From the NCBI GenBank assembly GCA_046758465.1, contig JBHIAG010000001.1, positions 1-59,734 of the forward strand: 59,734 nucleotides of DNA, written 5' to 3'. Positions within the stretch are counted from its first letter, which is position 1, and each line of letters starts with the position of its first letter. A model generated the notes under the pieces. That model was not told the origin of the DNA, ran no database searches, and was given only the letters and a program-made list of their open reading frames with translations. Positions 1 through 59,734 of the stretch are shown here, piece by piece. A program made the position numbers and the translations under genes. This DNA comes from Terriglobia bacterium (GTDB lineage Bacteria > Acidobacteriota > Terriglobia > Acidiferrales > 2-02-FULL-67-57).

Positions 1-61
1 CGAAGCGTAGGATGCGCCGAGACTGTTTGACCAGCCGCTGACTGGTGGCCCGCGAGGCAGG

Positions 62-466
62 ATGAATCTCTTTCGCAACTGGGCGGCCAGCGATTTCCAG
101 CAGCAGGCGGCAGAGTTTTGCGCTTTGGCGCGCGCATCCTATGGACTCGAACTCGACTACACCGCCGCTACCCTCACCGACCTCGACCACCTGATTGAGA
201 CTCACTTCGGCCCCCGCTCCGCCGACGACAACCCGGCGGTCATCGTGATGATGGGCTGCTACGTGGGCGAGGTGCTCATCCGCCGGCATGGCGGTGTCTG
301 GTGTGGCGCTGAGGAGTTCTTTCGCTCCCCGGCGGTGGTGATGGAAGGAAAACTCCAGACCCGCACCTTTCCTCTTTCCCGCGTGTGGAAGCGCTTCGAG
401 TACGGCCCCGAGCATTCCCTCGAAGCCTACTACCGCGAAGTGGGCGGTCTCCTTGCCCGCCTCTAA
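62..466 (+). CDS. hypothetical protein (134 aa)
   Basis: Longest ORF here with an ATG start. Balanced amino-acid composition, unlike the Arg/Pro/Ala-rich overlapping off-frame ORFs. No family recognised by eye. Confidence 0.5.
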   Translation: MNLFRNWAASDFQQQAAEFCALARASYGLELDYTAATLTDLDHLIETHFGPRSADDNPAVIVMMGCYVGEVLIRRHGGVWCGAEEFFRSPAVVMEGKLQTRTFPLSRVWKRFEYGPEHSLEAYYREVGGLLARL

Positions 467-556
467 CTTTCCTCAACCCGCCCATGGCCGCAGGAGGGCG
501 GCGGCCCGCCGCGCATGCAAAAGTTAGCGAAGCTGCGCTATCATTCCTGAAAGCCG

Positions 557-895
557 ATGTTATCTGAAAGGCCAGAATCGGGTGAGCGCCGGCGCAGTCC
601 GCGCGTGCTCTGGCGCGCTTCCGTGGTGGCATTCTGGACAACCCCGGAGGGGAGGCAGCGCGAGGCAGCAGGGGAGTGTGAAGTGGTCAACGCTCACGGC
701 GGTTTGATTCGGCTGCCCACCCAAGTCGTTCCGCCCGCGCACCTCCATCTCATGCAAATGCAAACCCGCGCATTGCAGCAGGTGCGTGTGGTCTCGCACG
801 AAGCTATCCGCGGTGGCGTCACGCGCCTGGCGGTGGAACTCTCTCACCCCAGCAAGGAGTTCTGGGACCTTCCCATTCACTATCCGGAGAATTAG
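557..895 (+). CDS. PilZ-like small protein (variant motif)
   Basis: N-terminal RRRSPR (RxxxR-like) is followed by VVNAHGGLIRL where PilZ domains carry (D/N)xSxxG. Paralogous to 1431..1835, sharing the C-terminal VAVEL..P..FW block. Confidence 0.55.
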   Translation: MLSERPESGERRRSPRVLWRASVVAFWTTPEGRQREAAGECEVVNAHGGLIRLPTQVVPPAHLHLMQMQTRALQQVRVVSHEAIRGGVTRLAVELSHPSKEFWDLPIHYPEN

Positions 896-976
896 GCGGG
901 CTGCTGCGCGCGGCAGCAAGAGTGCCCGTGCACTGCGGATAGGGGTGATAGGGGAGCAGGAGGGGTGGCCCTGAAG

Positions 977-1216
977 ATGGCAGAGAAGCTCGTTACCATC
1001 GCCACCTTCCAGCAGCCCATCGCGGCTCACCTGGCGAAAACGAAACTGGAGTCAGAAAAGATTCTCTGTTTTGTGGCCGATGAACACATGACCCGGATGT
1101 TTCGCTTCTATTCCCCTTTCATTGGGAGCATTAAGTTGCAGGTCAAAGAATCCGATGTCGAAAGAGCCCTGGAAATTCTTGGGCAGGGGCCAGGCGCGAT
1201 GGTGGATGGAGAGTAG
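977..1216 (+). CDS. DUF2007-like putative signal-transducing protein
   Basis: About 80-aa protein MAEKLVTIATFQQPIAAHLAKTKLESEKI...VERALEIL, the typical length and pattern of the DUF2007 family. Start is ambiguous (GTG 965 or ATG 977). Confidence 0.5.
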   Translation: MAEKLVTIATFQQPIAAHLAKTKLESEKILCFVADEHMTRMFRFYSPFIGSIKLQVKESDVERALEILGQGPGAMVDGE

Positions 1217-1430
1217 AGGCGCAGGGGCTTGGGGTGGACAGAATGAAACAAATTCCTTTTTAGTGAGCGGGCAATAAATACGTAGACTCCTCGCTCTCGT
1301 TCATCTGATCAGCCGCTAGTGTTGCTGGGCCCGGTGCAGCTGCTGTTGCTGCCTGTTTTCGATTGACGGCTGACGTCGCTGTTAGGTAGTCTCTGTTGCA
1401 AATAATTCCAGCTGCCTTCCCGGAGGCACA

Positions 1431-1835
1431 TTGGTGGAGCCGCAGAAACCTCCCCTCAAGCTGGTCCCGGACCGACGGCGGGAACCCCGAGAACGACGCC
1501 GGAGCCTGCGCGTCGAGTGTCAGGTTCCTGTGGTGGTGAAGTGGGTGGTGAAGGGGAGGCCGCCGCAAGAAGAGGCCACCGAAACCAAGATCATCAACGC
1601 CCACGGCTGTCTGTTGACGCTGAAGGCTGCGGTCAGCGAGCAGATGAACGTGGAGTTGGTAAATCCCGAGACGCAGGAAGTTCACAAAGGGCGGGTGGTG
1701 TGGTGCGGTGGGGTTGACCCGCAGGGCCGCACCCAAGTGGCGGTGGAGTTAGAGAACCCCGATCCGAAGTTTTGGGGGCAAGCCTACGCGGACTTCCTGT
1801 TGTCGGCGGCGATGAAGGAGCACTGGGTGGGGTGA
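1431..1835 (+). CDS. PilZ-like small protein (paralogue of 557..895)
   Basis: Carries RRREPRERRRSLR and then IINAHGCLLTL, with the C-terminal VAVELENPDPKFW block shared with 557..895. GGAGG lies at 1422-1426. The start is TTG 1431 or, more likely, GTG 1434. Confidence 0.55.
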   Translation: MVEPQKPPLKLVPDRRREPRERRRSLRVECQVPVVVKWVVKGRPPQEEATETKIINAHGCLLTLKAAVSEQMNVELVNPETQEVHKGRVVWCGGVDPQGRTQVAVELENPDPKFWGQAYADFLLSAAMKEHWVG

Positions 1836-1966
1836 GAAGTTGCCTTGCTTGTTTCACTCGGCTCCATTTCGCCGTGCGATGCCGAGCGGCCCTAGCGCAG
1901 CCGTTTGGCGAATAGAAAGCGAAGACATCCCGCAATAACTTTCTTCCCGCAAGGCCCACTTTTTCC

Positions 1967-1995
1967 TTGACAACAAAAAGGCAGGAGCCTATAAG
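1967..1995 (+). promoter_or_regulatory. sigma70-type promoter upstream of mraZ (Pmra-like)
   Basis: TTGACA (1967-1972), a 17-nt spacer, then TATAAG (1990-1995), about 185 nt upstream of the mraZ ATG. Confidence 0.5.
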
Positions 1996-2040
1996 GTGGG
2001 ACAAAGTGGTCTAAAGTGGAATACAGTGTGGTCATGTGGG
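1996..2040 (+). promoter_or_regulatory. predicted MraZ operator: five GTGGN direct repeats at exact 10-bp phasing
   Basis: GTGGG 1996, GTGGT 2006, GTGGA 2016, GTGTG 2026 and GTGGG 2036. Three of the repeats are preceded by AAA or AAG. The array directly abuts the -10 hexamer. Confidence 0.6.
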
Positions 2041-2180
2041 AGTTAGGGGAGATTGTCGCGGGCCCGTTAGCCACTGGCAGCCACTCGTCGGGATGCGAGG
2101 TTGTTCTGCGGCTTGCGTTGCTATAAGGCGGCATCCGACGCGATCCGAGCACCATTGGCGGTGGAGGCCACAAAGTCAGC

Positions 2181-2621
2181 ATGTTGCGCGGCAACTATCA
2201 AGCGCGGGTAGACGAGAAGGGGCGGCTGAAGATTCCCGCAGCCTTCCTGGCCGAGTTGCGCGAGAGCCATGCGGGGGAGTTTTTCGTCACCAGCCTGAAC
2301 GGGGAGTTTGTGCGCATCTGGCCGCTGGAGGAGTGGAGCCGGATCGAGGAGCGGCTGGCGCGCGTCTCCTCGACCAATCGCGCCAAGAAAAAATTTCTCA
2401 ACCGCGTCAACTACTACGGCCAGTTGGCCAAGTTGGACAAGCAGGGCCGCGTGCTGATTCCCGTGCGGCTGCGCGATTCCGCCGGCATGCGCGGCGACGT
2501 CGATGTGCTGGGCTCGCTCACCTACCTCGATGTCTGGAACCATCAGCGGTTCCGCGAGGAGATCAAGAAGAGCCCGATTACGCCGGACGACGAGAAGATT
2601 CTGGATGAGCTGGGCGTGTAG
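2181..2621 (+). CDS. mraZ: transcriptional regulator MraZ
   Basis: MLRGNYQARVDEKGRLKIPAAF plus a second SpoVT/AbrB-like half (KLDKQGRVLIPVRLR). It is the first gene of the dcw cluster. Confidence 0.95.
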   Translation: MLRGNYQARVDEKGRLKIPAAFLAELRESHAGEFFVTSLNGEFVRIWPLEEWSRIEERLARVSSTNRAKKKFLNRVNYYGQLAKLDKQGRVLIPVRLRDSAGMRGDVDVLGSLTYLDVWNHQRFREEIKKSPITPDDEKILDELGV

Positions 2622-2680
2622 GGACGTGCTCGCGGGCGGCGCTGAGCCTGCGGGGCGAGTCAACGTGAGTGCTGAGGCCG

Positions 2681-3565
2681 ATGGCGCAGCGCTGGCACAG
2701 GCCGGTCATGGTCGCGGAAGTGCTCGAGTGGCTGGCCGTGCGCCCCGATGGTCACTACCTCGATGCCACTATCGGCAGCGGCGGCCACGCCGAAGCCCTG
2801 CTGGCCCGGCTCACTACGGGTAGGTTGATTGGAGTGGACAGAGACCCGATGGCACTGGAAATCGCTCAGGAGCGGTTGCGACCCTACGCGGCGAAGCTCA
2901 CGCTCGTCGAGGACACTTTCGCGCGCCTGGCGGAAATCCACGAACGGCTGGGCCTGGGCTCCCTGGACGGTCTTGTGGCCGATCTGGGCGTCTCTTCGCT
3001 GCAGTTGGACGCTCCTGAGCGAGGTTTTTCCTTTCAACGGGCCGGCCCGCTCGACATGCGGATGAACCCGAACGATACCCTGACAGCCGCCGAGCTGGTC
3101 AACCACTTCCCGGAGGGGGAGTTGGCCGCGATCATCCGGCGCTACGGCGAGGAGCGGTCGGCCCGAAAGATTGCCAGGGCAATTGTGCGTGCGCGTCCCG
3201 TCCGCGACACGCTCCACCTGGCGCAAGTTGTGGCGGGGACCCAACACAAGGGAAGGCAGAAACTGCATCCCGCAACAAGAACGTTTCTGGCGCTGCGGAT
3301 TGCGGTGAATCGAGAGCTGGAGGAGCTCGAGCAGTTTCTCCGTCGGGTCCCCGTCACATTGAAATCCGGTGGGCGCGTGGTCGTGCTCGCCTACCATTCA
3401 CTCGAAGACCGGCTCGTCAAGCAGGCTTTCCGGGCGGCCGCGGCTGCCGGCACCCTGCGGCTGCTGACTCGCAAGCCGCTTGCCCCGAGCCCGCACGAAG
3501 TCCGCGCCAATCCCCGCGCGCGCAGTGCCAAACTGCGCGCAGCCGAAAAGTTGCCGGAGAACTAG
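2681..3565 (+). CDS. rsmH: 16S rRNA (cytosine1402-N4)-methyltransferase RsmH
   Basis: Motifs DATIGSGGHAEALL, GVDRDP, DLGVSSLQLD, FSFQRAGPLDMRM, HPATRTFLALRIAVNRELEEL and YHSLEDRLVK. ATG 2681 is preferred over the GTG at 2669. Confidence 0.93.
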   Translation: MAQRWHRPVMVAEVLEWLAVRPDGHYLDATIGSGGHAEALLARLTTGRLIGVDRDPMALEIAQERLRPYAAKLTLVEDTFARLAEIHERLGLGSLDGLVADLGVSSLQLDAPERGFSFQRAGPLDMRMNPNDTLTAAELVNHFPEGELAAIIRRYGEERSARKIARAIVRARPVRDTLHLAQVVAGTQHKGRQKLHPATRTFLALRIAVNRELEELEQFLRRVPVTLKSGGRVVVLAYHSLEDRLVKQAFRAAAAAGTLRLLTRKPLAPSPHEVRANPRARSAKLRAAEKLPEN

Positions 3566-3982
3566 ATGGCAGGTGCCGCACAAATCTACTGGGTCAAGCG
3601 CATTGACAACTCGCGCTTGGTGCGCCAGTGCCACCGGGCGCGCCAGCGCGACTCCGCCGCGCTCGTCGCCGTCGCCCTCGTCAGCCTGGCGGTCATGCTC
3701 CTCTGTGCCTGGCAGCACTTTCGCTACCTCGATTCCAGTTACCGCCTCGAAGAGTTGCGTGCCCAATACGCCAGCGTGCGCGAATGGAACCGCGCGCTGC
3801 GCCTGGAGCAGGCGAGCCTGCGCGATCCCATGCGCATTGATGCACTGGCGCGCGCGCAGTTGGGCTTGCTGGTGCCGGCCGCGGGCCAATGGATTCCTCT
3901 GGGCAGTCAGGGAACTGCCGGTGCCGAGCCCGTCCTGGCCCGGCGCCTGCCGGCCAGCCAAGGTTCGCTTGCGGAGGAATAA
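3566..3982 (+). CDS. ftsL: cell division protein FtsL-like
   Basis: Sits between rsmH and ftsI, with its start immediately after the rsmH stop. Has a single TM segment (AALVAVALVSLAVMLLCAW) followed by a coiled-coil-like segment. Confidence 0.7.
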   Translation: MAGAAQIYWVKRIDNSRLVRQCHRARQRDSAALVAVALVSLAVMLLCAWQHFRYLDSSYRLEELRAQYASVREWNRALRLEQASLRDPMRIDALARAQLGLLVPAAGQWIPLGSQGTAGAEPVLARRLPASQGSLAEE

Positions 3983-4075
3983 ATACCTGTCCGGCTCGTC
4001 GGGCGCGTGTGCTACCACCCCGAGCCGTGTGGAGAAGCGAATTCGAACGGTCTTCATGACGCTGCACCCGGACCA

Positions 4076-4186
4076 GTCCCGACCCCATCGGGACCGCCCC
4101 GTACCCCACGGGGCCCGCTCGCCCGAGTCCCGCAGAGCGGGATTCGGGTTGAAGGACAGCCCCGACCCGTCCCCACCGGGTCGGGG
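4076..4186 (+). other. cluster of four GC-rich stem-loops in the ftsL-ftsI spacer
   Basis: Hairpins at 4076-4094 (7 bp), 4097-4113 (6 bp), 4122-4148 (12 bp with one G.U) and 4160-4186 (10 bp), all read directly from the sequence. Confidence 0.5.
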
Positions 4187-4246
4187 CCGCACTTATAGCA
4201 CATTCATACACGAGGTGAGCCTGAGGCTCGCGAGCCGGGGACTGCA

Positions 4247-6337
4247 ATGGCAGCGGCAACCTCCCGTGCACGTGTAATTGGTCTGGGGGTGGTTGCCTTT
4301 CTCTGGCTCGGGCTCATCCTCACCCGCCTGGTTGAACTGCAAGTCCACCGCCACGGTGAGTTCGCCGGGCGCGCCGAGCGCCAGCAGCAACGCTCCACCA
4401 CCGTCACTCCCCGCCGCGGCAGCCTCTACGACCGCAACGGCCGCGAACTCGCCATCACCATTTCCGTCGAGTCGGCTTTTGCCGTGCCCGCTGAAGTCTC
4501 CGACCCCGACCTCGCCGCGCGCTTGCTGGCCCCGGTCGTCGGCCAGCCCGCCGAGCAGATTGTCGCCCGCCTGCGCCGCCCCCGCTCCTTCGCCTGGATT
4601 GCCCGCAAGCTCGACGCCCACCAGGTCGAGCGCATCCGGGCCCTACAACTCAAAGGGATTTACTTCCAGCGAGAAAACAAACGCTTCTATCCCAAGCGCG
4701 AACTGGCCGCCCACGTCCTCGGCTTTGTCGGCTTGGATGGGAACGGCCTGGCTGGCATCGAGTACAAGCTCGACCACGAAATTCGCGGGCCACCGGGCCG
4801 CCTGCTCATCTTCACCGACGGCCGCCGCCGCTGGCTCCACCGCATGCAGAACCCTCCGGGCGAAGGTGCCAGCGTCGTCCTGACCCTGGACGAAACCATC
4901 CAGTTCATCGCTGAACGCGAGCTGGCGGCGGCCATCGCCCGCACCCGTGCCCGTTCAGGCACCATCATCGTAGCCGACCCGCATACCGGTGAAATTCTGG
5001 CGCTCGCCAACTGGCCAAGCTTCAATCCCAACGCGCCCACCGAAGTCTCCCCGACCTACCACCTCAACCGCGCCGTCAGCCTGGTGTTTGAACCGGGTTC
5101 GACCTTCAAGGTCGTCACCGTGGCGGCGGCGCTCGAAGAGGGTCTCACTCGCCCCGAGGAGCTGATCGACTGCCAGCAGGGCGGCATCGTACTCGCCGGC
5201 CACCTCATCCGCGACCACAAACCCTTTGGCTGGCTCACCGTGCGCGAAATCATCCAGGAGTCGAGCGACGTCGGCTCCATCAAGCTCGGCCTGCGCCTCG
5301 GTAAACAGAGGCTCTACAAGCACATCCGCCGCTGGGGCTTCGGCCAGCCGACCGGCGTGAGCCTGCCGGCGGAAAGTGCTGGCATCGTGCACACACCAAG
5401 CAACTGGTCACGGATTTCCATCGGCGCGATTCCGATGGGGCAGGAGATCGCCGTCACGCCCCTGCAACTCGTGGCCGCCTTTTCGGCCATCGCCAACGGC
5501 GGTGAGTGGGTGGCGCCACGCATCGTAGGCGAGGTCATTCCCTTTGGCGCCACGGCCGGAGCCGCTCTGCGGCCGCCCGCGCCGCGCCGCCGCATCATCA
5601 GCCCGCAAACGGCTAACCATCTCCGCGCCATACTGCGCGCGGTGGTCGTCAGCGGCACCGGTGTGCTGGCCCAGTCCAATGGCTATACCGCCGCCGGCAA
5701 AACTGGAACCGCACAAAAAATTGACAAGACCGGAACCTACTCCCCCACCGAATTCGTCGCCTCCTTCATCGGCTTCGCGCCTGCCCGCAAGCCCGCCATC
5801 ACGGTTCTGGTTGTGCTCGATTCACCCCTCGGCCGCTACTACGGCGGGGAAGTGGCGGCGCCCGTCTTCAAGAACATCGTCGAGCAGGTTCTGGCCCACC
5901 GGAACGTGCCGCCTGACCTGCCTGTCTTGCCCCAACCGTCCCGGTTGCGGATCGAGCGCGCTGCCGTCAGGGATTTTTCTCCCGCGCCACGCCCCCCTTC
6001 GCGCTGGACATATACCGCAGCCAACTCAGACCACGCTTTTTCGACTCCCAGTAAGTGGCTCCGACGGGCTGGCCGCGGCGTCTCCGGCGGAACCCGCAGC
6101 CGGGTGATTCTGGCAGCAGGCGAAAGCGTTACCGTGCCGAACTTCCTGGGCAAATCGCTGCGGGCCGTGGTCGAGGAAGGCGCGCGGGTAGGCCTGGAGG
6201 TGGTGCTGGTGGGCAGCGGCGTTGCAAGCCAACAATTTCCGCCTCCCGGAACCCGCCTGCCCCGGCAGAGCAAGGTGCGGGTGGAATTTCGCCGGGCGCT
6301 GTCCCGAAGCTTCGGGACGCCGGCCCGCACTATGTAG
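4247..6337 (+). CDS. ftsI: peptidoglycan D,D-transpeptidase FtsI (class B PBP) with C-terminal PASTA-like domain
   Basis: N-terminal TM segment and PBP dimerisation region. Transpeptidase motifs STFK (EPGSTFKV), SSD and KTGT (AAGKTGTAQK). The C-terminal VTVPNFLGKSLRAVVEEGARVGLEVVLVGSGVASQQFPPPGTRL is PASTA-like. Confidence 0.93.
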   Translation: MAAATSRARVIGLGVVAFLWLGLILTRLVELQVHRHGEFAGRAERQQQRSTTVTPRRGSLYDRNGRELAITISVESAFAVPAEVSDPDLAARLLAPVVGQPAEQIVARLRRPRSFAWIARKLDAHQVERIRALQLKGIYFQRENKRFYPKRELAAHVLGFVGLDGNGLAGIEYKLDHEIRGPPGRLLIFTDGRRRWLHRMQNPPGEGASVVLTLDETIQFIAERELAAAIARTRARSGTIIVADPHTGEILALANWPSFNPNAPTEVSPTYHLNRAVSLVFEPGSTFKVVTVAAALEEGLTRPEELIDCQQGGIVLAGHLIRDHKPFGWLTVREIIQESSDVGSIKLGLRLGKQRLYKHIRRWGFGQPTGVSLPAESAGIVHTPSNWSRISIGAIPMGQEIAVTPLQLVAAFSAIANGGEWVAPRIVGEVIPFGATAGAALRPPAPRRRIISPQTANHLRAILRAVVVSGTGVLAQSNGYTAAGKTGTAQKIDKTGTYSPTEFVASFIGFAPARKPAITVLVVLDSPLGRYYGGEVAAPVFKNIVEQVLAHRNVPPDLPVLPQPSRLRIERAAVRDFSPAPRPPSRWTYTAANSDHAFSTPSKWLRRAGRGVSGGTRSRVILAAGESVTVPNFLGKSLRAVVEEGARVGLEVVLVGSGVASQQFPPPGTRLPRQSKVRVEFRRALSRSFGTPARTM

Positions 6338-6389
6338 CCACACGGTCCCCATGAGATGCAAAGCAGCTACAATGAAGGAAGCATGCACG

Positions 6390-7916
6390 ATGCGCTTGCA
6401 TGAAATTCTCGACGGTATCGAGTTCGCCTCAACCCGTGGACCTGCCGAAGTTGAGATTGCCGCCGTCCGCTACGACTCCCGCGCTGTCAATCCTGGCGAC
6501 CTGTTTGTCGCCATCCGCGGTGAGCAGGCCGATGGCGACGACTATGTCGCGAGCGCCCTCACTCGCGGCGCCCTCGCCATTGTTAGCGAGCAGCCCGCGC
6601 CGGCCCCCTTCAACCGCACTTGGGTTCAGGTTCCTTCCGCCCGCCGCACCCTGGCGGTGGCCGCTGCCAACTTCTACCGCCACCCCGCGCGCGGCCTCAA
6701 GCTCATTGGCGTCACGGGAACCAATGGGAAGACCACCACTACCTATCTGCTCGAATCCATCCTCCGCACCGCCGGCCACCCCACCGGCCTGATCGGCACC
6801 GTCGAATATCGCTCGCAAGTGGGCCAGAAGGGCTGTATGGAACCCGCCCACCACACTACCCCCGAATCGCTCGACCTCCAGGCCCGGCTGGCCGAGTGGC
6901 GTGATGGCGGCGTTAGCTGGGGCGCGATGGAGGTTTCCTCCCACGGCCTGGCTCTCGACCGGGTCTATGCCTTGCCCTTCGCTGCCGCCGTCTTCACCAA
7001 CCTCGCCCGCGACCACCTCGACTTCCATGGCGATTTCCAAAACTATTTTGAAGCCAAGCAGCGGCTGTTTTTGGGTCACGGCGCGCCCCCGCCGCCCGTG
7101 GTCGCGCTCAACTCCGACGACCCCTACGGCCAGCGCCTGCGCGCTCGCTGCCGCGGTCGCGTCATGCTGCTGTACGGGAGCGGTGAGGGCGCCCAGGTGA
7201 CCGCCCGGGAGATATCGGCTGCCGCCAGTGGGCTCAGCTTTATCCTCTCGACCCCCGTCGGGTCGGCCAAAGTTCGTTCACCGCTGGTGGGCTGGCCGAA
7301 CCTCTCGAACATCCTCGCCGCCGCCGCCGCCACCCTGGCCCTCGACTTCCCCCTGGACACGGTTGTTGCCGGCATCGAGGCGCTCACCCATGTGCCCGGG
7401 CGCTTCGAACGCATTGAAGCCGGCCAACCCTTTACCGTGGTGGTCGATTTTGCCCACACCGACCTGGCGTTTGAAACCCTGCTCCAGACTGCCCGCGAAC
7501 TCACCCGCGGCCGCGTCCTCATTGTCTTTGGCTGCGGCGGCGACCGCGACCGCACCAAGCGCCCCGTGATGGGCGAAATCGCCGCCCGCCACGCCGACAC
7601 CGTCATCCTCACCACCGACAACCCCCGCTCGGAAGACCCGGTGCGCATCTTGAACGACATACTCGTCGGGGTCCAGAAAGCAGGTGCGAACTACGAAGTC
7701 GTCACCGACCGCGCGCAGGCCTTTGCCCGCGCCTTTGAACTCGCGCGCGCCGGCGACCTGGTGCTGCTGGCCGGCAAAGGCCACCAGCGCGAGCAAATCT
7801 TCCGCGACCACGTCGAGCCCTGGAATGAGCGAGAAAGCGCCCGGGCCGTGCTTCGCCGGATGGGCTTTTCGCAGCGCGTGTCGCAGTTCCGCCCGGCAGC
7901 GCTACGGGGGCATTAG
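6390..7916 (+). CDS. murE: UDP-N-acetylmuramoyl-L-alanyl-D-glutamate--2,6-diaminopimelate ligase
   Basis: Motifs GVTGTNGKTTTTYL and DNPRSEDP. A GAAGGAAG RBS lies upstream of ATG 6390. Alternative in-frame starts are at 6351 and 6372. Confidence 0.92.
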   Translation: MRLHEILDGIEFASTRGPAEVEIAAVRYDSRAVNPGDLFVAIRGEQADGDDYVASALTRGALAIVSEQPAPAPFNRTWVQVPSARRTLAVAAANFYRHPARGLKLIGVTGTNGKTTTTYLLESILRTAGHPTGLIGTVEYRSQVGQKGCMEPAHHTTPESLDLQARLAEWRDGGVSWGAMEVSSHGLALDRVYALPFAAAVFTNLARDHLDFHGDFQNYFEAKQRLFLGHGAPPPPVVALNSDDPYGQRLRARCRGRVMLLYGSGEGAQVTAREISAAASGLSFILSTPVGSAKVRSPLVGWPNLSNILAAAAATLALDFPLDTVVAGIEALTHVPGRFERIEAGQPFTVVVDFAHTDLAFETLLQTARELTRGRVLIVFGCGGDRDRTKRPVMGEIAARHADTVILTTDNPRSEDPVRILNDILVGVQKAGANYEVVTDRAQAFARAFELARAGDLVLLAGKGHQREQIFRDHVEPWNERESARAVLRRMGFSQRVSQFRPAALRGH

Positions 7917-7924
7917 CAGTGACG

Positions 7925-9352
7925 ATGCAGTGGACGCTCAGTAAAGTCGGTCAGGCCCTGCGCAGTTCGGTTCCCTCCGCCCTGGCCGACAACCACATCG
8001 CGGGCTTCTCCATTGACTCCCGCACCCTCCAGCCCGGTGAGCTCTTCATCGCCATCAAGGGTCCTAACCACGACGGCCACGACTTCGTCGCCGAGGCGCT
8101 GCGGCGCGGTGCCCTCGCCGCCCTCGTCAACGAAACCCGCCGTACCGCCCAGCCCGCCGAGATTCAGAAGAACTCGATCGGTGTGCCCGACACCTTCCAG
8201 GCGCTGCAACAACTCGCCCGCTTTGCCCGCAAGACCTGGGGCGGGCCCGTGCTCGCCATCACCGGCAGCACCGGCAAGACCACCACCAAGGAGATCCTGG
8301 CCGCCCTGCTCGCCCGCCGCTATCGGGTCCTGAAGTCGGAAGGGAACTACAACAACGAGTTTGGGCTGCCGCTCACGCTCTTGCGCCTCCAGGCCCAGAC
8401 TGAGCTGGCTGTGGTCGAGATGGCGATGACACACAAGGGTGAGATTGCCAAGCTCTGCCGCATCGCTGAACCCAACCTCGGCCTCGTCACCAACGTCAAC
8501 CCCGTGCACCTGGAATTCTTCGCCTCGGTGGAGGAGATTGCCGAGGCCAAGCGTGAACTCATCCAGGGACTTGTCGCCCCGGCCAGCGCTGTCCTCAACG
8601 CCGACGATGCCCGCGTGCGCCGCTTTGCCCAGAGTTTTGGCGGCCGCGTGGTCCTGTTTGGCTTCTCGGGCGAGGCTCACGTCCGCGCCGAAAACCTCGA
8701 CGACCGGGGTTGCGACGGCTCCGAATTCGACCTCATCGTCGGCAGCGAGCGCCGCCGCCTCCACCTCGGCCTCATCGGCCGCCACAATCTCGAGAACGCC
8801 CTGGCTGCCTCGGCCGCCGCCAGCCTGTTCGAGATTGGCTCGGACACGGCAGGGGAGGTTTTTCCCGGTCTCGAGCCAGTAGCGCTGCGCGGTCAACGCC
8901 TGCGCTTCGCTGAGGGGTTCGCCGTCATCAACGATGCCTATAATGCCAACCCGCGCGGCGTCGCCGCCCTGGCCGAAGCCGTCAGCCGTACCCCCGGCGT
9001 CGGACGCCGCCTCCTGGTGCTGGGCGAGATGCGCGAACTCGGCCCCACCGGCCCGGAGCTGCACCGGGAAACCGGCCGGGGGATCGCCGCGCTCGGCAAC
9101 ATTGACTTGCTGGTCGGTGTCACGGGCTTGGCTGCCGAACTGCTCGTCGGCGCGCAGGCCGCGGGCTTCTCGCCGAACCGCGCGCTCTTCTTCGAAAGCA
9201 AAGAGGGGGCGGCCGACTGGCTCTGCCAGAGCGTGCGTGCGGGCGACCTGGTATTGCTGAAGGCCTCGCGGGCCGTGGCGCTCGAAACCCTGCTGGACGC
9301 CCTGCACGCGAAATTCGCCTTGGAGGCGACCCCGGCAGTCAAAGCCGAATAG
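7925..9352 (+). CDS. murF: UDP-N-acetylmuramoyl-tripeptide--D-alanyl-D-alanine ligase
   Basis: Motif ITGSTGKTTTKE and Mur ligase C-terminal domain, in the expected dcw position. Start is ATG 7925 (GTG 7919 is possible). Confidence 0.93.
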   Translation: MQWTLSKVGQALRSSVPSALADNHIAGFSIDSRTLQPGELFIAIKGPNHDGHDFVAEALRRGALAALVNETRRTAQPAEIQKNSIGVPDTFQALQQLARFARKTWGGPVLAITGSTGKTTTKEILAALLARRYRVLKSEGNYNNEFGLPLTLLRLQAQTELAVVEMAMTHKGEIAKLCRIAEPNLGLVTNVNPVHLEFFASVEEIAEAKRELIQGLVAPASAVLNADDARVRRFAQSFGGRVVLFGFSGEAHVRAENLDDRGCDGSEFDLIVGSERRRLHLGLIGRHNLENALAASAAASLFEIGSDTAGEVFPGLEPVALRGQRLRFAEGFAVINDAYNANPRGVAALAEAVSRTPGVGRRLLVLGEMRELGPTGPELHRETGRGIAALGNIDLLVGVTGLAAELLVGAQAAGFSPNRALFFESKEGAADWLCQSVRAGDLVLLKASRAVALETLLDALHAKFALEATPAVKAE

Positions 9353-9354
9353 CG

Positions 9355-10482
9355 ATGCTCTACGACATCCTCTATCTCTGGCTCCAGCCCTACTTCAGCC
9401 CCTTCAACGTCTTTCGCTACATCACCGTGCGGACCGCGCTTGCCGGGCTCACTGCCCTCTTCCTCTCCTTGCTGTTGGGGCCGTGGCTCATCCGTCGCCT
9501 GAAACAGTTCCAGGTCCAGCAGTTCGTCCGCGAGGAGCTGCCGGTGCATCACACCAAAGCCGGCACACCCACCATGGGCGGCCTCTTGATCATCACCTCG
9601 GTTGTGGTGCCCTCCCTGCTCTGGACCGACCTGCGCAACCCCTTCCTCTGGCTCGCGCTCTTTGCTCTGCTCGCCTACGGCGCTATTGGCTTTTCTGACG
9701 ACTACTTGAAGTTCGTGCGGCGGCAAAGCCTGGGCCTGCGCGCGCGCACCAAGTTCGGCTGGCAAATCCTGATCGCCGTGGTCATCGGCGGCGTGCTGTT
9801 GACGATGCGCAATGGCCTCTATTCGACCGAAATCCTGTTCCCCTTTTTCAAGAAGCTGCGTCCCGACCTGGTCATCGACAGCCTGCTCAACGGCTGGTAC
9901 GTCTTCCCGCTGGCTGCCGTACCGTTCTTGCTCTTCATCACGCTGGTGCTCGTGGGCGCCTCGAACGCCGTTAACCTCACCGATGGCCTGGACGGCCTGG
10001 CCATCGGCTGTGTTGCCATCGCCGCCGCTGCCCTCACCGCGCTGACCTACATCAGCGGCCACGCAATCTTTGCCACCTATCTCGACCTGTCCAAGATGCC
10101 CCAGGTCGCCGAACTCACCGTCTTCTGCGGTGCCCTGACGGGCGCCAGCCTGGGGTTCCTCTGGTACAACGCGCACCCCGCGGAGCTGTTTATGGGCGAT
10201 GTCGGCTCACTCGCCCTGGGCGGCGCCATCGGCACGGTTGCCATCATCATCAAACAGGAAATCCTGCTCTTCTTCATCGGCGGCGTCTTCGTCCTCGAAG
10301 CCCTGTCCGTGATTCTGCAGGTGGCCTTCTATAAATTACGCGGCAAACGTATCTTCCTGATGGCGCCCCTGCATCATCACTTTGAGTTAAAGGGTTGGAC
10401 GGAATCGAAAATCATCACCCGCTTTTGGATTACAGCCGTCATCTTTGCCTTGTTTTCCCTGAGCACCTTGAAGCTGCGATGA
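9355..10482 (+). CDS. mraY: phospho-N-acetylmuramoyl-pentapeptide transferase
   Basis: Polytopic membrane protein with HHTKAGTPTMGG, NLTDGLDGLA, MGDVGSLALGG and APLHHHFE. Confidence 0.96.
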   Translation: MLYDILYLWLQPYFSPFNVFRYITVRTALAGLTALFLSLLLGPWLIRRLKQFQVQQFVREELPVHHTKAGTPTMGGLLIITSVVVPSLLWTDLRNPFLWLALFALLAYGAIGFSDDYLKFVRRQSLGLRARTKFGWQILIAVVIGGVLLTMRNGLYSTEILFPFFKKLRPDLVIDSLLNGWYVFPLAAVPFLLFITLVLVGASNAVNLTDGLDGLAIGCVAIAAAALTALTYISGHAIFATYLDLSKMPQVAELTVFCGALTGASLGFLWYNAHPAELFMGDVGSLALGGAIGTVAIIIKQEILLFFIGGVFVLEALSVILQVAFYKLRGKRIFLMAPLHHHFELKGWTESKIITRFWITAVIFALFSLSTLKLR

Positions 10483-10504
10483 ACGGTTCGCGCAACCCAA
10501 CGCG

Positions 10505-11890
10505 ATGGAGTTGAACGGCAAAAGCGTGGTCGTCGTCGGCCTGGCGCGCACAGGCGCCGCCACGGCGGAGTTTCTGGCCCGGCGGGGCGCTCGCGTCACC
10601 CTCAGTGAACAGAAACCCGCCGAGTCAGTCGCTGCCCTGGCCAGCCACCTCAGGCCACTCGGCGTGCAGCTCGAGTGCGGCGGCCACCGTGAGGCTACCT
10701 TCCTTTCAGCCGCTCTCATCGTTCCCAGCCCGGGCGTGCCGCTCAATCTGCCGACACTCGTTGCCGCCCGCAAACAGGGAATCGAAATTATCAGCGAGCT
10801 CGAGTTGGCCTGGCGCTTCCTGCGCGGCACCGTCGTTGCCATCACCGGCTCCAACGGTAAGACCACCACTACCACCTTGCTCGGCAAAATCTTTTCGGCA
10901 GCGGGTCGCCCCACGCAGGTAGGCGGCAACATCGGCACGCCCGCCATCACCCTGGTGGACTCAGCGAGCGACGCCAGCGTTACCGTGCTGGAAGTCAGCA
11001 GCTTCCAACTCGAAGCGATTTCAAGCTTCCGCCCGCGCCTGGCAACCCTGCTCAACGTCACTCCCGACCACCTCGACCGCCATGCCTCCATGCACGCCTA
11101 CATCGCGGCCAAGGCGCGCCTGTTTGGCTACCAGCACGGCGATGATTTTGCCGTCTTCAATGCCGACGACGCCCACAGCACCGCACTCGCCGCCGAAGTG
11201 CGTGCGCAACGCTTCTGGTTCAGCCGTCAGCGCCGCCTGGATCTGGGTGCTTACTTGGAGGGCGATTGGATTGCATTTGCCAACGGGCCCGCGCGCGAGC
11301 GTGTACTGGAGTGCCGCACCATCCGTTTGAAAGGCGCGCACAATCTGGAAAACGTCCTGGCCGCCATTTGTACCGCGCGCTTGCTGGATGTGCCCGCGGA
11401 GGCAATTCGCCGCGCGGTCGCCGCGTTCGAAGGCGTCGAGCACCGCCTGGAGTTTGTGGCCGAAGTAGACGGCGTGGCCTTTTACAACGACTCGAAAGCC
11501 ACCAACGTGGGCGCGACCCGCAAAGCGATTGATGCCTTTCCCGGCAATCTCATCGTCATCTTGGGCGGACTCGACAAGGGGAGCGACTTCCGGCCCCTGC
11601 GGGCGGGACTGGTGGGCCGCGCGCGGCACGTCTTGCTCATCGGTGCCGCGCGGGAAAAGCTCGCAGCCCAACTACACGATGGGTTCCCCGTGGAGCAGGT
11701 CGAAACCTTGCCCGAAGCCGTCGCCCGTGCCGCCCAACTCGCCCGCCCGGGCGATACGGTGTTGCTGGCCCCGGCCTGTGCCAGCTTTGACCAGTTTGAG
11801 AACTTTGAGCATCGCGGCCGTGTCTTCAAGGAAGAGGTACGCAAACTCGCCGCCCGCCGGAACGAGGTAAAACGTGGCCAAGCATCTTGA
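10505..11890 (+). CDS. murD: UDP-N-acetylmuramoylalanine--D-glutamate ligase
   Basis: Motifs VVGLARTG and ITGSNGKTTTTTL, in the expected dcw position. Confidence 0.95.
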   Translation: MELNGKSVVVVGLARTGAATAEFLARRGARVTLSEQKPAESVAALASHLRPLGVQLECGGHREATFLSAALIVPSPGVPLNLPTLVAARKQGIEIISELELAWRFLRGTVVAITGSNGKTTTTTLLGKIFSAAGRPTQVGGNIGTPAITLVDSASDASVTVLEVSSFQLEAISSFRPRLATLLNVTPDHLDRHASMHAYIAAKARLFGYQHGDDFAVFNADDAHSTALAAEVRAQRFWFSRQRRLDLGAYLEGDWIAFANGPARERVLECRTIRLKGAHNLENVLAAICTARLLDVPAEAIRRAVAAFEGVEHRLEFVAEVDGVAFYNDSKATNVGATRKAIDAFPGNLIVILGGLDKGSDFRPLRAGLVGRARHVLLIGAAREKLAAQLHDGFPVEQVETLPEAVARAAQLARPGDTVLLAPACASFDQFENFEHRGRVFKEEVRKLAARRNEVKRGQAS

Positions 11891-12965
11891 ACTCGACCGC
11901 ATCCTGTTGGGCACCGTGCTCGCCCTGCTGACTCTTGGCGTCGTCATGGTGTTCAGCGCCTCGGCCGTCTACGCACGCGAGCAGTTAGGAAACCCCTATC
12001 TGCTGCTCTGGCGGCAACTGCTCTGGCTCGGGCTGGGCCTGGGTGCCATGTTCGCCGTGGTGAATGTGGACTACCAGCGCCTGCGCCAGCCGCTGGCCAT
12101 CTTTACCGCCATCTTCATTGTGATAGTGCTGCTCGTGGCCGTGCTGTTTCTCGACCCCGCGCACCAGACGCACCGCTGGATCCGCTGGGGCCCGCTGTCC
12201 CTACAGCCCTCCGAGCTAGCGAAGTTGGTGCTCATCCTCTTCCTGGCCTATTTTCTCCACCGGCGACGCCGTGCGGTGAACGACTCGACCGGCACGCTGC
12301 TGCCCGCGGCCGCCATCGTTGCCATCTTCGTGGGCCTGGTAATCGTCGAGCCCGACCTGGGGACGGCGGCCTCGTTGGCACTGATTGCTGCTTCGATGTT
12401 TTTCATTGCAGGAGTCGAGTGGCGTTACTTCGCTTATCTGGCCGTGCTGGCGCTACCGGCGGCTTACTGGCTAATTGTGCGCGTGCCCTATCGGCTCGAA
12501 CGCATCCGGGCTTTCCTGGACCCGGCGGCCGACCCGCAGGGCGGTGGCTTCCAAATCCTGCAATCGTTGCTGGCAGTAGGCTCCGGTGGCGTCACCGGCG
12601 TGGGCTTGATGGACGGCAAGCAGAAGCTCTTCTATCTCCCCGAGGCCCACACCGATTTCATCTTTGCCGTGATCGGCGAGGAACTCGGTCTGGTCGGGGC
12701 CGGGCTGGTGGTCGTCCTGTTTGGGATTTTCTGCTGGCGGGGGCTGCGTGTGGCGATGGGTGCGCCGGATAACTTTTCCCGGCTGCTCGCCACGGGTGTG
12801 ACCGCTATGGTCACCTGGCAGGCGCTTATCAACGTGAGCGTCGTGCTCGGGCTCCTGCCCACGAAGGGCATCCCGCTGCCCTTCATCAGCTACGGTGGCA
12901 CGAGCTTGCTGGTAATGTTGCTTGCGACTGGCTTGCTGTTGAACGTGAGCCAGTTTGTGGATTGA
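11874..12965 (+). CDS. ftsW: SEDS-family peptidoglycan glycosyltransferase FtsW
   Basis: Polytopic membrane protein with PEAHTDFIFAVIGEELG and PLPFISYGGTS. The GTG start overlaps the murD end by 17 nt. Confidence 0.93.
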   Translation: MAKHLELDRILLGTVLALLTLGVVMVFSASAVYAREQLGNPYLLLWRQLLWLGLGLGAMFAVVNVDYQRLRQPLAIFTAIFIVIVLLVAVLFLDPAHQTHRWIRWGPLSLQPSELAKLVLILFLAYFLHRRRRAVNDSTGTLLPAAAIVAIFVGLVIVEPDLGTAASLALIAASMFFIAGVEWRYFAYLAVLALPAAYWLIVRVPYRLERIRAFLDPAADPQGGGFQILQSLLAVGSGGVTGVGLMDGKQKLFYLPEAHTDFIFAVIGEELGLVGAGLVVVLFGIFCWRGLRVAMGAPDNFSRLLATGVTAMVTWQALINVSVVLGLLPTKGIPLPFISYGGTSLLVMLLATGLLLNVSQFVD

Positions 12966-12980
12966 CGTGGTTGTGAGGCC

Positions 12981-14045
12981 ATGCGCGTGATGTTGGTAGG
13001 AGGCGGCACGGGCGGACACGTATTCCCTGCGCTGGCCGTGGCCGACGAGTTGCGGGCGCGGAGTCCGCAACAGGAGATTGCGTTCATCGGAGTCGAAACG
13101 GGCCTGGAATCCCGCCTCGTCCCCGCGGCGGGTTATCGCCTGCACACCATTACCGCCGCAGGCTTTCGCGGCGGCGGCTGGAATGCCAAAGCGCGGAGCT
13201 TCTGGTTGCTCGGGCGCAGTGCCGTCGCTTGCGGGCACCTGCTGCGGGAGTTCAACCCCGAGGCGGTCTTCAGCGTGGGCGGCTACGTGTCCGCACCGGC
13301 GATGCTCGCCGCTGTCTTCAGCCAGCGGCCCACCGTGGTGTTTGAACCCAACGCCGAGCCGGGACTCGCCAACCGCGTCTTGGCACCGCTCGCCACCCGC
13401 GTCGCAGTGACCTATGAGGCGACGCTGCGCTTTTTCGACCACGCCGTGCGTACCGGCAGTCCCGTGCGGCGCGAATTCCTCCGTGTGCCACAGAAAAAGC
13501 ATGAGCCGCCCTCTACGCTGCTCATCTTCGGTGGCAGTCAGGGGGCCCGGGCCATCAATGCGGCCGTCGTGGACAGTCTTGACAGCTTGCGTGCCGCGCA
13601 CCCCGAGCTGCACTTCATCCACCAGACAGGCCAGCGGGACTTCGACGCCGTCCGCACCGCCTATGCCCGCCGCGGTATCCGCGCCCATGTGCGTCCATTC
13701 ATCGACAATATGGCGGACTGCTTCGCGCAGACGGATGTGGTGGTATGCCGCGCCGGAGCGAGCACCCTGGCGGAACTCGCCACCGCGGGCAAGGCGGCCG
13801 TGCTGGTGCCGTTCCCGCACGCCGCCGACCAGCACCAGTTGCGCAACGCGGAACTGCTTGCCCGCGCCGGCGCCGCCTGCTTGCTGGAGCAGCGCGAGCT
13901 GACCGGCGAGCGTCTGGCCGCGACGCTGCGCGAGTTGTTGGAGCACCCGACAAGGATTGAGAGAATGGAAGAGCACATGCGCGCCTTTGCGGTGCCCGCC
14001 GCCGCGGCGCGCATCGCCGATCTGATTGAGAGCGTGGTGCGATGA
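12981..14045 (+). CDS. murG: UDP-N-acetylglucosamine--N-acetylmuramyl-(pentapeptide) pyrophosphoryl-undecaprenol GlcNAc transferase
   Basis: Motifs GGTGGHVFPALAVA and CRAGASTLAELA. Confidence 0.95.
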   Translation: MRVMLVGGGTGGHVFPALAVADELRARSPQQEIAFIGVETGLESRLVPAAGYRLHTITAAGFRGGGWNAKARSFWLLGRSAVACGHLLREFNPEAVFSVGGYVSAPAMLAAVFSQRPTVVFEPNAEPGLANRVLAPLATRVAVTYEATLRFFDHAVRTGSPVRREFLRVPQKKHEPPSTLLIFGGSQGARAINAAVVDSLDSLRAAHPELHFIHQTGQRDFDAVRTAYARRGIRAHVRPFIDNMADCFAQTDVVVCRAGASTLAELATAGKAAVLVPFPHAADQHQLRNAELLARAGAACLLEQRELTGERLAATLRELLEHPTRIERMEEHMRAFAVPAAAARIADLIESVVR

Positions 14046-15454
14046 CTTCAGCCGAGTTGCACTACCCGCCCCGCCAACACGTCCACTTCGTGGGCATTGG
14101 TGGCACCGGGATGAGTGGCATCGCTGAAGTCTTGCTCACTCTGGGCTATACCGTCTCTGGTTCTGACATCCATCCCTCCCCGGTCACTGAGCGGCTGGCC
14201 CGGCTCGGAGCAAAGATTTTCGCCGGCCATCGCGCCGAAAACGTTGTCGGCGCCCAGGTGGTGGTGGTTTCGACCGCCATTGGCCCGGACAATCCCGAGG
14301 TGCAGGAGGCGCACCGGCGCCAGATCGCGGTCATTCCGCGCGCCGAGATGCTGGCCGAGCTAATGCGCCTGAAGTACGGCATCGCCGTGGCCGGCTCGCA
14401 TGGCAAGACCACGACCACTTCGCTCATCGCCAGCCTCCTGGCGGCCGCTGGCCTCGATCCGACCTTCGTGGTGGGCGGCCGCGTGAATCAAGCCGGGGCG
14501 CACGCGCGCTTGGGCAAGAGCGAATTGATTGTGGTCGAAGCTGACGAGAGCGACCGCAGCTTCCTGCTGCTGGCACCCGTCATCAGCGTCGTCACCAACA
14601 TTGACCGCGAGCACCTCGACCACTACCACGACCTCGCCAACCTCCAGGCGAGCTTTGTCGAGTTCGTCAATAAAGTTCCGTTTTACGGTGCGGCCATCCT
14701 GTGTGCGGACGATCCCAACCTGCGCGCGCTGCTGCCGCGCATCAAGCGCCGCGTGCTTACCTACGGGCTGGCCGCCAAGGCCGACTTCCGCGCCACCGAG
14801 GTGGCGCTCGAAGGCTGGCAGAGCGAATTCCGCTTCTTCGACCGCCGCACCGATCTCGGCCGCTTCCGCCTGCCGCTCGCCGGCCGCCACAACGTGCTGA
14901 ACGCGCTGGCGGCGCTGGCGGTGACACGCGAGTTGAACCTGCCGGTCGAGCCAGTGCGGGAGGGCTTGGCCAACTTCAGCGGCGTCGGGCGGCGCTTGGA
15001 GGTCAAGGCCAAGCTCGGCGGCATCACCGTGCTCGATGACTACGGCCACCACCCCGTCGAAATCCGCGCTACGCTCGAGGCGGTGCGTGGCTGCGGCTTC
15101 AAGCGCCTGCTGGTACTCTTCCAGCCCCACCGCTATACGCGCACCCAGCTCCTCTGGGACGACTTCCTCGGCTGCTTCGGTCAGGCCGACGTGCTGGTGG
15201 TTACCGACATCCATGCGGCGAGCGAGCCGCCGATTCCAGGCATCACCTCAGCCGCGCTGGTTGAAGCCCTGCGCCGGGCCGGGCAGCGGAACGTTACACA
15301 CTGCCCCACACCCGAAGCGGCTGTGGAATTCATTCTGCCGCAGTTGAAGCCGGGCGATGCGGTGCTGACGCTCGGAGCGGGCAGCATCGGTCGTGCCGGC
15401 GAGCAACTGGCGGCCCGCTTGACTGCCGCGGTGGGAGCGCATCATGCGGATTGA
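14042..15454 (+). CDS. murC: UDP-N-acetylmuramate--L-alanine ligase
   Basis: Motifs HFVGIGGTGMSGIAE and VAGSHGKTTTTS. ATGA overlap with murG. Confidence 0.95.
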   Translation: MTSAELHYPPRQHVHFVGIGGTGMSGIAEVLLTLGYTVSGSDIHPSPVTERLARLGAKIFAGHRAENVVGAQVVVVSTAIGPDNPEVQEAHRRQIAVIPRAEMLAELMRLKYGIAVAGSHGKTTTTSLIASLLAAAGLDPTFVVGGRVNQAGAHARLGKSELIVVEADESDRSFLLLAPVISVVTNIDREHLDHYHDLANLQASFVEFVNKVPFYGAAILCADDPNLRALLPRIKRRVLTYGLAAKADFRATEVALEGWQSEFRFFDRRTDLGRFRLPLAGRHNVLNALAALAVTRELNLPVEPVREGLANFSGVGRRLEVKAKLGGITVLDDYGHHPVEIRATLEAVRGCGFKRLLVLFQPHRYTRTQLLWDDFLGCFGQADVLVVTDIHAASEPPIPGITSAALVEALRRAGQRNVTHCPTPEAAVEFILPQLKPGDAVLTLGAGSIGRAGEQLAARLTAAVGAHHAD

Positions 15455-16358
15455 AAACCCGCGTGCCCCCGCCGTGTTCCGCGAGCTGGCAGTGGACTAT
15501 CGTCCCCGAGAGCGCCTGGCGCAGTGGACTTCGCTGGCCGTCGGTGGTACGACCGACGTGCTCGTTGCCCAAGACCCCGCGCGACTCCGCGAACTTGTCG
15601 CCTGGCTGCGCGCAGAAGGCATTCCCTGGCGGCTGTTGGGCGGTGGCACCAACCTGCTGGTGGCCGAAGGCGAGTTTCCGGAGGTGGTGTTGCAGCTTTC
15701 ACCGCGCCCGGCAGGGACGAAGTTTGACGGCTCGCGCGTGCGGGTCGATGCGGCCGCCGATCTTGGCCGCACGGTGACCGAGTGCGCGCGCCACAATCTG
15801 GGGGGAATGGAAGGCCTCATCGGCGTGCCCGGATCGGTGGGCGGCGCGCTGCGAATGAACGCCGGCGCCTACGGCACTACGATTGGCCAGTTTGTCCGGT
15901 CGGTTACCCGGTTCCGGGCGGCCAGCGGCCAGATTGAGACCCTGCACGGTGACCGGATCTCGTTTGGCTACCGCCATACCTCCTTCGCGCCCGACGACAT
16001 CATGATTTCCTGCGAACTCGAACTCCCCTCGTGCCCCTACGATGAGATCCGTGCTGCCATCAAGATGTGCAATGAGAAGCGCCGCGCCTCCCAGCCTCTG
16101 AATGAGAAGAGCGCCGGTTGCATCTTTAAGAACCCGCTCGGCGGCTCGGCCGGCAAGATGATTGACGAACTCGGCCTCAAGGGGCATCGGCGCGGGGGCG
16201 CGGTGGTTTCCGAGCGGCACGGCAATTTTTTCGTCAACCGTTACACCGCCACCGCCGATGACTTGTTGGCTCTGATTGACGATGTGCGCGGCCGCATCCA
16301 GCAGGCGTTTGGTGTCGTGCTCGAAAACGAAGTGATCATTTGGGGACACGGAGAATGA
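15444..16358 (+). CDS. murB: UDP-N-acetylenolpyruvoylglucosamine reductase
   Basis: FAD-binding region (VGGTTDVLV, GVPGSVGGALRMNAGAYG) and C-terminal SAGCIFKNP. Confidence 0.93.
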   Translation: MRIENPRAPAVFRELAVDYRPRERLAQWTSLAVGGTTDVLVAQDPARLRELVAWLRAEGIPWRLLGGGTNLLVAEGEFPEVVLQLSPRPAGTKFDGSRVRVDAAADLGRTVTECARHNLGGMEGLIGVPGSVGGALRMNAGAYGTTIGQFVRSVTRFRAASGQIETLHGDRISFGYRHTSFAPDDIMISCELELPSCPYDEIRAAIKMCNEKRRASQPLNEKSAGCIFKNPLGGSAGKMIDELGLKGHRRGGAVVSERHGNFFVNRYTATADDLLALIDDVRGRIQQAFGVVLENEVIIWGHGE

Positions 16359-17236
16359 GTCCAGAGAATCGGCCGGAATTCGAAGAGCTGGCGAGCGAAC
16401 AGCCAGCACGCTACCTGCGACCGCAGAGAAAGCCCGAGGTGCGGCGACGCGCAGTCTGGCGGCGACTGTTGTATTGGGTGCCGCGGATTCTCCTGGGTGC
16501 CACGCTCGCCGTGGCCCTGGCCGGGATTGGTTACAAGAGCTACGCCTACGTCTGCACGGGCGCGCGGTTTCGGCTGGCGAGCGTGGAGGCGGTGGAACTG
16601 GTCAACGTCCGCTATGCCCCGGCGGCGCTGCTGCGCGCGTGTTTCGCCGAAGACGCCGGCCGCAGCGTCTTCTGGGTCCCGCTCGAAGCCCGCCGCCGTG
16701 CGCTCGAACAGATTCCCTGGGTAGCGGCCGCACGCGTGCAGCGTTTCCTGCCAAATCGTCTCCGGGTAGTGGTCGCAGAGCGCACGCCGGTGGCCTTCCT
16801 GCGCCAGGGCAATGAGTTGTTGCTGGTGGATGCCGAGGGTGTGCTGCTCGAACGGCCAGAAGGCGCAAAATTTACCTTCCCCGTCCTAACGGGCCTCGAG
16901 CCTGGCTTGCCACGGCAGGAGCGCCGGGCACGCCTTGCGCTCTACCTGGAGTTCCTGAACGACCTCGACAGGGGGGAGGAACCCTACAGCGCTGACATCT
17001 CTGAGGTTGACCTCTCCGACCCAGATAACTTGCGCGCTATCGTGACCGAAAAGCGCCAGGCCGTGCTTCTGCACTTCGGCCGCGACCGCTACCGCGAAAA
17101 ATATGAAGCCTATCGGCAGCATCGCGCGCTCTGGCAGGAGAGCGGTGAGACGGTTTATTCCGTTGATCTGCGTTACCGGGGCCAGTTGATTCTGAATCCG
17201 GATGCCGCGCCCCGGCCAGGAGGCCGCTCGCCATGA
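16355..17236 (+). CDS. ftsQ: cell division protein FtsQ
   Basis: ATGA overlap with murB. One TM segment followed by a POTRA-like region (LLRACFAEDAGRSVFWVPLEARRRALEQIPWVAAARVQRFLPNRLRVVVAER). Expected dcw position. Confidence 0.8.
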   Translation: MSPENRPEFEELASEQPARYLRPQRKPEVRRRAVWRRLLYWVPRILLGATLAVALAGIGYKSYAYVCTGARFRLASVEAVELVNVRYAPAALLRACFAEDAGRSVFWVPLEARRRALEQIPWVAAARVQRFLPNRLRVVVAERTPVAFLRQGNELLLVDAEGVLLERPEGAKFTFPVLTGLEPGLPRQERRARLALYLEFLNDLDRGEEPYSADISEVDLSDPDNLRAIVTEKRQAVLLHFGRDRYREKYEAYRQHRALWQESGETVYSVDLRYRGQLILNPDAAPRPGGRSP

Positions 17237-18465
17237 AGCAGCCGGAGCGCTATCTCGCCGGGCTCGACCTCGGCAGCAGCAAAATCTGTGCGCTGCTGTG
17301 CGAGGTGGATGCGGGCGGACGGCTGCATTTACGGGGCACGGGGGTGGCGGAATCGAAAGGGTTCCGCAAGGGCTCACTGGTCAGCCTGCAAGCGGCCGTC
17401 AGTGCCATCCGTCAGGCGGTGGAAGCGGCGGAAGCGGCTGCCGGAGTGCCGCTGGAAAGCGCACTGATCGGAGTGGCGGGTAGCCACATCAAGGGAATCA
17501 ACAGCCGCGGCGGAATCACGCTCGGGGCGCGCCCCCGCGAGGTGACGCTCAACGATGTCCGCCGCGCCATTGCGGCTGCGCGAGCTGTCACGTTGCCAGC
17601 CGAGCGGGAAGTGTTACATGTGCTGCCCCAGGAATTCTTTCTCGACCAGCAGAATGGGCTGCGCGATCCGGTCGGCATGTTGGGCACGAAGCTTGAGGTC
17701 AACGTTCACATCGTCACCGCCGATGGCCTAGCGACGCAGAATTTGGTGACCGCTGTCAACCGGGCTGGTGTGCTAGTGCTTGACACGGTGCTGGAGCCCC
17801 TGGCCAGCGCCGAAACCTGCCTGACCGCAGATGAGCGCGAGTTGGGCGTGCTGCTGGTGGATATGGGGGGGGGCACGACCGAGTGGATGGTCTATGAGCA
17901 CCACGCCCCGCGGCTGACCGGTGTGGTACCGGTAGGGGGTGAACATTTCACTCACGACATCGCGGTCGGGCTGCGCACGCCCCTCTGGGAAGCCGAACGG
18001 CTCAAGCGCGCCTATGGCTGCGCCGGCCTGCGCTGGCTGCGGCAGGACACACTCGTGGACATTGCCGGTAGCGGCGGACGCGTGGCGTCGCGGCGTGCGC
18101 TCTGCGAAATCATCGAGGCGCGGGCGTCGGAGCTCTTCGCCCTCATCCGTGACGATTTGTTGCGCAGTGGCACCGACCGGCAGCTCGGCGCGGGCGTGGT
18201 ACTGACCGGCGGGGGCGCGCAGCTCGATTCGCTGGCGGAACTGGCGGCGGAGATTCTGCAACTCCCGGCGCGGCTGGGCAAACCCACCGGTGTGCTCGGA
18301 CTACCAGCGACACCCGGCGCGATTCACACTCTGAAGAGCCCTGCCTGCGCCACCGCCGTCGGCCTGGTGCTGCATGGCAATCGCATCCGCGCCTTGCGGC
18401 AACGGCAGGCAGGTGTCCTGGATCGGCTCAAAAGTTTCTGGCAACGGAAAGGATGGGCGGCCTGA
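17233..18465 (+). CDS. ftsA: cell division protein FtsA
   Basis: Actin-like ATPase motifs ([30 protein letters not shown]). ATGA overlap with ftsQ. Confidence 0.93.
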
Positions 18466-18505
18466 CGATGCAGCCTGGAAAATCCTAACGGAGGCGAAAC
18501 GCAGC

Positions 18506-19648
18506 ATGGCAAAACGCAGGAACCGGCGAGTTGGGTACGGAGAGAAAGTCCGCAACGCGGCCAAGATCAAGATCATCGGCGTCGGCGGCGGCGGCGGCAA
18601 CGCAGTGAATCGGATGATCCAGGCTCGGGTCAAAGGCGTCGAGTTTCTGGCGGCCAACACCGACCTGCAGGCCCTCAAGCAGTCCAAGGCGCTGTTGAAA
18701 TTGCAACTTGGTGCCAAACTCACCAAGGGCCTGGGCTCAGGCGCCAATCCGGAAATTGGCCGGCAGGCCGCGCTGGAAGACACCGACAAGCTGGTCGAAA
18801 CCCTGGAAGGCGCCGACCTGGTGTTCGTCACGGCTGGCCTGGGTGGCGGCACCGGGACCGGCGCGGCCCCCATCATCGCCCGGCTTGCCATGGAACTCGG
18901 CGCGCTCACCGTGGCAGTGGTCACCAAGCCGTTCGCCTTCGAGGGCAAGCGGCGGCAGTTGCAGGCTGAGCAGGGCGTGTCGGAACTGGTGGAGTGTGTT
19001 GACACCCTCATCTGCATCCCTAATGAACGTTTGCTTGTGACGGTGGAGAAGGGCACCAGTTTCTTCGAGGCCTTTCGGATTGCCGACGACATCCTGCGCC
19101 AGGCCGTTCAGGGCATCTCGGACATCATTGCCTTGCCCGGCATTGTCAACCGTGACTTCGCCGACGTGAAGGCGATTATGCAAGGCATGGGGCACGCGGT
19201 CATGGGGACGGCAACGGCTCGGGGCGCGAAACGCGCGGTGGAAGCGGCACAGCGCGCCGTTGCCAGCCCGCTGCTCGACGATGGCTCCATCCAGGGGGCG
19301 CGCGGCCTCCTTATCAACATCGCCGGCTCGCAAAACCTGACGCTGAACGAGATGCAGGAGGCCTGCTCGCTGATTCAGAAGATTGCCCACGAGGACGCCA
19401 ACATCCTTTTTGGCGCCGTCGAGGCGCGCGCACTGAAGGATGCGGTCAAGATCACTGTCATCGCGACAGGCTTCCGGGAGGTGAAGAAGGCCGGCATCGG
19501 GATGCCGGTGAGCCTGGCCCGCCCGCGCCTGTCGCGGGTCGTCTCGCTCGGGAGGAAGCAGGTCACCGCAGCCGGCGCGCCACCACCGGCGACGATCGCT
19601 GACCTCGATACGCCGACGTTTCTCCGGCGACGGTTTGGAGTCCACTGA
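18506..19648 (+). CDS. ftsZ: cell division GTPase FtsZ
   Basis: Motifs [28 protein letters not shown] and NxDFAD, plus the C-terminal peptide [20 protein letters not shown] lies upstream of ATG 18506. Confidence 0.96.
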
Positions 19649-19667
19649 GTCAGTTCTGCAGGGTAGG

Positions 19668-20096
19668 ATGGGCAGCCAGCGGATCCTCCTGCCGCGGCAC
19701 ATCGCCAACGCGTTGCTGGGCGAAGCGCGTCGGCATGCGCCGCTGGAATGTTGCGGTTTGCTGGGCGGCCACGCGGACGAAGTCAAAGAGATTCTCCCCG
19801 CCACCAACGAACTTGCCAGCGCCGTGGCCTATGAGGTCACGCCGCGTGAACTCTTCAGCTTGTTCCGGCGTCTGCGCCAGCAAGGCCTGCAACTGGTGGG
19901 CATCTACCATTCCCACCCCGCAAACGACAACTACCCCTCTGCACGCGACATCGAGCGCGCTTACTATCCCGAGGCGGCAACCGTGATTGTGTCGCCGCGG
20001 GCGGCGCGGCCGATTCGCGCCTTTCGCATTCAGGAAGGAAAAGTAGGGGAGTTGCGGGTGGAAACAGTGGAGGCCGGCGCCAGCACCTCTTTGTAG
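19668..20096 (+). CDS. JAMM/MPN+ family metalloprotease-like protein
   Basis: Complete JAMM signature: E (APLECCG) followed by HSHPANDNYPSARD, which fits HxHx7Sx2D. Start is ATG 19668 (ORF opens at 19635). Confidence 0.75.
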   Translation: MGSQRILLPRHIANALLGEARRHAPLECCGLLGGHADEVKEILPATNELASAVAYEVTPRELFSLFRRLRQQGLQLVGIYHSHPANDNYPSARDIERAYYPEAATVIVSPRAARPIRAFRIQEGKVGELRVETVEAGASTSL

Positions 20097-21199
20097 ACCT
20101 GCAGCACGCGCCGCACCGATTCTTCCCAGGAAAAGCGCTGCACCTGCTTGTAGCCGCGCTCCACCAGTTGCGCGCGCAATTCGCCATCCAGCAACACCTG
20201 GCGGATGGCGCGGCTGATGTCAAAGACGTTTTCGGGATTCACCAGCAGCGCGGCGTCACCCACCACCTCTGGCAGCGCGGAAACGTTCGAAGCCACCACC
20301 GGGGTTCCATGCGCCATCGCTTCCAGGGGCGGCAGGCCGAAGCCCTCGTAGAGCGACGGGAAGACAAAGACCTCGGCGCGGGTATAGAACGCCTTCAGCG
20401 TCTGTGGCGGCACAAAGCCAAGGAAACGCACATCAGCCTGCGTGCGGCTCTTCACGACCGTACGCCGGAGGTCAGAGTGTCTGGTCAACTCATCACCGAT
20501 GATGAACAGGCGCAGCTCGCGGTAGCGGGGATGTGTCCGCCACAGGTCCTTGACGAGCGCAAAGGCTTCGATGAGCCGCGAGAGGTTTTTGTGGGTTTTG
20601 ACATTGCCGGCATAGAGAAGAAAGGGGGCGTTGGCTTGGTGGCGGGTGAGTGTGCGTTCGATCTCCTCGGGGTCGAGGCTACCAGTCAAGCGTGCATCGA
20701 GCGCGTTGTAGATCACCTCGGTCTTGCTCGCGGGCACGCCAAACACACGGCGCACATCCCGCTCGGTGGTTCGGGAAACGCACAGCACGCGCTTGGCCCC
20801 TGCCAGGGCCCGCGCAACGCGATAGAAGCGCCAGGAGGCTTCCACCGACGAGCGCTCTTCGACGGGAATCAGAAAATCGGCGATGTCGTGTACCGTGAGC
20901 ACGTAAGGGCAAGGCAGCCACCACGGCGCCGTCAGGTAGGGGATGTGGCAGAGATCGACCTTCTGCTGTTTCAATCGCCAACCCAGGCGCCACGGGGGGC
21001 GGAAGCGCCCATCGGGCTGCTCGTATTCGAGCAACGCAAAATTCTCTGGCAAGGGGCCGAGTTCGGCGCGGTCAGCCGGCGTGCCGATCAGCCAGTAGCG
21101 ATGGGTGCGGTCAAGCTGCGCCAGTTGCTGGACAAGATTGCGCGTGTAAGTACCCGCGCCGTAGTCCTGGATGCGGCGGATATCAAGTGCAATCTTCAT
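20030..21199 (-). CDS. GT4-family glycosyltransferase
   Basis: GT-B fold with the C-terminal Glycos_transf_1 signature (FVFPSLYEGFGLPPLEAMAHGTPVVASN). Confidence 0.85.
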   Translation of the reverse strand: MKIALDIRRIQDYGAGTYTRNLVQQLAQLDRTHRYWLIGTPADRAELGPLPENFALLEYEQPDGRFRPPWRLGWRLKQQKVDLCHIPYLTAPWWLPCPYVLTVHDIADFLIPVEERSSVEASWRFYRVARALAGAKRVLCVSRTTERDVRRVFGVPASKTEVIYNALDARLTGSLDPEEIERTLTRHQANAPFLLYAGNVKTHKNLSRLIEAFALVKDLWRTHPRYRELRLFIIGDELTRHSDLRRTVVKSRTQADVRFLGFVPPQTLKAFYTRAEVFVFPSLYEGFGLPPLEAMAHGTPVVASNVSALPEVVGDAALLVNPENVFDISRAIRQVLLDGELRAQLVERGYKQVQRFSWEESVRRVLQVYKEVLAPASTVSTRNSPTFPS

Positions 21200-21225
21200 C
21201 GGCCTAGTAGTGGCAAGGGCGGCGG

Positions 21226-22530
21226 CTAGCGCACGCCCCCGGACGGAGTGGCGACTTCCTCGAGGCGCAACTCGTAGAGTGGGAAGCGGGCGGTGAGCTC
21301 GCGGACTGCGTAGCGGATGCGTTGGATTGCCGCCTCCTCGCCCATGTGTTCGAGGGCATCAGCGATCCAGTTTCCAATCAATTCCATCTCGGCGGTCCCC
21401 ATGCCACGGGTGGTGAGCGCCGGCGTCCCGATGCGGATGCCGCTGGCCTTGAGTGGCGGTTGGGTATCGAAGGGGATGACGTTCTTGTTGACGGTGATGC
21501 CGGCGCGCTCGAGCCACCGCTCGGCATCGCGGCCGAGGATGCCGCGCGCGTAGACGTCGACCAGCAGCAGATGCGTGTCCGTGCCGCCGGAGACAATGCG
21601 GAATCCCCGGGCCCCCAGTGTCTCGGCCAGCTTCTGGGCGTTGGCAACAATCTGCTGCTGGTAAGCGCGGAACTCGGGCTCCATCGCTTCCTTCAAGCAG
21701 ATCGCTTTGGCCGCAATCACATGCACCAGCGGACCCCCTTGCTCGCACGGGAACACTTTTTTGTCCAACTCCTTCGCGTACTGTTCCCGGCAGAGCACCA
21801 TGCCGGCACGCGGCCCGCGCAGCGTCTTGTGGGTGGTGGTGGTGACAAAGTCGGCGTGCGGCACCGGACTCGGATGGACACCGACGGCAACCAACCCGGC
21901 GATGTGTGCCATATCCATCATGAACGGGCAGCCCACGCTGCCAGCGATGTTGGCAAAGCGCGCGAAGTCAATACTGCGCGGATAGGCGCTGGCACCCGCG
22001 ACAATGAGTTTCGGCTGGTGCGTGCGCGCCAGCCGCGCAACCTCGTCGTAGTCAATCGTCTCGGTGTCTTTGCGCACCCCGTAAGGAACGAAGCGGTAAT
22101 GCTTGCCGGAAAAGTTGAGCGGATGCCCGTGCGTAAGGTGGCCGCCGTGGGCGAGGTTCATGCCGAGTACCGGGTCGCCTTCCTGCAGCACCGTTTCATA
22201 GACGGCGATATTGGCCTGGGTGCCCGAGTGCGGCTGGACATTGGCGTGCTCGGCACCGAACAATTTCTTCGCCCGCTCCCGCGCCAGCGACTCCACCACG
22301 TCCACAAACTCGCAGCCGCCGTAATAGCGCTTGCCGGGATAGCCTTCCGCGTACTTGTTGGTGAAGACCGAACCGGTGGCGTCCAGCACCGCCTCGCTCG
22401 CAAAGTTCTCCGAGGCGATCAGTTCCAGTCCCTGAGCTTGCCGCCGCACTTCATTGCGGATGGCTTCATAGACCTCCGGGTCAACCTCGCGTAGGGGGCG
22501 ATTGAGACGGGCTGAGAAGCGGGTGGTCAT
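21226..22530 (-). CDS. glyA: serine hydroxymethyltransferase
   Basis: Motifs [20 protein letters not shown] and [11 protein letters not shown] (PLP lysine). The internal ATG at 22530 overlaps the rpiB stop (ATGA). Confidence 0.96.
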
Positions 22531-23006
22531 TTCTTGCCTGCCAGGGCTTGGTTGCGTTCGAGTTGGGCGATCTTCTCGATCCGGCGCTGGTGACGCCCGC
22601 CCTGAAAGCGCGCGCCCAACCACTCCTTGACAATGGCGATGGCGTGGTCGGCATCCACTACGCGCGCTCCCACGGCCAGCACGTTAGCGTCGTTATGCTC
22701 GGTCGCCATCCGGGCGGTGTAGGTGTCGTTGCAGTTGGCCGCGCGGATGCCAGCAATCTTGTTGGCCGCCATGGCTGTGCCAATGCCGGTGCCACAGACG
22801 AGGATGCCGCGGTCAGCCTCCGCACTGGCCACGCTCTGCGCCACCGGACCGGAATAATCAGGGTAATCGACCGATTCTTCCGCGTGGGTGCCGAAGTCAA
22901 TCACCTCATAGTCTGACTTCTGCAAAAATTCCTTGATACGCTCTTTGACCCGGTATCCGGCGTGGTCAGCGCCCAGCGCGACCCGCCGTATCGCTTTGCC
23001 GGCCAT
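22527..23006 (-). CDS. rpiB: ribose-5-phosphate isomerase B
   Basis: RpiB/LacAB family: [11 protein letters not shown] and [14 protein letters not shown]. Confidence 0.92.
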
Positions 23007-23164
23007 TGAGAGAGTCCTTTCTTTGCCATTCTAGCCTACCGGCAGCGGGCGTGCAACTGCGCTTGGTGAAGCGTCCCGGACCAGCCGCAGGGTTTGACCG
23101 TGTCGGGTAGAGGTGCTACAGTGGCGCGTTTCGCCGGGTCGAAGCCGAGAGCGCGAAGAGCAGG

Positions 23165-24283
23165 ATGCACGAACTCATTTGGGCAAACCTGAAGGCACGG
23201 CCCATCCGTACCGCACTCAGCGTGGCGGCGGTTGCACTCCAGGTATTTCTCCTACTGTTTCTGATGGGTCTGACGACCGGAATCGCACGCGAATGGAGCG
23301 AGCGCGTGCGGGGCGTTGGAGCCGATCTGCTGATCCAGCCGCCCAACTCTTCGCTCTTCCTCGCCTTTTCCCGGGCGGTGCTGCCGGAAAAACTGGCAAC
23401 GCGGCTGGCACGGGTCAAGGGAGTCGAGGTAGTGTCGCCGGTGGTGGCGGTGGTGAACACCGAAGGCATCAGTCTGATCTACGGAATTGACTTCGACAGC
23501 TACGATCGGCTGGGCAGAAGCGAACACGGCTCGGACAGCGGCTTTCTCTTCTACGCCGGCGGGCCTTTCCAAGCGACCGACGCCTACGACGTGATTATTG
23601 ACGACGTCAAGGCGCGCTCGCAGAACTATAAGGTTGGAGATACGGTGCCGGGGCTGCTCGACGCCGACTTCCGCATTGTGGGTATCGTGGAGCATGGACG
23701 CGGGGCACGCTACTTCATCCCGCTCAAGACAGCCCAGAAGTTGCTCGGGGTAGAGAACCGGGTTTCGATGTTCTGGGTGAAAACGGGCGGTGAGACGCAA
23801 GTCGTGCGGCGGCGGCTGATGCGGCTGCTGCCGCGCTACCAGGTGCGGCCGATGGACGAATATCTTTCCTTGATGGTCTCAAGCAATCTGCCTGAAGTGC
23901 GGTCCTTTACCTGGGCGGTGACTCTGGTGGGCCTGTTGATTTCCTTCCTGGTCATCCTCTTGAGCATGCATACGGTGGTGCTCGAGCGGGCGCGCGAGAT
24001 CGGCATCCTGAAGGCGCTGGGGGCGTCGCGCTGGAACATTACTGGCCTGGTGATACGCGAAAGCCTGGCGATTGCGGGCCTCGGCTTGCTCGTCGGGATC
24101 GGAAGCGCCTACCTGGTAAAGTTCGTGGTGACTTCTGTCCGCCCCACTTTGAGCATTGACATCACCGTTGACTGGCTGCTGTGGGCGCTGGCCGTGGCCC
24201 CTCTGGCCTGTCTGCTCGGTGTGCTCTATCCGGCTCTCCGAGCGGCCAGCGCCGATCCGGTGGCTGTCCTGGCCTACGAGTAG
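23165..24283 (+). CDS. ABC-transporter permease, FtsX/MacB type (no adjacent ATPase)
   Basis: N-terminal TM segment, a large periplasmic domain, then a C-terminal FtsX module (ERAREIGILKALGASR ... YPALRAASADPVAVLAYE). Confidence 0.85.
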   Translation: MHELIWANLKARPIRTALSVAAVALQVFLLLFLMGLTTGIAREWSERVRGVGADLLIQPPNSSLFLAFSRAVLPEKLATRLARVKGVEVVSPVVAVVNTEGISLIYGIDFDSYDRLGRSEHGSDSGFLFYAGGPFQATDAYDVIIDDVKARSQNYKVGDTVPGLLDADFRIVGIVEHGRGARYFIPLKTAQKLLGVENRVSMFWVKTGGETQVVRRRLMRLLPRYQVRPMDEYLSLMVSSNLPEVRSFTWAVTLVGLLISFLVILLSMHTVVLERAREIGILKALGASRWNITGLVIRESLAIAGLGLLVGIGSAYLVKFVVTSVRPTLSIDITVDWLLWALAVAPLACLLGVLYPALRAASADPVAVLAYE

Positions 24284-24518
24284 GGAGCAGCACGAAAGTT
24301 TTCCACGCGGCTGATTTTTCCGCTAAATTTACCTTACTGTGGAACGTCGGCAGGTTCTTCCCGAAATTTCACCGTTGCGCATTGTGTGCGCGCAGCCGGC
24401 ACTGGGATGTCGGTTGAGGACGGGGTGGGGCCCTTCTTGTCTTGCAAATTCCCCCGGCTCGGTCGTACCATAAACCTACGTTCAACAGGTAGGGACAGCT
24501 AGGGCGCTAGCTTTGTCG

Positions 24519-25754
24519 ATGAAAAAGAAGATTCTCATTGCCGACGACGATGATTTGATTTGCTCCCTGGTGAAGACCCGGTTGAAGAAGGACTACGAGG
24601 TCTTCACGGCGCAGGACGGAGAGGAGGCTTTGGTGCTGACGCGCCGACTCCTGCCGGACCTGCTGATCTGTGACTTGATGATGCCCAAGTTGCACGGCTT
24701 TGCCGTGGTGCAGGAGCTACGGGCTGACGAGAAGTTCCGCACCCTGCGCATCCTGGTTTCTTCCGCCAAGGCCTATCCCGCCGACCAGAAGACAGCGCTG
24801 GAACTCGGTGCCGACGCCTATCTGACCAAACCGTTTGACATTGAGGTGCTGGCCGCAAAAGTGAAAGAGTTGCTGGCGAGCGGGGCCGAAACTCCGATCT
24901 GGCTGCGCTTTTGGGGCACACGCGGCTCGATCGCCACGCCGGGCCCCAAGACGACCAAATATGGCGGCAACACCGCCTGCACCGAGGTCCGCTATCGGGA
25001 CGAGTTGATCATTTTTGACGCCGGCACGGGCGCACGCGAACTGGGTCTGGCCTTGATCGAGGAATTCAAGGGGAAGCCCATCGAGGCGCACATCTTCATC
25101 GGCCACAGCCACTGGGACCACATTCAGGGCTTTCCCTTTTTCTCCCCGGCCTACCAGGCGGGGAACGCTTTTACCATCTACAGTGTCCGGGGTGCGCAGC
25201 GCAGCCTGGAGAAAGTTTTTACCGGGCAGATGGACCGCGACTACTTTCCGGTGGCCCTGGGCGAGATGCAGGCGAAGCTGCGGTTTGTGGAGTTGGATGA
25301 GCCGGTGGTCATTTCCGATGCCACGATTTCCTTCACCTACTTGAATCACCCGGGACTGGCGATTGGCTTTCGGATGGATGCAGGGAACAAGTCACTGGTC
25401 TATATCAGCGACAATGAACCCTATCAGCGCTTGGTGGCGGAGGATAATTTGCTGGAGAAGCTGGACCAGAACTTGGTGGAATTTAGCCGTCGGGCAGACC
25501 TGCTCATTTGTGAGGCCCAGTACACCGACGAGGAATACAAGCACAAGCGCGGCTGGGGGCACAGCGCGTTGAGTGACGTCCTGGAGTTGGCGCTGGCGGC
25601 ACAGGTAAAGCAACTGGCTTTGTTTCATCACGACCCCATGCACACCGACGAGATGATTGACGCCATGGTGGAGCAGTGCCAGGAGAAGTTGCGCCAACGG
25701 CAGACGTCGCTGGTCTGCTTTGCCGCGTGCGAGGGCTTGACCTTCACGATATAG
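24519..25754 (+). CDS. response-regulator receiver fused to an MBL-fold metallo-hydrolase
   Basis: REC domain (KILIADDDD, DLLICDLMMPKLHG, TKPF) followed by an MBL fold (GTRGS, GGNTAC, DAGTG, HSHWDH). Confidence 0.85.
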   Translation: MKKKILIADDDDLICSLVKTRLKKDYEVFTAQDGEEALVLTRRLLPDLLICDLMMPKLHGFAVVQELRADEKFRTLRILVSSAKAYPADQKTALELGADAYLTKPFDIEVLAAKVKELLASGAETPIWLRFWGTRGSIATPGPKTTKYGGNTACTEVRYRDELIIFDAGTGARELGLALIEEFKGKPIEAHIFIGHSHWDHIQGFPFFSPAYQAGNAFTIYSVRGAQRSLEKVFTGQMDRDYFPVALGEMQAKLRFVELDEPVVISDATISFTYLNHPGLAIGFRMDAGNKSLVYISDNEPYQRLVAEDNLLEKLDQNLVEFSRRADLLICEAQYTDEEYKHKRGWGHSALSDVLELALAAQVKQLALFHHDPMHTDEMIDAMVEQCQEKLRQRQTSLVCFAACEGLTFTI

Positions 25755-25801
25755 TGAGTGAGGGTACGAGGGAACCTGTTTCGGAAGGACAACGCACTGC
25801 T

Positions 25802-28240
25802 ATGAGTCGTCAGTTGGCGTCCTTGCTGCTGCAAGCGGGCGTCCTCACCCAGCAGGAACTGGAGGAAGCCCAGGCGCAGGCCACCGAGAGCCGTCGCACA
25901 CTCTTAGACGTCATCGTCACTGAAAAAGCCATTCCGGAAGAGACACTGGCCGAGTGCTTCGCGAAGTACATGAACGTCCCCTATGTGCGCTTGGCGGTGG
26001 CCTTGGTCGAGCCCGAGGTCGTGCGTACCATCTCCGAGGAGTTGGCCCGAAAATATCTCTGCCTCCCGCTGAAGATTGAGGATCAGACAGAGAGAAGCGG
26101 GGCCGGCGAGGGACGGAAGCGGCGGCCCTCGCTGGTGTTGGCGATGGCAAACCCAACCGACTTTGCGGTTATTCAGGACGTGGAGTTCGCTTCGGGGTGC
26201 ACGGTCAAGCCAGTGGTGGCGACGCGTACCGAGGTCCTGGACGCGATCGAGAAATACTATTCGCCAGAGAACTGGCTGGATGATTTTCTTACCAATGTAA
26301 GGGAGACGGATGCATTGGAGGTGATGACTCCGGAGCCGGAGGAGGAAGAGGTGGAGCTGGGGATGGCGGCGCGGAGTCAGGCGGAGCTGCCGCCGGTGGT
26401 GAAGATGGTCAACTTGATCATTCAAGATGGCATCCGGATGGGGGCGAGCGACATTCACATTGAGCCGACGGTAAACGAGCTGCAGGTGCGGACGCGTGTC
26501 GACGGCTTGCTGAGAGATTTCATGCAGGTGCCAAAGTGGTTGCAAGGGCCCGTGGTGTCGCGGTTGAAGATTCTCTCCAAGCTGGACATTGCCGAGCGAC
26601 GCCTGCCGCAAGATGGTCGCATCAAGGTGCAGCTCGAAGGCAATCCGGTGGACCTCCGCGTTTCCACGTTGCCCACGCATTTTGGAGAAAAAGTGGTGCT
26701 CCGAGTGTTGGCCTCCGGTCGGATGGTGTCGTCGACAACAGCGCTGGGGCTGGAGGAAGCAGACTTGGAGGTATTGAAGAGTGCGGTGGCACAGCCACAG
26801 GGGATGATCCTGGTGACCGGTCCGACCTCCAGCGGCAAGACCACCATGCTTTACTCCTTGATCAATGAAAAAAAGTCCACCGCGATTAACATCATCACCG
26901 TCGAAGACCCGATTGAGATTCAACTGGGCGGGATCAACCAAGTCCAGGTCAACACCAAAGCTGGGCTTACCTTTGCCGCATGCCTGCGCTCGATTCTGCG
27001 GCAGGACCCGGATGTGATTCTGGTGGGGGAAATCCGCGACCTGGAGACAGCCGAGATTGCCTTTCACGCCGCGATGACGGGCCACCTGGTTTTGTCCACC
27101 CTGCACACGAACAGCACGGTGGCGACGGTGGTGCGGTTGCACGACCTCGGTATTGATCCCTTTCTGATCGGTTCTTCCGTGAACGTGGTCATGGCGCAGC
27201 GCCTGGTGCGGAGGATCTGCAAGCGCTGCAAAGAAGAGTATCAACCCTCAGACAAAATCTTGGAACGGTTTCAGATCGAAGACACCAGTGACCTGGTCTT
27301 CTATCACGGGCGGGGTTGTGAGGCGTGTGGCAACACGGGCTATGCGGGCCGCATTGGTATCTTCGAGGTCATGCGAATCACGCCCATCCTCAGGGAGTTG
27401 GTGAACCGGAAGGCGTCGGAAACGGACCTGCGGAAGGCGTCGGTGGCGGCGGGCACGACCTTGTTGCTGCAGGATGCCATGAGGAAGGTCAAGATGGGCA
27501 TCACGACCATCGAGGAAGTCTTGCGGGTCATCCAGTTGCAAGAGGACGAAATCATTCGCTGCCCGAACTGCAGCAGCCTGATCAACCTCGACTTTGCGAT
27601 CTGCCCCTACTGTTTGTTCGCGCTCAAGGTATTGTGTGAAGCCTGCAGCCAAGAGTTGAAGCCGGAGTGGCGTATCTGCCCGTACTGTAGCCATCGGGTG
27701 ACGAAGATGAAGATAGTCGGGGAACGCGAGCGCCGCCTGCCTCACATGTTGCCTGCCGCGGGCGGTGGGATCCCCACCCCGACGCCACCCGCCGCCGTGC
27801 CCGGCGCTGCCCCGGCGGTCGGGGGCACGTTGCCGACCAAGCAGGCGCGGATTCTGGTAGTGGACGATGACGAAGCCATTCGCAAACTGGTCACCAAATC
27901 GCTTGCGCAACTCCCGGTTCCGGTCGAGGTCTATACGGCGACGAACGGGTTTGAGGGTGTGGCCGCGGTGGAGTCTTTCCGGCCCGACCTGGTGGTACTG
28001 GATGTGGTGATGCCCGGGATGACGGGTTTTGAAGTCTGCCAGAAACTTCGTAGCAACCTGCAGACAGCTTTCATCCCGATTATGATGCTCACGGGCAACA
28101 CTGACGAGGAAAGTCGGACCCAGGGCTTCCTAGTGGGGACGGACGACTACATGAGCAAGCCCTTCTCCGTTCCGGAACTGCACGCGCGCGTGCTGCGCCT
28201 GCTCCGCCGCACCTACGGCCTGGCGCCTGTGGGCGCATGA
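25802..28240 (+). CDS. GspE/PilB-type secretion ATPase fused to a double zinc ribbon and a C-terminal receiver domain
   Basis: T2SSE_N-like N-terminus, then Walker A (GPTSSGKTT), Walker B (DPDVILVGEIRD), His box (GHLVLSTLHTN) and the tetracysteine CKRC...CEAC. Extra CPNC..CPYC..CEAC..CPYC follows (about 27560-27700), then a REC domain (about 27844-28213). Confidence 0.88.
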   Translation: MSRQLASLLLQAGVLTQQELEEAQAQATESRRTLLDVIVTEKAIPEETLAECFAKYMNVPYVRLAVALVEPEVVRTISEELARKYLCLPLKIEDQTERSGAGEGRKRRPSLVLAMANPTDFAVIQDVEFASGCTVKPVVATRTEVLDAIEKYYSPENWLDDFLTNVRETDALEVMTPEPEEEEVELGMAARSQAELPPVVKMVNLIIQDGIRMGASDIHIEPTVNELQVRTRVDGLLRDFMQVPKWLQGPVVSRLKILSKLDIAERRLPQDGRIKVQLEGNPVDLRVSTLPTHFGEKVVLRVLASGRMVSSTTALGLEEADLEVLKSAVAQPQGMILVTGPTSSGKTTMLYSLINEKKSTAINIITVEDPIEIQLGGINQVQVNTKAGLTFAACLRSILRQDPDVILVGEIRDLETAEIAFHAAMTGHLVLSTLHTNSTVATVVRLHDLGIDPFLIGSSVNVVMAQRLVRRICKRCKEEYQPSDKILERFQIEDTSDLVFYHGRGCEACGNTGYAGRIGIFEVMRITPILRELVNRKASETDLRKASVAAGTTLLLQDAMRKVKMGITTIEEVLRVIQLQEDEIIRCPNCSSLINLDFAICPYCLFALKVLCEACSQELKPEWRICPYCSHRVTKMKIVGERERRLPHMLPAAGGGIPTPTPPAAVPGAAPAVGGTLPTKQARILVVDDDEAIRKLVTKSLAQLPVPVEVYTATNGFEGVAAVESFRPDLVVLDVVMPGMTGFEVCQKLRSNLQTAFIPIMMLTGNTDEESRTQGFLVGTDDYMSKPFSVPELHARVLRLLRRTYGLAPVGA

Positions 28241-29085
28241 TCAAGGACTACTACTACCTGCTGGGACTGCTTCGCAGCGCCGGGCTGGCTGAAATCAAGC
28301 AGGCCTACCGGAAGCTGGCCGCCTTATACCATCCCGATCGCGTAGCCGGGCAAAGCAAAGAAGCCCTGGAAGAGGCCACGCGAAAGATGATGGAGTTGAA
28401 CGAGGCGTTCAAGATTCTGTCCGACCCGGAGTGCAAGGCGGAGTACGACCAGCAAGTCGAACTCATACCGGAGCGTCCCCTGCCGAGAGCTCGGCGACCC
28501 GCAGCGCCGTCGCCACCGCCGAAGGTGGCCACAGCCCCGGTGCCAAAACCCACGGTAGCGCCTGAGTCTGCGTCAGCCGCAGCCGCCGCGAGCACTGCGC
28601 GCCCGGTGCGCCCGAGGGGGCCGCGGCCGGAGGTACGTGTGGATCCCGAATACGGCGCGCGCCTGAAGGCCGCCGTGAGCCGCGTGCCACTCAAGTGGAG
28701 GGAACAACGCCTGCGCGGCTGGCAGTGGGCCCTGGAGGCGGTGGAGCTACGCCGAAGCGTGTTGGTGGTATACCGTGCCATGGACAGCCTGAGTCTGCTT
28801 TCGGCGCGGGCGTTGCACGCAAGCCTCGAGGCAGTGCGAGAGCAACGAAAGAGTCCGCTGCGCAAGACAAGCATCGTGGCAGCGGTACACATCGGCCGGA
28901 TGATGGATGCGGGGGTGGTACGGGAGCAGCTGCAAGAGCTCGCGACGAGCAGCGAAGGCTTTCTGGGCAGTGTGCAGTTGGTGGTCGTCTTACGGGAGGG
29001 GAAGGGCCAGCCTGTCGTCTTCGGTCACATGAGCGAAGATGCGCGCGTGGCCGAACTCGTGCGCGTTGTGCAGGCGGTGAACTAG
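28237..29085 (+). CDS. J-domain (DnaJ-like) protein with a Pro/Ala-rich linker and an uncharacterised C-terminal domain
   Basis: J-domain read as YYYLLGLLRSAGLAEIKQAYRKLAALYHPDR (HPD present). Its ATG overlaps the stop of the ATPase gene (ATGA). Confidence 0.75.
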   Translation: MIKDYYYLLGLLRSAGLAEIKQAYRKLAALYHPDRVAGQSKEALEEATRKMMELNEAFKILSDPECKAEYDQQVELIPERPLPRARRPAAPSPPPKVATAPVPKPTVAPESASAAAAASTARPVRPRGPRPEVRVDPEYGARLKAAVSRVPLKWREQRLRGWQWALEAVELRRSVLVVYRAMDSLSLLSARALHASLEAVREQRKSPLRKTSIVAAVHIGRMMDAGVVREQLQELATSSEGFLGSVQLVVVLREGKGQPVVFGHMSEDARVAELVRVVQAVN

Positions 29086-30200
29086 GCGGCAGGGCTTGCG
29101 GGTGCCTGCGGAATCTGGAAGGAAAACCGGCTGCCTTGTCCGGCCTTGCTCTCCACCCAGATTTTTCCCTTGTGCTCCTGTACGAGCGCGTGGGCGATGG
29201 CCAGGCCCAGGCCGGTGCCACCTTTCTTCGGACCTCCTTCCACTTGCTGGAACTTGCCAAAGATCCGGCCGAGTTGGTCGGGCGGGACGCCAGGGCCACG
29301 GTCGATGACAGCGCATTCGACTCCCGCGGGGCGCTGGCGGAGCGCCACGGTGACCGTGCTGCCCGGGGGAGAAAACTTGACGGCGTTGCCGAGCAGATTG
29401 GTGACGATCTGGTCGATGCGGTCCCGGTCGCCCCGGATGTTGGGCAGGGGCTCGGGAGAATCAATTTCCACCTTGACCTTGAATCCGTCGGCGTAGGTCT
29501 TGATGCTGCGGACGCTGCGCTGCACGGAATCCAAGAGACTCATTGGTTGGAGCCTGAGTTGCATCCGCCCGGCCTCGATTTTGGAGAGGTCGAGGATGTC
29601 GTTAATGAGGCGGATCAAGCGCTCACAGCCGCTCTGTGCGATTTCGAGCAACTCGCAGATCTCCCCGCTCACCTCACCGGCGAAGCCGCCCAGGAGGAGG
29701 TCGAGCGAGCCTTTGATGGAAGTCATCGGGGTGCGGAGTTCGTGGGAGGCGATGGAGATAAACTCGGTTTTCATCTGGTCAATTTCTCTTGCCCGCGTAA
29801 CGTCGTGGAAGACGAACATGCGCCCGAGGCGCGTGCCATTGGGCCGGCGCACGGGAACACTGGTCTCTTGCAGGTAGAGGTACTTGTCGGTGCGATACTC
29901 GAGTTCGCTGATGGTGGTGGCCTCGGGGTCGGAGCCAAGGGCCTGCCAGCGGGCACGAAGCGTTTCGGGATTTGCCACGGCTCCGCCCATAATGGCAATC
30001 AGTTCCGCCAGCGGCTTGCCCAGCAAGGTGTCCGGGGTTACGCCGAGCAGGTGCCCGAAGCTGCGATTGGCAAAAGTCAGGCGGGTGTTGGTGTCGACGA
30101 CAAAGATCGCATCGGTGGCTGAGTCCAGCACGGCGCGCACGGCCTTGACGTCTTCGGCCAGCGAAGTTGCGCGTATCCCTTTGGGCCTGCGAGCAGTCAT
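29082..30200 (-). CDS. cytoplasmic PAS-domain sensor histidine kinase
   Basis: PAS region, H-box SHELRTPMTSI, N box (NLLGNAVKF) and G boxes (DRGPGV, GTGLGLAI). No TM segment seen. Confidence 0.9.
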   Translation of the reverse strand: MTARRPKGIRATSLAEDVKAVRAVLDSATDAIFVVDTNTRLTFANRSFGHLLGVTPDTLLGKPLAELIAIMGGAVANPETLRARWQALGSDPEATTISELEYRTDKYLYLQETSVPVRRPNGTRLGRMFVFHDVTRAREIDQMKTEFISIASHELRTPMTSIKGSLDLLLGGFAGEVSGEICELLEIAQSGCERLIRLINDILDLSKIEAGRMQLRLQPMSLLDSVQRSVRSIKTYADGFKVKVEIDSPEPLPNIRGDRDRIDQIVTNLLGNAVKFSPPGSTVTVALRQRPAGVECAVIDRGPGVPPDQLGRIFGKFQQVEGGPKKGGTGLGLAIAHALVQEHKGKIWVESKAGQGSRFSFQIPQAPASPAA

Positions 30201-30224
30201 GCACTGGATTCCGTATGGCTGGGA

Positions 30225-30626
30225 CTACGCACCGGTGTCGGGCTCAAGTCCTGCACGCTGCAGCAGATCGACGACCTGGGCTCGCAGCTTGAGCGGGTCG
30301 AACGGCTTAGTGAGATAGCCGATCGCTCCCAAGGCCAGCCCTCGGTGAGTTTCGTGCTCTTGGACACTGGCGGTCAAGAAAATAATGGGGATGGCGGCGG
30401 TGACCGGGTCGGCTTTGAGCCGCTGGCAGGCCTCATAGCCGTCGAGTCGTGGCATCTTGGCATCCAACAAGATGACATCCGGGCGAGCGGCTCGGGCCAG
30501 CGCCAAACACTCCTCACCATCCCGCGCCACCAGAATCTCCCAGCTACCGCCGCGACTCAGGCTCATGTGAGCCAGCCGGCGAATGTCCTCCTCATCTTCC
30601 GCTAGCAGGACTTTCTTGACGGTCAA
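30225..30626 (-). CDS. single-domain response regulator (CheY-like)
   Basis: REC motifs VLLAEDEED, DVILLDAKMPRLDG and TKPF. No output domain. Confidence 0.9.
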   Translation of the reverse strand: MTVKKVLLAEDEEDIRRLAHMSLSRGGSWEILVARDGEECLALARAARPDVILLDAKMPRLDGYEACQRLKADPVTAAIPIIFLTASVQEHETHRGLALGAIGYLTKPFDPLKLRAQVVDLLQRAGLEPDTGA

Positions 30627-30919
30627 GGTCTGGGTGCCTCGTGCACCTGGGCTCCATTGTGCCGATTGCCGCGCAGTTAGGCAAGCGGTGGCTGTGGGGA
30701 TGCCGGAAGCGGCTTGGTCTTGCCATAGTTTTTATGGTATGAGAGAAGCGGAATTGTACGAAGGAGAACGGGCAGAGGAGAAATGACGACCAGCAAGTCC
30801 TCTTTCATCTTCTCCAACAACTGTGTTGGCGCCTCATAGCAAGTTTCCACAGAGGTGGTTGATCGAGGGGATTTGTGTGCGCGCAAGTTGATTTTCAGCC
30901 CTAAGGAGAGCAGCAACCT

Positions 30920-31681
30920 ATGGCAGAACTTAGCGACAAGTTTAGCAAAGCGGTGATTACGGAGCGGCGGGACTTCTCGCACGATCTCTGGGCGGTGCGG
31001 GTGCAGGCGGAGAACAAGGTTCCTTTCAAGCCGGGGCAATACGCCACCTTTGGAGTGGTGGAAGGCGGAAAAGTCATCGAGCGGCCCTATTCCATCGTCT
31101 CGTCGCCGTATGAAGACACGCTGGAATTTTTCATTGAGCTGGTGCCGGAAGGGGAGTTGACGCCCCGGTTACACAAGCTCAACGTCGGCGCCGAACTGGT
31201 CATGCGCAAGGTGGCGAAAGGACGGTTCACGCTCGACCAGAAGAGCGGGCACAAAAAACACTTTCTGGTGTCCACGGTGACGGGTGTAGCGCCCTACTGC
31301 AGCTATATTCGTACTCTGCACCGGGATTGGAAGGAGGGTAAATTCCCCGCGGGATTCGAGATTTTCGTACTCCAGGGGGCGAGTCGCTCCTGGGAGTTCG
31401 GCTACCGGGAGGAACTGGAACGGCTCGCGGCCGAAGTCCCCTGGCTCACCTACGTTCCCACGGTCAGCCGGCCGTGGGAAGATAGGGGCTGGAAGGGTGA
31501 GGTAGGCCGCTGCGAAGACGTCCTGCGCAAATACGCGGACAAATTTGCGCTCTCCCCCGAAGACACTACCGGCTACCTGTGCGGCCACCCGCAGATGACC
31601 GAGAACAGCAAAGGGATCTTGCAGCGGCGGGGTTTCCCGAAGGAGTTGCTGCGGGAAGAGCAGTATTGGGTACAGAAATAG
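30920..31681 (+). CDS. ferredoxin--NADP(+) reductase-type flavoprotein
   Basis: FAD-binding RPYSIVSSP (RxYS) and an NAD(P)-binding segment LVSTVTGVAPY. AAGGAGAG RBS upstream. Confidence 0.85.
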   Translation: MAELSDKFSKAVITERRDFSHDLWAVRVQAENKVPFKPGQYATFGVVEGGKVIERPYSIVSSPYEDTLEFFIELVPEGELTPRLHKLNVGAELVMRKVAKGRFTLDQKSGHKKHFLVSTVTGVAPYCSYIRTLHRDWKEGKFPAGFEIFVLQGASRSWEFGYREELERLAAEVPWLTYVPTVSRPWEDRGWKGEVGRCEDVLRKYADKFALSPEDTTGYLCGHPQMTENSKGILQRRGFPKELLREEQYWVQK

Positions 31682-31688
31682 TCCCGCC

Positions 31689-31916
31689 TTACTCGATCAC
31701 GATATGGGTGTCGGTGGACTCGACGCCGTCGATGGCCTGCAGGCGGGCCAGCACGGTCTCGGCCAGGGATTTTTCGTCTCTGACCTCGACGAAGGTGAAG
31801 ACGTCGGGCCGACCCCAGCAAGCGTGGACTCCTCTCACCTCTGAGATCCCTTGAACTTTTTTAACCACATCACGGGCCTTGCCGGCTCGGACGTTGATGA
31901 GCACGTAGGCTTTCAT
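31689..31916 (-). CDS. stand-alone Lrp/AsnC-type ligand-binding (RAM) domain protein
   Basis: 75-aa protein MKAYVLINVRAGKARDVVKKVQGISEVRGVHACWGRPDVFTFVEV.... GGGAGGA RBS. A TTGGCT-18 nt-TAGAAT promoter-like pair lies upstream on the minus strand. Confidence 0.7.
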   Translation of the reverse strand: MKAYVLINVRAGKARDVVKKVQGISEVRGVHACWGRPDVFTFVEVRDEKSLAETVLARLQAIDGVESTDTHIVIE

Positions 31917-32077
31917 AAGTGATTCCTCCCCCAAAACTGAAGCTGATTCTACCGCGAAAGCACGTGCCGAGCCAATCAGTTTGGTGCGGCAGTCCCCGAG
32001 CAGTGTGGGTGGGTTGTGGATGGAACCTTGTGGCGGGGCCGCGGGAGTGCCGAAGTGGAACACCCGCGCGAGGCGGG

Positions 32078-32145
32078 GCAGGGATTCTCAAGATGTTCAC
32101 TATGTTCATGGTGTTCATCGTGTTCATGGTTATTAGACGGGGCGG
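32078..32145. repeat. left copy of an inverted about 70-nt element containing four TGTTCA units at 9-bp spacing
   Basis: TGTTCA at 32094, 32103, 32112 and 32121. Flanks GGGATTCTCAAGATG and TTATTAGACGGGGCGG match the reverse complement of 38036-38113. Confidence 0.8.
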
Positions 32146-32515
32146 AAGGAATGTGCTAGGTGGAAGGCCGGAGGCGGGAAGGAATGCCTCTCCGGCAGCG
32201 GGTGCCCCTCGACTACGCTCGGGGTAAACAGAGCACCTCTTCCAAACTGCGGGGTAAGGGTGGCGCGAGGTGACGAATGGGGATTAGTCGGCGGCTGCAA
32301 CTGTTTGCTAGGAAGGGGCTTGGCTGCACCAAGCGGGGAGGGGGAGGGAAAGAAAACACGGAAGAAACATGGCAAGGAACTAGGTTCTTTTCTCCAAGGT
32401 CGATCTTTTCAGCTAGTTACATTAGTCTCTGCCGCCATACTCCCTCCCCCCTCTTCCGGCAGGAAGTCGAAGATGTGGGTATCGCCGGAGGAAGCGGGTG
32501 TGGTGCCGTGCGGCC

Positions 32516-32896
32516 TCAAGGGCGGAGCGGGGAGTCGGGCCGTTCGCCGCAGCGGAGGGAGAGTTCGGCTCCCTCAGGGGCCAGCCCGAGACACTCGAAG
32601 AGATTGCGGACGCACTGCCCCAGGCGGTCGCCCTGGTAGCCGACGCGTTCGCACTCGTCCACCAGGCGTCGTGCCCATTCGGCCACCTGGTCGGCGACCC
32701 GGAGGGCAAGCGGGGCAGGCGGGTCCTCGGGGTAGGGGCGGAGCAAGCGGTCGATGGCGGTGAGGATATCGGGGAGGCGAGTCTCCTGGTAGGGGCAGGG
32801 AGATTGCTGGTATTGCAGCCAGCGCACAATGCGGCTCAGTACGGTATGGGCATGGGGAAGATTGATGTAGGCATAGCGGCTCGTGGGTTCAGGCAT
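32516..32896 (-). CDS. hypothetical protein (126 aa)
   Basis: The only frame in 32.2-32.9 kb with strongly G/C-biased third codon positions (read codon by codon) and a balanced composition. Divergent from sppA. Confidence 0.5.
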   Translation of the reverse strand: MPEPTSRYAYINLPHAHTVLSRIVRWLQYQQSPCPYQETRLPDILTAIDRLLRPYPEDPPAPLALRVADQVAEWARRLVDECERVGYQGDRLGQCVRNLFECLGLAPEGAELSLRCGERPDSPLRP

Positions 32897-33011
32897 CGAA
32901 GGCGGTCCTTTCCATTGTAGCGTGGATGAGGGTGGCGGGGGAGTGCGTCCCGGGGTTGATTGCGGCTGCGACCCGCTCTAAGATGGCTTTCACTCTAAGC
33001 GGAGGTTTCTC

Positions 33012-34709
33012 ATGGTGCGAAAGCGAACAAAAGTGATCGTGGGGATTTTGCTGGTACTGCTGGTGCTGGTGATCCTGGCGCGTCAATTGGGGCGCCGCAT
33101 TCCCTCGCAGACGGTGCTGGAGGTGCGGTTGGGCGGAACGATAGCCGAGGAGCCCCCCGTGGATATGCAGGCGCGGATGTGGACAGGAGACGTGCTGGTG
33201 CTGCAGGACGTCTTGGAAGCGCTGGAGCGTGCCCGCACCGACGAGCGCATTGCCGGGGTACTGGTTCGCATCCATCCTTTCGATATGAACATGGCGAAAA
33301 TCCAGGAGCTGCGCGCGAAGATCGAAGAGTTCAACCAAAGCGGGAAATTTTCTCTGGCCTTCGTGGAGTTTGCAGACAACACCATGTACTACCTGGCTAC
33401 CGCCTGCCACGAAATCTATCTGGTGCCCACGAGCCAACTGGGCCTGGTGGGCTTGATGGCGCATACGACCTTCATCCGTGGCACGCTCGACAAGCTGCGC
33501 ATCTACCCGGACTTCTACCACATTGCCGAGTACAAGACGGCCAAAAATCTCCTGACGGAGAAACAATTCACGCGCGCGCATCGAGAGGTGGTCACGGACC
33601 TGTTGCGGGGCTGGGGTGAGCAGTTCGTCGAAGGGATTGCCGTGGGTCGGCAACTACAGCCGGCCGAAGTTGAGAGGCAAATCCGCAAAGGGCCCTACAG
33701 CGCCGCAGAGGCGAAAGCGGCAGGGCTGGTGGATGGTCTGCTCTACGCCGACCAGTTACGCGAGGTTCTGCAAAAGAAGACCGGGACGGAGCAGCCCCTT
33801 ACCATAACGGTCGGAGACTACCTGGGACTTACAGAGCGCTACGGGCGACACAAGATTGCGATCGTGCACGCCACGGGTGCCATCGATGTCGGCCGGAGCC
33901 GCTTCGACCCGGCGCTGGGCCTTACGATGGGTTCGGACACGGTGGCCGCGTCCCTGCGCGCGGCGCGGAAAGATGAGTTGGTCAAGGCGATTGTCTTTCG
34001 AGTGGACAGCCCCGGGGGTTCGGCGATTGCCTCAGAAATCATTCGCCGCGAAGTGGCCCTGGCACGGGAACAGAAGCCGGTGGTGGCGTCGATGTCGGAC
34101 GTGGCGGGTTCGGGCGGCTATTGGATTGCGATGTCGGCGAACAAAATCGTCGCCCAGCCAGGAACCCTGACGGGCTCGCTGGGCGTGGTGTTCGGCAAGC
34201 TGAACCTGCGCGGGTTCTATGAGTTACTGGGGCTGAGCAAAGACGAGGTGATGACGACCGAAAACTCCAGCCTGCTCTATCCCTTCCAGAACTTCACACG
34301 CGCACAACGCGAGATCGTCCGGAAGTTAATGCGGCAGGTCTATGACGACTTTCTGGCTGGGGTCTCCGAGGGTCGCAATTTGCCGGTGGAGGAAGTGGAT
34401 CGGATCGGCAAAGGGCGTGTCTGGCTGGGCGCGAAGGCCAAAGAATTGGGGCTGGTGGACGAGTTAGGCGGACTCGAGCGGGCCGTAGCCCTGGCCAAGG
34501 AGCTGGCCAACATCCCGGCCGAAGAAAGCGTCAGCTACGTCATCTACCCGCGGCCGAAAACGACCTGGGATCAGTTTTTGGAGTTGTGGGGCACGGTGGC
34601 CCATCCACAACCCGGCGGCGGGTTGCGGGGCTGGTTCGATCCAGCCAACTCCTTGCTGGCGCGCCAGACGGTGATGGCGCTGATGCCGTTCGAGCTGAAA
34701 CTGCGCTAG
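33012..34709 (+). CDS. sppA: signal peptide peptidase SppA, 67K type
   Basis: N-terminal TM segment and two S49 peptidase halves. Second half carries DSPGGSAIASE and MSDVAGSGGYWIA (catalytic Ser context). Confidence 0.9.
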   Translation: MVRKRTKVIVGILLVLLVLVILARQLGRRIPSQTVLEVRLGGTIAEEPPVDMQARMWTGDVLVLQDVLEALERARTDERIAGVLVRIHPFDMNMAKIQELRAKIEEFNQSGKFSLAFVEFADNTMYYLATACHEIYLVPTSQLGLVGLMAHTTFIRGTLDKLRIYPDFYHIAEYKTAKNLLTEKQFTRAHREVVTDLLRGWGEQFVEGIAVGRQLQPAEVERQIRKGPYSAAEAKAAGLVDGLLYADQLREVLQKKTGTEQPLTITVGDYLGLTERYGRHKIAIVHATGAIDVGRSRFDPALGLTMGSDTVAASLRAARKDELVKAIVFRVDSPGGSAIASEIIRREVALAREQKPVVASMSDVAGSGGYWIAMSANKIVAQPGTLTGSLGVVFGKLNLRGFYELLGLSKDEVMTTENSSLLYPFQNFTRAQREIVRKLMRQVYDDFLAGVSEGRNLPVEEVDRIGKGRVWLGAKAKELGLVDELGGLERAVALAKELANIPAEESVSYVIYPRPKTTWDQFLELWGTVAHPQPGGGLRGWFDPANSLLARQTVMALMPFELKLR

Positions 34710-34734
34710 ATTGTTCGGCAGCCTGTCGCTCTGT

Positions 34735-35403
34735 CTAGCGCAGGTAGAGGTTCTTGTCGCGGATGTAGGCCGCCACGGCGGGCGGAACCAGCGCTTCGAG
34801 CGACTCGCCTTTTCGGCAGGCTTCCCGCACCCGCGAGGCGGAGATGCCCTGGTAGTTGGCTGGCATCTCGAGAGCATGGAGACGCGCGACGAAGGGCGCG
34901 AGATGCGGGTCTTCAGGCCAGCGAAGCTCACCCTGGCGGCGCGCCACCACGAGGTCAAAGCGCTCGAACATTTCCCGCAAGGCTGCCGCGCGGTCTGGGT
35001 AGTCCCATAGCAAGATTCGTTCGGCCGCGTCGGCTCCAACCAAAAAGAACAAATGAGCGTCGGGCGGGTAGTGGGGTGCCAGTGCGCGCGCGATGTCGAG
35101 AAAGAGCCCGTGGGTAGAGACACCAAGGGAGAAGTGAGGGCAAGGGGCGAGGGCTGCCTGGAGCATCGCGACGCGATCGTCGAAGCCCGCTGCCTCGGGC
35201 TGGCGGTGGGGAAGTTGCTCGGGCAGGACGAAGAGAACTTCATTGAGGTGGAAGGGTTTCTGTGCGTGCTGCGCGAGGGCGAGGTGAGCTCGGGTGATGG
35301 GGTTGAAGGTGCCGCCGAGCACGCCGAGGGCGGGCCGAGGAGCGTCCGGCGCAATGCCTTGCGGGGCGCGGCGCAGAAAGCGAAGAGAAGGGAGCGGAGT
35401 CAT
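34735..35403 (-). CDS. nadD: nicotinate-nucleotide adenylyltransferase-like
   Basis: Nucleotidyltransferase motif GVLGGTFNPITRAH and C-terminal ISASRVRE. The internal ATG at 35403 is preferred over the ORF start at 35688, whose extension is Arg/Pro/Ser-rich. Confidence 0.78.
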   Translation of the reverse strand: MTPLPSLRFLRRAPQGIAPDAPRPALGVLGGTFNPITRAHLALAQHAQKPFHLNEVLFVLPEQLPHRQPEAAGFDDRVAMLQAALAPCPHFSLGVSTHGLFLDIARALAPHYPPDAHLFFLVGADAAERILLWDYPDRAAALREMFERFDLVVARRQGELRWPEDPHLAPFVARLHALEMPANYQGISASRVREACRKGESLEALVPPAVAAYIRDKNLYLR

Positions 35404-35419
35404 CCTGCGCGGGTTGGGT

Positions 35420-36295
35420 TCAAGGCCAGGAGACTTCAATCCACACCGGCTTGTGGTCGGAGCCCTGGACGCTGCGGGCGACACCGGCGGCGTGTACCTG
35501 GAGTCCGCGAATATAAATCGTGTCCAGGCGAAAGCCGAGCAGGAAGCGGCGGGCAGTCGAGCCCGCCTCCGACAGTGGAGCCTCGAAGCCATGCTCGCGC
35601 ATGAACCTATCCACGGTCCCGGCTTGACCGGAGTAGAAAATGGGAAAGCTGTGGCTGAGCCAGCGGACGGGCGCGGTATTGAAATCACCGCCGACGACGA
35701 CGCGGGGCACAGCCTCGGCGCGGGCCCGCTCCGCTACGGGACGAAGCTGCTCGCGGCGGTCGTCGAGATTCAGGCGAGTATCCAGGTGAAGATTATAGAC
35801 GCGCAGGGAGTTCGAGCCGACCTGAAGGGTCGCGGCCAGGGCGATGCGGCGCCGGGTGCGGTGACCCAGGTCGTACTGCGGAAGAGGAATCACTTCGACG
35901 TCGCGCAGGGGATAGCGGCTGAGGATGGCGAGCCCGTGGGTGCCGCCGGTGTCGGTGGTGCGCGCCGGCGCATAGACGTAGTTGAGTTCGAGGGCAGTGG
36001 CAAGTTGGGCGGTGCGCGAGGAGCCTTCGCTGGGATGGTCCTCGATCTCCTGAATCAAGAAGACGTCGGCCTGGGCCAGTTCTTCGCCGTTGCGGATGTT
36101 TTCGGCCAGTTGGAGAGGCTGGTGCGCATAGTACACGTTGAAGGAGACGATGTGCAGGGTGTTGGGTGGAGGAGCAGGAACGGGGTGGGGGTTCGCGATC
36201 TCAGGCATGAAGTCGGCCGGAGGAGGACTCTGTCCGGCGGCGCTCCAGGCGAGCAGAGTGAGAAGAAGAGCGGCAACCAAGTGCGTGGCTTTCAC
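35420..36295 (-). CDS. secreted endonuclease/exonuclease/phosphatase (EEP) family protein
   Basis: Signal peptide MKATHLVAALLLTLLAWSAAG. EEP-like blocks SFNVYY, FLIQE, GGDFN and SDHKP. Confidence 0.85.
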   Translation of the reverse strand: MKATHLVAALLLTLLAWSAAGQSPPPADFMPEIANPHPVPAPPPNTLHIVSFNVYYAHQPLQLAENIRNGEELAQADVFLIQEIEDHPSEGSSRTAQLATALELNYVYAPARTTDTGGTHGLAILSRYPLRDVEVIPLPQYDLGHRTRRRIALAATLQVGSNSLRVYNLHLDTRLNLDDRREQLRPVAERARAEAVPRVVVGGDFNTAPVRWLSHSFPIFYSGQAGTVDRFMREHGFEAPLSEAGSTARRFLLGFRLDTIYIRGLQVHAAGVARSVQGSDHKPVWIEVSWP

Positions 36296-36303
36296 TGTCT
36301 CCC

Positions 36304-37488
36304 CTACCGCGAGCGCACTCTGCCCGATGGCACGGCGCCCAGTTTTTCCGCGACTTCCACGGCGAAGGGCTTGCTGGCCTCGCCAAAGTAGACCGACAGG
36401 TGCGGATAGGGAATTTCGATGCCGCGGGCATCAAAGGCGTTCTTGATGCGCCGGCGCAGTTCGCGGCCCACCGCCCACTGCTGGATGGGCGCAGTCTTAA
36501 TGCGGGCTTTGATGACCACAGCCGAGTCGGCGAAGTCATCCACGCCGAGAATTTCCAGGGGTTCGAGAATCTTGTCGGCAAAGGCGGGGTCAGCCTGCAG
36601 TTCCGCGCCGACCTCTTTCACCACTTCCATCACGCGGTCCACGTTTTCCTTGTAGGCTACGCCTAGGTCGATTACGTAGTAGGAAAAATCTTTGGTCATA
36701 TTCGACAGTTCATTGATGGCTCCGTTGGGGAACACGTGCACCGTGCCGTCCAAGCCGCGGAGCACAATCGTGCGCAGGCGAATCGCTTCCACCAGCCCGC
36801 CCTTGCCGTTGATGATGGCCACGTCGCCGACCCGCACTTGGTCTTCCGCGATTAGAAACAAGCCGGAGATGACGTCGCGCACCAGATTCTGCGCCCCGAA
36901 GCCCACGGCGAGACCAGCGATGCCAGCGCCGGTGAGGATGGGCGTGATGTCCACGCCCAGTTCGCGCAGGACGATCAAAACCGCAATGCTCATGGTCAAA
37001 AGGGTGGTGAGCATGCGGAGCAGGCGGGTGATGGTCTCGGTGCGCTTCCGCCGTTCCGTGAGTTCGGCCAGCGGGCCCTTTCGCGGAACAACAAAGATCG
37101 GCAGCCGGGCGATGAGGAGGTGGAGTGTGCGACTCAGGACGAACGCCCCACCCAGCACGAACAGGATGCGAACTCCGGGCCCCGCGAGCCAGCCCGCCAC
37201 TTGCTCCCAGGTCAGTTGCGGGAAGCCGCCGATGCCGAGGCTGCGCAAGATGATGAAGACAGCAGCGATACTGGAGACGATTGCAATGGTCCGGCGAACA
37301 AACCGGGCCAACTGCCCGGCCCAGCGTTCAATTTCTTCGAAGTGCTCACGGTCTTTCTCTTCCATTCGCCGGGCCAGCCGCCGGATAGCACGTGTGGCGA
37401 GCCACAGGCCTACCAACGTCAGCCCCAGCACGCCCACCACGGCGATCAATGTGGGCAGCAATGCTTTCAGTGTGATTCCTTCCGGCAT
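36304..37488 (-). CDS. MscS-family mechanosensitive channel
   Basis: N-terminal TM helices and the conserved MscS beta-domain (LFLIAEDQVRVGDVAIINGKGGLVEAIRLRTIVLRGLDGTVHVFPNG). Confidence 0.9.
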   Translation of the reverse strand: MPEGITLKALLPTLIAVVGVLGLTLVGLWLATRAIRRLARRMEEKDREHFEEIERWAGQLARFVRRTIAIVSSIAAVFIILRSLGIGGFPQLTWEQVAGWLAGPGVRILFVLGGAFVLSRTLHLLIARLPIFVVPRKGPLAELTERRKRTETITRLLRMLTTLLTMSIAVLIVLRELGVDITPILTGAGIAGLAVGFGAQNLVRDVISGLFLIAEDQVRVGDVAIINGKGGLVEAIRLRTIVLRGLDGTVHVFPNGAINELSNMTKDFSYYVIDLGVAYKENVDRVMEVVKEVGAELQADPAFADKILEPLEILGVDDFADSAVVIKARIKTAPIQQWAVGRELRRRIKNAFDARGIEIPYPHLSVYFGEASKPFAVEVAEKLGAVPSGRVRSR

Positions 37489-37530
37489 CAGTCCTCCCGC
37501 TGGCGATGGCTCAGCCGAGGCAACGCCATT

Positions 37531-37860
37531 CTAGTCGCAGCGACTCCTGATTGCCAGCCCAGGAGCCGCGGCGAATAGCAGCCCGTAGTGCAGGTAGCCT
37601 CGCAGCGATGCAGGGAGTTTTTCGTTCACCGCCATCGTAAAAGCGATGACGTCGTGGCGGACCTCCTTCTCGATCTCGGCCACGCGCTGGGGCGAAGGCA
37701 CTTCCGCTGTGCTGCGCAGCGTGGTGGCCGCTTCCTTCGGAATTTGGCCGCAGTCGCCCAGGGCCTCGCAGGTGGCCAGCTCGACTTCAAGCCACTTCCC
37801 TAGCTTGTTCTCTTCCGTCCAGATCCGCCCCATCTGGGGCCGGGTGTAGCGCGGGATCAC
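37531..37860 (-). pseudogene. purB: 5' fragment (about 94 codons) of adenylosuccinate lyase
   Basis: MIPRYTRPQMGRIWTEENKLGKWLEVELA...VRHDVIAFT...LHYGL matches the PurB N-terminus. The match stops at the point where PurB normally continues TS(S/T)D. The frame then reads LFAAAPGLAIRSRCD-stop, and about 340 codons are missing. Confidence 0.8.
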
Positions 37861-37883
37861 CGTTCCATTCTCCTCAGGGAAAA

Positions 37884-37906
37884 TCTACCCCCCCGGGGGG
37901 TAGATA
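37884..37906 (-). terminator. near-perfect GC palindrome ATCTAC7G6TAGAT (terminator- or operator-like)
   Basis: 11-nt arms around a single central C. On the minus strand it is followed by TTTTCCC. It lies 24 nt upstream of the purB remnant start. Confidence 0.35.
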
Positions 37907-38035
37907 AAAATGTTCAAATTATTGAAAACACTCACTTGTTATCCTCTCGCCAATCCCTCCTGAATCCCACTAATCTCAATTTATCCCCCGTCACGCCGAT
38001 ACTCCGCCACACCCTTCCTCGTTACCTCATCTCAG

Positions 38036-38113
38036 CCGCCTTGTCTAATAATGGTGAACACCATGAACACGGTGAACAGGATGAACACGATAAGCATTCT
38101 GAGAACCCTTCCC
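38036..38113. repeat. right copy (inverted) of the TGTTCA-array element
   Basis: TGAACA at 38055, 38064, 38073 and 38082 (9-bp spacing). Flanks CCGCCTTGTCTAATAA and CATTCTGAGAACCC are the reverse complement of the 32078-32145 flanks, with a few mismatches. Confidence 0.8.
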
Positions 38114-38146
38114 AAAACGGAACCCTACGGCCGCTGCTGGCTTCCG

Positions 38147-38923
38147 TCAACGGGTGGACGAGCTTGCTAGCAGGCGCCGGGCGCAGTCGAACAAGCCAGC
38201 CGGGTCTTTGCTGGCGCGCGGGCCGCACTCCTGGAGCAGAGAAGCAACCCGTTGGCCGAGCTCCCCGGGCGGCTTGACGGCGGGCAGCACCCGGAGGGCG
38301 GCGGCGGCGCAGTCCGGGGCGAAGCGGGCATTTCCTGGTTCGGCCAGGAAGCGGAGGAGTTCATGGGCTGTGGTTTCGTCCCAGCGACGTTGGGTGTCGG
38401 GGTTGAGAGCCTTTTCCGCCCAGAGTTTTTGTTGACCTTCCCAGCCGCCTTCAGCGAGATAAAAAAACCGCACCGAGCGGAATCCACTCTGGAAGAGCAG
38501 GTGACCGAGCGGAGTAAGGAGAGGTGGAACGCGGCGCAGCAGCAGACGATAGGTGGCCTCGTGGTCTGGGCTTGCGCAGGCCAGCGTCAGGTGGCCACCG
38601 GGCGGGATGAGGTCGCCAAGGGTGCGAAAGAGTTGGAGCTCGAGCGCTGCGGCGGCGAGGTCAAGCGTGGTCGGCTCGCCCCGGGAGGATTTCAGCCGGG
38701 GATGGTATTCGGTGACCTCGATCCACGGCGCGACGCCGCGCCCGCCTGAGCTGAAGATGCCTTCGACCACAGGCGGCGCAAAGGCAGCAGTGTTTGAGGT
38801 GAGCACGAGTCGAAAGGAAACCCAACCGGACTTGCTGCCCGGTTGGACGTCAGCGAGGCGGAGGATGTAGGCTCCGAGCGGCTTGCGGTCGAGTTTGGCG
38901 AGTCGATCAGGAAATTGGCTCAT
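38147..38923 (-). CDS. hypothetical protein (258 aa)
   Basis: Long ORF with balanced composition, divergent from the lyase gene. No family recognised with confidence. Confidence 0.55.
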   Translation of the reverse strand: MSQFPDRLAKLDRKPLGAYILRLADVQPGSKSGWVSFRLVLTSNTAAFAPPVVEGIFSSGGRGVAPWIEVTEYHPRLKSSRGEPTTLDLAAAALELQLFRTLGDLIPPGGHLTLACASPDHEATYRLLLRRVPPLLTPLGHLLFQSGFRSVRFFYLAEGGWEGQQKLWAEKALNPDTQRRWDETTAHELLRFLAEPGNARFAPDCAAAALRVLPAVKPPGELGQRVASLLQECGPRASKDPAGLFDCARRLLASSSTR

Positions 38924-39087
38924 CAGTTGGGTTCAGGAGGCAGTCGGGTCTGGCTGAGCGGTGGAGGTTAGCGGTGCAAGTGCCCCCTGCGCCATTGTTT
39001 CCTTCTCTCGGCCGATTCTATATCCTGCCAAGGGTTAGGTGGAAGGCCAGTCTTACATACCCTTTGCGGTGTGCGTGTGAGGGAGCG

Positions 39088-40440
39088 ATGGAATTTAAGA
39101 CGATTATTGAGCCGTTCAAGATCAAGATGGTCGAGCCTATCCGATGGACGACGCGGGCCGAGCGCAAGCGGCTGCTGGCTGAGGCGGGCTACAACCTGTT
39201 TCTTGTTCCGGCGGAGCACATCCTCATTGACCTGCTGAGCGACTCGGGCACGGGCGCGATGAGCACGGCGCAGTGGGCAGCGATGATGAGGGGCGATGAG
39301 AGCTACGCCGGGAGCACGAGCTTCGAGCGGCTGCGGCAGAGAGTCGAGGAGATTTTCGGCTACCGCCACGTCATCCCCACGCACCAGGGGCGGGCGGCCG
39401 AGCGCATCCTGTTCAGCGTGATGTGTCAGCGGGGCGAGGTGGTTCCGAACAACACCCACTTCGATACCACGCGCGCGAACATCGAAGCCGTGGGGGCCGA
39501 GGCAGTGGACCTGCCCATCCGCGAAGGCACCGAGCCGGGGACGCCCCATCCCTTCAAGGGCAATATGGACGTGGCGGCGCTGGAACAGTTGCTCGCGCGG
39601 GTGGGGCGCGAGCGCATCCCGCTGGTGATGCTGACGGTGACGAACAACTCAGGCGGCGGCCAACCGATTTCGCTGGAAAATATTCGGGCGGTGCGCGCGG
39701 TCTGCAACCGTTACCGGCTGCCGCTCTATTTCGACGCCTGCCGCTTTGCCGAGAACGCCTACTTTATCAAGCTGCGCGAGGCGGGCTACGGGGCGAAGAC
39801 ACCGAAAGAGATTGCGCAAGAGATGTTCCGGCTGGGCGACGGGTGCACGATGTCGGCTAAGAAGGACGGGCTGGCGAACATCGGCGGATTTCTCTGCACG
39901 AACGATGACCAGCTGGCGCAGCAGGAAAAGAATCTGCTCATCCTGACCGAGGGTTACCCCACGTACGGGGGCTTGGCGGGGCGGGACCTGGAAGCCATTG
40001 CGGTGGGACTGGATGAGGCGCTCGAAGAGGACTACCTGCGCTACCGCATCGTCTCCACCGCCTACCTCGGCAACCACATCGCCGCGCAGGGTGTGCCGAT
40101 TGTGCAGCCGCCCGGCGGCCACGCCATCTACCTCGACGCACGGGCGTTCTGCCCGCACATCCCGCCGGCGGAGTTTCCGGGCGTGGCCCTGGCGGCTGAA
40201 CTCTATCTGGCCGGCGGCATTCGTGCGTGCGAAATCGGCACGCTGATGTTCGGCGAGCACGCAACGATGGACTTGGTGCGGCTGGCGATTCCCCGGCGGG
40301 TGTATACGCAGAGTCACGTTGACTACGTCATCGAAGTCATCCTGCACGTGTGGAAGGAACGGGAGCGGCTGCGCGGGCTGAAGCTGGTCTACGAAGCTCC
40401 CTTCCTGCGCCATTTCACGGCGCGCTTTGCCCGGCGGTGA
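39088..40440 (+). CDS. tnaA: beta-eliminating lyase: tryptophanase or tyrosine phenol-lyase
   Basis: Collinear with E. coli TnaA as I remember it: EPFKIKMVEP, DLLSDSGTGAMS, IPTHQGRAAE, ARFAENAYFIK, SAKKDG (PLP lysine) and RHFTARF. GGGAG RBS before ATG 39088. I cannot decide by eye between TnaA and Tpl. Confidence 0.9.
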   Translation: MEFKTIIEPFKIKMVEPIRWTTRAERKRLLAEAGYNLFLVPAEHILIDLLSDSGTGAMSTAQWAAMMRGDESYAGSTSFERLRQRVEEIFGYRHVIPTHQGRAAERILFSVMCQRGEVVPNNTHFDTTRANIEAVGAEAVDLPIREGTEPGTPHPFKGNMDVAALEQLLARVGRERIPLVMLTVTNNSGGGQPISLENIRAVRAVCNRYRLPLYFDACRFAENAYFIKLREAGYGAKTPKEIAQEMFRLGDGCTMSAKKDGLANIGGFLCTNDDQLAQQEKNLLILTEGYPTYGGLAGRDLEAIAVGLDEALEEDYLRYRIVSTAYLGNHIAAQGVPIVQPPGGHAIYLDARAFCPHIPPAEFPGVALAAELYLAGGIRACEIGTLMFGEHATMDLVRLAIPRRVYTQSHVDYVIEVILHVWKERERLRGLKLVYEAPFLRHFTARFARR

Positions 40441-40615
40441 AAAGCGGGCCGGGTATGTCGCGCCAGACGTGGCGGCATTGGCGCGCGCTTCTGTCACGCG
40501 TTGCGGTTGCTCGGCCGCGACCAAACGCGCGAGGATCTCGGCGAACGTACGCGCCTGCTGGTGGCGGTAGCGCCGCTCGCTGGGCAGATCGAGGTGGATT
40601 CCCCTGGCGTGGTGC

Positions 40616-40632
40616 GTGTTGACTTGCCTGCG
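40616..40632 (+). promoter_or_regulatory. box A copy 1 (GTGTTGACTTGCCTGCG); no usable -10 and no downstream plus-strand gene
   Basis: One mismatch to the 17-nt consensus. It ends 4 nt before the stop codon of the minus-strand hgcAB-like gene. Confidence 0.25.
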
Positions 40633-40636
40633 GACT

Positions 40637-41809
40637 CTACCCTTGTTGACTGTCAGAGATGGAGGTGGCACGCTGGCCAAGCAGGTTCAGCTTGTACGTC
40701 CGGATCACGGCGGGTGGAATCTGCTGTCCAGAGGGGGTAAAAAAGGTCAGCGCATTCTCGGGACACTGGACGATGCACGCCCCACACTGCACGCAGGCAT
40801 CTGGCTCTGCGATGATCGCCTTCTGGCACGTGGTATCGATGACATAACAGTTCTTAGGGCAAACCTCCCAACACATGGCCCGGCCGCGGCAGGCTTCCTT
40901 GTCAAGTTCCACGCGGAGAAGGCGGTCCTCATGCAATCCACTCTTGTATAGTGGCGTACTGCCGGCCAAGTCCATGCTGGTGAGCAGGGCGAGGAAAAGC
41001 GAAGCCAGCGACCACCCCACTAGGCCTTTCAGGTCCCAGGTTCCGTGCACAAAGGCGTAGCCCCACAGACCCACCACGAACAACACCCAGACCATTAGAC
41101 TCCTTCTGATTCTGGGATCGAAGAAGACAAGGTAGCGCGTCCAGCCCGGCTGTAGCTGTTTGGTCGGTTCGACTCTTCCAGCAAACCAGGGGAATAAAGC
41201 GTACACGCCCAAGGTCAGTGTCCACGCCATAGCAAGGAAAGGGAGTACCAGGTGACGCCAACCGATCGCGAGAACTGTTCCCCCGACAACTGTGATGGGG
41301 AAGGCCCAGGCGAGGGCCATCTCGAGTCGGTCAAGAAGCGGGAAGCGAACCTGTCGCATGGCTTCAGTCTTGCGGCCACTAGCGAGATAGGCAGGAAGAT
41401 CACGGGCGTACACTGGTCCGAAGACAACGTGCCAGCCGGTGCGCTGCTCGACCAGCTTGCGCTCTACCCCCGTGGCGCTCAACTGGGGCAGGACCAGGCG
41501 GCGGTGGTCGACAAGTTCGCCAATCCCGCTCGTGCGCAAGATGGAGATCACTTGGTGCGCAGTGAAGTAGCCGCCCGCCGCGCTGCACCAGACGTTGATG
41601 CCACGCGTCGAGGCTACCAGCAGGTAAGCATCCTCCCCGCGCAATGCCCGCAACACCCGCCGCACAGTCAGCTCATAGTTGCATGTGGCCAACACCGGGG
41701 CCTTCCGTCCAGGGTTGCCAACCCGGATCAGGCGTGGTTCCGTGGGCCAAGGGAGGACGCGTAGACAAGCCTCAAGCACGCCGAGGAGGAAGTCACGCAA
41801 CCGCCGCAT
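40637..41809 (-). CDS. HgcA-family corrinoid-domain membrane protein fused to an HgcB-like 2x[4Fe-4S] ferredoxin domain
   Basis: STRGINVWCSAAGGYF aligns with the HgcA cap-helix motif N(V/I)WCA(A/G)GK, with the Cys kept. Flanking PVLATCNYELT and LVLPQLSATGV..VVFGPVYARDLPAYL resemble HgcA as I remember it. About 4-5 TM helices follow. The C-terminus reads CRGRAMCWEVCP ... CVQCGACIVQCP. Confidence 0.7.
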   Translation of the reverse strand: MRRLRDFLLGVLEACLRVLPWPTEPRLIRVGNPGRKAPVLATCNYELTVRRVLRALRGEDAYLLVASTRGINVWCSAAGGYFTAHQVISILRTSGIGELVDHRRLVLPQLSATGVERKLVEQRTGWHVVFGPVYARDLPAYLASGRKTEAMRQVRFPLLDRLEMALAWAFPITVVGGTVLAIGWRHLVLPFLAMAWTLTLGVYALFPWFAGRVEPTKQLQPGWTRYLVFFDPRIRRSLMVWVLFVVGLWGYAFVHGTWDLKGLVGWSLASLFLALLTSMDLAGSTPLYKSGLHEDRLLRVELDKEACRGRAMCWEVCPKNCYVIDTTCQKAIIAEPDACVQCGACIVQCPENALTFFTPSGQQIPPAVIRTYKLNLLGQRATSISDSQQG

Positions 41810-42461
41810 CGCGTTCCTCTCGCTTCTTCGCTTGCAGCAAAATGAAGTCAGCCGGGCAATTGCTTTCTCGACTGACAGCGACGAACCGGGCTTCGGCAAC
41901 TTTTGCGGCCAGACCCCGCACGGGCCTGGTGCTCGTTTGTGTCAGGACATAGGTAAAGACGGCCAGTGGCAGCCGCACCAAGCTGTGGAGGGCGCGCCGA
42001 GCAAGCGTCGGAGGGCGCACCTCGTCGGCAACGATTAGCTGCCCACCAGGCCGCAGTAGACGGTGGCACTGGCGCAATGCTTCTCGCTGCTCACCTTCAC
42101 TTAGTTCACTGAATAGCAAAACGCTGGTAATCGTGTGGAATGACTCGGCTTGGAACTGGTCGATCAATTCCACCGCGCTGGTTCGCACCCAGCGAACGGC
42201 GACGCGGGGCGGGATTTTCTGCCGGGCGAGGTCGAGCATGTCCTGCGACAGATCGACCCCGGTGACGTGGAGGCCGCGTCGGGCTAGGCGCAGAGCCACA
42301 TTGCCAGTACCGCAGCCCAGGTCGAGTACGTCTGGGCCACGAGCAAGCTGTGCCACTCGGTCGTAGACCCTCTCGATGTGGCCGAAAGAAAGGAGCCGGA
42401 TGCCGAAGTCGTACCGATGGGGTGCGGACTCCAGCAAGCGCATCCAAACATACGTGCTCAC
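41793..42461 (-). CDS. class I SAM-dependent methyltransferase
   Basis: Motif I VLDLGCGTGNVA and motif post-I VTGVDLS, with LLRPGGQLIV downstream. Its stop lies 17 nt inside the downstream hgcAB-like ORF. Confidence 0.85.
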   Translation of the reverse strand: MSTYVWMRLLESAPHRYDFGIRLLSFGHIERVYDRVAQLARGPDVLDLGCGTGNVALRLARRGLHVTGVDLSQDMLDLARQKIPPRVAVRWVRTSAVELIDQFQAESFHTITSVLLFSELSEGEQREALRQCHRLLRPGGQLIVADEVRPPTLARRALHSLVRLPLAVFTYVLTQTSTRPVRGLAAKVAEARFVAVSRESNCPADFILLQAKKREERDAAVA

Positions 42462-42505
42462 GCTCGCATTCTAGCACTGGGGCGAGTGCACGCTAAGGCC
42501 CCCCG

Positions 42506-42522
42506 GCGTTGACTTGCCTGTG
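42506..42522 (+). promoter_or_regulatory. box A copy 2 (GCGTTGACTTGCCTGTG)
   Basis: TTGACT lies 101 nt upstream of GTG 42610. The -10 is weak (TGCTAG at 17 nt). The box is flanked by CCGGC/GCCGG. Confidence 0.35.
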
Positions 42523-42609
42523 CCGGCAATTTGCTAGCTTAAATCCGTTGTACTATTAGGGTTCACACTCTGGGTCTCTCCCCGCCGGGGAGAACGAAAA
42601 GGAGGAATC

Positions 42610-43419
42610 GTGTCCGAGCGTCCACGACAACACGCCGGCCCCGGGCCGTCGTCAAATCAACCGGAAGTGCCGGAGCCAACCTACGCCGAGCGGGCGAAGA
42701 CCCTGGTTCACCTCGGCCAACTCGGTACACTTTCCACTATCTCGCTGAAGCAAAAAGGCACGCCTTTCGGCTCGGTCACCCCCTATGGGTTGGATGAGCG
42801 TGGCCAACCTCTGCTTCTCATCAGTTCAATGGCCATGCACACACAAAACCTAGAGGCTGACCCCCGCGCAAGCCTCCTGGTGGCCGAAGCCAGTACGCCC
42901 GATGACGCTCTCGGGGCGGGCCGGGTGACATTGCTCGGTAAGGCCCGTAAGATCGAAAAAGAAAACGAAGCCGAACTCGCGGAAGTTCGCCGCCGCTACC
43001 TCGCCGCTTATCCCAACGCCCAATACTGGGTAGACTTCGACGACTTTTCCTTCCATCGCCTCGAAGTGAACGATCTCTATTTCGTCGGCGGCTTCGGTGT
43101 GATGGGTTGGGTGACGGTGGAGGACTACTTGGCTGCCGAAGTTGACCCGCTCGCCGACCACCGCCAGGGCATCATCGACCACATGAACACCGACCACGCC
43201 GAGGCGCTGGTGCAACTAGCCCGACACTATGGCACCGAGGAGACAAAGGAGGTCGAAGAAGCACGCATGACTGCCGTCGACCGGATCGGATTCCACCTGC
43301 GGCTCAAGACCGGCGACCGTTTCCACGGCACCCGCATTGCTTTCCTCCACGAAGCCCGTACCCCCGAAGAATGCCGCAAGGTGCTGGTGGAAATGGTTCG
43401 GCAGGCCCGTGGCGGGTAG
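42610..43419 (+). CDS. HugZ-like / pyridoxamine-5'-phosphate-oxidase-fold protein with a DUF2470-like C-terminal domain
   Basis: N-terminal split-barrel pattern (GTLSTISLKQKGTPFGSVTPYGLDERGQPLLLIS) and a C-terminal IIDHMNTDHAEAL block. AAGGAGG RBS before GTG 42610. Confidence 0.7.
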   Translation: MSERPRQHAGPGPSSNQPEVPEPTYAERAKTLVHLGQLGTLSTISLKQKGTPFGSVTPYGLDERGQPLLLISSMAMHTQNLEADPRASLLVAEASTPDDALGAGRVTLLGKARKIEKENEAELAEVRRRYLAAYPNAQYWVDFDDFSFHRLEVNDLYFVGGFGVMGWVTVEDYLAAEVDPLADHRQGIIDHMNTDHAEALVQLARHYGTEETKEVEEARMTAVDRIGFHLRLKTGDRFHGTRIAFLHEARTPEECRKVLVEMVRQARGG

Positions 43420-43427
43420 CTGTAAAC

Positions 43428-43457
43428 CCTCCGCCGCATGAACTTCCCGGAGTAGGC
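43428..43457 (+). repeat. box B copy 1 (CCTCCGCCGCATGAACTTCCCGGAGTAGGC)
   Basis: 30 of 30 nt identical to 50894-50923. Starts 9 nt after the stop codon of 42610..43419. Confidence 0.8.
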
Positions 43458-43503
43458 AGGTTCCGCCTAGGTGTGCCAAAGGGAACCCTTTGATACACAC
43501 GTC

Positions 43504-43535
43504 GCGTTGACTTGCCTGCGGGTGCTGCGTAAGAT
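43504..43535 (+). promoter_or_regulatory. box A copy 3 with a full promoter geometry
   Basis: GCGTTGACTTGCCTGCG, with TTGACT (43507-43512), a 17-nt spacer and TAAGAT (43530-43535). Lies 64 nt upstream of ATG 43571. Confidence 0.55.
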
Positions 43536-43570
43536 GGCCGCCAGTTCCAGCTTGAGAAAAGGAGTAGCTC

Positions 43571-44050
43571 ATGAAGAAACTCTTCCCGGTCTTCGTAGCT
43601 CTATTCGCTATTGCAGCGAGCGGGTGTGCACCCAAGGTTGACGTTGAAGCTGACAAGGCCGCCATCCGCGAGGCTACCGATGTCGAGTGGTTGAAAGCAG
43701 GGCAGGCAAAAGACCTCGAGCGCTGGGTTTCTTTTCACACCGACGATGCCGTGCTGCTCCCACCCAACGCTCCCATGGTCACCGGCAAAGAAGCCATCCG
43801 TGCAGTTGTGTCCGGGCTGATTTCTACCCCGGGATGGGCGGCAAATTGGCAGACCACCAAGATCGAAGTGTCTCGCTCCGGTGACCTGGCGTACTCGTAC
43901 GGCCCCCAGGAAACCACTGTGAACGACGCGGAGGGCAATCCGGTCACCGACCAGCAAAAGTGGGTTGCGGTCTGGAAGAAGCAGCCCGACGGCTCCTGGA
44001 AATGCGCGGTGTTGATCTTGAACTCAGACCAGCCGCCGGCCACGCCCTAG
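43571..44050 (+). CDS. lipoprotein with a DUF4440/SnoaL-like (NTF2-fold) domain
   Basis: Lipobox FAIAASGC. DUF4440-like pattern WVSFHTDDAVLLPPNAPMVTGKEAI ... KWVAVWKKQPDGSWK. Confidence 0.7.
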   Translation: MKKLFPVFVALFAIAASGCAPKVDVEADKAAIREATDVEWLKAGQAKDLERWVSFHTDDAVLLPPNAPMVTGKEAIRAVVSGLISTPGWAANWQTTKIEVSRSGDLAYSYGPQETTVNDAEGNPVTDQQKWVAVWKKQPDGSWKCAVLILNSDQPPATP

Positions 44051-44072
44051 CCACGCAGCCGAGCCCAGCCCC

Positions 44073-44089
44073 GCGTTGACTTGCCTGCG
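44073..44089 (+). promoter_or_regulatory. box A copy 4 (GCGTTGACTTGCCTGCG)
   Basis: Begins 23 nt after the upstream stop codon, with TTGACT 114 nt upstream of the ridA ATG. Embedded between GCCCCGC (44068-44074) and GCGGGGC (44091-44097). A second TTGACA lies 23 nt further on. Confidence 0.35.
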
Positions 44090-44189
44090 AGCGGGGCCGG
44101 TTTTGCTTGACACCCCTCTTCAAGGGGGGTAGTGCTTGCTTTAAGTGCGGTGACAAGAATAGAAAGTGACACGAGAAAGGACGCACGCC

Positions 44190-44582
44190 ATGAAAGCCGT
44201 ATTCACTCCGGCTGCCCCTAGGCCTGCAGGGCACTATTCACAAGCAATTCTTCACCAGGGCACAGTGTACGTGTCGGGCCAATTACCTATTGACCCAGAA
44301 ACCGGTGAGAGAAAACTTGGCTCGATTCAAGAACAAACCGAACAGGTCCTGCGGAATCTGGAAGCAATCCTTCAGGCAGCCGGAAGCAGTCTGGATCGGG
44401 TCCTTAAAGTAACGATCTATATTTCAGATATTTCCGCGTGGGACCAGGTCAATCAAGTGTACGCCAGATTTTTTGGCAATCACCGGCCGGCGCGTGCCAT
44501 TGTTCCCACCAGGGAATTGCACTATGGGTTTCAGATTGAAGTGGAGGCTGTCGCCGCGGCCAGCCCATCCTCCGTAAGATAG
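44190..44582 (+). CDS. ridA: RidA-family reactive-intermediate (enamine/imine) deaminase
   Basis: APRPAGHYSQAILHQGTVYVSGQLPIDPETGE ... RPARAIVPTRELHYGFQIEVEAVA, typical of YjgF/YER057c/UK114. AAAGGA RBS before ATG 44190. Confidence 0.88.
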   Translation: MKAVFTPAAPRPAGHYSQAILHQGTVYVSGQLPIDPETGERKLGSIQEQTEQVLRNLEAILQAAGSSLDRVLKVTIYISDISAWDQVNQVYARFFGNHRPARAIVPTRELHYGFQIEVEAVAAASPSSVR

Positions 44583-44881
44583 CGCCGACCCAAGAAGAGA
44601 TAAGAGAGGACGATCTTCTGGATACTGCGGGGAGTGGAAGAAGGCACACCTTGTTTGCCAACGAGTGCGGAGGTTCGGTTCTCTTGCTCACTTCGCACGG
44701 GTTACGAGTAGCGTATGTGCGTTAAGTCGCTGTAAATGGTGGTTGAGAAGTGAAGCACCCTTGGTATATTCGTGTGGTTCAAAGGCATGGGGCCTCGAGG
44801 CACCGCGGGAGGGATAAGGAGTGTTTCGCGACATGGAGCAATGGTAATTTTATCCTCGCGGTGCCGGGACCCTGATTCTTG

Positions 44882-47800
44882 TCAATGAGCTGAGATTGTA
44901 TCCAAATCCAACCGCTTCAACTCTTTATTAATGCGCGGCATCTCCTTTTGGAGTATTCCCTCTAATGCGTCCAGTCGAACTTTCAACACAGCAGAGAGTT
45001 TTTCAAACACTTGTATATATCCTTTAGTCGGCGGTCCGTCTCCATGTTCAAGATGTGAACGCAGGCCTGTGAGCCGGTCGTTCAGCTTGATAGGGAACGC
45101 AATTTTATCTTTGGGGCTCTGATTCTTTACCTGGTATAATTCTTTTTCGACCGCGCTGATCCCTTCGAGGAAATCTTCTGCCGTTTTTCGTAACTTCCGA
45201 TCGCTAGTCTTACTCAACCGGTCTTCTACTTGAGCTCTCAGGTTCCGAATGAGAATGACTCCTTCGTTGGCAGCACTTTCACTATCTCTGATCTTAACGG
45301 CAAGATCGAACTGGGCCTTTAAATCCGCACCTGTCACATCCGTTAACCTCGGATCTTTCTTGACGTTGAACCACCGCTCTTGCTCCTTACCATCCACAAC
45401 GAGCCTTGCCTGGTAGCGACCGGGAGGAGCCCAGGGACCTCTTGTCGGATCTCCTCCCTCAAGGACAATATTCGGGACAACAGTCGCACCCGCATACCGG
45501 AGGTCCCAGGACAGGCGATGCATGCCCTCTTCCATGACGATCCCGTTTTCGAGAGTACGTACTTTTCGACCATCGGCATCTCGTATTTCCACAGAGACAT
45601 TGTGGTTCGGTTCCTTCACGTAATAGTCAACAACAGCAGGAACAGCACGCCGGATTGCATCGGCCGGCTTAAAAAGGTGAAATTCAGCACTCATAATTTC
45701 AGGATTGAGCTGCCGCAGCGTTTCAATATCATCCAATACCCAGAAAGACCGGCCATGGGTCGAGATAACCAGATCTTGCTGCTGAATCTCGATTCCTGTC
45801 ACGGGAACGTCGGGCAGATTCATGGAGAGGCTTCGCCAGGTCTCCCCGTCATTGAACGACACGTATACGCCGTGCTCGGTGCCAGCATAGAGCAGCCCCT
45901 GACGCCTGGGATCTTCCCGGACAGCATACGCAAAGTCGTCGTCCCGGATTCCGTCTATGATTCTAGTCCAGGTTTCACCATAATGATCTGATTTCCATAA
46001 ATAGGGTGCACGGTCGCCCATTTCGTACCGTCTCGCCGCCACATACGCCGTTCCTGGCTGATGGGGCGAAGACTCGATGAGGCTCACCCGGGTATGTTTC
46101 GGCATGTCTGGAGGGGTAACGTTTTTCCAGTCGCGCCCGCCGTTACGAGTGAGATAGACAAGCCCGTCATCAGAGCCTGTCCAGATGGTATTCACATCGT
46201 GAGGCGAAGGTGCAATCGTATAAATTGTAGCGTAGATCTCGGGACCGTCCTGATCTTTAACAATGGGTCCACCGGAATCGCCGAGGGTTGCCGGCTCTGC
46301 TCTGGTAAGATCGGGGCTGATCTTTACCCAAGTCTCACCCTCGTCTGTCGTACGCCAAAGATGCTGTGAGCCAACAAACAACATGTTAGGATCGATAGGA
46401 GAGAAAACGATAGGATAAGTCCAGTTCCAGCGCTCAGGCATATCCCTGGCGGGCTCGCCCATCACAATCCGGGGATAGGGCTGGATATCTCTCGACAACC
46501 CGGTCTTGCGGTCGTATCGTGTCAGCGTGTTCGTTGCACCGGCGTAAAAGATGTCTGTTTTGTTCGGATGTGGAGCGATATATCCACTCTCACCGCCGCC
46601 TACCGCGTACATCCATTCTCCGCTTGGTCCCCGTGGATTCCGAAGGTGACCGCCATCGGATGGCACACAGACAGTCGAATTGTCTTGCTGGGCACCGCAC
46701 ACGTGGTATGGGAAGTCTTTTGTGGTTGCGAGCCGATAAATCTGGGCTGTTGGGTATCTCATGTGCGTCCAGGTTTTTCCCCCGTTCACGGAAACGACCC
46801 CACCGCCGTCGTTTCCATTAATCATCCGAGAGGGGTTGTTTGGATCGATCCACAAGTCGTGGTGATCGGAGTGGGTTTCAGGAAGTCGAACGAAAGTCTG
46901 TCCTCCATCCGTAGATTTGAGCAAGCGAAAGTTGAGGACGTAGATAGTCTCCCGGTCTGCGGGATCCGCCTGGATGCGCTGAAAGTAGAAAGCTCGCTGC
47001 CATAGATCCCTGTGATTGTTGATGAGGATCCATGTTTCTCCGCCGTCGTCTGACCGATATAGGCCACCCGTTTCCGCCTCGACATTTGCGTAGACTCTCT
47101 TAGAGTCGGCACCAGATACGGTTACCGTGATCTTACCGAGGACACCCTGAGGAAAGCCCGGATTCCGGGTCAGCTCACGCCAGGTCTCTCCGCCATCCGT
47201 GGACTTGAAGATCCCGGAGCCTTTACCGCCGCTCCAGAGGATCCACGGCCTGCGATAGACTTCCCAGAGAGTCGTGTACATCACATCGGGATCGTTGGGA
47301 TCAAGCACGAGATCGATGGCACCGGTTTGCTCGTTTCTGTGCAGGATTTTTTCCCAGGTGCGCCCTCCGTCCAGAGTTCGAAATACTCCTCTTTCGGGAT
47401 TCTGGCCAAACGGATGCCCCACAGCCGCCACATAGACCCGATCCGGGTCTGTGGGATGGATTCGGATCCGGCTGATCACTTGGGTTTGTTCGAGTCCTAA
47501 GTACTCCCAATTCTGTCCTCCATCTGTCGAGCGATAAACGCCATCGCCTTGCAGCACGTTCTGGCGAAGCTGCGCTTCACCCATGCCCAAGTAGACAACA
47601 TCAGGATTCGATTTGGCGACTGCCACCGCACCCACGGATGAGCTCTTAATCTGTCCGTCAGTGATAGGATACCAGTTCATGCCTCCATCCATCGTCTTCC
47701 ACAAACCACCACCGGTTGCTCCGAAGTAGTACTCGTAAGGGCGGTCTGTATGGCCTGCCACAGCAATTGATCGCCCTCCACGCTTAGGGCCGATGTTTCT

Positions 47801-47980
47801 CCAACGCAATGGAGGAAGAAGTATGTCATTTTGGGCCGACGAATGAGCGTGTTTTGCCAGGATGATGGAAGGAACGGCCAAGTCGATTATAAGCAAAAGG
47901 GCAACAAGGATGCCGGCACGTCTATAGCTGTTGGAAAGGAATCTGTACAGCGGTAAACCAAGCAATCTGTGGCAACTCAT
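44882..47980 (-). CDS. sortilin/VPS10-type BNR (Asp-box) repeat exoprotein, 1032 aa
   Basis: N-terminal hydrophobic signal/anchor and repeated S-x-D-x-G-x-T-W Asp-boxes (STDGGQNW, TLDGGRTW, STDGGETW, SDDGGETW, STDGGQTF and others). Collinear paralogue of 55778..58969. Confidence 0.85.
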   Translation of the reverse strand: MSCHRLLGLPLYRFLSNSYRRAGILVALLLIIDLAVPSIILAKHAHSSAQNDILLPPLRWRNIGPKRGGRSIAVAGHTDRPYEYYFGATGGGLWKTMDGGMNWYPITDGQIKSSSVGAVAVAKSNPDVVYLGMGEAQLRQNVLQGDGVYRSTDGGQNWEYLGLEQTQVISRIRIHPTDPDRVYVAAVGHPFGQNPERGVFRTLDGGRTWEKILHRNEQTGAIDLVLDPNDPDVMYTTLWEVYRRPWILWSGGKGSGIFKSTDGGETWRELTRNPGFPQGVLGKITVTVSGADSKRVYANVEAETGGLYRSDDGGETWILINNHRDLWQRAFYFQRIQADPADRETIYVLNFRLLKSTDGGQTFVRLPETHSDHHDLWIDPNNPSRMINGNDGGGVVSVNGGKTWTHMRYPTAQIYRLATTKDFPYHVCGAQQDNSTVCVPSDGGHLRNPRGPSGEWMYAVGGGESGYIAPHPNKTDIFYAGATNTLTRYDRKTGLSRDIQPYPRIVMGEPARDMPERWNWTYPIVFSPIDPNMLFVGSQHLWRTTDEGETWVKISPDLTRAEPATLGDSGGPIVKDQDGPEIYATIYTIAPSPHDVNTIWTGSDDGLVYLTRNGGRDWKNVTPPDMPKHTRVSLIESSPHQPGTAYVAARRYEMGDRAPYLWKSDHYGETWTRIIDGIRDDDFAYAVREDPRRQGLLYAGTEHGVYVSFNDGETWRSLSMNLPDVPVTGIEIQQQDLVISTHGRSFWVLDDIETLRQLNPEIMSAEFHLFKPADAIRRAVPAVVDYYVKEPNHNVSVEIRDADGRKVRTLENGIVMEEGMHRLSWDLRYAGATVVPNIVLEGGDPTRGPWAPPGRYQARLVVDGKEQERWFNVKKDPRLTDVTGADLKAQFDLAVKIRDSESAANEGVILIRNLRAQVEDRLSKTSDRKLRKTAEDFLEGISAVEKELYQVKNQSPKDKIAFPIKLNDRLTGLRSHLEHGDGPPTKGYIQVFEKLSAVLKVRLDALEGILQKEMPRINKELKRLDLDTISAH

Positions 47981-48107
47981 ATGACACCCTCATAGTCTGG
48001 GATCAGCATTAAAAAAGGGCGTGAGACAGACTGCACCCTCGACTTGTGAAAAATGGTTCTTTGTAGTTTTTGCCGTTTTGCCTTTATTAGGTATTTTCGG
48101 AGTTAAC

Positions 48108-49673
48108 CTATCTGTTCCCCGTCCCCTTCGTATCGTCTGGAACCACCCATTCAACAGGCGGCATGTCCACCTTCTCGGGCAATTCAGACATATCACCGGT
48201 TTCGGCAAACTTCATGATTCCCTTCTTGAACTGTTCGGACACCCGCAAGGCTGCCCGGATCGCCCCGTGCGGTCCTCTGTTCACCGGGATAAACTTGCTG
48301 TTCTTGAAGTAGGGAACCAGTTCGAGCGCATTCTCATACGGCGTAGAAGTATCCCAGGTTCCGTGCACAATGACGGTCGGGATTTCGGTTTCAAAGTTCT
48401 GCCGGAATTCATCGCCCAAGTCACTTCCCCAGACCGAACAGCCCGCTGTATAGCCCCAGTTCATTCTGCCTAAAATTGCTAAAGCAGGATCCGAATTGTA
48501 TTCTGCCAGGCGCTTTGCCGTGATGCCGGAGCCGCAGTCGAGCATATAATAACTCGCGGTTCTGAAACTTCTTTCACTATCGTGATAATCGCGGACCACC
48601 TTTTCAGCAGCCTTGCTGAAGTCACTGTTGTAAAGGGTGATGACATCGGCAGGCCAGGCCCGCAACCCCCCGGAGTAACCTCTCGCCAAACGTTTAATTG
48701 ACTCGGCATCAAACAATACAGCCTGAGACGCATTGGTGTCCGGATTGGTCACCGTGACGGTGAAAGGTTCCTTCTCGACCTGTCTAATCACCGTTTCTAT
48801 CGCCTTGATCAGTCCGCCCTGGGGAATTAGCCCTTTCAACTCGGGCGCTTTTTCCGCTTCCTCCGCGACTCGTTTATATACATTCCATAAATGACCGGGA
48901 TGATCATAGGTGTGGTCCGGACCTTCCATGCCACGGAGAATCGCACGCTCCACGGCTTCCGGGAAATACCGCATGATAGCCATGCCCCAATGAGAACCGA
49001 AGCTGCCGCCCCATATCACTATTTTGTCGTATCCCAGCGCCTTACGAACATCATTGACGTCCGCAGCCGCTTCGACGACAGTGAAACCGCTTAAATCGAG
49101 GCCCAGCTTTTCCCAAACCGCTTTTTCCTTTGCGAGAATCTGCTGAAATTCCGCAACAGCTTTTTCGTCATCATACGGTTGATCCGGAGGCGCCGGCTTT
49201 GTGGTTGTTTCAATAATCGTCGTAGGCTTCGACGGCCCGATCCCGCGCTGACTGACCACAACCAAATCTGAAACGTCCAGAAAAGGACGCCATAGCTCCT
49301 CAAAAGTGCCAACCTGGCCAAGAGGTCTCTCCAAACCCTCAAAACTCGGTCCGCCGTGCAGATAGAAAATGGGCGGGGTCTGGGGATTGGTTTTCTCAGA
49401 TGCTCTGAAACGGTAGACCTCAACAGCAATAACTGCACTGTTCTTCATTGACCGATTAATGGGCACAAACATCATCCCGCGTTCGGCGTTGAAAAAGCCG
49501 CCGTCCTTCAACTTGATACGCTCAGGATACAGGAAAATCATCCCTGCTTCAGGACTCTTCGCAGCCGGATTGTGCAAACGATCTTTGCGGTCTCCGGCGG
49601 AGGAACGTTGAGCGTATACACTCCCTGCCGTCAAGAAGAGCATCGCTGCAATGAGAATCCCTCGGCGAGACAT
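48108..49673 (-). CDS. secreted alpha/beta-hydrolase, S33 (prolyl/tripeptidyl aminopeptidase-like) family
   Basis: Signal peptide MSRRGILIAAMLFLTAGSVYA. Oxyanion region YLHGGPS and nucleophile elbow GGSFGS. Confidence 0.8.
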   Translation of the reverse strand: MSRRGILIAAMLFLTAGSVYAQRSSAGDRKDRLHNPAAKSPEAGMIFLYPERIKLKDGGFFNAERGMMFVPINRSMKNSAVIAVEVYRFRASEKTNPQTPPIFYLHGGPSFEGLERPLGQVGTFEELWRPFLDVSDLVVVSQRGIGPSKPTTIIETTTKPAPPDQPYDDEKAVAEFQQILAKEKAVWEKLGLDLSGFTVVEAAADVNDVRKALGYDKIVIWGGSFGSHWGMAIMRYFPEAVERAILRGMEGPDHTYDHPGHLWNVYKRVAEEAEKAPELKGLIPQGGLIKAIETVIRQVEKEPFTVTVTNPDTNASQAVLFDAESIKRLARGYSGGLRAWPADVITLYNSDFSKAAEKVVRDYHDSERSFRTASYYMLDCGSGITAKRLAEYNSDPALAILGRMNWGYTAGCSVWGSDLGDEFRQNFETEIPTVIVHGTWDTSTPYENALELVPYFKNSKFIPVNRGPHGAIRAALRVSEQFKKGIMKFAETGDMSELPEKVDMPPVEWVVPDDTKGTGNR

Positions 49674-49792
49674 CGTCCACCTCCTTCCCTTACCTGGGCA
49701 GATACATTGTGTTTTCCCCTGCTTTCTCCGACCTGTTCCTCACTAGGATAGGCAACTTTGCAGTTCTCTACTAGGGGTGTTTAGCCCTCTTC

Positions 49793-49824
49793 GCGTTGAC
49801 TTGCCTGCGAGCAGGGTCTAGGAT
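49793..49824 (+). promoter_or_regulatory. box A copy 5 with a full promoter geometry
   Basis: GCGTTGACTTGCCTGCG, with TTGACT (49796-49801), a 17-nt spacer and TAGGAT (49819-49824). Lies 69 nt upstream of ATG 49865. Confidence 0.55.
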
Positions 49825-49864
49825 GGCGGGCATTACATCGAACTCCAAACAATCAGGAGACAGC

Positions 49865-50863
49865 ATGCACAAGACGGGAATTTTCCCTGTGGTTATCTGG
49901 GTGGCCGCAGTTCTGCTACAGCCTGGGACTGATGCCTTGGCACAAGTCTACCGCGTGCAAGAGATGAATACCGACCAAATCCGCGCCCTTGACCAAGAGA
50001 AAACCGTCGTACTCCTGCCGGGTGGTATCCTGGAAGAGCATGGCCCCTACCTCCCTTCGTTCTCCGATGGTTACATGAACGAGCGCCTCACGCGAGACTT
50101 GGCGCATGCTATTGTGGCACGACCAGGCTGGAAAGTGCTCATCTTTCCGCTCATCCCACTAGGCACAGACGGTGCCAATTATATCGGCGGCAAACAGGTC
50201 TTTCCCGGTTCCTACACAGTGCGCTCGTCCACATTGAGGGCTGTCTTCATGGATTTGGCAACTGTCCTCGGACAGCAAGGATTTCGGCGGATATTCATCG
50301 TTCACATACACGGCGCTCCAAACCACCACCGCGCACTCGACCAAGCCGGCGACTACTTTCACGATCTCTTCGGTGGTCAGATGATTAACTTATTTGGACT
50401 AACAATGCGGTTCCTCCGCGACACCGAGGGTAAGAGCCTCAACGAGAAGGAGCGGGACGAGGAAGGATTTTCCATCCATGCAAACTTGAGCGAGACAAGC
50501 AGGATACTCTTTCTCCGTCCCGATCTGGTCAGTCCCGACTATAAGGACGCGCTCCCGTATGCGGGCGAAAACATGGATGAGTTAATTCAAATCGCCGAGA
50601 AAAAAGACTGGCCGGGCTACTTTGGGTCACCCCGGTTGGCTGGCGTTGCCTTTGGCGCCCGTGTATGGAATGAATTCTCCGCCTCCGTTGTAACTCTTGC
50701 CCTCAAAATATTGGAGGGCTTCGACTATCGGAAAGAGCCGCGCTGGGGTGACGTTGCAGAGACACTCCCGGCTTGGGCTGCGCTCGACAAGGCTTCTCTT
50801 GACCACGAGAGAAAGTTAGAAGAAAAACAGCTGGAGTGGCTCAAAACGAAAGGCTTGAAATAG
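49865..50863 (+). CDS. creatininase (creatinine amidohydrolase) family protein with a signal peptide
   Basis: LLPGGILEEHGPYLPSFSDG and HIHGAPNHH resemble creatininase-family metal-binding blocks. AGGAGA RBS before ATG 49865. The N-terminus is hydrophobic with ALA-Q. Confidence 0.78.
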   Translation: MHKTGIFPVVIWVAAVLLQPGTDALAQVYRVQEMNTDQIRALDQEKTVVLLPGGILEEHGPYLPSFSDGYMNERLTRDLAHAIVARPGWKVLIFPLIPLGTDGANYIGGKQVFPGSYTVRSSTLRAVFMDLATVLGQQGFRRIFIVHIHGAPNHHRALDQAGDYFHDLFGGQMINLFGLTMRFLRDTEGKSLNEKERDEEGFSIHANLSETSRILFLRPDLVSPDYKDALPYAGENMDELIQIAEKKDWPGYFGSPRLAGVAFGARVWNEFSASVVTLALKILEGFDYRKEPRWGDVAETLPAWAALDKASLDHERKLEEKQLEWLKTKGLK

Positions 50864-50893
50864 CCTTGGCAAGGACCCCCGCCTCCAATCCCT

Positions 50894-50923
50894 CCTCCGC
50901 CGCATGAACTTCCCGGAGTAGGC
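50894..50923 (+). repeat. box B copy 2
   Basis: Identical 30-mer, starting 31 nt after the stop codon of 49865..50863. Confidence 0.8.
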
Positions 50924-51074
50924 CTTTTGTGTAGATACTTGAGGGAGGCAGCATGACACGCCGTCTATCCTCCGCATGGCTTTTGCTCCTGGCTTGGCCC
51001 ACCGTCCTGGCGTCAGTCCTTTTGGCCTTACCTCTTCAGGCTCCAACTCCCTTGGCTCGCCGCTAAGCCCAACC

Positions 51075-51560
51075 GTGGAACTCAAATCTGTCCTGGGCCG
51101 CAAGGAAGTTTTGGCGCTGGCCTTCGGTGCCATCATCGGCTGGGGGTGGGTGGTCTTGTCGGGCGCGCTCATCGACCAAGCCGGAACCCTGGGCTCCGTA
51201 CTGGCCTTTCTGGTGGGCGCGCTCATGGTCGGCTTTGTTGGCCTCACCTATGCGGAACTGACCTCCGCTTTACCCCGCGCCGGTGGTGAGCTGACCTTCA
51301 CCTACCGGGCGCTGGGGCCGGGCTGGTCTTGGATCTGCGGCTGGTCTCTCCTCCTCGCCTATGTAGGGGTGTGTGCATTCGAAGCCGTGGCCATCGCGAC
51401 CGTTGTGAACTATCTCTTTCCCCACTTCAAGTTGGGTTATCTGTACTCGGTTGCCGGCTCCGAAGTGTACTGGTCCTGGATTCTGGTCGGGGTAGGCAGC
51501 GGAGCCTTCGTCGGGGTGGTCAACTGGCTGGGCATTAAAACCAGTGCCTTGGTAGGGGCG
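51075..51560 (+). pseudogene. N-terminal fragment (about 160 aa) of an APC-family amino-acid permease
   Basis: LKSVLGRKEVLALAFGAIIGWGWVV...LTYAELTSALPRAGGELTFTY...NWLGIKTSA is typical of the first 4-5 TM helices of APC permeases. There is no clear start or RBS, and the remaining two-thirds of the protein is absent. Confidence 0.6.
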
Positions 51561-51878
51561 GGGATCGCGGAGGAGGTAGATGGCCGAATCGTACTACCCC
51601 AAGCGAGAGCCTATGGATGGCATATCCTGCGGCACTCGATGGGGTCGAACCTGACTGCCCGAACTGGCAACCTCAAACTCACCCAGATGCAGCTAGGCCA
51701 CGCCGACATCACCACGACTGGCAACATCTACACCCACAACCAGCGCCCGCTTGTGGATACAGCAGTTGATGCTCCAGACGCCGAGATGTTCGATGGCCGG
51801 AAGCGGGTGTTCGATCAGTGTTCGATACGGCCTGCACTAGGGCCTGCGGAAGTGGTCAAGGAGGCAAGTGGACAGTGA
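51561..51878 (+). pseudogene. C-terminal fragment of a tyrosine recombinase/integrase
   Basis: WHILRHS (HxLRH box), LGHADITTTGNIYTH (His ... catalytic Tyr). The N-terminal about 250 aa are missing. It is fused in frame to the permease fragment. Confidence 0.65.
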
Positions 51879-51910
51879 ACCTCGAAGCTCATAAGCCCAA
51901 GAAAACTGAT

Positions 51911-51941
51911 GGGGTTGCCAGCCGTCTAAGCCAGCAACCCC
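51911..51941 (-). terminator. stem-loop plus T-run immediately 3' of the tRNA fragment
   Basis: GGGGTTGC...GCAACCCC (8-bp stem). On the minus strand it is followed by ATCAGTTTTCTT. It starts 2 nt after the CCA end. Confidence 0.5.
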
Positions 51942-51942
51942 G

Positions 51943-51987
51943 TGGTTGCGGGGGTCGGATTTGAACCGACGACCTTTGGGTTATGAG
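51943..51987 (-). pseudogene. 3' half of tRNA-Met(CAU): anticodon loop to CCA only (att-site-like remnant)
   Basis: The minus strand reads CTCATAA-CCCAA-AGGTC-GTCGG-TTCAAAT-CCGAC-CCCCGCA-A-CCA. The 5' anticodon-stem strand, D-arm and 5' acceptor strand (which should be TGCGGGG) are absent from 51988-52025. Confidence 0.7.
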
Positions 51988-52092
51988 GGCATCTCCGACC
52001 ACAACCAGCACCAACAGCACACAGCTAACTACAACAAAAACCTAGCAATTGCAGATTCGCCTTTTGGCCTGACTTGTGGCCCGTTGGCGGGA

Positions 52093-52114
52093 GTTTGGGC
52101 ACAGTTTGGGCACA
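52093..52114 (+). repeat. perfect tandem duplication of GTTTGGGCACA
   Basis: Read directly at 52093-52103 and 52104-52114, about 105 nt from the tRNA-fragment breakpoint. Confidence 0.9.
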
Positions 52115-52323
52115 GTCGCCAGTCCACCGGGGAGGGGGCCTACAAATCTCTGAGGATTCCAGGCCGCATACCGCCGCCGCCTCATTTTTACGCCCGCGAA
52201 ATTAGATAGGGGGGGTTCAAAAACATTAAAAGTTGGATTTTTGAGGGACAAACATGAAGAGGAAGAAAATAGAGCCAATCCCCCCGCCTGAACACCTCTC
52301 AGAGCGGGCAAGACAACTTTGGC

Positions 52324-52686
52324 ATGAAAATAGTTCCCCGCCGGGCGCGCAGTCCGGAACGGCTGGCCCTTCTCCAGGTTGTGCTGGAGGCCTTGGACTT
52401 CACCACGACCACGGGAAAACTGCTCTTCCAGATCATCAGTGCCTTCGCCGAGTTCGAGCGTGACTGTATCCGAGAGCGAGTCCGAGCTGGGTTGAGGAAT
52501 GCCAAGGCGAAGGGCAAGCGGATAGGGCGGCCGCCGAGGTTGCTAGATTACTCCAAGATTATGCATCTCCGCCGTGACGGGCATTTTTGGCGCGAGGTCG
52601 GACAGAGGCTCGGTGTGGGTGCAACAACTGCTCGTCGTCGCCTCTTTGAGAGTAGAAAAAATCCTGCCGCGGCCTCAGGTAGCTAG
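52324..52686 (+). pseudogene. C-terminal half of a serine recombinase (resolvase/invertase), catalytic N-terminus missing
   Basis: TTTGKLLFQIISAFAEFERDCIRERVRAGLRNAKAKGKRIGRPP followed by an HTH-like segment (REVGQRLGVGATTARRRL). There is no upstream segment with the catalytic Ser. Confidence 0.7.
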
Positions 52687-52807
52687 CTAGAGCCATGAAA
52701 GTAACAAGTGAAACCGAAACGGAATGGTTTTGACACAGCTTGACTTTGTCGGGCGACCCCGGGAGCTGCAAGTGTGCGAGTGCTACACAAATCCTCGTAC
52801 TCCGGTG

Positions 52808-54082
<1,275 letters not shown>

Positions 54083-54085
54083 CGC

Positions 54086-55306
54086 TTACTCCATCCGCAG
54101 CGCAACCACTGGGTCTAGTCGCGCCGCGCGGTTGGCCGGGTAGACACCGAAGAACAGCCCGACGCTGGTCGCCACCCCCAACCCCATCACCACCGACCAA
54201 CCCTTCACCGCTGCCGGCAGCGAGGTCAAGGCCGACACCCATTGCGCAATGCCCAGGCCCAGCAGGATGCCCAAGGCCCCACCGACAAAAGCGATGGTGC
54301 TGGCCTCAATGAGGAATTGCCACAGGATGTCGCGGCGCCGTGCCCCCAACGCCTTGCGAATACCGATCTCGTGCGTGCGCTCGGTCACGCTCACGAGCAT
54401 CATGTTCATGATCACGATCCCGCCGACCACCAAGGCGATGGAAGAGATCAGGATGATGGTCATGAAGAAGGCCGAACTGATGTCGCGCCAGAGAGCCAAG
54501 AATGACTGGTTGTTCTCCAGCGCAAAGTCGTCTTCTTGCTCGTAGGCCAGGTGGCGTCGGGCGCGCAGGACGAGCCGCGCCTGGTCCATCGCCGCGGCCA
54601 GCCGGGCTTCGCCGTTGGATTTGCCCCAGATCCGCACGCTCTGCCGGCTGCCGTAGCGCTTCATGTGAGTGGTAATGGGGATGAGCACAAAGTTGTCACG
54701 GCTCTGGCCCAGCGCAGAACCCCGCTTCTTGGCCACTCCGATAACCTCGAACACCGCCCCATCCACCCTAACCTGGCGACCGAGGGGGTCAAGCCCGAGG
54801 AGCAGATTCTCGTAGATGTCCCACCCGATGACGACCACGGGCACCGAGCGCTCCTCCTCGGCGGGGCTGAACTGGCGGCCGAACTCGATGTCCATGTCGT
54901 AAATCTTGGGCATGGTGTGGGTCCAGCCACGGACGCCGGTGTCGCGGATGGAATTATTCGCGTAGACCACCTCACCCCCCCGCCCTAGGGTGGCCCCCAC
55001 CCAGCGGCAGTCCGTGCAGGCCTCTGCGACGGCACGGTAGTCATCAAGAGTCAGGTCGCGGCGCTTCTGGGCCTCAAGCCAGGTGTCCATGTCGGTGATC
55101 ACAGCGGGGCTCTTGCCCACCAGAAACACGTCAGCCCCCAAGTTGAAGATGCGCTCGGCTACGTAGGCGTTCAGGCCATCAACGAACGACACCACCGCGA
55201 TCACCGCGGTCACACCGATGATCACACCCAGCAGCGTCAGCAGCGTGCGCAGCTTGTGTGCCCACAACGCCGCCAGCGAAAGTCGCACGGTTTCCCAGAA
55301 ATTCAT
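54086..55306 (-). CDS. ABC-transporter permease, MacB/FtsX type (paralogue of 52808..54082)
   Basis: Same architecture: HKLRTLLTLLGVIIGVTAVI, ERTHEIGIRKALGARRRDI, YPANRAARLDPVVALRME. Its stop lies 3 nt before the next gene's start. Confidence 0.88.
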   Translation of the reverse strand: MNFWETVRLSLAALWAHKLRTLLTLLGVIIGVTAVIAVVSFVDGLNAYVAERIFNLGADVFLVGKSPAVITDMDTWLEAQKRRDLTLDDYRAVAEACTDCRWVGATLGRGGEVVYANNSIRDTGVRGWTHTMPKIYDMDIEFGRQFSPAEEERSVPVVVIGWDIYENLLLGLDPLGRQVRVDGAVFEVIGVAKKRGSALGQSRDNFVLIPITTHMKRYGSRQSVRIWGKSNGEARLAAAMDQARLVLRARRHLAYEQEDDFALENNQSFLALWRDISSAFFMTIILISSIALVVGGIVIMNMMLVSVTERTHEIGIRKALGARRRDILWQFLIEASTIAFVGGALGILLGLGIAQWVSALTSLPAAVKGWSVVMGLGVATSVGLFFGVYPANRAARLDPVVALRME

Positions 55307-55777
55307 GTGTCTGTGGCTACTCCCGCGGTGTCCCGGTTGCACCCAGCTGGTTTCATCAATCTACTATCTACTATTATTTATTATACCCCTTTCTAATTCC
55401 TTCTCAGAGCCAGGCAGACTGAGAGCAAGATTCTCCAACCACTTACCAATGACGAAGGAAGTTTATGTGCCTCGGATTTACCACAGCCATAGAAGCAGAA
55501 AGCAAAGCTCCCAACCCTAGCACACAGTGCCAAAACCATGTGGTTCTGGCAGCTCGTCCCAAAAGGGAAGGCTTTTGGCACAGCCGCACTGCACCGGCGC
55601 GACAGCCTTACCTTGAGTACTTTTCAGTTCCTGAGCATGGCCATCTATGGGCTCGGCTTGGTCGTACTCACCAGCTGCGAAGCTCACTCCTACTGGCCAC
55701 CCTTCAAAAAAATACTTTCCCTTTACGGCGCACGCCGGTAGCATTTGTGGGCGTATCTGCGACAGGAGGTTGCTTTC

Positions 55778-58700
55778 ATGATTTGTAGGGATCGGGGTGT
55801 GAGTGGGGTGCTGATTCTTGCTGCGACGATGGCCGTGCTGCTGGCGGGCCTGCCTCTACAAGCGCAGCAATACAACCCGGAGCTGATTAAGGGGATGAAC
55901 TACCGGCTCATTGGCCCCTACCGCGGTGGCCGCTCGCTGACGGCGGTGGGCGTTCCCAGCGAACCGGGCACGTACTACTTCGGCGCCGTGGCCGGCGGCG
56001 TCTGGAAGACCAGCAACGGAGGGATGACCTGGGTGCCGCTATTCGATAACCAGCCGGTGTCGTCTATCGGCAGCATTGCCGTGGCCGATTCCGACCCGAA
56101 CATCATCTACGTCGGCACGGGTGAAGCCTGCATTCGCGGCAACATCTCGCACGGCGACGGTGTCTACAAGTCCACCGACGCCGGGAAAACCTGGACGAAG
56201 GTAGGCCTGCGCGACACGCGCCACATCGGTCGGGTGCTGATTCATCCGCGCGACCCGGATATCGTCTATGTGGCAGCGCTGGGTCACGTCTACGGAATCA
56301 ACAGCGAGCGCGGCGTCTTCCGCACGATGGATGGCGGCAAGACGTGGGAGAAAGTTCTCTACAAAGACGAGAAGGCCGGCGCCATCGACATCGCGATGGA
56401 TCCCTCGAATGCGCGCATTCTGTTTGCTGCCCTTTGGGAAGCGGGACGCACGCCGTGGAGCCTGACCAGCGGTGGCCCCGGGAGCGGGCTCTACAAATCC
56501 ACCGACGGCGGCACCACGTGGAAACATCTGACAGGCAACGGCCTACCGACGGGTGTTCTTGGCAAGATCGGCGTTAGCGTCTCCGGCGGCGACCCAAACC
56601 GTGTTTACGCCATCATCGAGGCTGAAGAGGAAGCCGGAGGGGTGTACCGCTCCGACGACGGCGGCGAGCACTGGATCCAGGTTTCCTCCGAGCACCGCCT
56701 GAGGATGAGGCCCTGGTATTACACGCACATCGTTGCGGATCCCAAGGACGCCGACAAGGTTTATGTGCTCTGCGTCTCGCTCTATCGCTCGACCGACGGC
56801 GGCCGCAGCTATGAGCCGCTGCAGCATGCGCACGGCGACCATCACGACTTGTGGATCGACCCGAACAATCCGAAGCGGATGATCAACGCCAATGATGGCG
56901 GCGGCAGCATTTCCGTCGATGGAGGACTCACCTGGAGCCGGCAGGACAACCAGCCTACGGCGCAGTTCTATCACGTTACCACCGACAATCGCTTCCCCTA
57001 CTATGTCTACGGCTCGCAGCAGGACAATAGCTCGGTCGGCATTGCCAGCCGCAGCGACAAGGGCGCCATCGGCCGGTCGGACTGGGACCCGGTGGGCGGC
57101 GGCGAGGCGGGTTACATCGCGCCGCATCCGACCGACCCTAACATCGTGTACGCCGGAGAATACTGGGGCATTCTCACGCGGTTTGACCGCCGCACCGGCC
57201 AGGCGCAGAACATCTCGGTCTGGCCCGACGACCCCGACGGGCACGCCGCCGCCGAGCTGAAATACCGCTTCAATTGGACCGAACCGATCTACATCTCCAA
57301 ACACGACCCCTCGGTGCTCTTCTATGCCGGCAACATCCTGTTCAAATCGACAACTGAGGGGATGAGTTGGACTCCTATCAGCCCCGACCTGACCCGCAAC
57401 GCCAAGAGCAAGCAGCAGCGATCTGGCGGGCCGATCACGGACGAGAACATCAGCGTCGAATACTACGACGTCATCTTCAGCTTAGCCGAATCGCCCCTCC
57501 AGAAAGACTTGCTCTGGGTGGGCACAGATGACGGCTTGGTGCACCTGACACGGGACGGCGGCAAAACCTGGATCAACATCACACCAGAGGAACTACCTGA
57601 GTGGAGCCTGGTCAGCATCATTGATGCTTCATCCCACGACCCCGCCACGGCCTACATCGCCGTGGACCGCCACGAACTGGACGACTTCCGACCTTACATC
57701 TACAAGACGCACGACTTCGGAAAAACGTGGACCAAAATCTCGAACGGAATCCCCGAAAACACCTTTGTTCGCGCGGTGCGCGAGGATCCCAAGCGCAACG
57801 GCTTGCTGTACGCGGGAACAGAAACGGGCATGTATGTCTCCTTCGATGACGGCGCACACTGGCAGTCGCTGCAGTTGAACCTCCCCACCACACCCATCCA
57901 CGATCTCGTTGTCAAGGACGACGACCTGGTCCTGGGCACGCACGGGCGCTCCTTCTGGATCCTGGACGATCTGTCGCCGCTCCGGCAGTTGAGCGAAGAA
58001 GTGGCCAAAGCCGACGTGCATCTTTTCACGCCGCGCCTCACGTACCGTGTGCGCGGCAGGCGGGCGCGTCGCGCGCAGTTTGCTGGCAAAAATCCCCCGG
58101 ACGGCGCCATCATCTACTACTACCTGAAAGAGGCGCAGAATAACGTAATCACGCTCGAAGTCCTGGACGCTCAAGGCAACGTTGTCCGGAAGTACACCAG
58201 CAAGAAGAAAGTTATCGAGGGGAAACCGCTGCCGGAATATCCGAGGGACGACACCGACCGGGATCGGCTGCCGTCGGAGGCGGGCATGCATCGCTTCGTC
58301 TGGAACCTGCGGCAGCAACTTCCCGAGCTAGTTCCCAGTGCCATCTATGATATGGGGCCGCCGAAGGGCCCGCTGGTTCTCCCGGGACACTACCAGGTGA
58401 AGCTTACCGTGGCGGGCAAGAGCTACAGGGCGCCGCTGGAGGTCAAGCTGGATCCGCGGGTGACGACCTCCCAGGCCGATCTGCAAAAACAATTCGAATT
58501 GATGCTGCAAATTCGCGACCTCCTCGGGCGGGTGCACGGCGCCGTGTTCGAGATTCGCAGCCTGCGCGAGCAACTCGAAGCCCTGCGCAAGCGGCTGGCG
58601 GAAGATCCGCGCGCCAAAGGCATCCTCGCAGCGACCGAGGACATCGACCGGAAGATGTCGGCGGTGGAAGCGGAGCTGATCGAAGTCAAGGCGAAAGCCT

Positions 58701-58969
58701 CGCAGGATATGTGCAACTATCCCACCAAGTTGAACAGCAAGCTTGCCTATCTTGAAAGGGTAGCGGACAGCGCCGATACCGCGCCGACGCAACAGTCCTA
58801 TGAGCTCACCGAGCAGATGCGCCGGCAGGCGAGTGCCCAGCTGGCCGCGTGGCAGGAAATCGTCGCCCGGGATGTGGCGAAGTTGAACGAAAGGATTCAC
58901 AAGGAAAACATCCCGGCGCTTGCACTCCCTGCCTCCAGCGGGAAGAGCGGCGCGGCCGGAACGCGCTGA
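55778..58969 (+). CDS. sortilin/VPS10-type BNR (Asp-box) repeat exoprotein, about 1063 aa
   Basis: AGGAGG RBS 8 nt before ATG 55778 and a signal-like N-terminus. Asp-boxes STDAGKTW, TMDGGKTW, STDGGTTW, SDDGGEHW and STDGGRSY. Collinear with 44882..47980. Confidence 0.88.
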   Translation: MICRDRGVSGVLILAATMAVLLAGLPLQAQQYNPELIKGMNYRLIGPYRGGRSLTAVGVPSEPGTYYFGAVAGGVWKTSNGGMTWVPLFDNQPVSSIGSIAVADSDPNIIYVGTGEACIRGNISHGDGVYKSTDAGKTWTKVGLRDTRHIGRVLIHPRDPDIVYVAALGHVYGINSERGVFRTMDGGKTWEKVLYKDEKAGAIDIAMDPSNARILFAALWEAGRTPWSLTSGGPGSGLYKSTDGGTTWKHLTGNGLPTGVLGKIGVSVSGGDPNRVYAIIEAEEEAGGVYRSDDGGEHWIQVSSEHRLRMRPWYYTHIVADPKDADKVYVLCVSLYRSTDGGRSYEPLQHAHGDHHDLWIDPNNPKRMINANDGGGSISVDGGLTWSRQDNQPTAQFYHVTTDNRFPYYVYGSQQDNSSVGIASRSDKGAIGRSDWDPVGGGEAGYIAPHPTDPNIVYAGEYWGILTRFDRRTGQAQNISVWPDDPDGHAAAELKYRFNWTEPIYISKHDPSVLFYAGNILFKSTTEGMSWTPISPDLTRNAKSKQQRSGGPITDENISVEYYDVIFSLAESPLQKDLLWVGTDDGLVHLTRDGGKTWINITPEELPEWSLVSIIDASSHDPATAYIAVDRHELDDFRPYIYKTHDFGKTWTKISNGIPENTFVRAVREDPKRNGLLYAGTETGMYVSFDDGAHWQSLQLNLPTTPIHDLVVKDDDLVLGTHGRSFWILDDLSPLRQLSEEVAKADVHLFTPRLTYRVRGRRARRAQFAGKNPPDGAIIYYYLKEAQNNVITLEVLDAQGNVVRKYTSKKKVIEGKPLPEYPRDDTDRDRLPSEAGMHRFVWNLRQQLPELVPSAIYDMGPPKGPLVLPGHYQVKLTVAGKSYRAPLEVKLDPRVTTSQADLQKQFELMLQIRDLLGRVHGAVFEIRSLREQLEALRKRLAEDPRAKGILAATEDIDRKMSAVEAELIEVKAKASQDMCNYPTKLNSKLAYLERVADSADTAPTQQSYELTEQMRRQASAQLAAWQEIVARDVAKLNERIHKENIPALALPASSGKSGAAGTR

Positions 58970-59009
58970 TCTGGGCGAACGCCAAGATTTTGCCTTTTGA
59001 TTTTGAATT

Positions 59010-59734
59010 CTATGGGGAGAACTCAGCAATCCATCGAGGAAATCCTAAAGGGAAACGAACCAGCGGCTGCCAGCGGCCCGCCCCCCAACCGCCGCCTGAC
59101 CCCGACACGGGGATAATAAATTGCTCGCCACCCTCCGGGAGCGGAAGCAGCAGGAGGTGTTCGGGAGCCACCTGCCTGTATAGCGGAAGGACGCGGCGGC
59201 AATAGAGCCCCTCGCCCGTGGGACTGGCTACCACACGGTCCCCGATTCCCTCGAGCAGGCGCAAAGTGGATACACTGCCTTGCGGGCTCATTACCTCAAT
59301 GCGTGTGGTCACACGAGCAGACTTGGGCTCGCGCTTGAGTACTGTCCAGGCCAAGCGGCCATCCGGCAGGTAGAAAAGCGAGCGGATCTCGCGCGGCGGA
59401 GCACTGAGGGTTTCCGGCTCGCTTCCCCTCAGAGCCACCCGGCGCACGAGAGACGGGATCGGCCCCCAATTCGAGCGCCAGTAGTGCGCTGCCTCCGGTA
59501 CAAAGCGCAAATAGACAATCGCTTGGCCGTCAGGAGTCCACGTCGGCCGATCGGCGCGGGGTTCGCGCGTTACCTGTGTGATCTCTCCCCTCGCCAGCTC
59601 CAGCACAAAGACGTTGCTCTCGCTGCCGTCGCGGTCGGAGACGAAGGCGACGCGGGTGCCGTCGGGCGAGAACACCGGTTCGGTGTCGTAGTAGGGCCCG
59701 AAGGTGAGCTGCTCGGCGGTGCCCCCCTCCACCG
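59010..59734 (-). CDS. TolB-like (PD40/WD40-like beta-propeller) protein, N-terminus outside the window
   Basis: PD40-type repeats (FSPDGTRVAFVSDRDG, TWTPDGQAIVY, YLPDGRLAW). The ORF runs off the right edge of the window. Confidence 0.7.
   Translation of the reverse strand, partial: VEGGTAEQLTFGPYYDTEPVFSPDGTRVAFVSDRDGSESNVFVLELARGEITQVTREPRADRPTWTPDGQAIVYLRFVPEAAHYWRSNWGPIPSLVRRVALRGSEPETLSAPPREIRSLFYLPDGRLAWTVLKREPKSARVTTRIEVMSPQGSVSTLRLLEGIGDRVVASPTGEGLYCRRVLPLYRQVAPEHLLLLPLPEGGEQFIIPVSGSGGGWGAGRWQPLVRFPLGFPRWIAEFSP

Follow-up and report, generated by a model that had tools for sequence, protein, structure and literature searches.

The analysed stretch of Terriglobia DNA (59,734 nt, in the following called the window) contains two overlapping genes on the minus strand at positions 40637-42461. 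The upstream gene cpaM (41793..42461, minus strand) starts with GTG and encodes a class I SAM-dependent methyltransferase of 222 aa, which reaches 256.3 bits (cutoff 180, E 1.9e-76) with the NCBIfam model NF043040 (CpaM, corrinoid protein-associated methyltransferase), aa 3-213 being aligned to model positions 1-216 out of 216. The downstream hgcAB-like fusion gene (40637..41809, minus strand, stop codon at 40637-40639) lies in the open reading frame 40637..41899 of the same strand, which includes the ATG at 41807-41809 and from there encodes a product of 390 aa with a corrinoid domain, four transmembrane (TM) helices and a ferredoxin domain. This protein matches NF043039 (HgcAB-like fusion protein) with 425.8 bits (cutoff 285, E 1.7e-127), aa 11-354 covering model positions 4-349 out of 350. 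The homology of both products to these families is far above chance. Moreover, the pair is not new: NCBIfam offers a curated model for each gene, and a protein identical to the 390-aa product is already named in GenBank (P0001, "MAG: HgcAB-like fusion protein [Terriglobia bacterium]"). The locus thus represents a common example of a two-gene unit on record and falls into the "fused HgcAB" paralogue family, which is known, rather than into that of the true mercury methylase.

Both genes share 17 nt (41793..41809, minus strand), as described in the initial annotation. The ATG of the fusion gene lies 14 nt ahead of the cpaM stop codon TGA (41793-41795) within the sequence ...GATGCGGCGGTTGCG TGA..., and a GAGG-type Shine-Dalgarno sequence is located within the 3' end of cpaM at this translational-coupling junction. 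The identical 17-nt junction (ATGCGnnGGnnGCGTGA) is present in four independent assemblies (L001, L002, L004, L006), and therefore an assembly error at this site is ruled out. Stop and start also overlap in most homologous loci, by 4, 8 or 17 nt, the 4-nt type being GTGA/ATGA. At one homologous locus, L011, the fusion gene is frameshifted. An Rfam search of the window gave no match, and a cobalamin riboswitch was found neither in the window nor at 11 loci. Scans of the region 40300-42800 yielded no promoter-like site and one terminator-like match, which is intragenic and falls short of what shuffled sequences yield.

Domain architecture of the HgcAB-like protein

The initial annotation had proposed an HgcAB-like layout of three parts, which is confirmed by matches to Pfam CdhD and the Fer4 models, by the TM helices and by homology to HgcA and HgcB, the models for true HgcA (NF040863) and true HgcB (NF040864) both staying below their cutoffs. 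The corrinoid-binding Rossmann-like domain (aa 20-139; 41393..41752, minus strand; PF03599, E 7.7e-15) is homologous to HgcA and to the C-terminal domain of the large subunit of the corrinoid iron-sulfur protein (CFeSP). A PDB sequence search returned CFeSP only (2h9a, E 7.5e-14) and no experimental HgcA structure. Foldseek returned 9a0b_A, a computed HgcAB model of 2020, together with CFeSP chains, to which the domain (AlphaFold2 pLDDT about 90) superimposes with an rmsd of 1.5 Å over 126 columns. The cap-helix motif G70-INVWCSAAG-G80 (41570..41602, minus strand) aligns with GINVWCAAGKG of HgcA reference sequences, which had been verified by NF040863 at 401-449 bits. The cap-helix Cys had been regarded as retained (STRGINVWCSAAGGYF), and indeed Cys75 (codon 41585-41587) falls into the cap-helix Cys column of bona fide HgcA, a position occupied by Thr374 in CFeSP 2h9a. 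Cys75 is thus predicted to be the lower axial thiolate ligand of cobalt. The W-C pair of the motif is kept in 143 of the 145 family representatives whose cap region aligns free of gaps.

The membrane domain (40976..41326, minus strand) has four TM helices, which are placed at aa 162-180, 187-205, 238-256 and 260-278 by hydropathy and appear as long helices at 158-183, 185-205, 234-255 and 260-278 (pLDDT 80-93) in the AlphaFold2 model. Of the "4-5 TM helices" originally assumed, four is therefore the valid number and five is not. The loop of 32 residues between helices 2 and 3 is positive (K+R=6), which according to the positive-inside analysis indicates an N-in/C-in topology, and a cytoplasmic C-terminal ferredoxin requires an even number of helices, which fits with four. 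Analyzed with the same method, true HgcA has five TM helices in 26 of 47 and four in 14 of 47 sequences. At the cytoplasmic face the last helix is followed by a conserved juxtamembrane motif, D280-LAGSTPLYKSGLHEDRLL-298 (40916..40972, minus strand), with the invariant residues D280, G283, T285, P286, K289, S290, L292, and H293. Its counterpart is NFTGxSTYTSLSGVKKE of true HgcA, which is located ahead of TM5. This motif is a candidate for an acceptor-side element.

The HgcB-like ferredoxin domain (aa 300-356; 40742..40912, minus strand), which the Fer4 family models match at about aa 300-360, contains a first motif C307-x5-C313-x3-C317-P (CRGRAMCWEVCP) with Arg in place of the second Cys, and a canonical second motif C339-x2-C342-x2-C345-x3-C349-P (CVQCGACIVQCP). 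No further Cys follows, so that all three features are present as initially quoted. However, the deviations of the cap helix and of the first ferredoxin motif, although real, are not a local peculiarity of this reading frame but are common to its clade: in the fusion family overall the first ferredoxin motif is mostly canonical, and the missing second Cys is a clade trait. Judged from the sequence, the 3+4 Cys pattern predicts either a pair of a [3Fe-4S] and a [4Fe-4S] cluster or a site-differentiated cluster. AlphaFold2 modelled the ferredoxin domain with low confidence (pLDDT 31-49), which makes the model unreliable for docking. Alignments further revealed a clade-specific C-terminal tail, P366-PAVIRTYKLNLLGQ-R380 (40670..40714, minus strand), with the invariant residues P366, R370, K373, G378, and R380. 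As this tail is free of Cys, it offers no counterpart of Cys73 or of the C-terminal Cys-Cys of HgcB; among metagenomic HgcB proteins, 56 of 67 end in CC. A few family members carry Cys-rich C-terminal tails (P0389, P0396, P0399, P0422, P0435, P0442).

CpaM and its association with the fusion gene

CpaM matches Pfam Methyltransf_25 (E 2.6e-23), and its AlphaFold2 model (pLDDT 81.7) has a class I fold. An alignment of 15 orthologues shows a conserved N-terminal motif MSTYxxM(R/K)xLESxxxRYDxGI, the SAM motif LDLGCGTG as well as FSEL and ADE motifs, and at approximately aa 153-174 CpaM has an amphipathic insert helix. The structural neighbours retrieved by Foldseek are all class I methyltransferases of a generic kind (MM_2633, CysG/BelI, Coq5, PmtA), which give no clue to the substrate. 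A role as ArsM-type As(III) methyltransferase was rejected, as CpaM scores 39.5-47.6 bits vs. cutoffs of 263-510 and has no conserved Cys pairs; the only Cys conserved across the family is Cys50 within the GCGTG SAM motif. Without such pairs, direct binding of a soft metal by CpaM is improbable. Literature searches for CpaM together with corrinoid, or for "corrinoid protein-associated methyltransferase", found no papers, and the passages of the fused-HgcAB papers that were covered do not mention a methyltransferase partner.

The association of both genes is recurrent and not unique to this contig. In 14/14 genome loci and in five further ones, including that of Methanococcoides methylutens, the gene directly upstream on the same strand encodes a CpaM orthologue, and these neighbours score 156-401 bits with a CpaM model. 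Altogether, CpaM is adjacent in 20/20 loci from approximately nine lineages. As the further loci were reached with a query that is one of the 14 genome loci, the 20 may include duplicates. All-vs-all clustering of the reading frames of 15 loci revealed no conserved third gene besides cpaM and the fusion gene. The individual surroundings comprise ArsP and Metal_resist at L136, a CobQ-like gene at L137, and TetR, rSAM-SPASM and a sulfatase at L139; extra methyltransferases occur at L008, L010, and L136. Furthermore, a CpaM domain is part of the fusion protein itself in 19 of the best 150 family representatives, 14 of which are full-length single chains of 524-644 aa. These natural triple fusions have the order CpaM, corrinoid domain, TM helices, ferredoxin in at least 14 protein clusters, with the methyltransferase directly N-terminal to the corrinoid domain and a short linker between the two. 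Such chains were found repeatedly, in assemblies independent of each other, among them those of Ca. Ranarchaeia and Anaerolineae, and all six that were compared with NCBIfam exceed the cutoffs of both NF043039 and NF043040. In true hgcA loci, a CpaM-grade upstream neighbour was found in 0 of 74 cases (best 41 bits), these being the metagenomic sequences with at least 700 nt upstream out of 112 hgcA reading frames. The pairwise identities of CpaM and of the fusion protein correlate with r=0.94, and dN/dS values of 0.10-0.19 for cpaM and 0.12-0.15 for the hgcAB-like gene reveal purifying selection on both. Fortuitous adjacency or a decaying or misassembled relic, for which the frameshifted fusion gene of L011 could be quoted, is effectively refuted by the adjacency, the triple fusions, the low dN/dS values, the co-variation and the 17-nt junction shared with four other assemblies.

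Relation to known corrinoid systems

The closest relatives are the fused HgcAB proteins recognized by NF043039 (Pyrococcus furiosus Q8U2U9, M. methylutens, Kosmotoga pacifica; Podar et al. 2015). They have the same order of corrinoid, TM and ferredoxin domains, and share the NVWC..GG cap helix and the IRxFKLNLxGKR tail with the protein described here. The three-Cys first ferredoxin motif is also found in M. methylutens (CKGVGFCEEICP) and K. pacifica (CKGAGFCEQVCP), and M. methylutens has an intact cpaM upstream that overlaps the fusion gene. Nevertheless, the protein shows only approximately 45-47% identity to the loci L008-L010 of the fused-HgcAB branch, whereas marine and thermophilic members reach 69-81% to those loci, and its sub-branch has the 17-nt overlap instead of the 4-nt overlap of the known branch. 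No discussion of the large soil Acidobacteriota/Terriglobia branch to which it belongs was found in the mercury literature searched.

HgcA and HgcB of Pseudodesulfovibrio mercurii ND132 (NF040863/NF040864) share with it the homologous corrinoid domain with a Cys cap helix, the membrane anchor, the juxtamembrane motif (N/D)xxGxST...SG, the two-cluster ferredoxin partner and plausibly SAM as methyl source. However, they are two polypeptides instead of one, HgcA has an N-terminal region of 40-60 aa that is absent here and most often five TM helices instead of four, and the GK of its cap is GG in the fusion protein. Cys73, the C-terminal Cys-Cys and the second Cys of motif 1 of HgcB are missing, and the CpaM partner is obligatory here but absent from true hgcA loci (0/74). 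The profiles separate the families accordingly: the fusion protein reaches 166.1 bits with NF040863 (cutoff 275), with the corrinoid domain only, and 48.3 bits with NF040864 (cutoff 99), and verified HgcA reaches 190-206 bits with NF043039, below the cutoff of 285. With its Cys present and GK absent, NVWCSAAGG is outside the six cap strings accepted for HgcA, N(V/I)WC(A/S)(A/G/S)GK, as given by Capo 2022 (PMC10087281).

The large subunit of CFeSP (AcsC/CdhE; 2h9a, 4djd) has the same corrinoid fold (rmsd 1.5 Å, 32% identity, approximately 126 residues). It likewise uses a Fe-S cluster to reach Co(I), and its corrinoid domain shuttles between methyl donor and acceptor. Yet CFeSP, whose full-length large subunit also contains a TIM barrel and, at the N-terminus, a [4Fe-4S] domain, is a soluble heterodimer, whereas the fusion protein is membrane-bound; with the full-length CFeSP model (PRK04165) the latter scores 79.9 bits (cutoff 306), the C-terminal corrinoid domain alone matching. 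Thr374 takes the position of Cys75, and the methyl group comes from methyl-tetrahydrofolate via MeTr instead of SAM and is accepted by the Ni centre of acetyl-CoA synthase. A further likeness exists to the reactivation module of methionine synthase (MetH) and to cobalamin-dependent SAM enzymes such as TsrM. In these, protein-bound cobalamin receives the methyl group of SAM at Co(I), or at Co(II) together with an electron, and a low-potential electron carrier is needed. They differ in their SAM-binding folds, which are unrelated to the class I Rossmann fold of CpaM, in having no membrane domain, and in His or no protein ligand instead of a Cys thiolate.

Discussion

The results above establish the identity of the genes, the topology, the conservation of the motifs, the obligatory pairing, the natural fusions and the purifying selection. 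We favour with moderate confidence the view that both products together constitute a single methyltransferase, which is anchored in the membrane, depends on SAM and a corrinoid, and would work in three steps. The C-terminal ferredoxin, probably of the 7Fe type in this clade, would take electrons from a cytoplasmic donor and reduce the corrinoid to Co(I). SAM-bound CpaM would then methylate Co(I) to methyl-Co(III) with Cys75 as lower axial thiolate, the reduction being possibly coupled to the methylation as in the reductive reactivation of methionine synthase. Finally, the corrinoid would hand on the methyl group, in the form of a carbanion or radical equivalent, to an electrophile, which in this clade is probably not Hg(II). 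This acceptor could be positioned on the cytoplasmic side of the four-helix domain near the conserved D-x-x-G-S-T-P...H-E-D-R loop. We infer complex formation, methyl transfer from CpaM to cobalt, the cluster type and the acceptor site from the features described above. The SAM-to-corrinoid-to-substrate route suggested by the initial annotation is now better supported, and we still infer it. We know of no class I methyltransferase that methylates a corrinoid bound to a protein. With SAM, purified HgcAB yields a Cys-ligated methylcob(III)alamin, the electrons being mediated by the clusters of HgcB (Zheng 2024, PMC11588087). As true HgcAB thus takes the methyl group of SAM without a separate methyltransferase, a Rossmann-fold partner is not chemically required.

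Two successive steps of a pathway would explain the gene fusions and the synteny equally well as a direct methyl hand-off, and fused consecutive enzymes are common. In this reading, the fusion protein would act on a small hydrophobic substrate, as Co(I) reductase, dehalogenase or demethylase, and CpaM would subsequently methylate the product, a lipid or a quinone from SAM without any methyl-cobalt. The closest named CpaM relatives, of the UbiE/MenG/Coq5 type and phospholipid N-methyltransferases, act on membrane substrates, the insert helix of CpaM is amphipathic with a TM-like segment (KD 2.4) at this site in some triple fusions, and a 2026 preprint describes halomethane dehalogenation by HgcAB (10.64898/2026.04.26.720869). 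We regard this reading as rather unlikely, since the cap helix with its Cys thiolate, which in HgcA goes along with methyl-Co(III) chemistry, is near-invariant here, CpaM stays with 70.8 bits far below the UbiE/MenG cutoff of 158, and both the strict 1:1 pairing and the domain order, in which a short linker connects the methyltransferase to the corrinoid domain behind it, are in line with a donor and its carrier.

Considerably less probable is a genuine mercury methylase, i.e., a fused HgcAB orthologue for which CpaM supplies SAM binding and whose negative cultures reflect poor Hg uptake or expression. The conserved cap-helix Cys and NVWC core, SAM as donor of true HgcAB and the Cys-rich tails of a few family members are in line with it. 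However, neither the HgcA equivalog cutoff nor the accepted cap motifs are reached, verified HgcA fails the HgcAB-like model, and Cys73 and Cys94/95 of HgcB, cited as crucial (Zheng 2024, PMC11588087), are without counterpart. In addition, both tested carriers of the fused type, P. furiosus and M. methylutens, the latter despite its intact overlapping cpaM, made no MeHg (Podar 2015, PMC4646819; Gilmour 2018, PMC5893877). The initial annotation had stated that the fused carriers tested did not methylate Hg, which agrees with the statements on such carriers in these two papers and in Capo 2022 (PMC10087281); Podar 2015 cautions, however, that the negative result with P. furiosus does not prove the enzyme incapable.

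Reductive reactivation of MetH, in which SAM re-methylates an oxidized cofactor, is the model for the similarly improbable idea that CpaM is a repair factor, which with SAM restores cofactor accidentally oxidized to Co(II) like the methionine synthase activation domain does, while the catalytic methyl donor is another one. Besides this analogy, a probably higher-potential 3Fe-type cluster would make the reduction of Co(II) to Co(I) uphill, so that coupling to methylation would be needed. Against this idea, neither the locus nor the fused proteins contain a conserved methyl-donor-binding module other than CpaM, and true HgcAB uses SAM as catalytic donor.

Returning to the three-step methyltransferase, one may tentatively go further and regard CpaM and HgcAB-like proteins as a distinct, widespread enzyme class, in which a Rossmann SAM methyltransferase loads a Cys-ligated membrane corrinoid that methylates a non-mercury electrophile, such as a metal(loid) or a small hydrophobic molecule. 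If so, this would be the first class I methyltransferase with protein-bound Co(I) as methyl acceptor. The CpaM pairing and the natural CpaM-corrinoid-ferredoxin fusions provide a concrete testable model for fused HgcAB, and the single-chain versions are convenient constructs for biochemistry.

The window harbors an ordinary family member, and the following points are not specific to it. The HgcAB-like family comprises 487 representatives (50% identity, E<=1e-30), many of them from soil Acidobacteriota, and mercury-methylation surveys based on hgcA can pick up this paralogue. We advise against scoring the hgcAB-like gene as a mercury methylator; such hits are easily excluded by means of the cpaM gene next to it, the NVWC..GG cap helix and the KLNLLG tail. 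The fused clade is discussed as deep sister of HgcA, and therefore its reaction would inform on the role of HgcAB before or besides mercury methylation. Since the family is abundant in soil Acidobacteriota, these bacteria could, if the enzyme-class reading is true, release methylated compounds beyond the classical anoxic Hg-methylating guilds and thus be a source that has so far been overlooked.

Identity and Topology of the Gene Pair

On the (-) strand of the window, the cpaM ORF (41793-42461) encodes a protein of 222 aa and is followed by the HgcAB-like ORF (40637-41899), within which an internal ATG (41807-41809) yields the 390-aa fusion protein. The genes overlap by 17 nt at the junction GATGCGGCGGTTGCG-TGA, and the fusion protein contains the motifs STRGINVWCSAAGGYF, CRGRAMCWEVCP, and CVQCGACIVQCP; the coordinates and features of the initial annotation are thus correct, as its ORFs, overlap and quoted motifs were all recovered. 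In Pfam, the long protein matches CdhD at aa 20-139 as well as Fer4 models, and the short protein class I methyltransferase domains. Decisive for the identity of both proteins are the NCBIfam scores: the fusion protein reaches 425.8 bits with the equivalog NF043039 “HgcAB-like fusion protein” (cutoff 285) and stays below the cutoffs for true, i.e., mercury-methylating, HgcA (NF040863, 166.1 vs. 275 bits) and HgcB (NF040864, 48.3 vs. 99 bits), and CpaM scores 256.3 bits with NF043040 “corrinoid protein-associated methyltransferase CpaM” (cutoff 180). The significant matches to CdhD, Fer4, and NF043039 confirm the previously suggested homology to the HgcA/HgcB family. Since an identical 390-aa protein is present at NCBI as “MAG: HgcAB-like fusion protein [Terriglobia bacterium]”, the locus has already been catalogued, and it is an ordinary, annotated family member.

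A sequence search of the PDB found no experimental HgcA structure; its top matches were large subunits of the corrinoid iron-sulfur protein CFeSP (2h9a, E 7.5e-14), with Cys75 of the fusion protein aligned to Thr374 of 2h9a. Foldseek ranked the computed HgcAB model 9a0b_A from 2020 first, followed by CFeSP chains (rmsd 1.5 A). Hydropathy predicts four TM helices (aa 162-180, 187-205, 238-256, and 260-278), which AlphaFold2 reproduces with pLDDT 80-93, so that of the four to five helices initially estimated the lower number holds. Helices 1-2 and 3-4 are connected by short loops and the 32-residue 2-3 loop carries positive charge, which indicates an N-in/C-in topology. AlphaFold2 modeled the corrinoid domain confidently and the ferredoxin domain unreliably (pLDDT 31-49).

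Conserved Motifs and Comparison with True HgcAB

Fourteen orthologs were aligned, eight from Acidobacteriota genomes and six from a Methanofastidiosia archaeon, a Desulfobacteraceae member, a Deferribacteres member, a gammaproteobacterium, a Myxococcales member, and an actinomycete. NVWC is invariant in all 14, with the Lys of “GK” replaced by Gly; the first ferredoxin motif reads C-x-G-x3-C-x2-V-C-P, lacking the second Cys, and the C-terminal tail IRxYKLNLLGxR is kept. The proteins of M. methylutens, K. pacifica, Aminicenantes, and KSB1 share these cap, motif 1, and tail features. The motif deviations described initially are therefore real, but not peculiar to this ORF, since the three-Cys motif is common to the clade. 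In a profile search covering 1.84 billion representatives, 3001 relatives reached E<=1e-3 and 487 of them E<=1e-30. Where the motif alignment is complete, 62/87 representatives retain the second Cys, and the substituting residue varies (A, V, T, E, R, K, D, S, I), so that its loss is specific to the clade of the window and no alternative ligand is conserved. Judged from sequence, a catalytic open-site cluster would be less in keeping with this pattern than a 7Fe-type [3Fe-4S]+[4Fe-4S] module for electron transfer.

As reference for true HgcA we used 120 metagenomic stretches bearing the canonical cap motif NVWCAAGKG. Sampled members were bona fide (HgcA 401-449 bits, HgcB 120-122 bits), and their HgcA failed the HgcAB-like model (190-206 bits, cutoff 285). 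Cys75 shares the alignment column of the HgcA cap-helix Cys, as had been supposed. In contrast to true HgcA, the fusion protein has no N-terminal segment of 40-60 residues, and its juxtamembrane motif D-L-A-G-S-T-P-L-Y-K-S-G-L-H-E-D-R, corresponding to N-F-T-G-x-S-T-Y-T-S-L-S-G-V-K-K-E, is followed by the ferredoxin domain instead of a fifth TM helix; by the same hydropathy method, five helices are most frequent in true HgcA (26/47). HgcB ends in Cys-Cys in 56/67 cases, whereas the Cys residues implicated in Hg methylation are missing from the fusion protein, which has no Cys after C349 of the second ferredoxin motif.

Cys-rich C-terminal tails reminiscent of the Hg-binding end of HgcB occur in several distant members (e.g., ...GCACAAGARS, ...ECPAASSCH); such tails (CxC, CC, CxxC) are found in the representatives P0389, P0396, P0399, P0422, P0435, and P0442 and are absent from the window protein and its clade. 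In P0434, P0465, and P0502 (463-477 aa; cap helix NIWCSSLAGH/NVWCSSLAHH) a hydrophobic N-terminal extension of ~140 residues with several predicted TM helices replaces the fused CpaM.

Association of CpaM with the Fusion Protein

In 14/14 genome loci the gene directly upstream, in the same orientation, encodes a CpaM ortholog, and so it does in five additional loci from exact-protein look-ups, including a Methanococcoides methylutens strain; these five were sought from one of the 14, and duplicates are possible among the 20 loci. The pairing is therefore not unique to this contig. The neighbors score 156-401 bits with the CpaM HMM, versus at most 41 bits for the top methyltransferase near any true hgcA, and none of the 74 true hgcA loci with at least 700 nt upstream has an adjacent CpaM. 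Stop and start codons overlap in most loci, by 17 nt (five loci), 8 nt, or 4 nt, and ORF clustering across 15 loci revealed no conserved third gene. Pairwise identities of CpaM and fusion protein correlate (r=0.94, 19 loci), and dN/dS of 0.10-0.19 shows purifying selection on both genes. The most telling sign of a methyltransferase link are natural fusions: of the 150 best family representatives, 19 carry a CpaM domain in the same chain on the N-terminal side of the corrinoid domain, and 14 of these proteins are full-length (524-644 aa). All six tested pass both NCBIfam cutoffs (CpaM 210-266 bits, HgcAB-like 328-381 bits), and fusions recur in independent ENA, JGI, Logan, and NCBI assemblies, including Ca. 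Ranarchaeia and Anaerolineae.

Genomic Neighborhood

One true hgcA locus bears an ArsM-like gene in place of CpaM: on the metagenomic contig L017 (8090-8989) a methyltransferase with Cys-rich motifs overlaps the hgcA start, which echoes the arsM-hgcAB proximity reported by McDaniel (2020). Non-CpaM class I methyltransferases (13 bits with the CpaM HMM) occur once or twice per locus in L008 (4317-4946, 6179-6979), L010 (2551-3111), and L136 (7296-7976), and in the Methanofastidiosia archaeon one of these lies between cpaM and the fusion gene, overlapping the start of the latter. Just downstream of the pair in the KSB1 bacterium, L136 (7973-11896) encodes an ArsP-type permease, two Metal_resist proteins (PF13801), and an ECF sigma/anti-sigma pair, a hint at a metal(loid) connection from one locus only. 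In the gammaproteobacterial MAG L012 a tmRNA gene (53-415) ends 89 nt before cpaM; as tmRNA genes are common integration sites, this fits horizontal spread of the pair. In the Acidobacteriota MAG L011 the fusion gene (5986-7162) is split into two overlapping frames (5986-6870 and 6521-7162), reflecting a pseudogene or else a frameshift introduced by sequencing.

In the window, a beta-eliminating lyase gene (38974-40440, (+) strand; tryptophanase/tyrosine phenol-lyase type, PF01212) adjoins the pair, as in the actinomycete MAG L014 (3481-4905) and in none of the other loci examined, which is probably coincidence. A 109-aa ORF at 37531-37860 (-) is similar to the N-terminal part of adenylosuccinate lyase (PurB), diverges at the conserved HxGxTSxD region, then stops, and has no Pfam match; it may be a truncated gene remnant beside the MscS-type channel gene (36304-37488). 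Between 44000 and 50000, covering the gene of a 1032-aa BNR/sortilin-like repeat protein (44882-47980, (-) strand), G+C falls from 0.60-0.66 to 0.52-0.55, and this region may be horizontally acquired.

Proposed Mechanism and Significance

Zheng et al. [quoted passage not shown] By analogy with HgcAB, and because CpaM is an obligatory partner that also occurs in Rosetta-stone fusions, we propose SAM-to-corrinoid-to-acceptor transfer by CpaM and the fusion protein. The overall interpretation of the initial annotation is supported. The ferredoxin domain would reduce the corrinoid, CpaM would hand the SAM methyl to Co(I), and the methyl-corrinoid, with Cys75 as its ligand, would pass it on at the cytoplasmic side of the membrane to an acceptor close to the conserved loop that follows TM4. 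Methionine synthase reactivation follows this logic, in that an uphill reduction is coupled to methylation driven by SAM. However, true HgcAB requires no separate methyltransferase and some loci carry extra ones, both of which speak against this model, and synteny and fusion would also fit two proteins catalyzing consecutive pathway steps.

For the proposed transfer, Hg(II) is an unlikely acceptor in the clade of the window, since the HgcB Cys residues linked to Hg methylation are absent and two cultured carriers make no MeHg (Podar, 2015, PMC4646819; Gilmour, 2018, PMC5893877); the non-producing M. methylutens strain carries CpaM upstream. CpaM conserves no ArsM-type Cys pairs and its Foldseek neighbors are generic.

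Knowledge of the fused HgcAB family dates back to 2015, and in the Hg literature the family is set aside as a non-methylating paralog (Capo, 2022, PMC10087281; Lin, 2023, PMC10083202). NCBIfam has an entry for the CpaM partner, although our literature search found no paper discussing it. Added here for the family are the universal and specific CpaM pairing, natural single-chain fusions of CpaM, corrinoid, TM, and ferredoxin parts, the four-helix topology, and a three-Cys cluster motif common to the clade. The window locus itself is unsurprising; the function of the family is now more directly testable.
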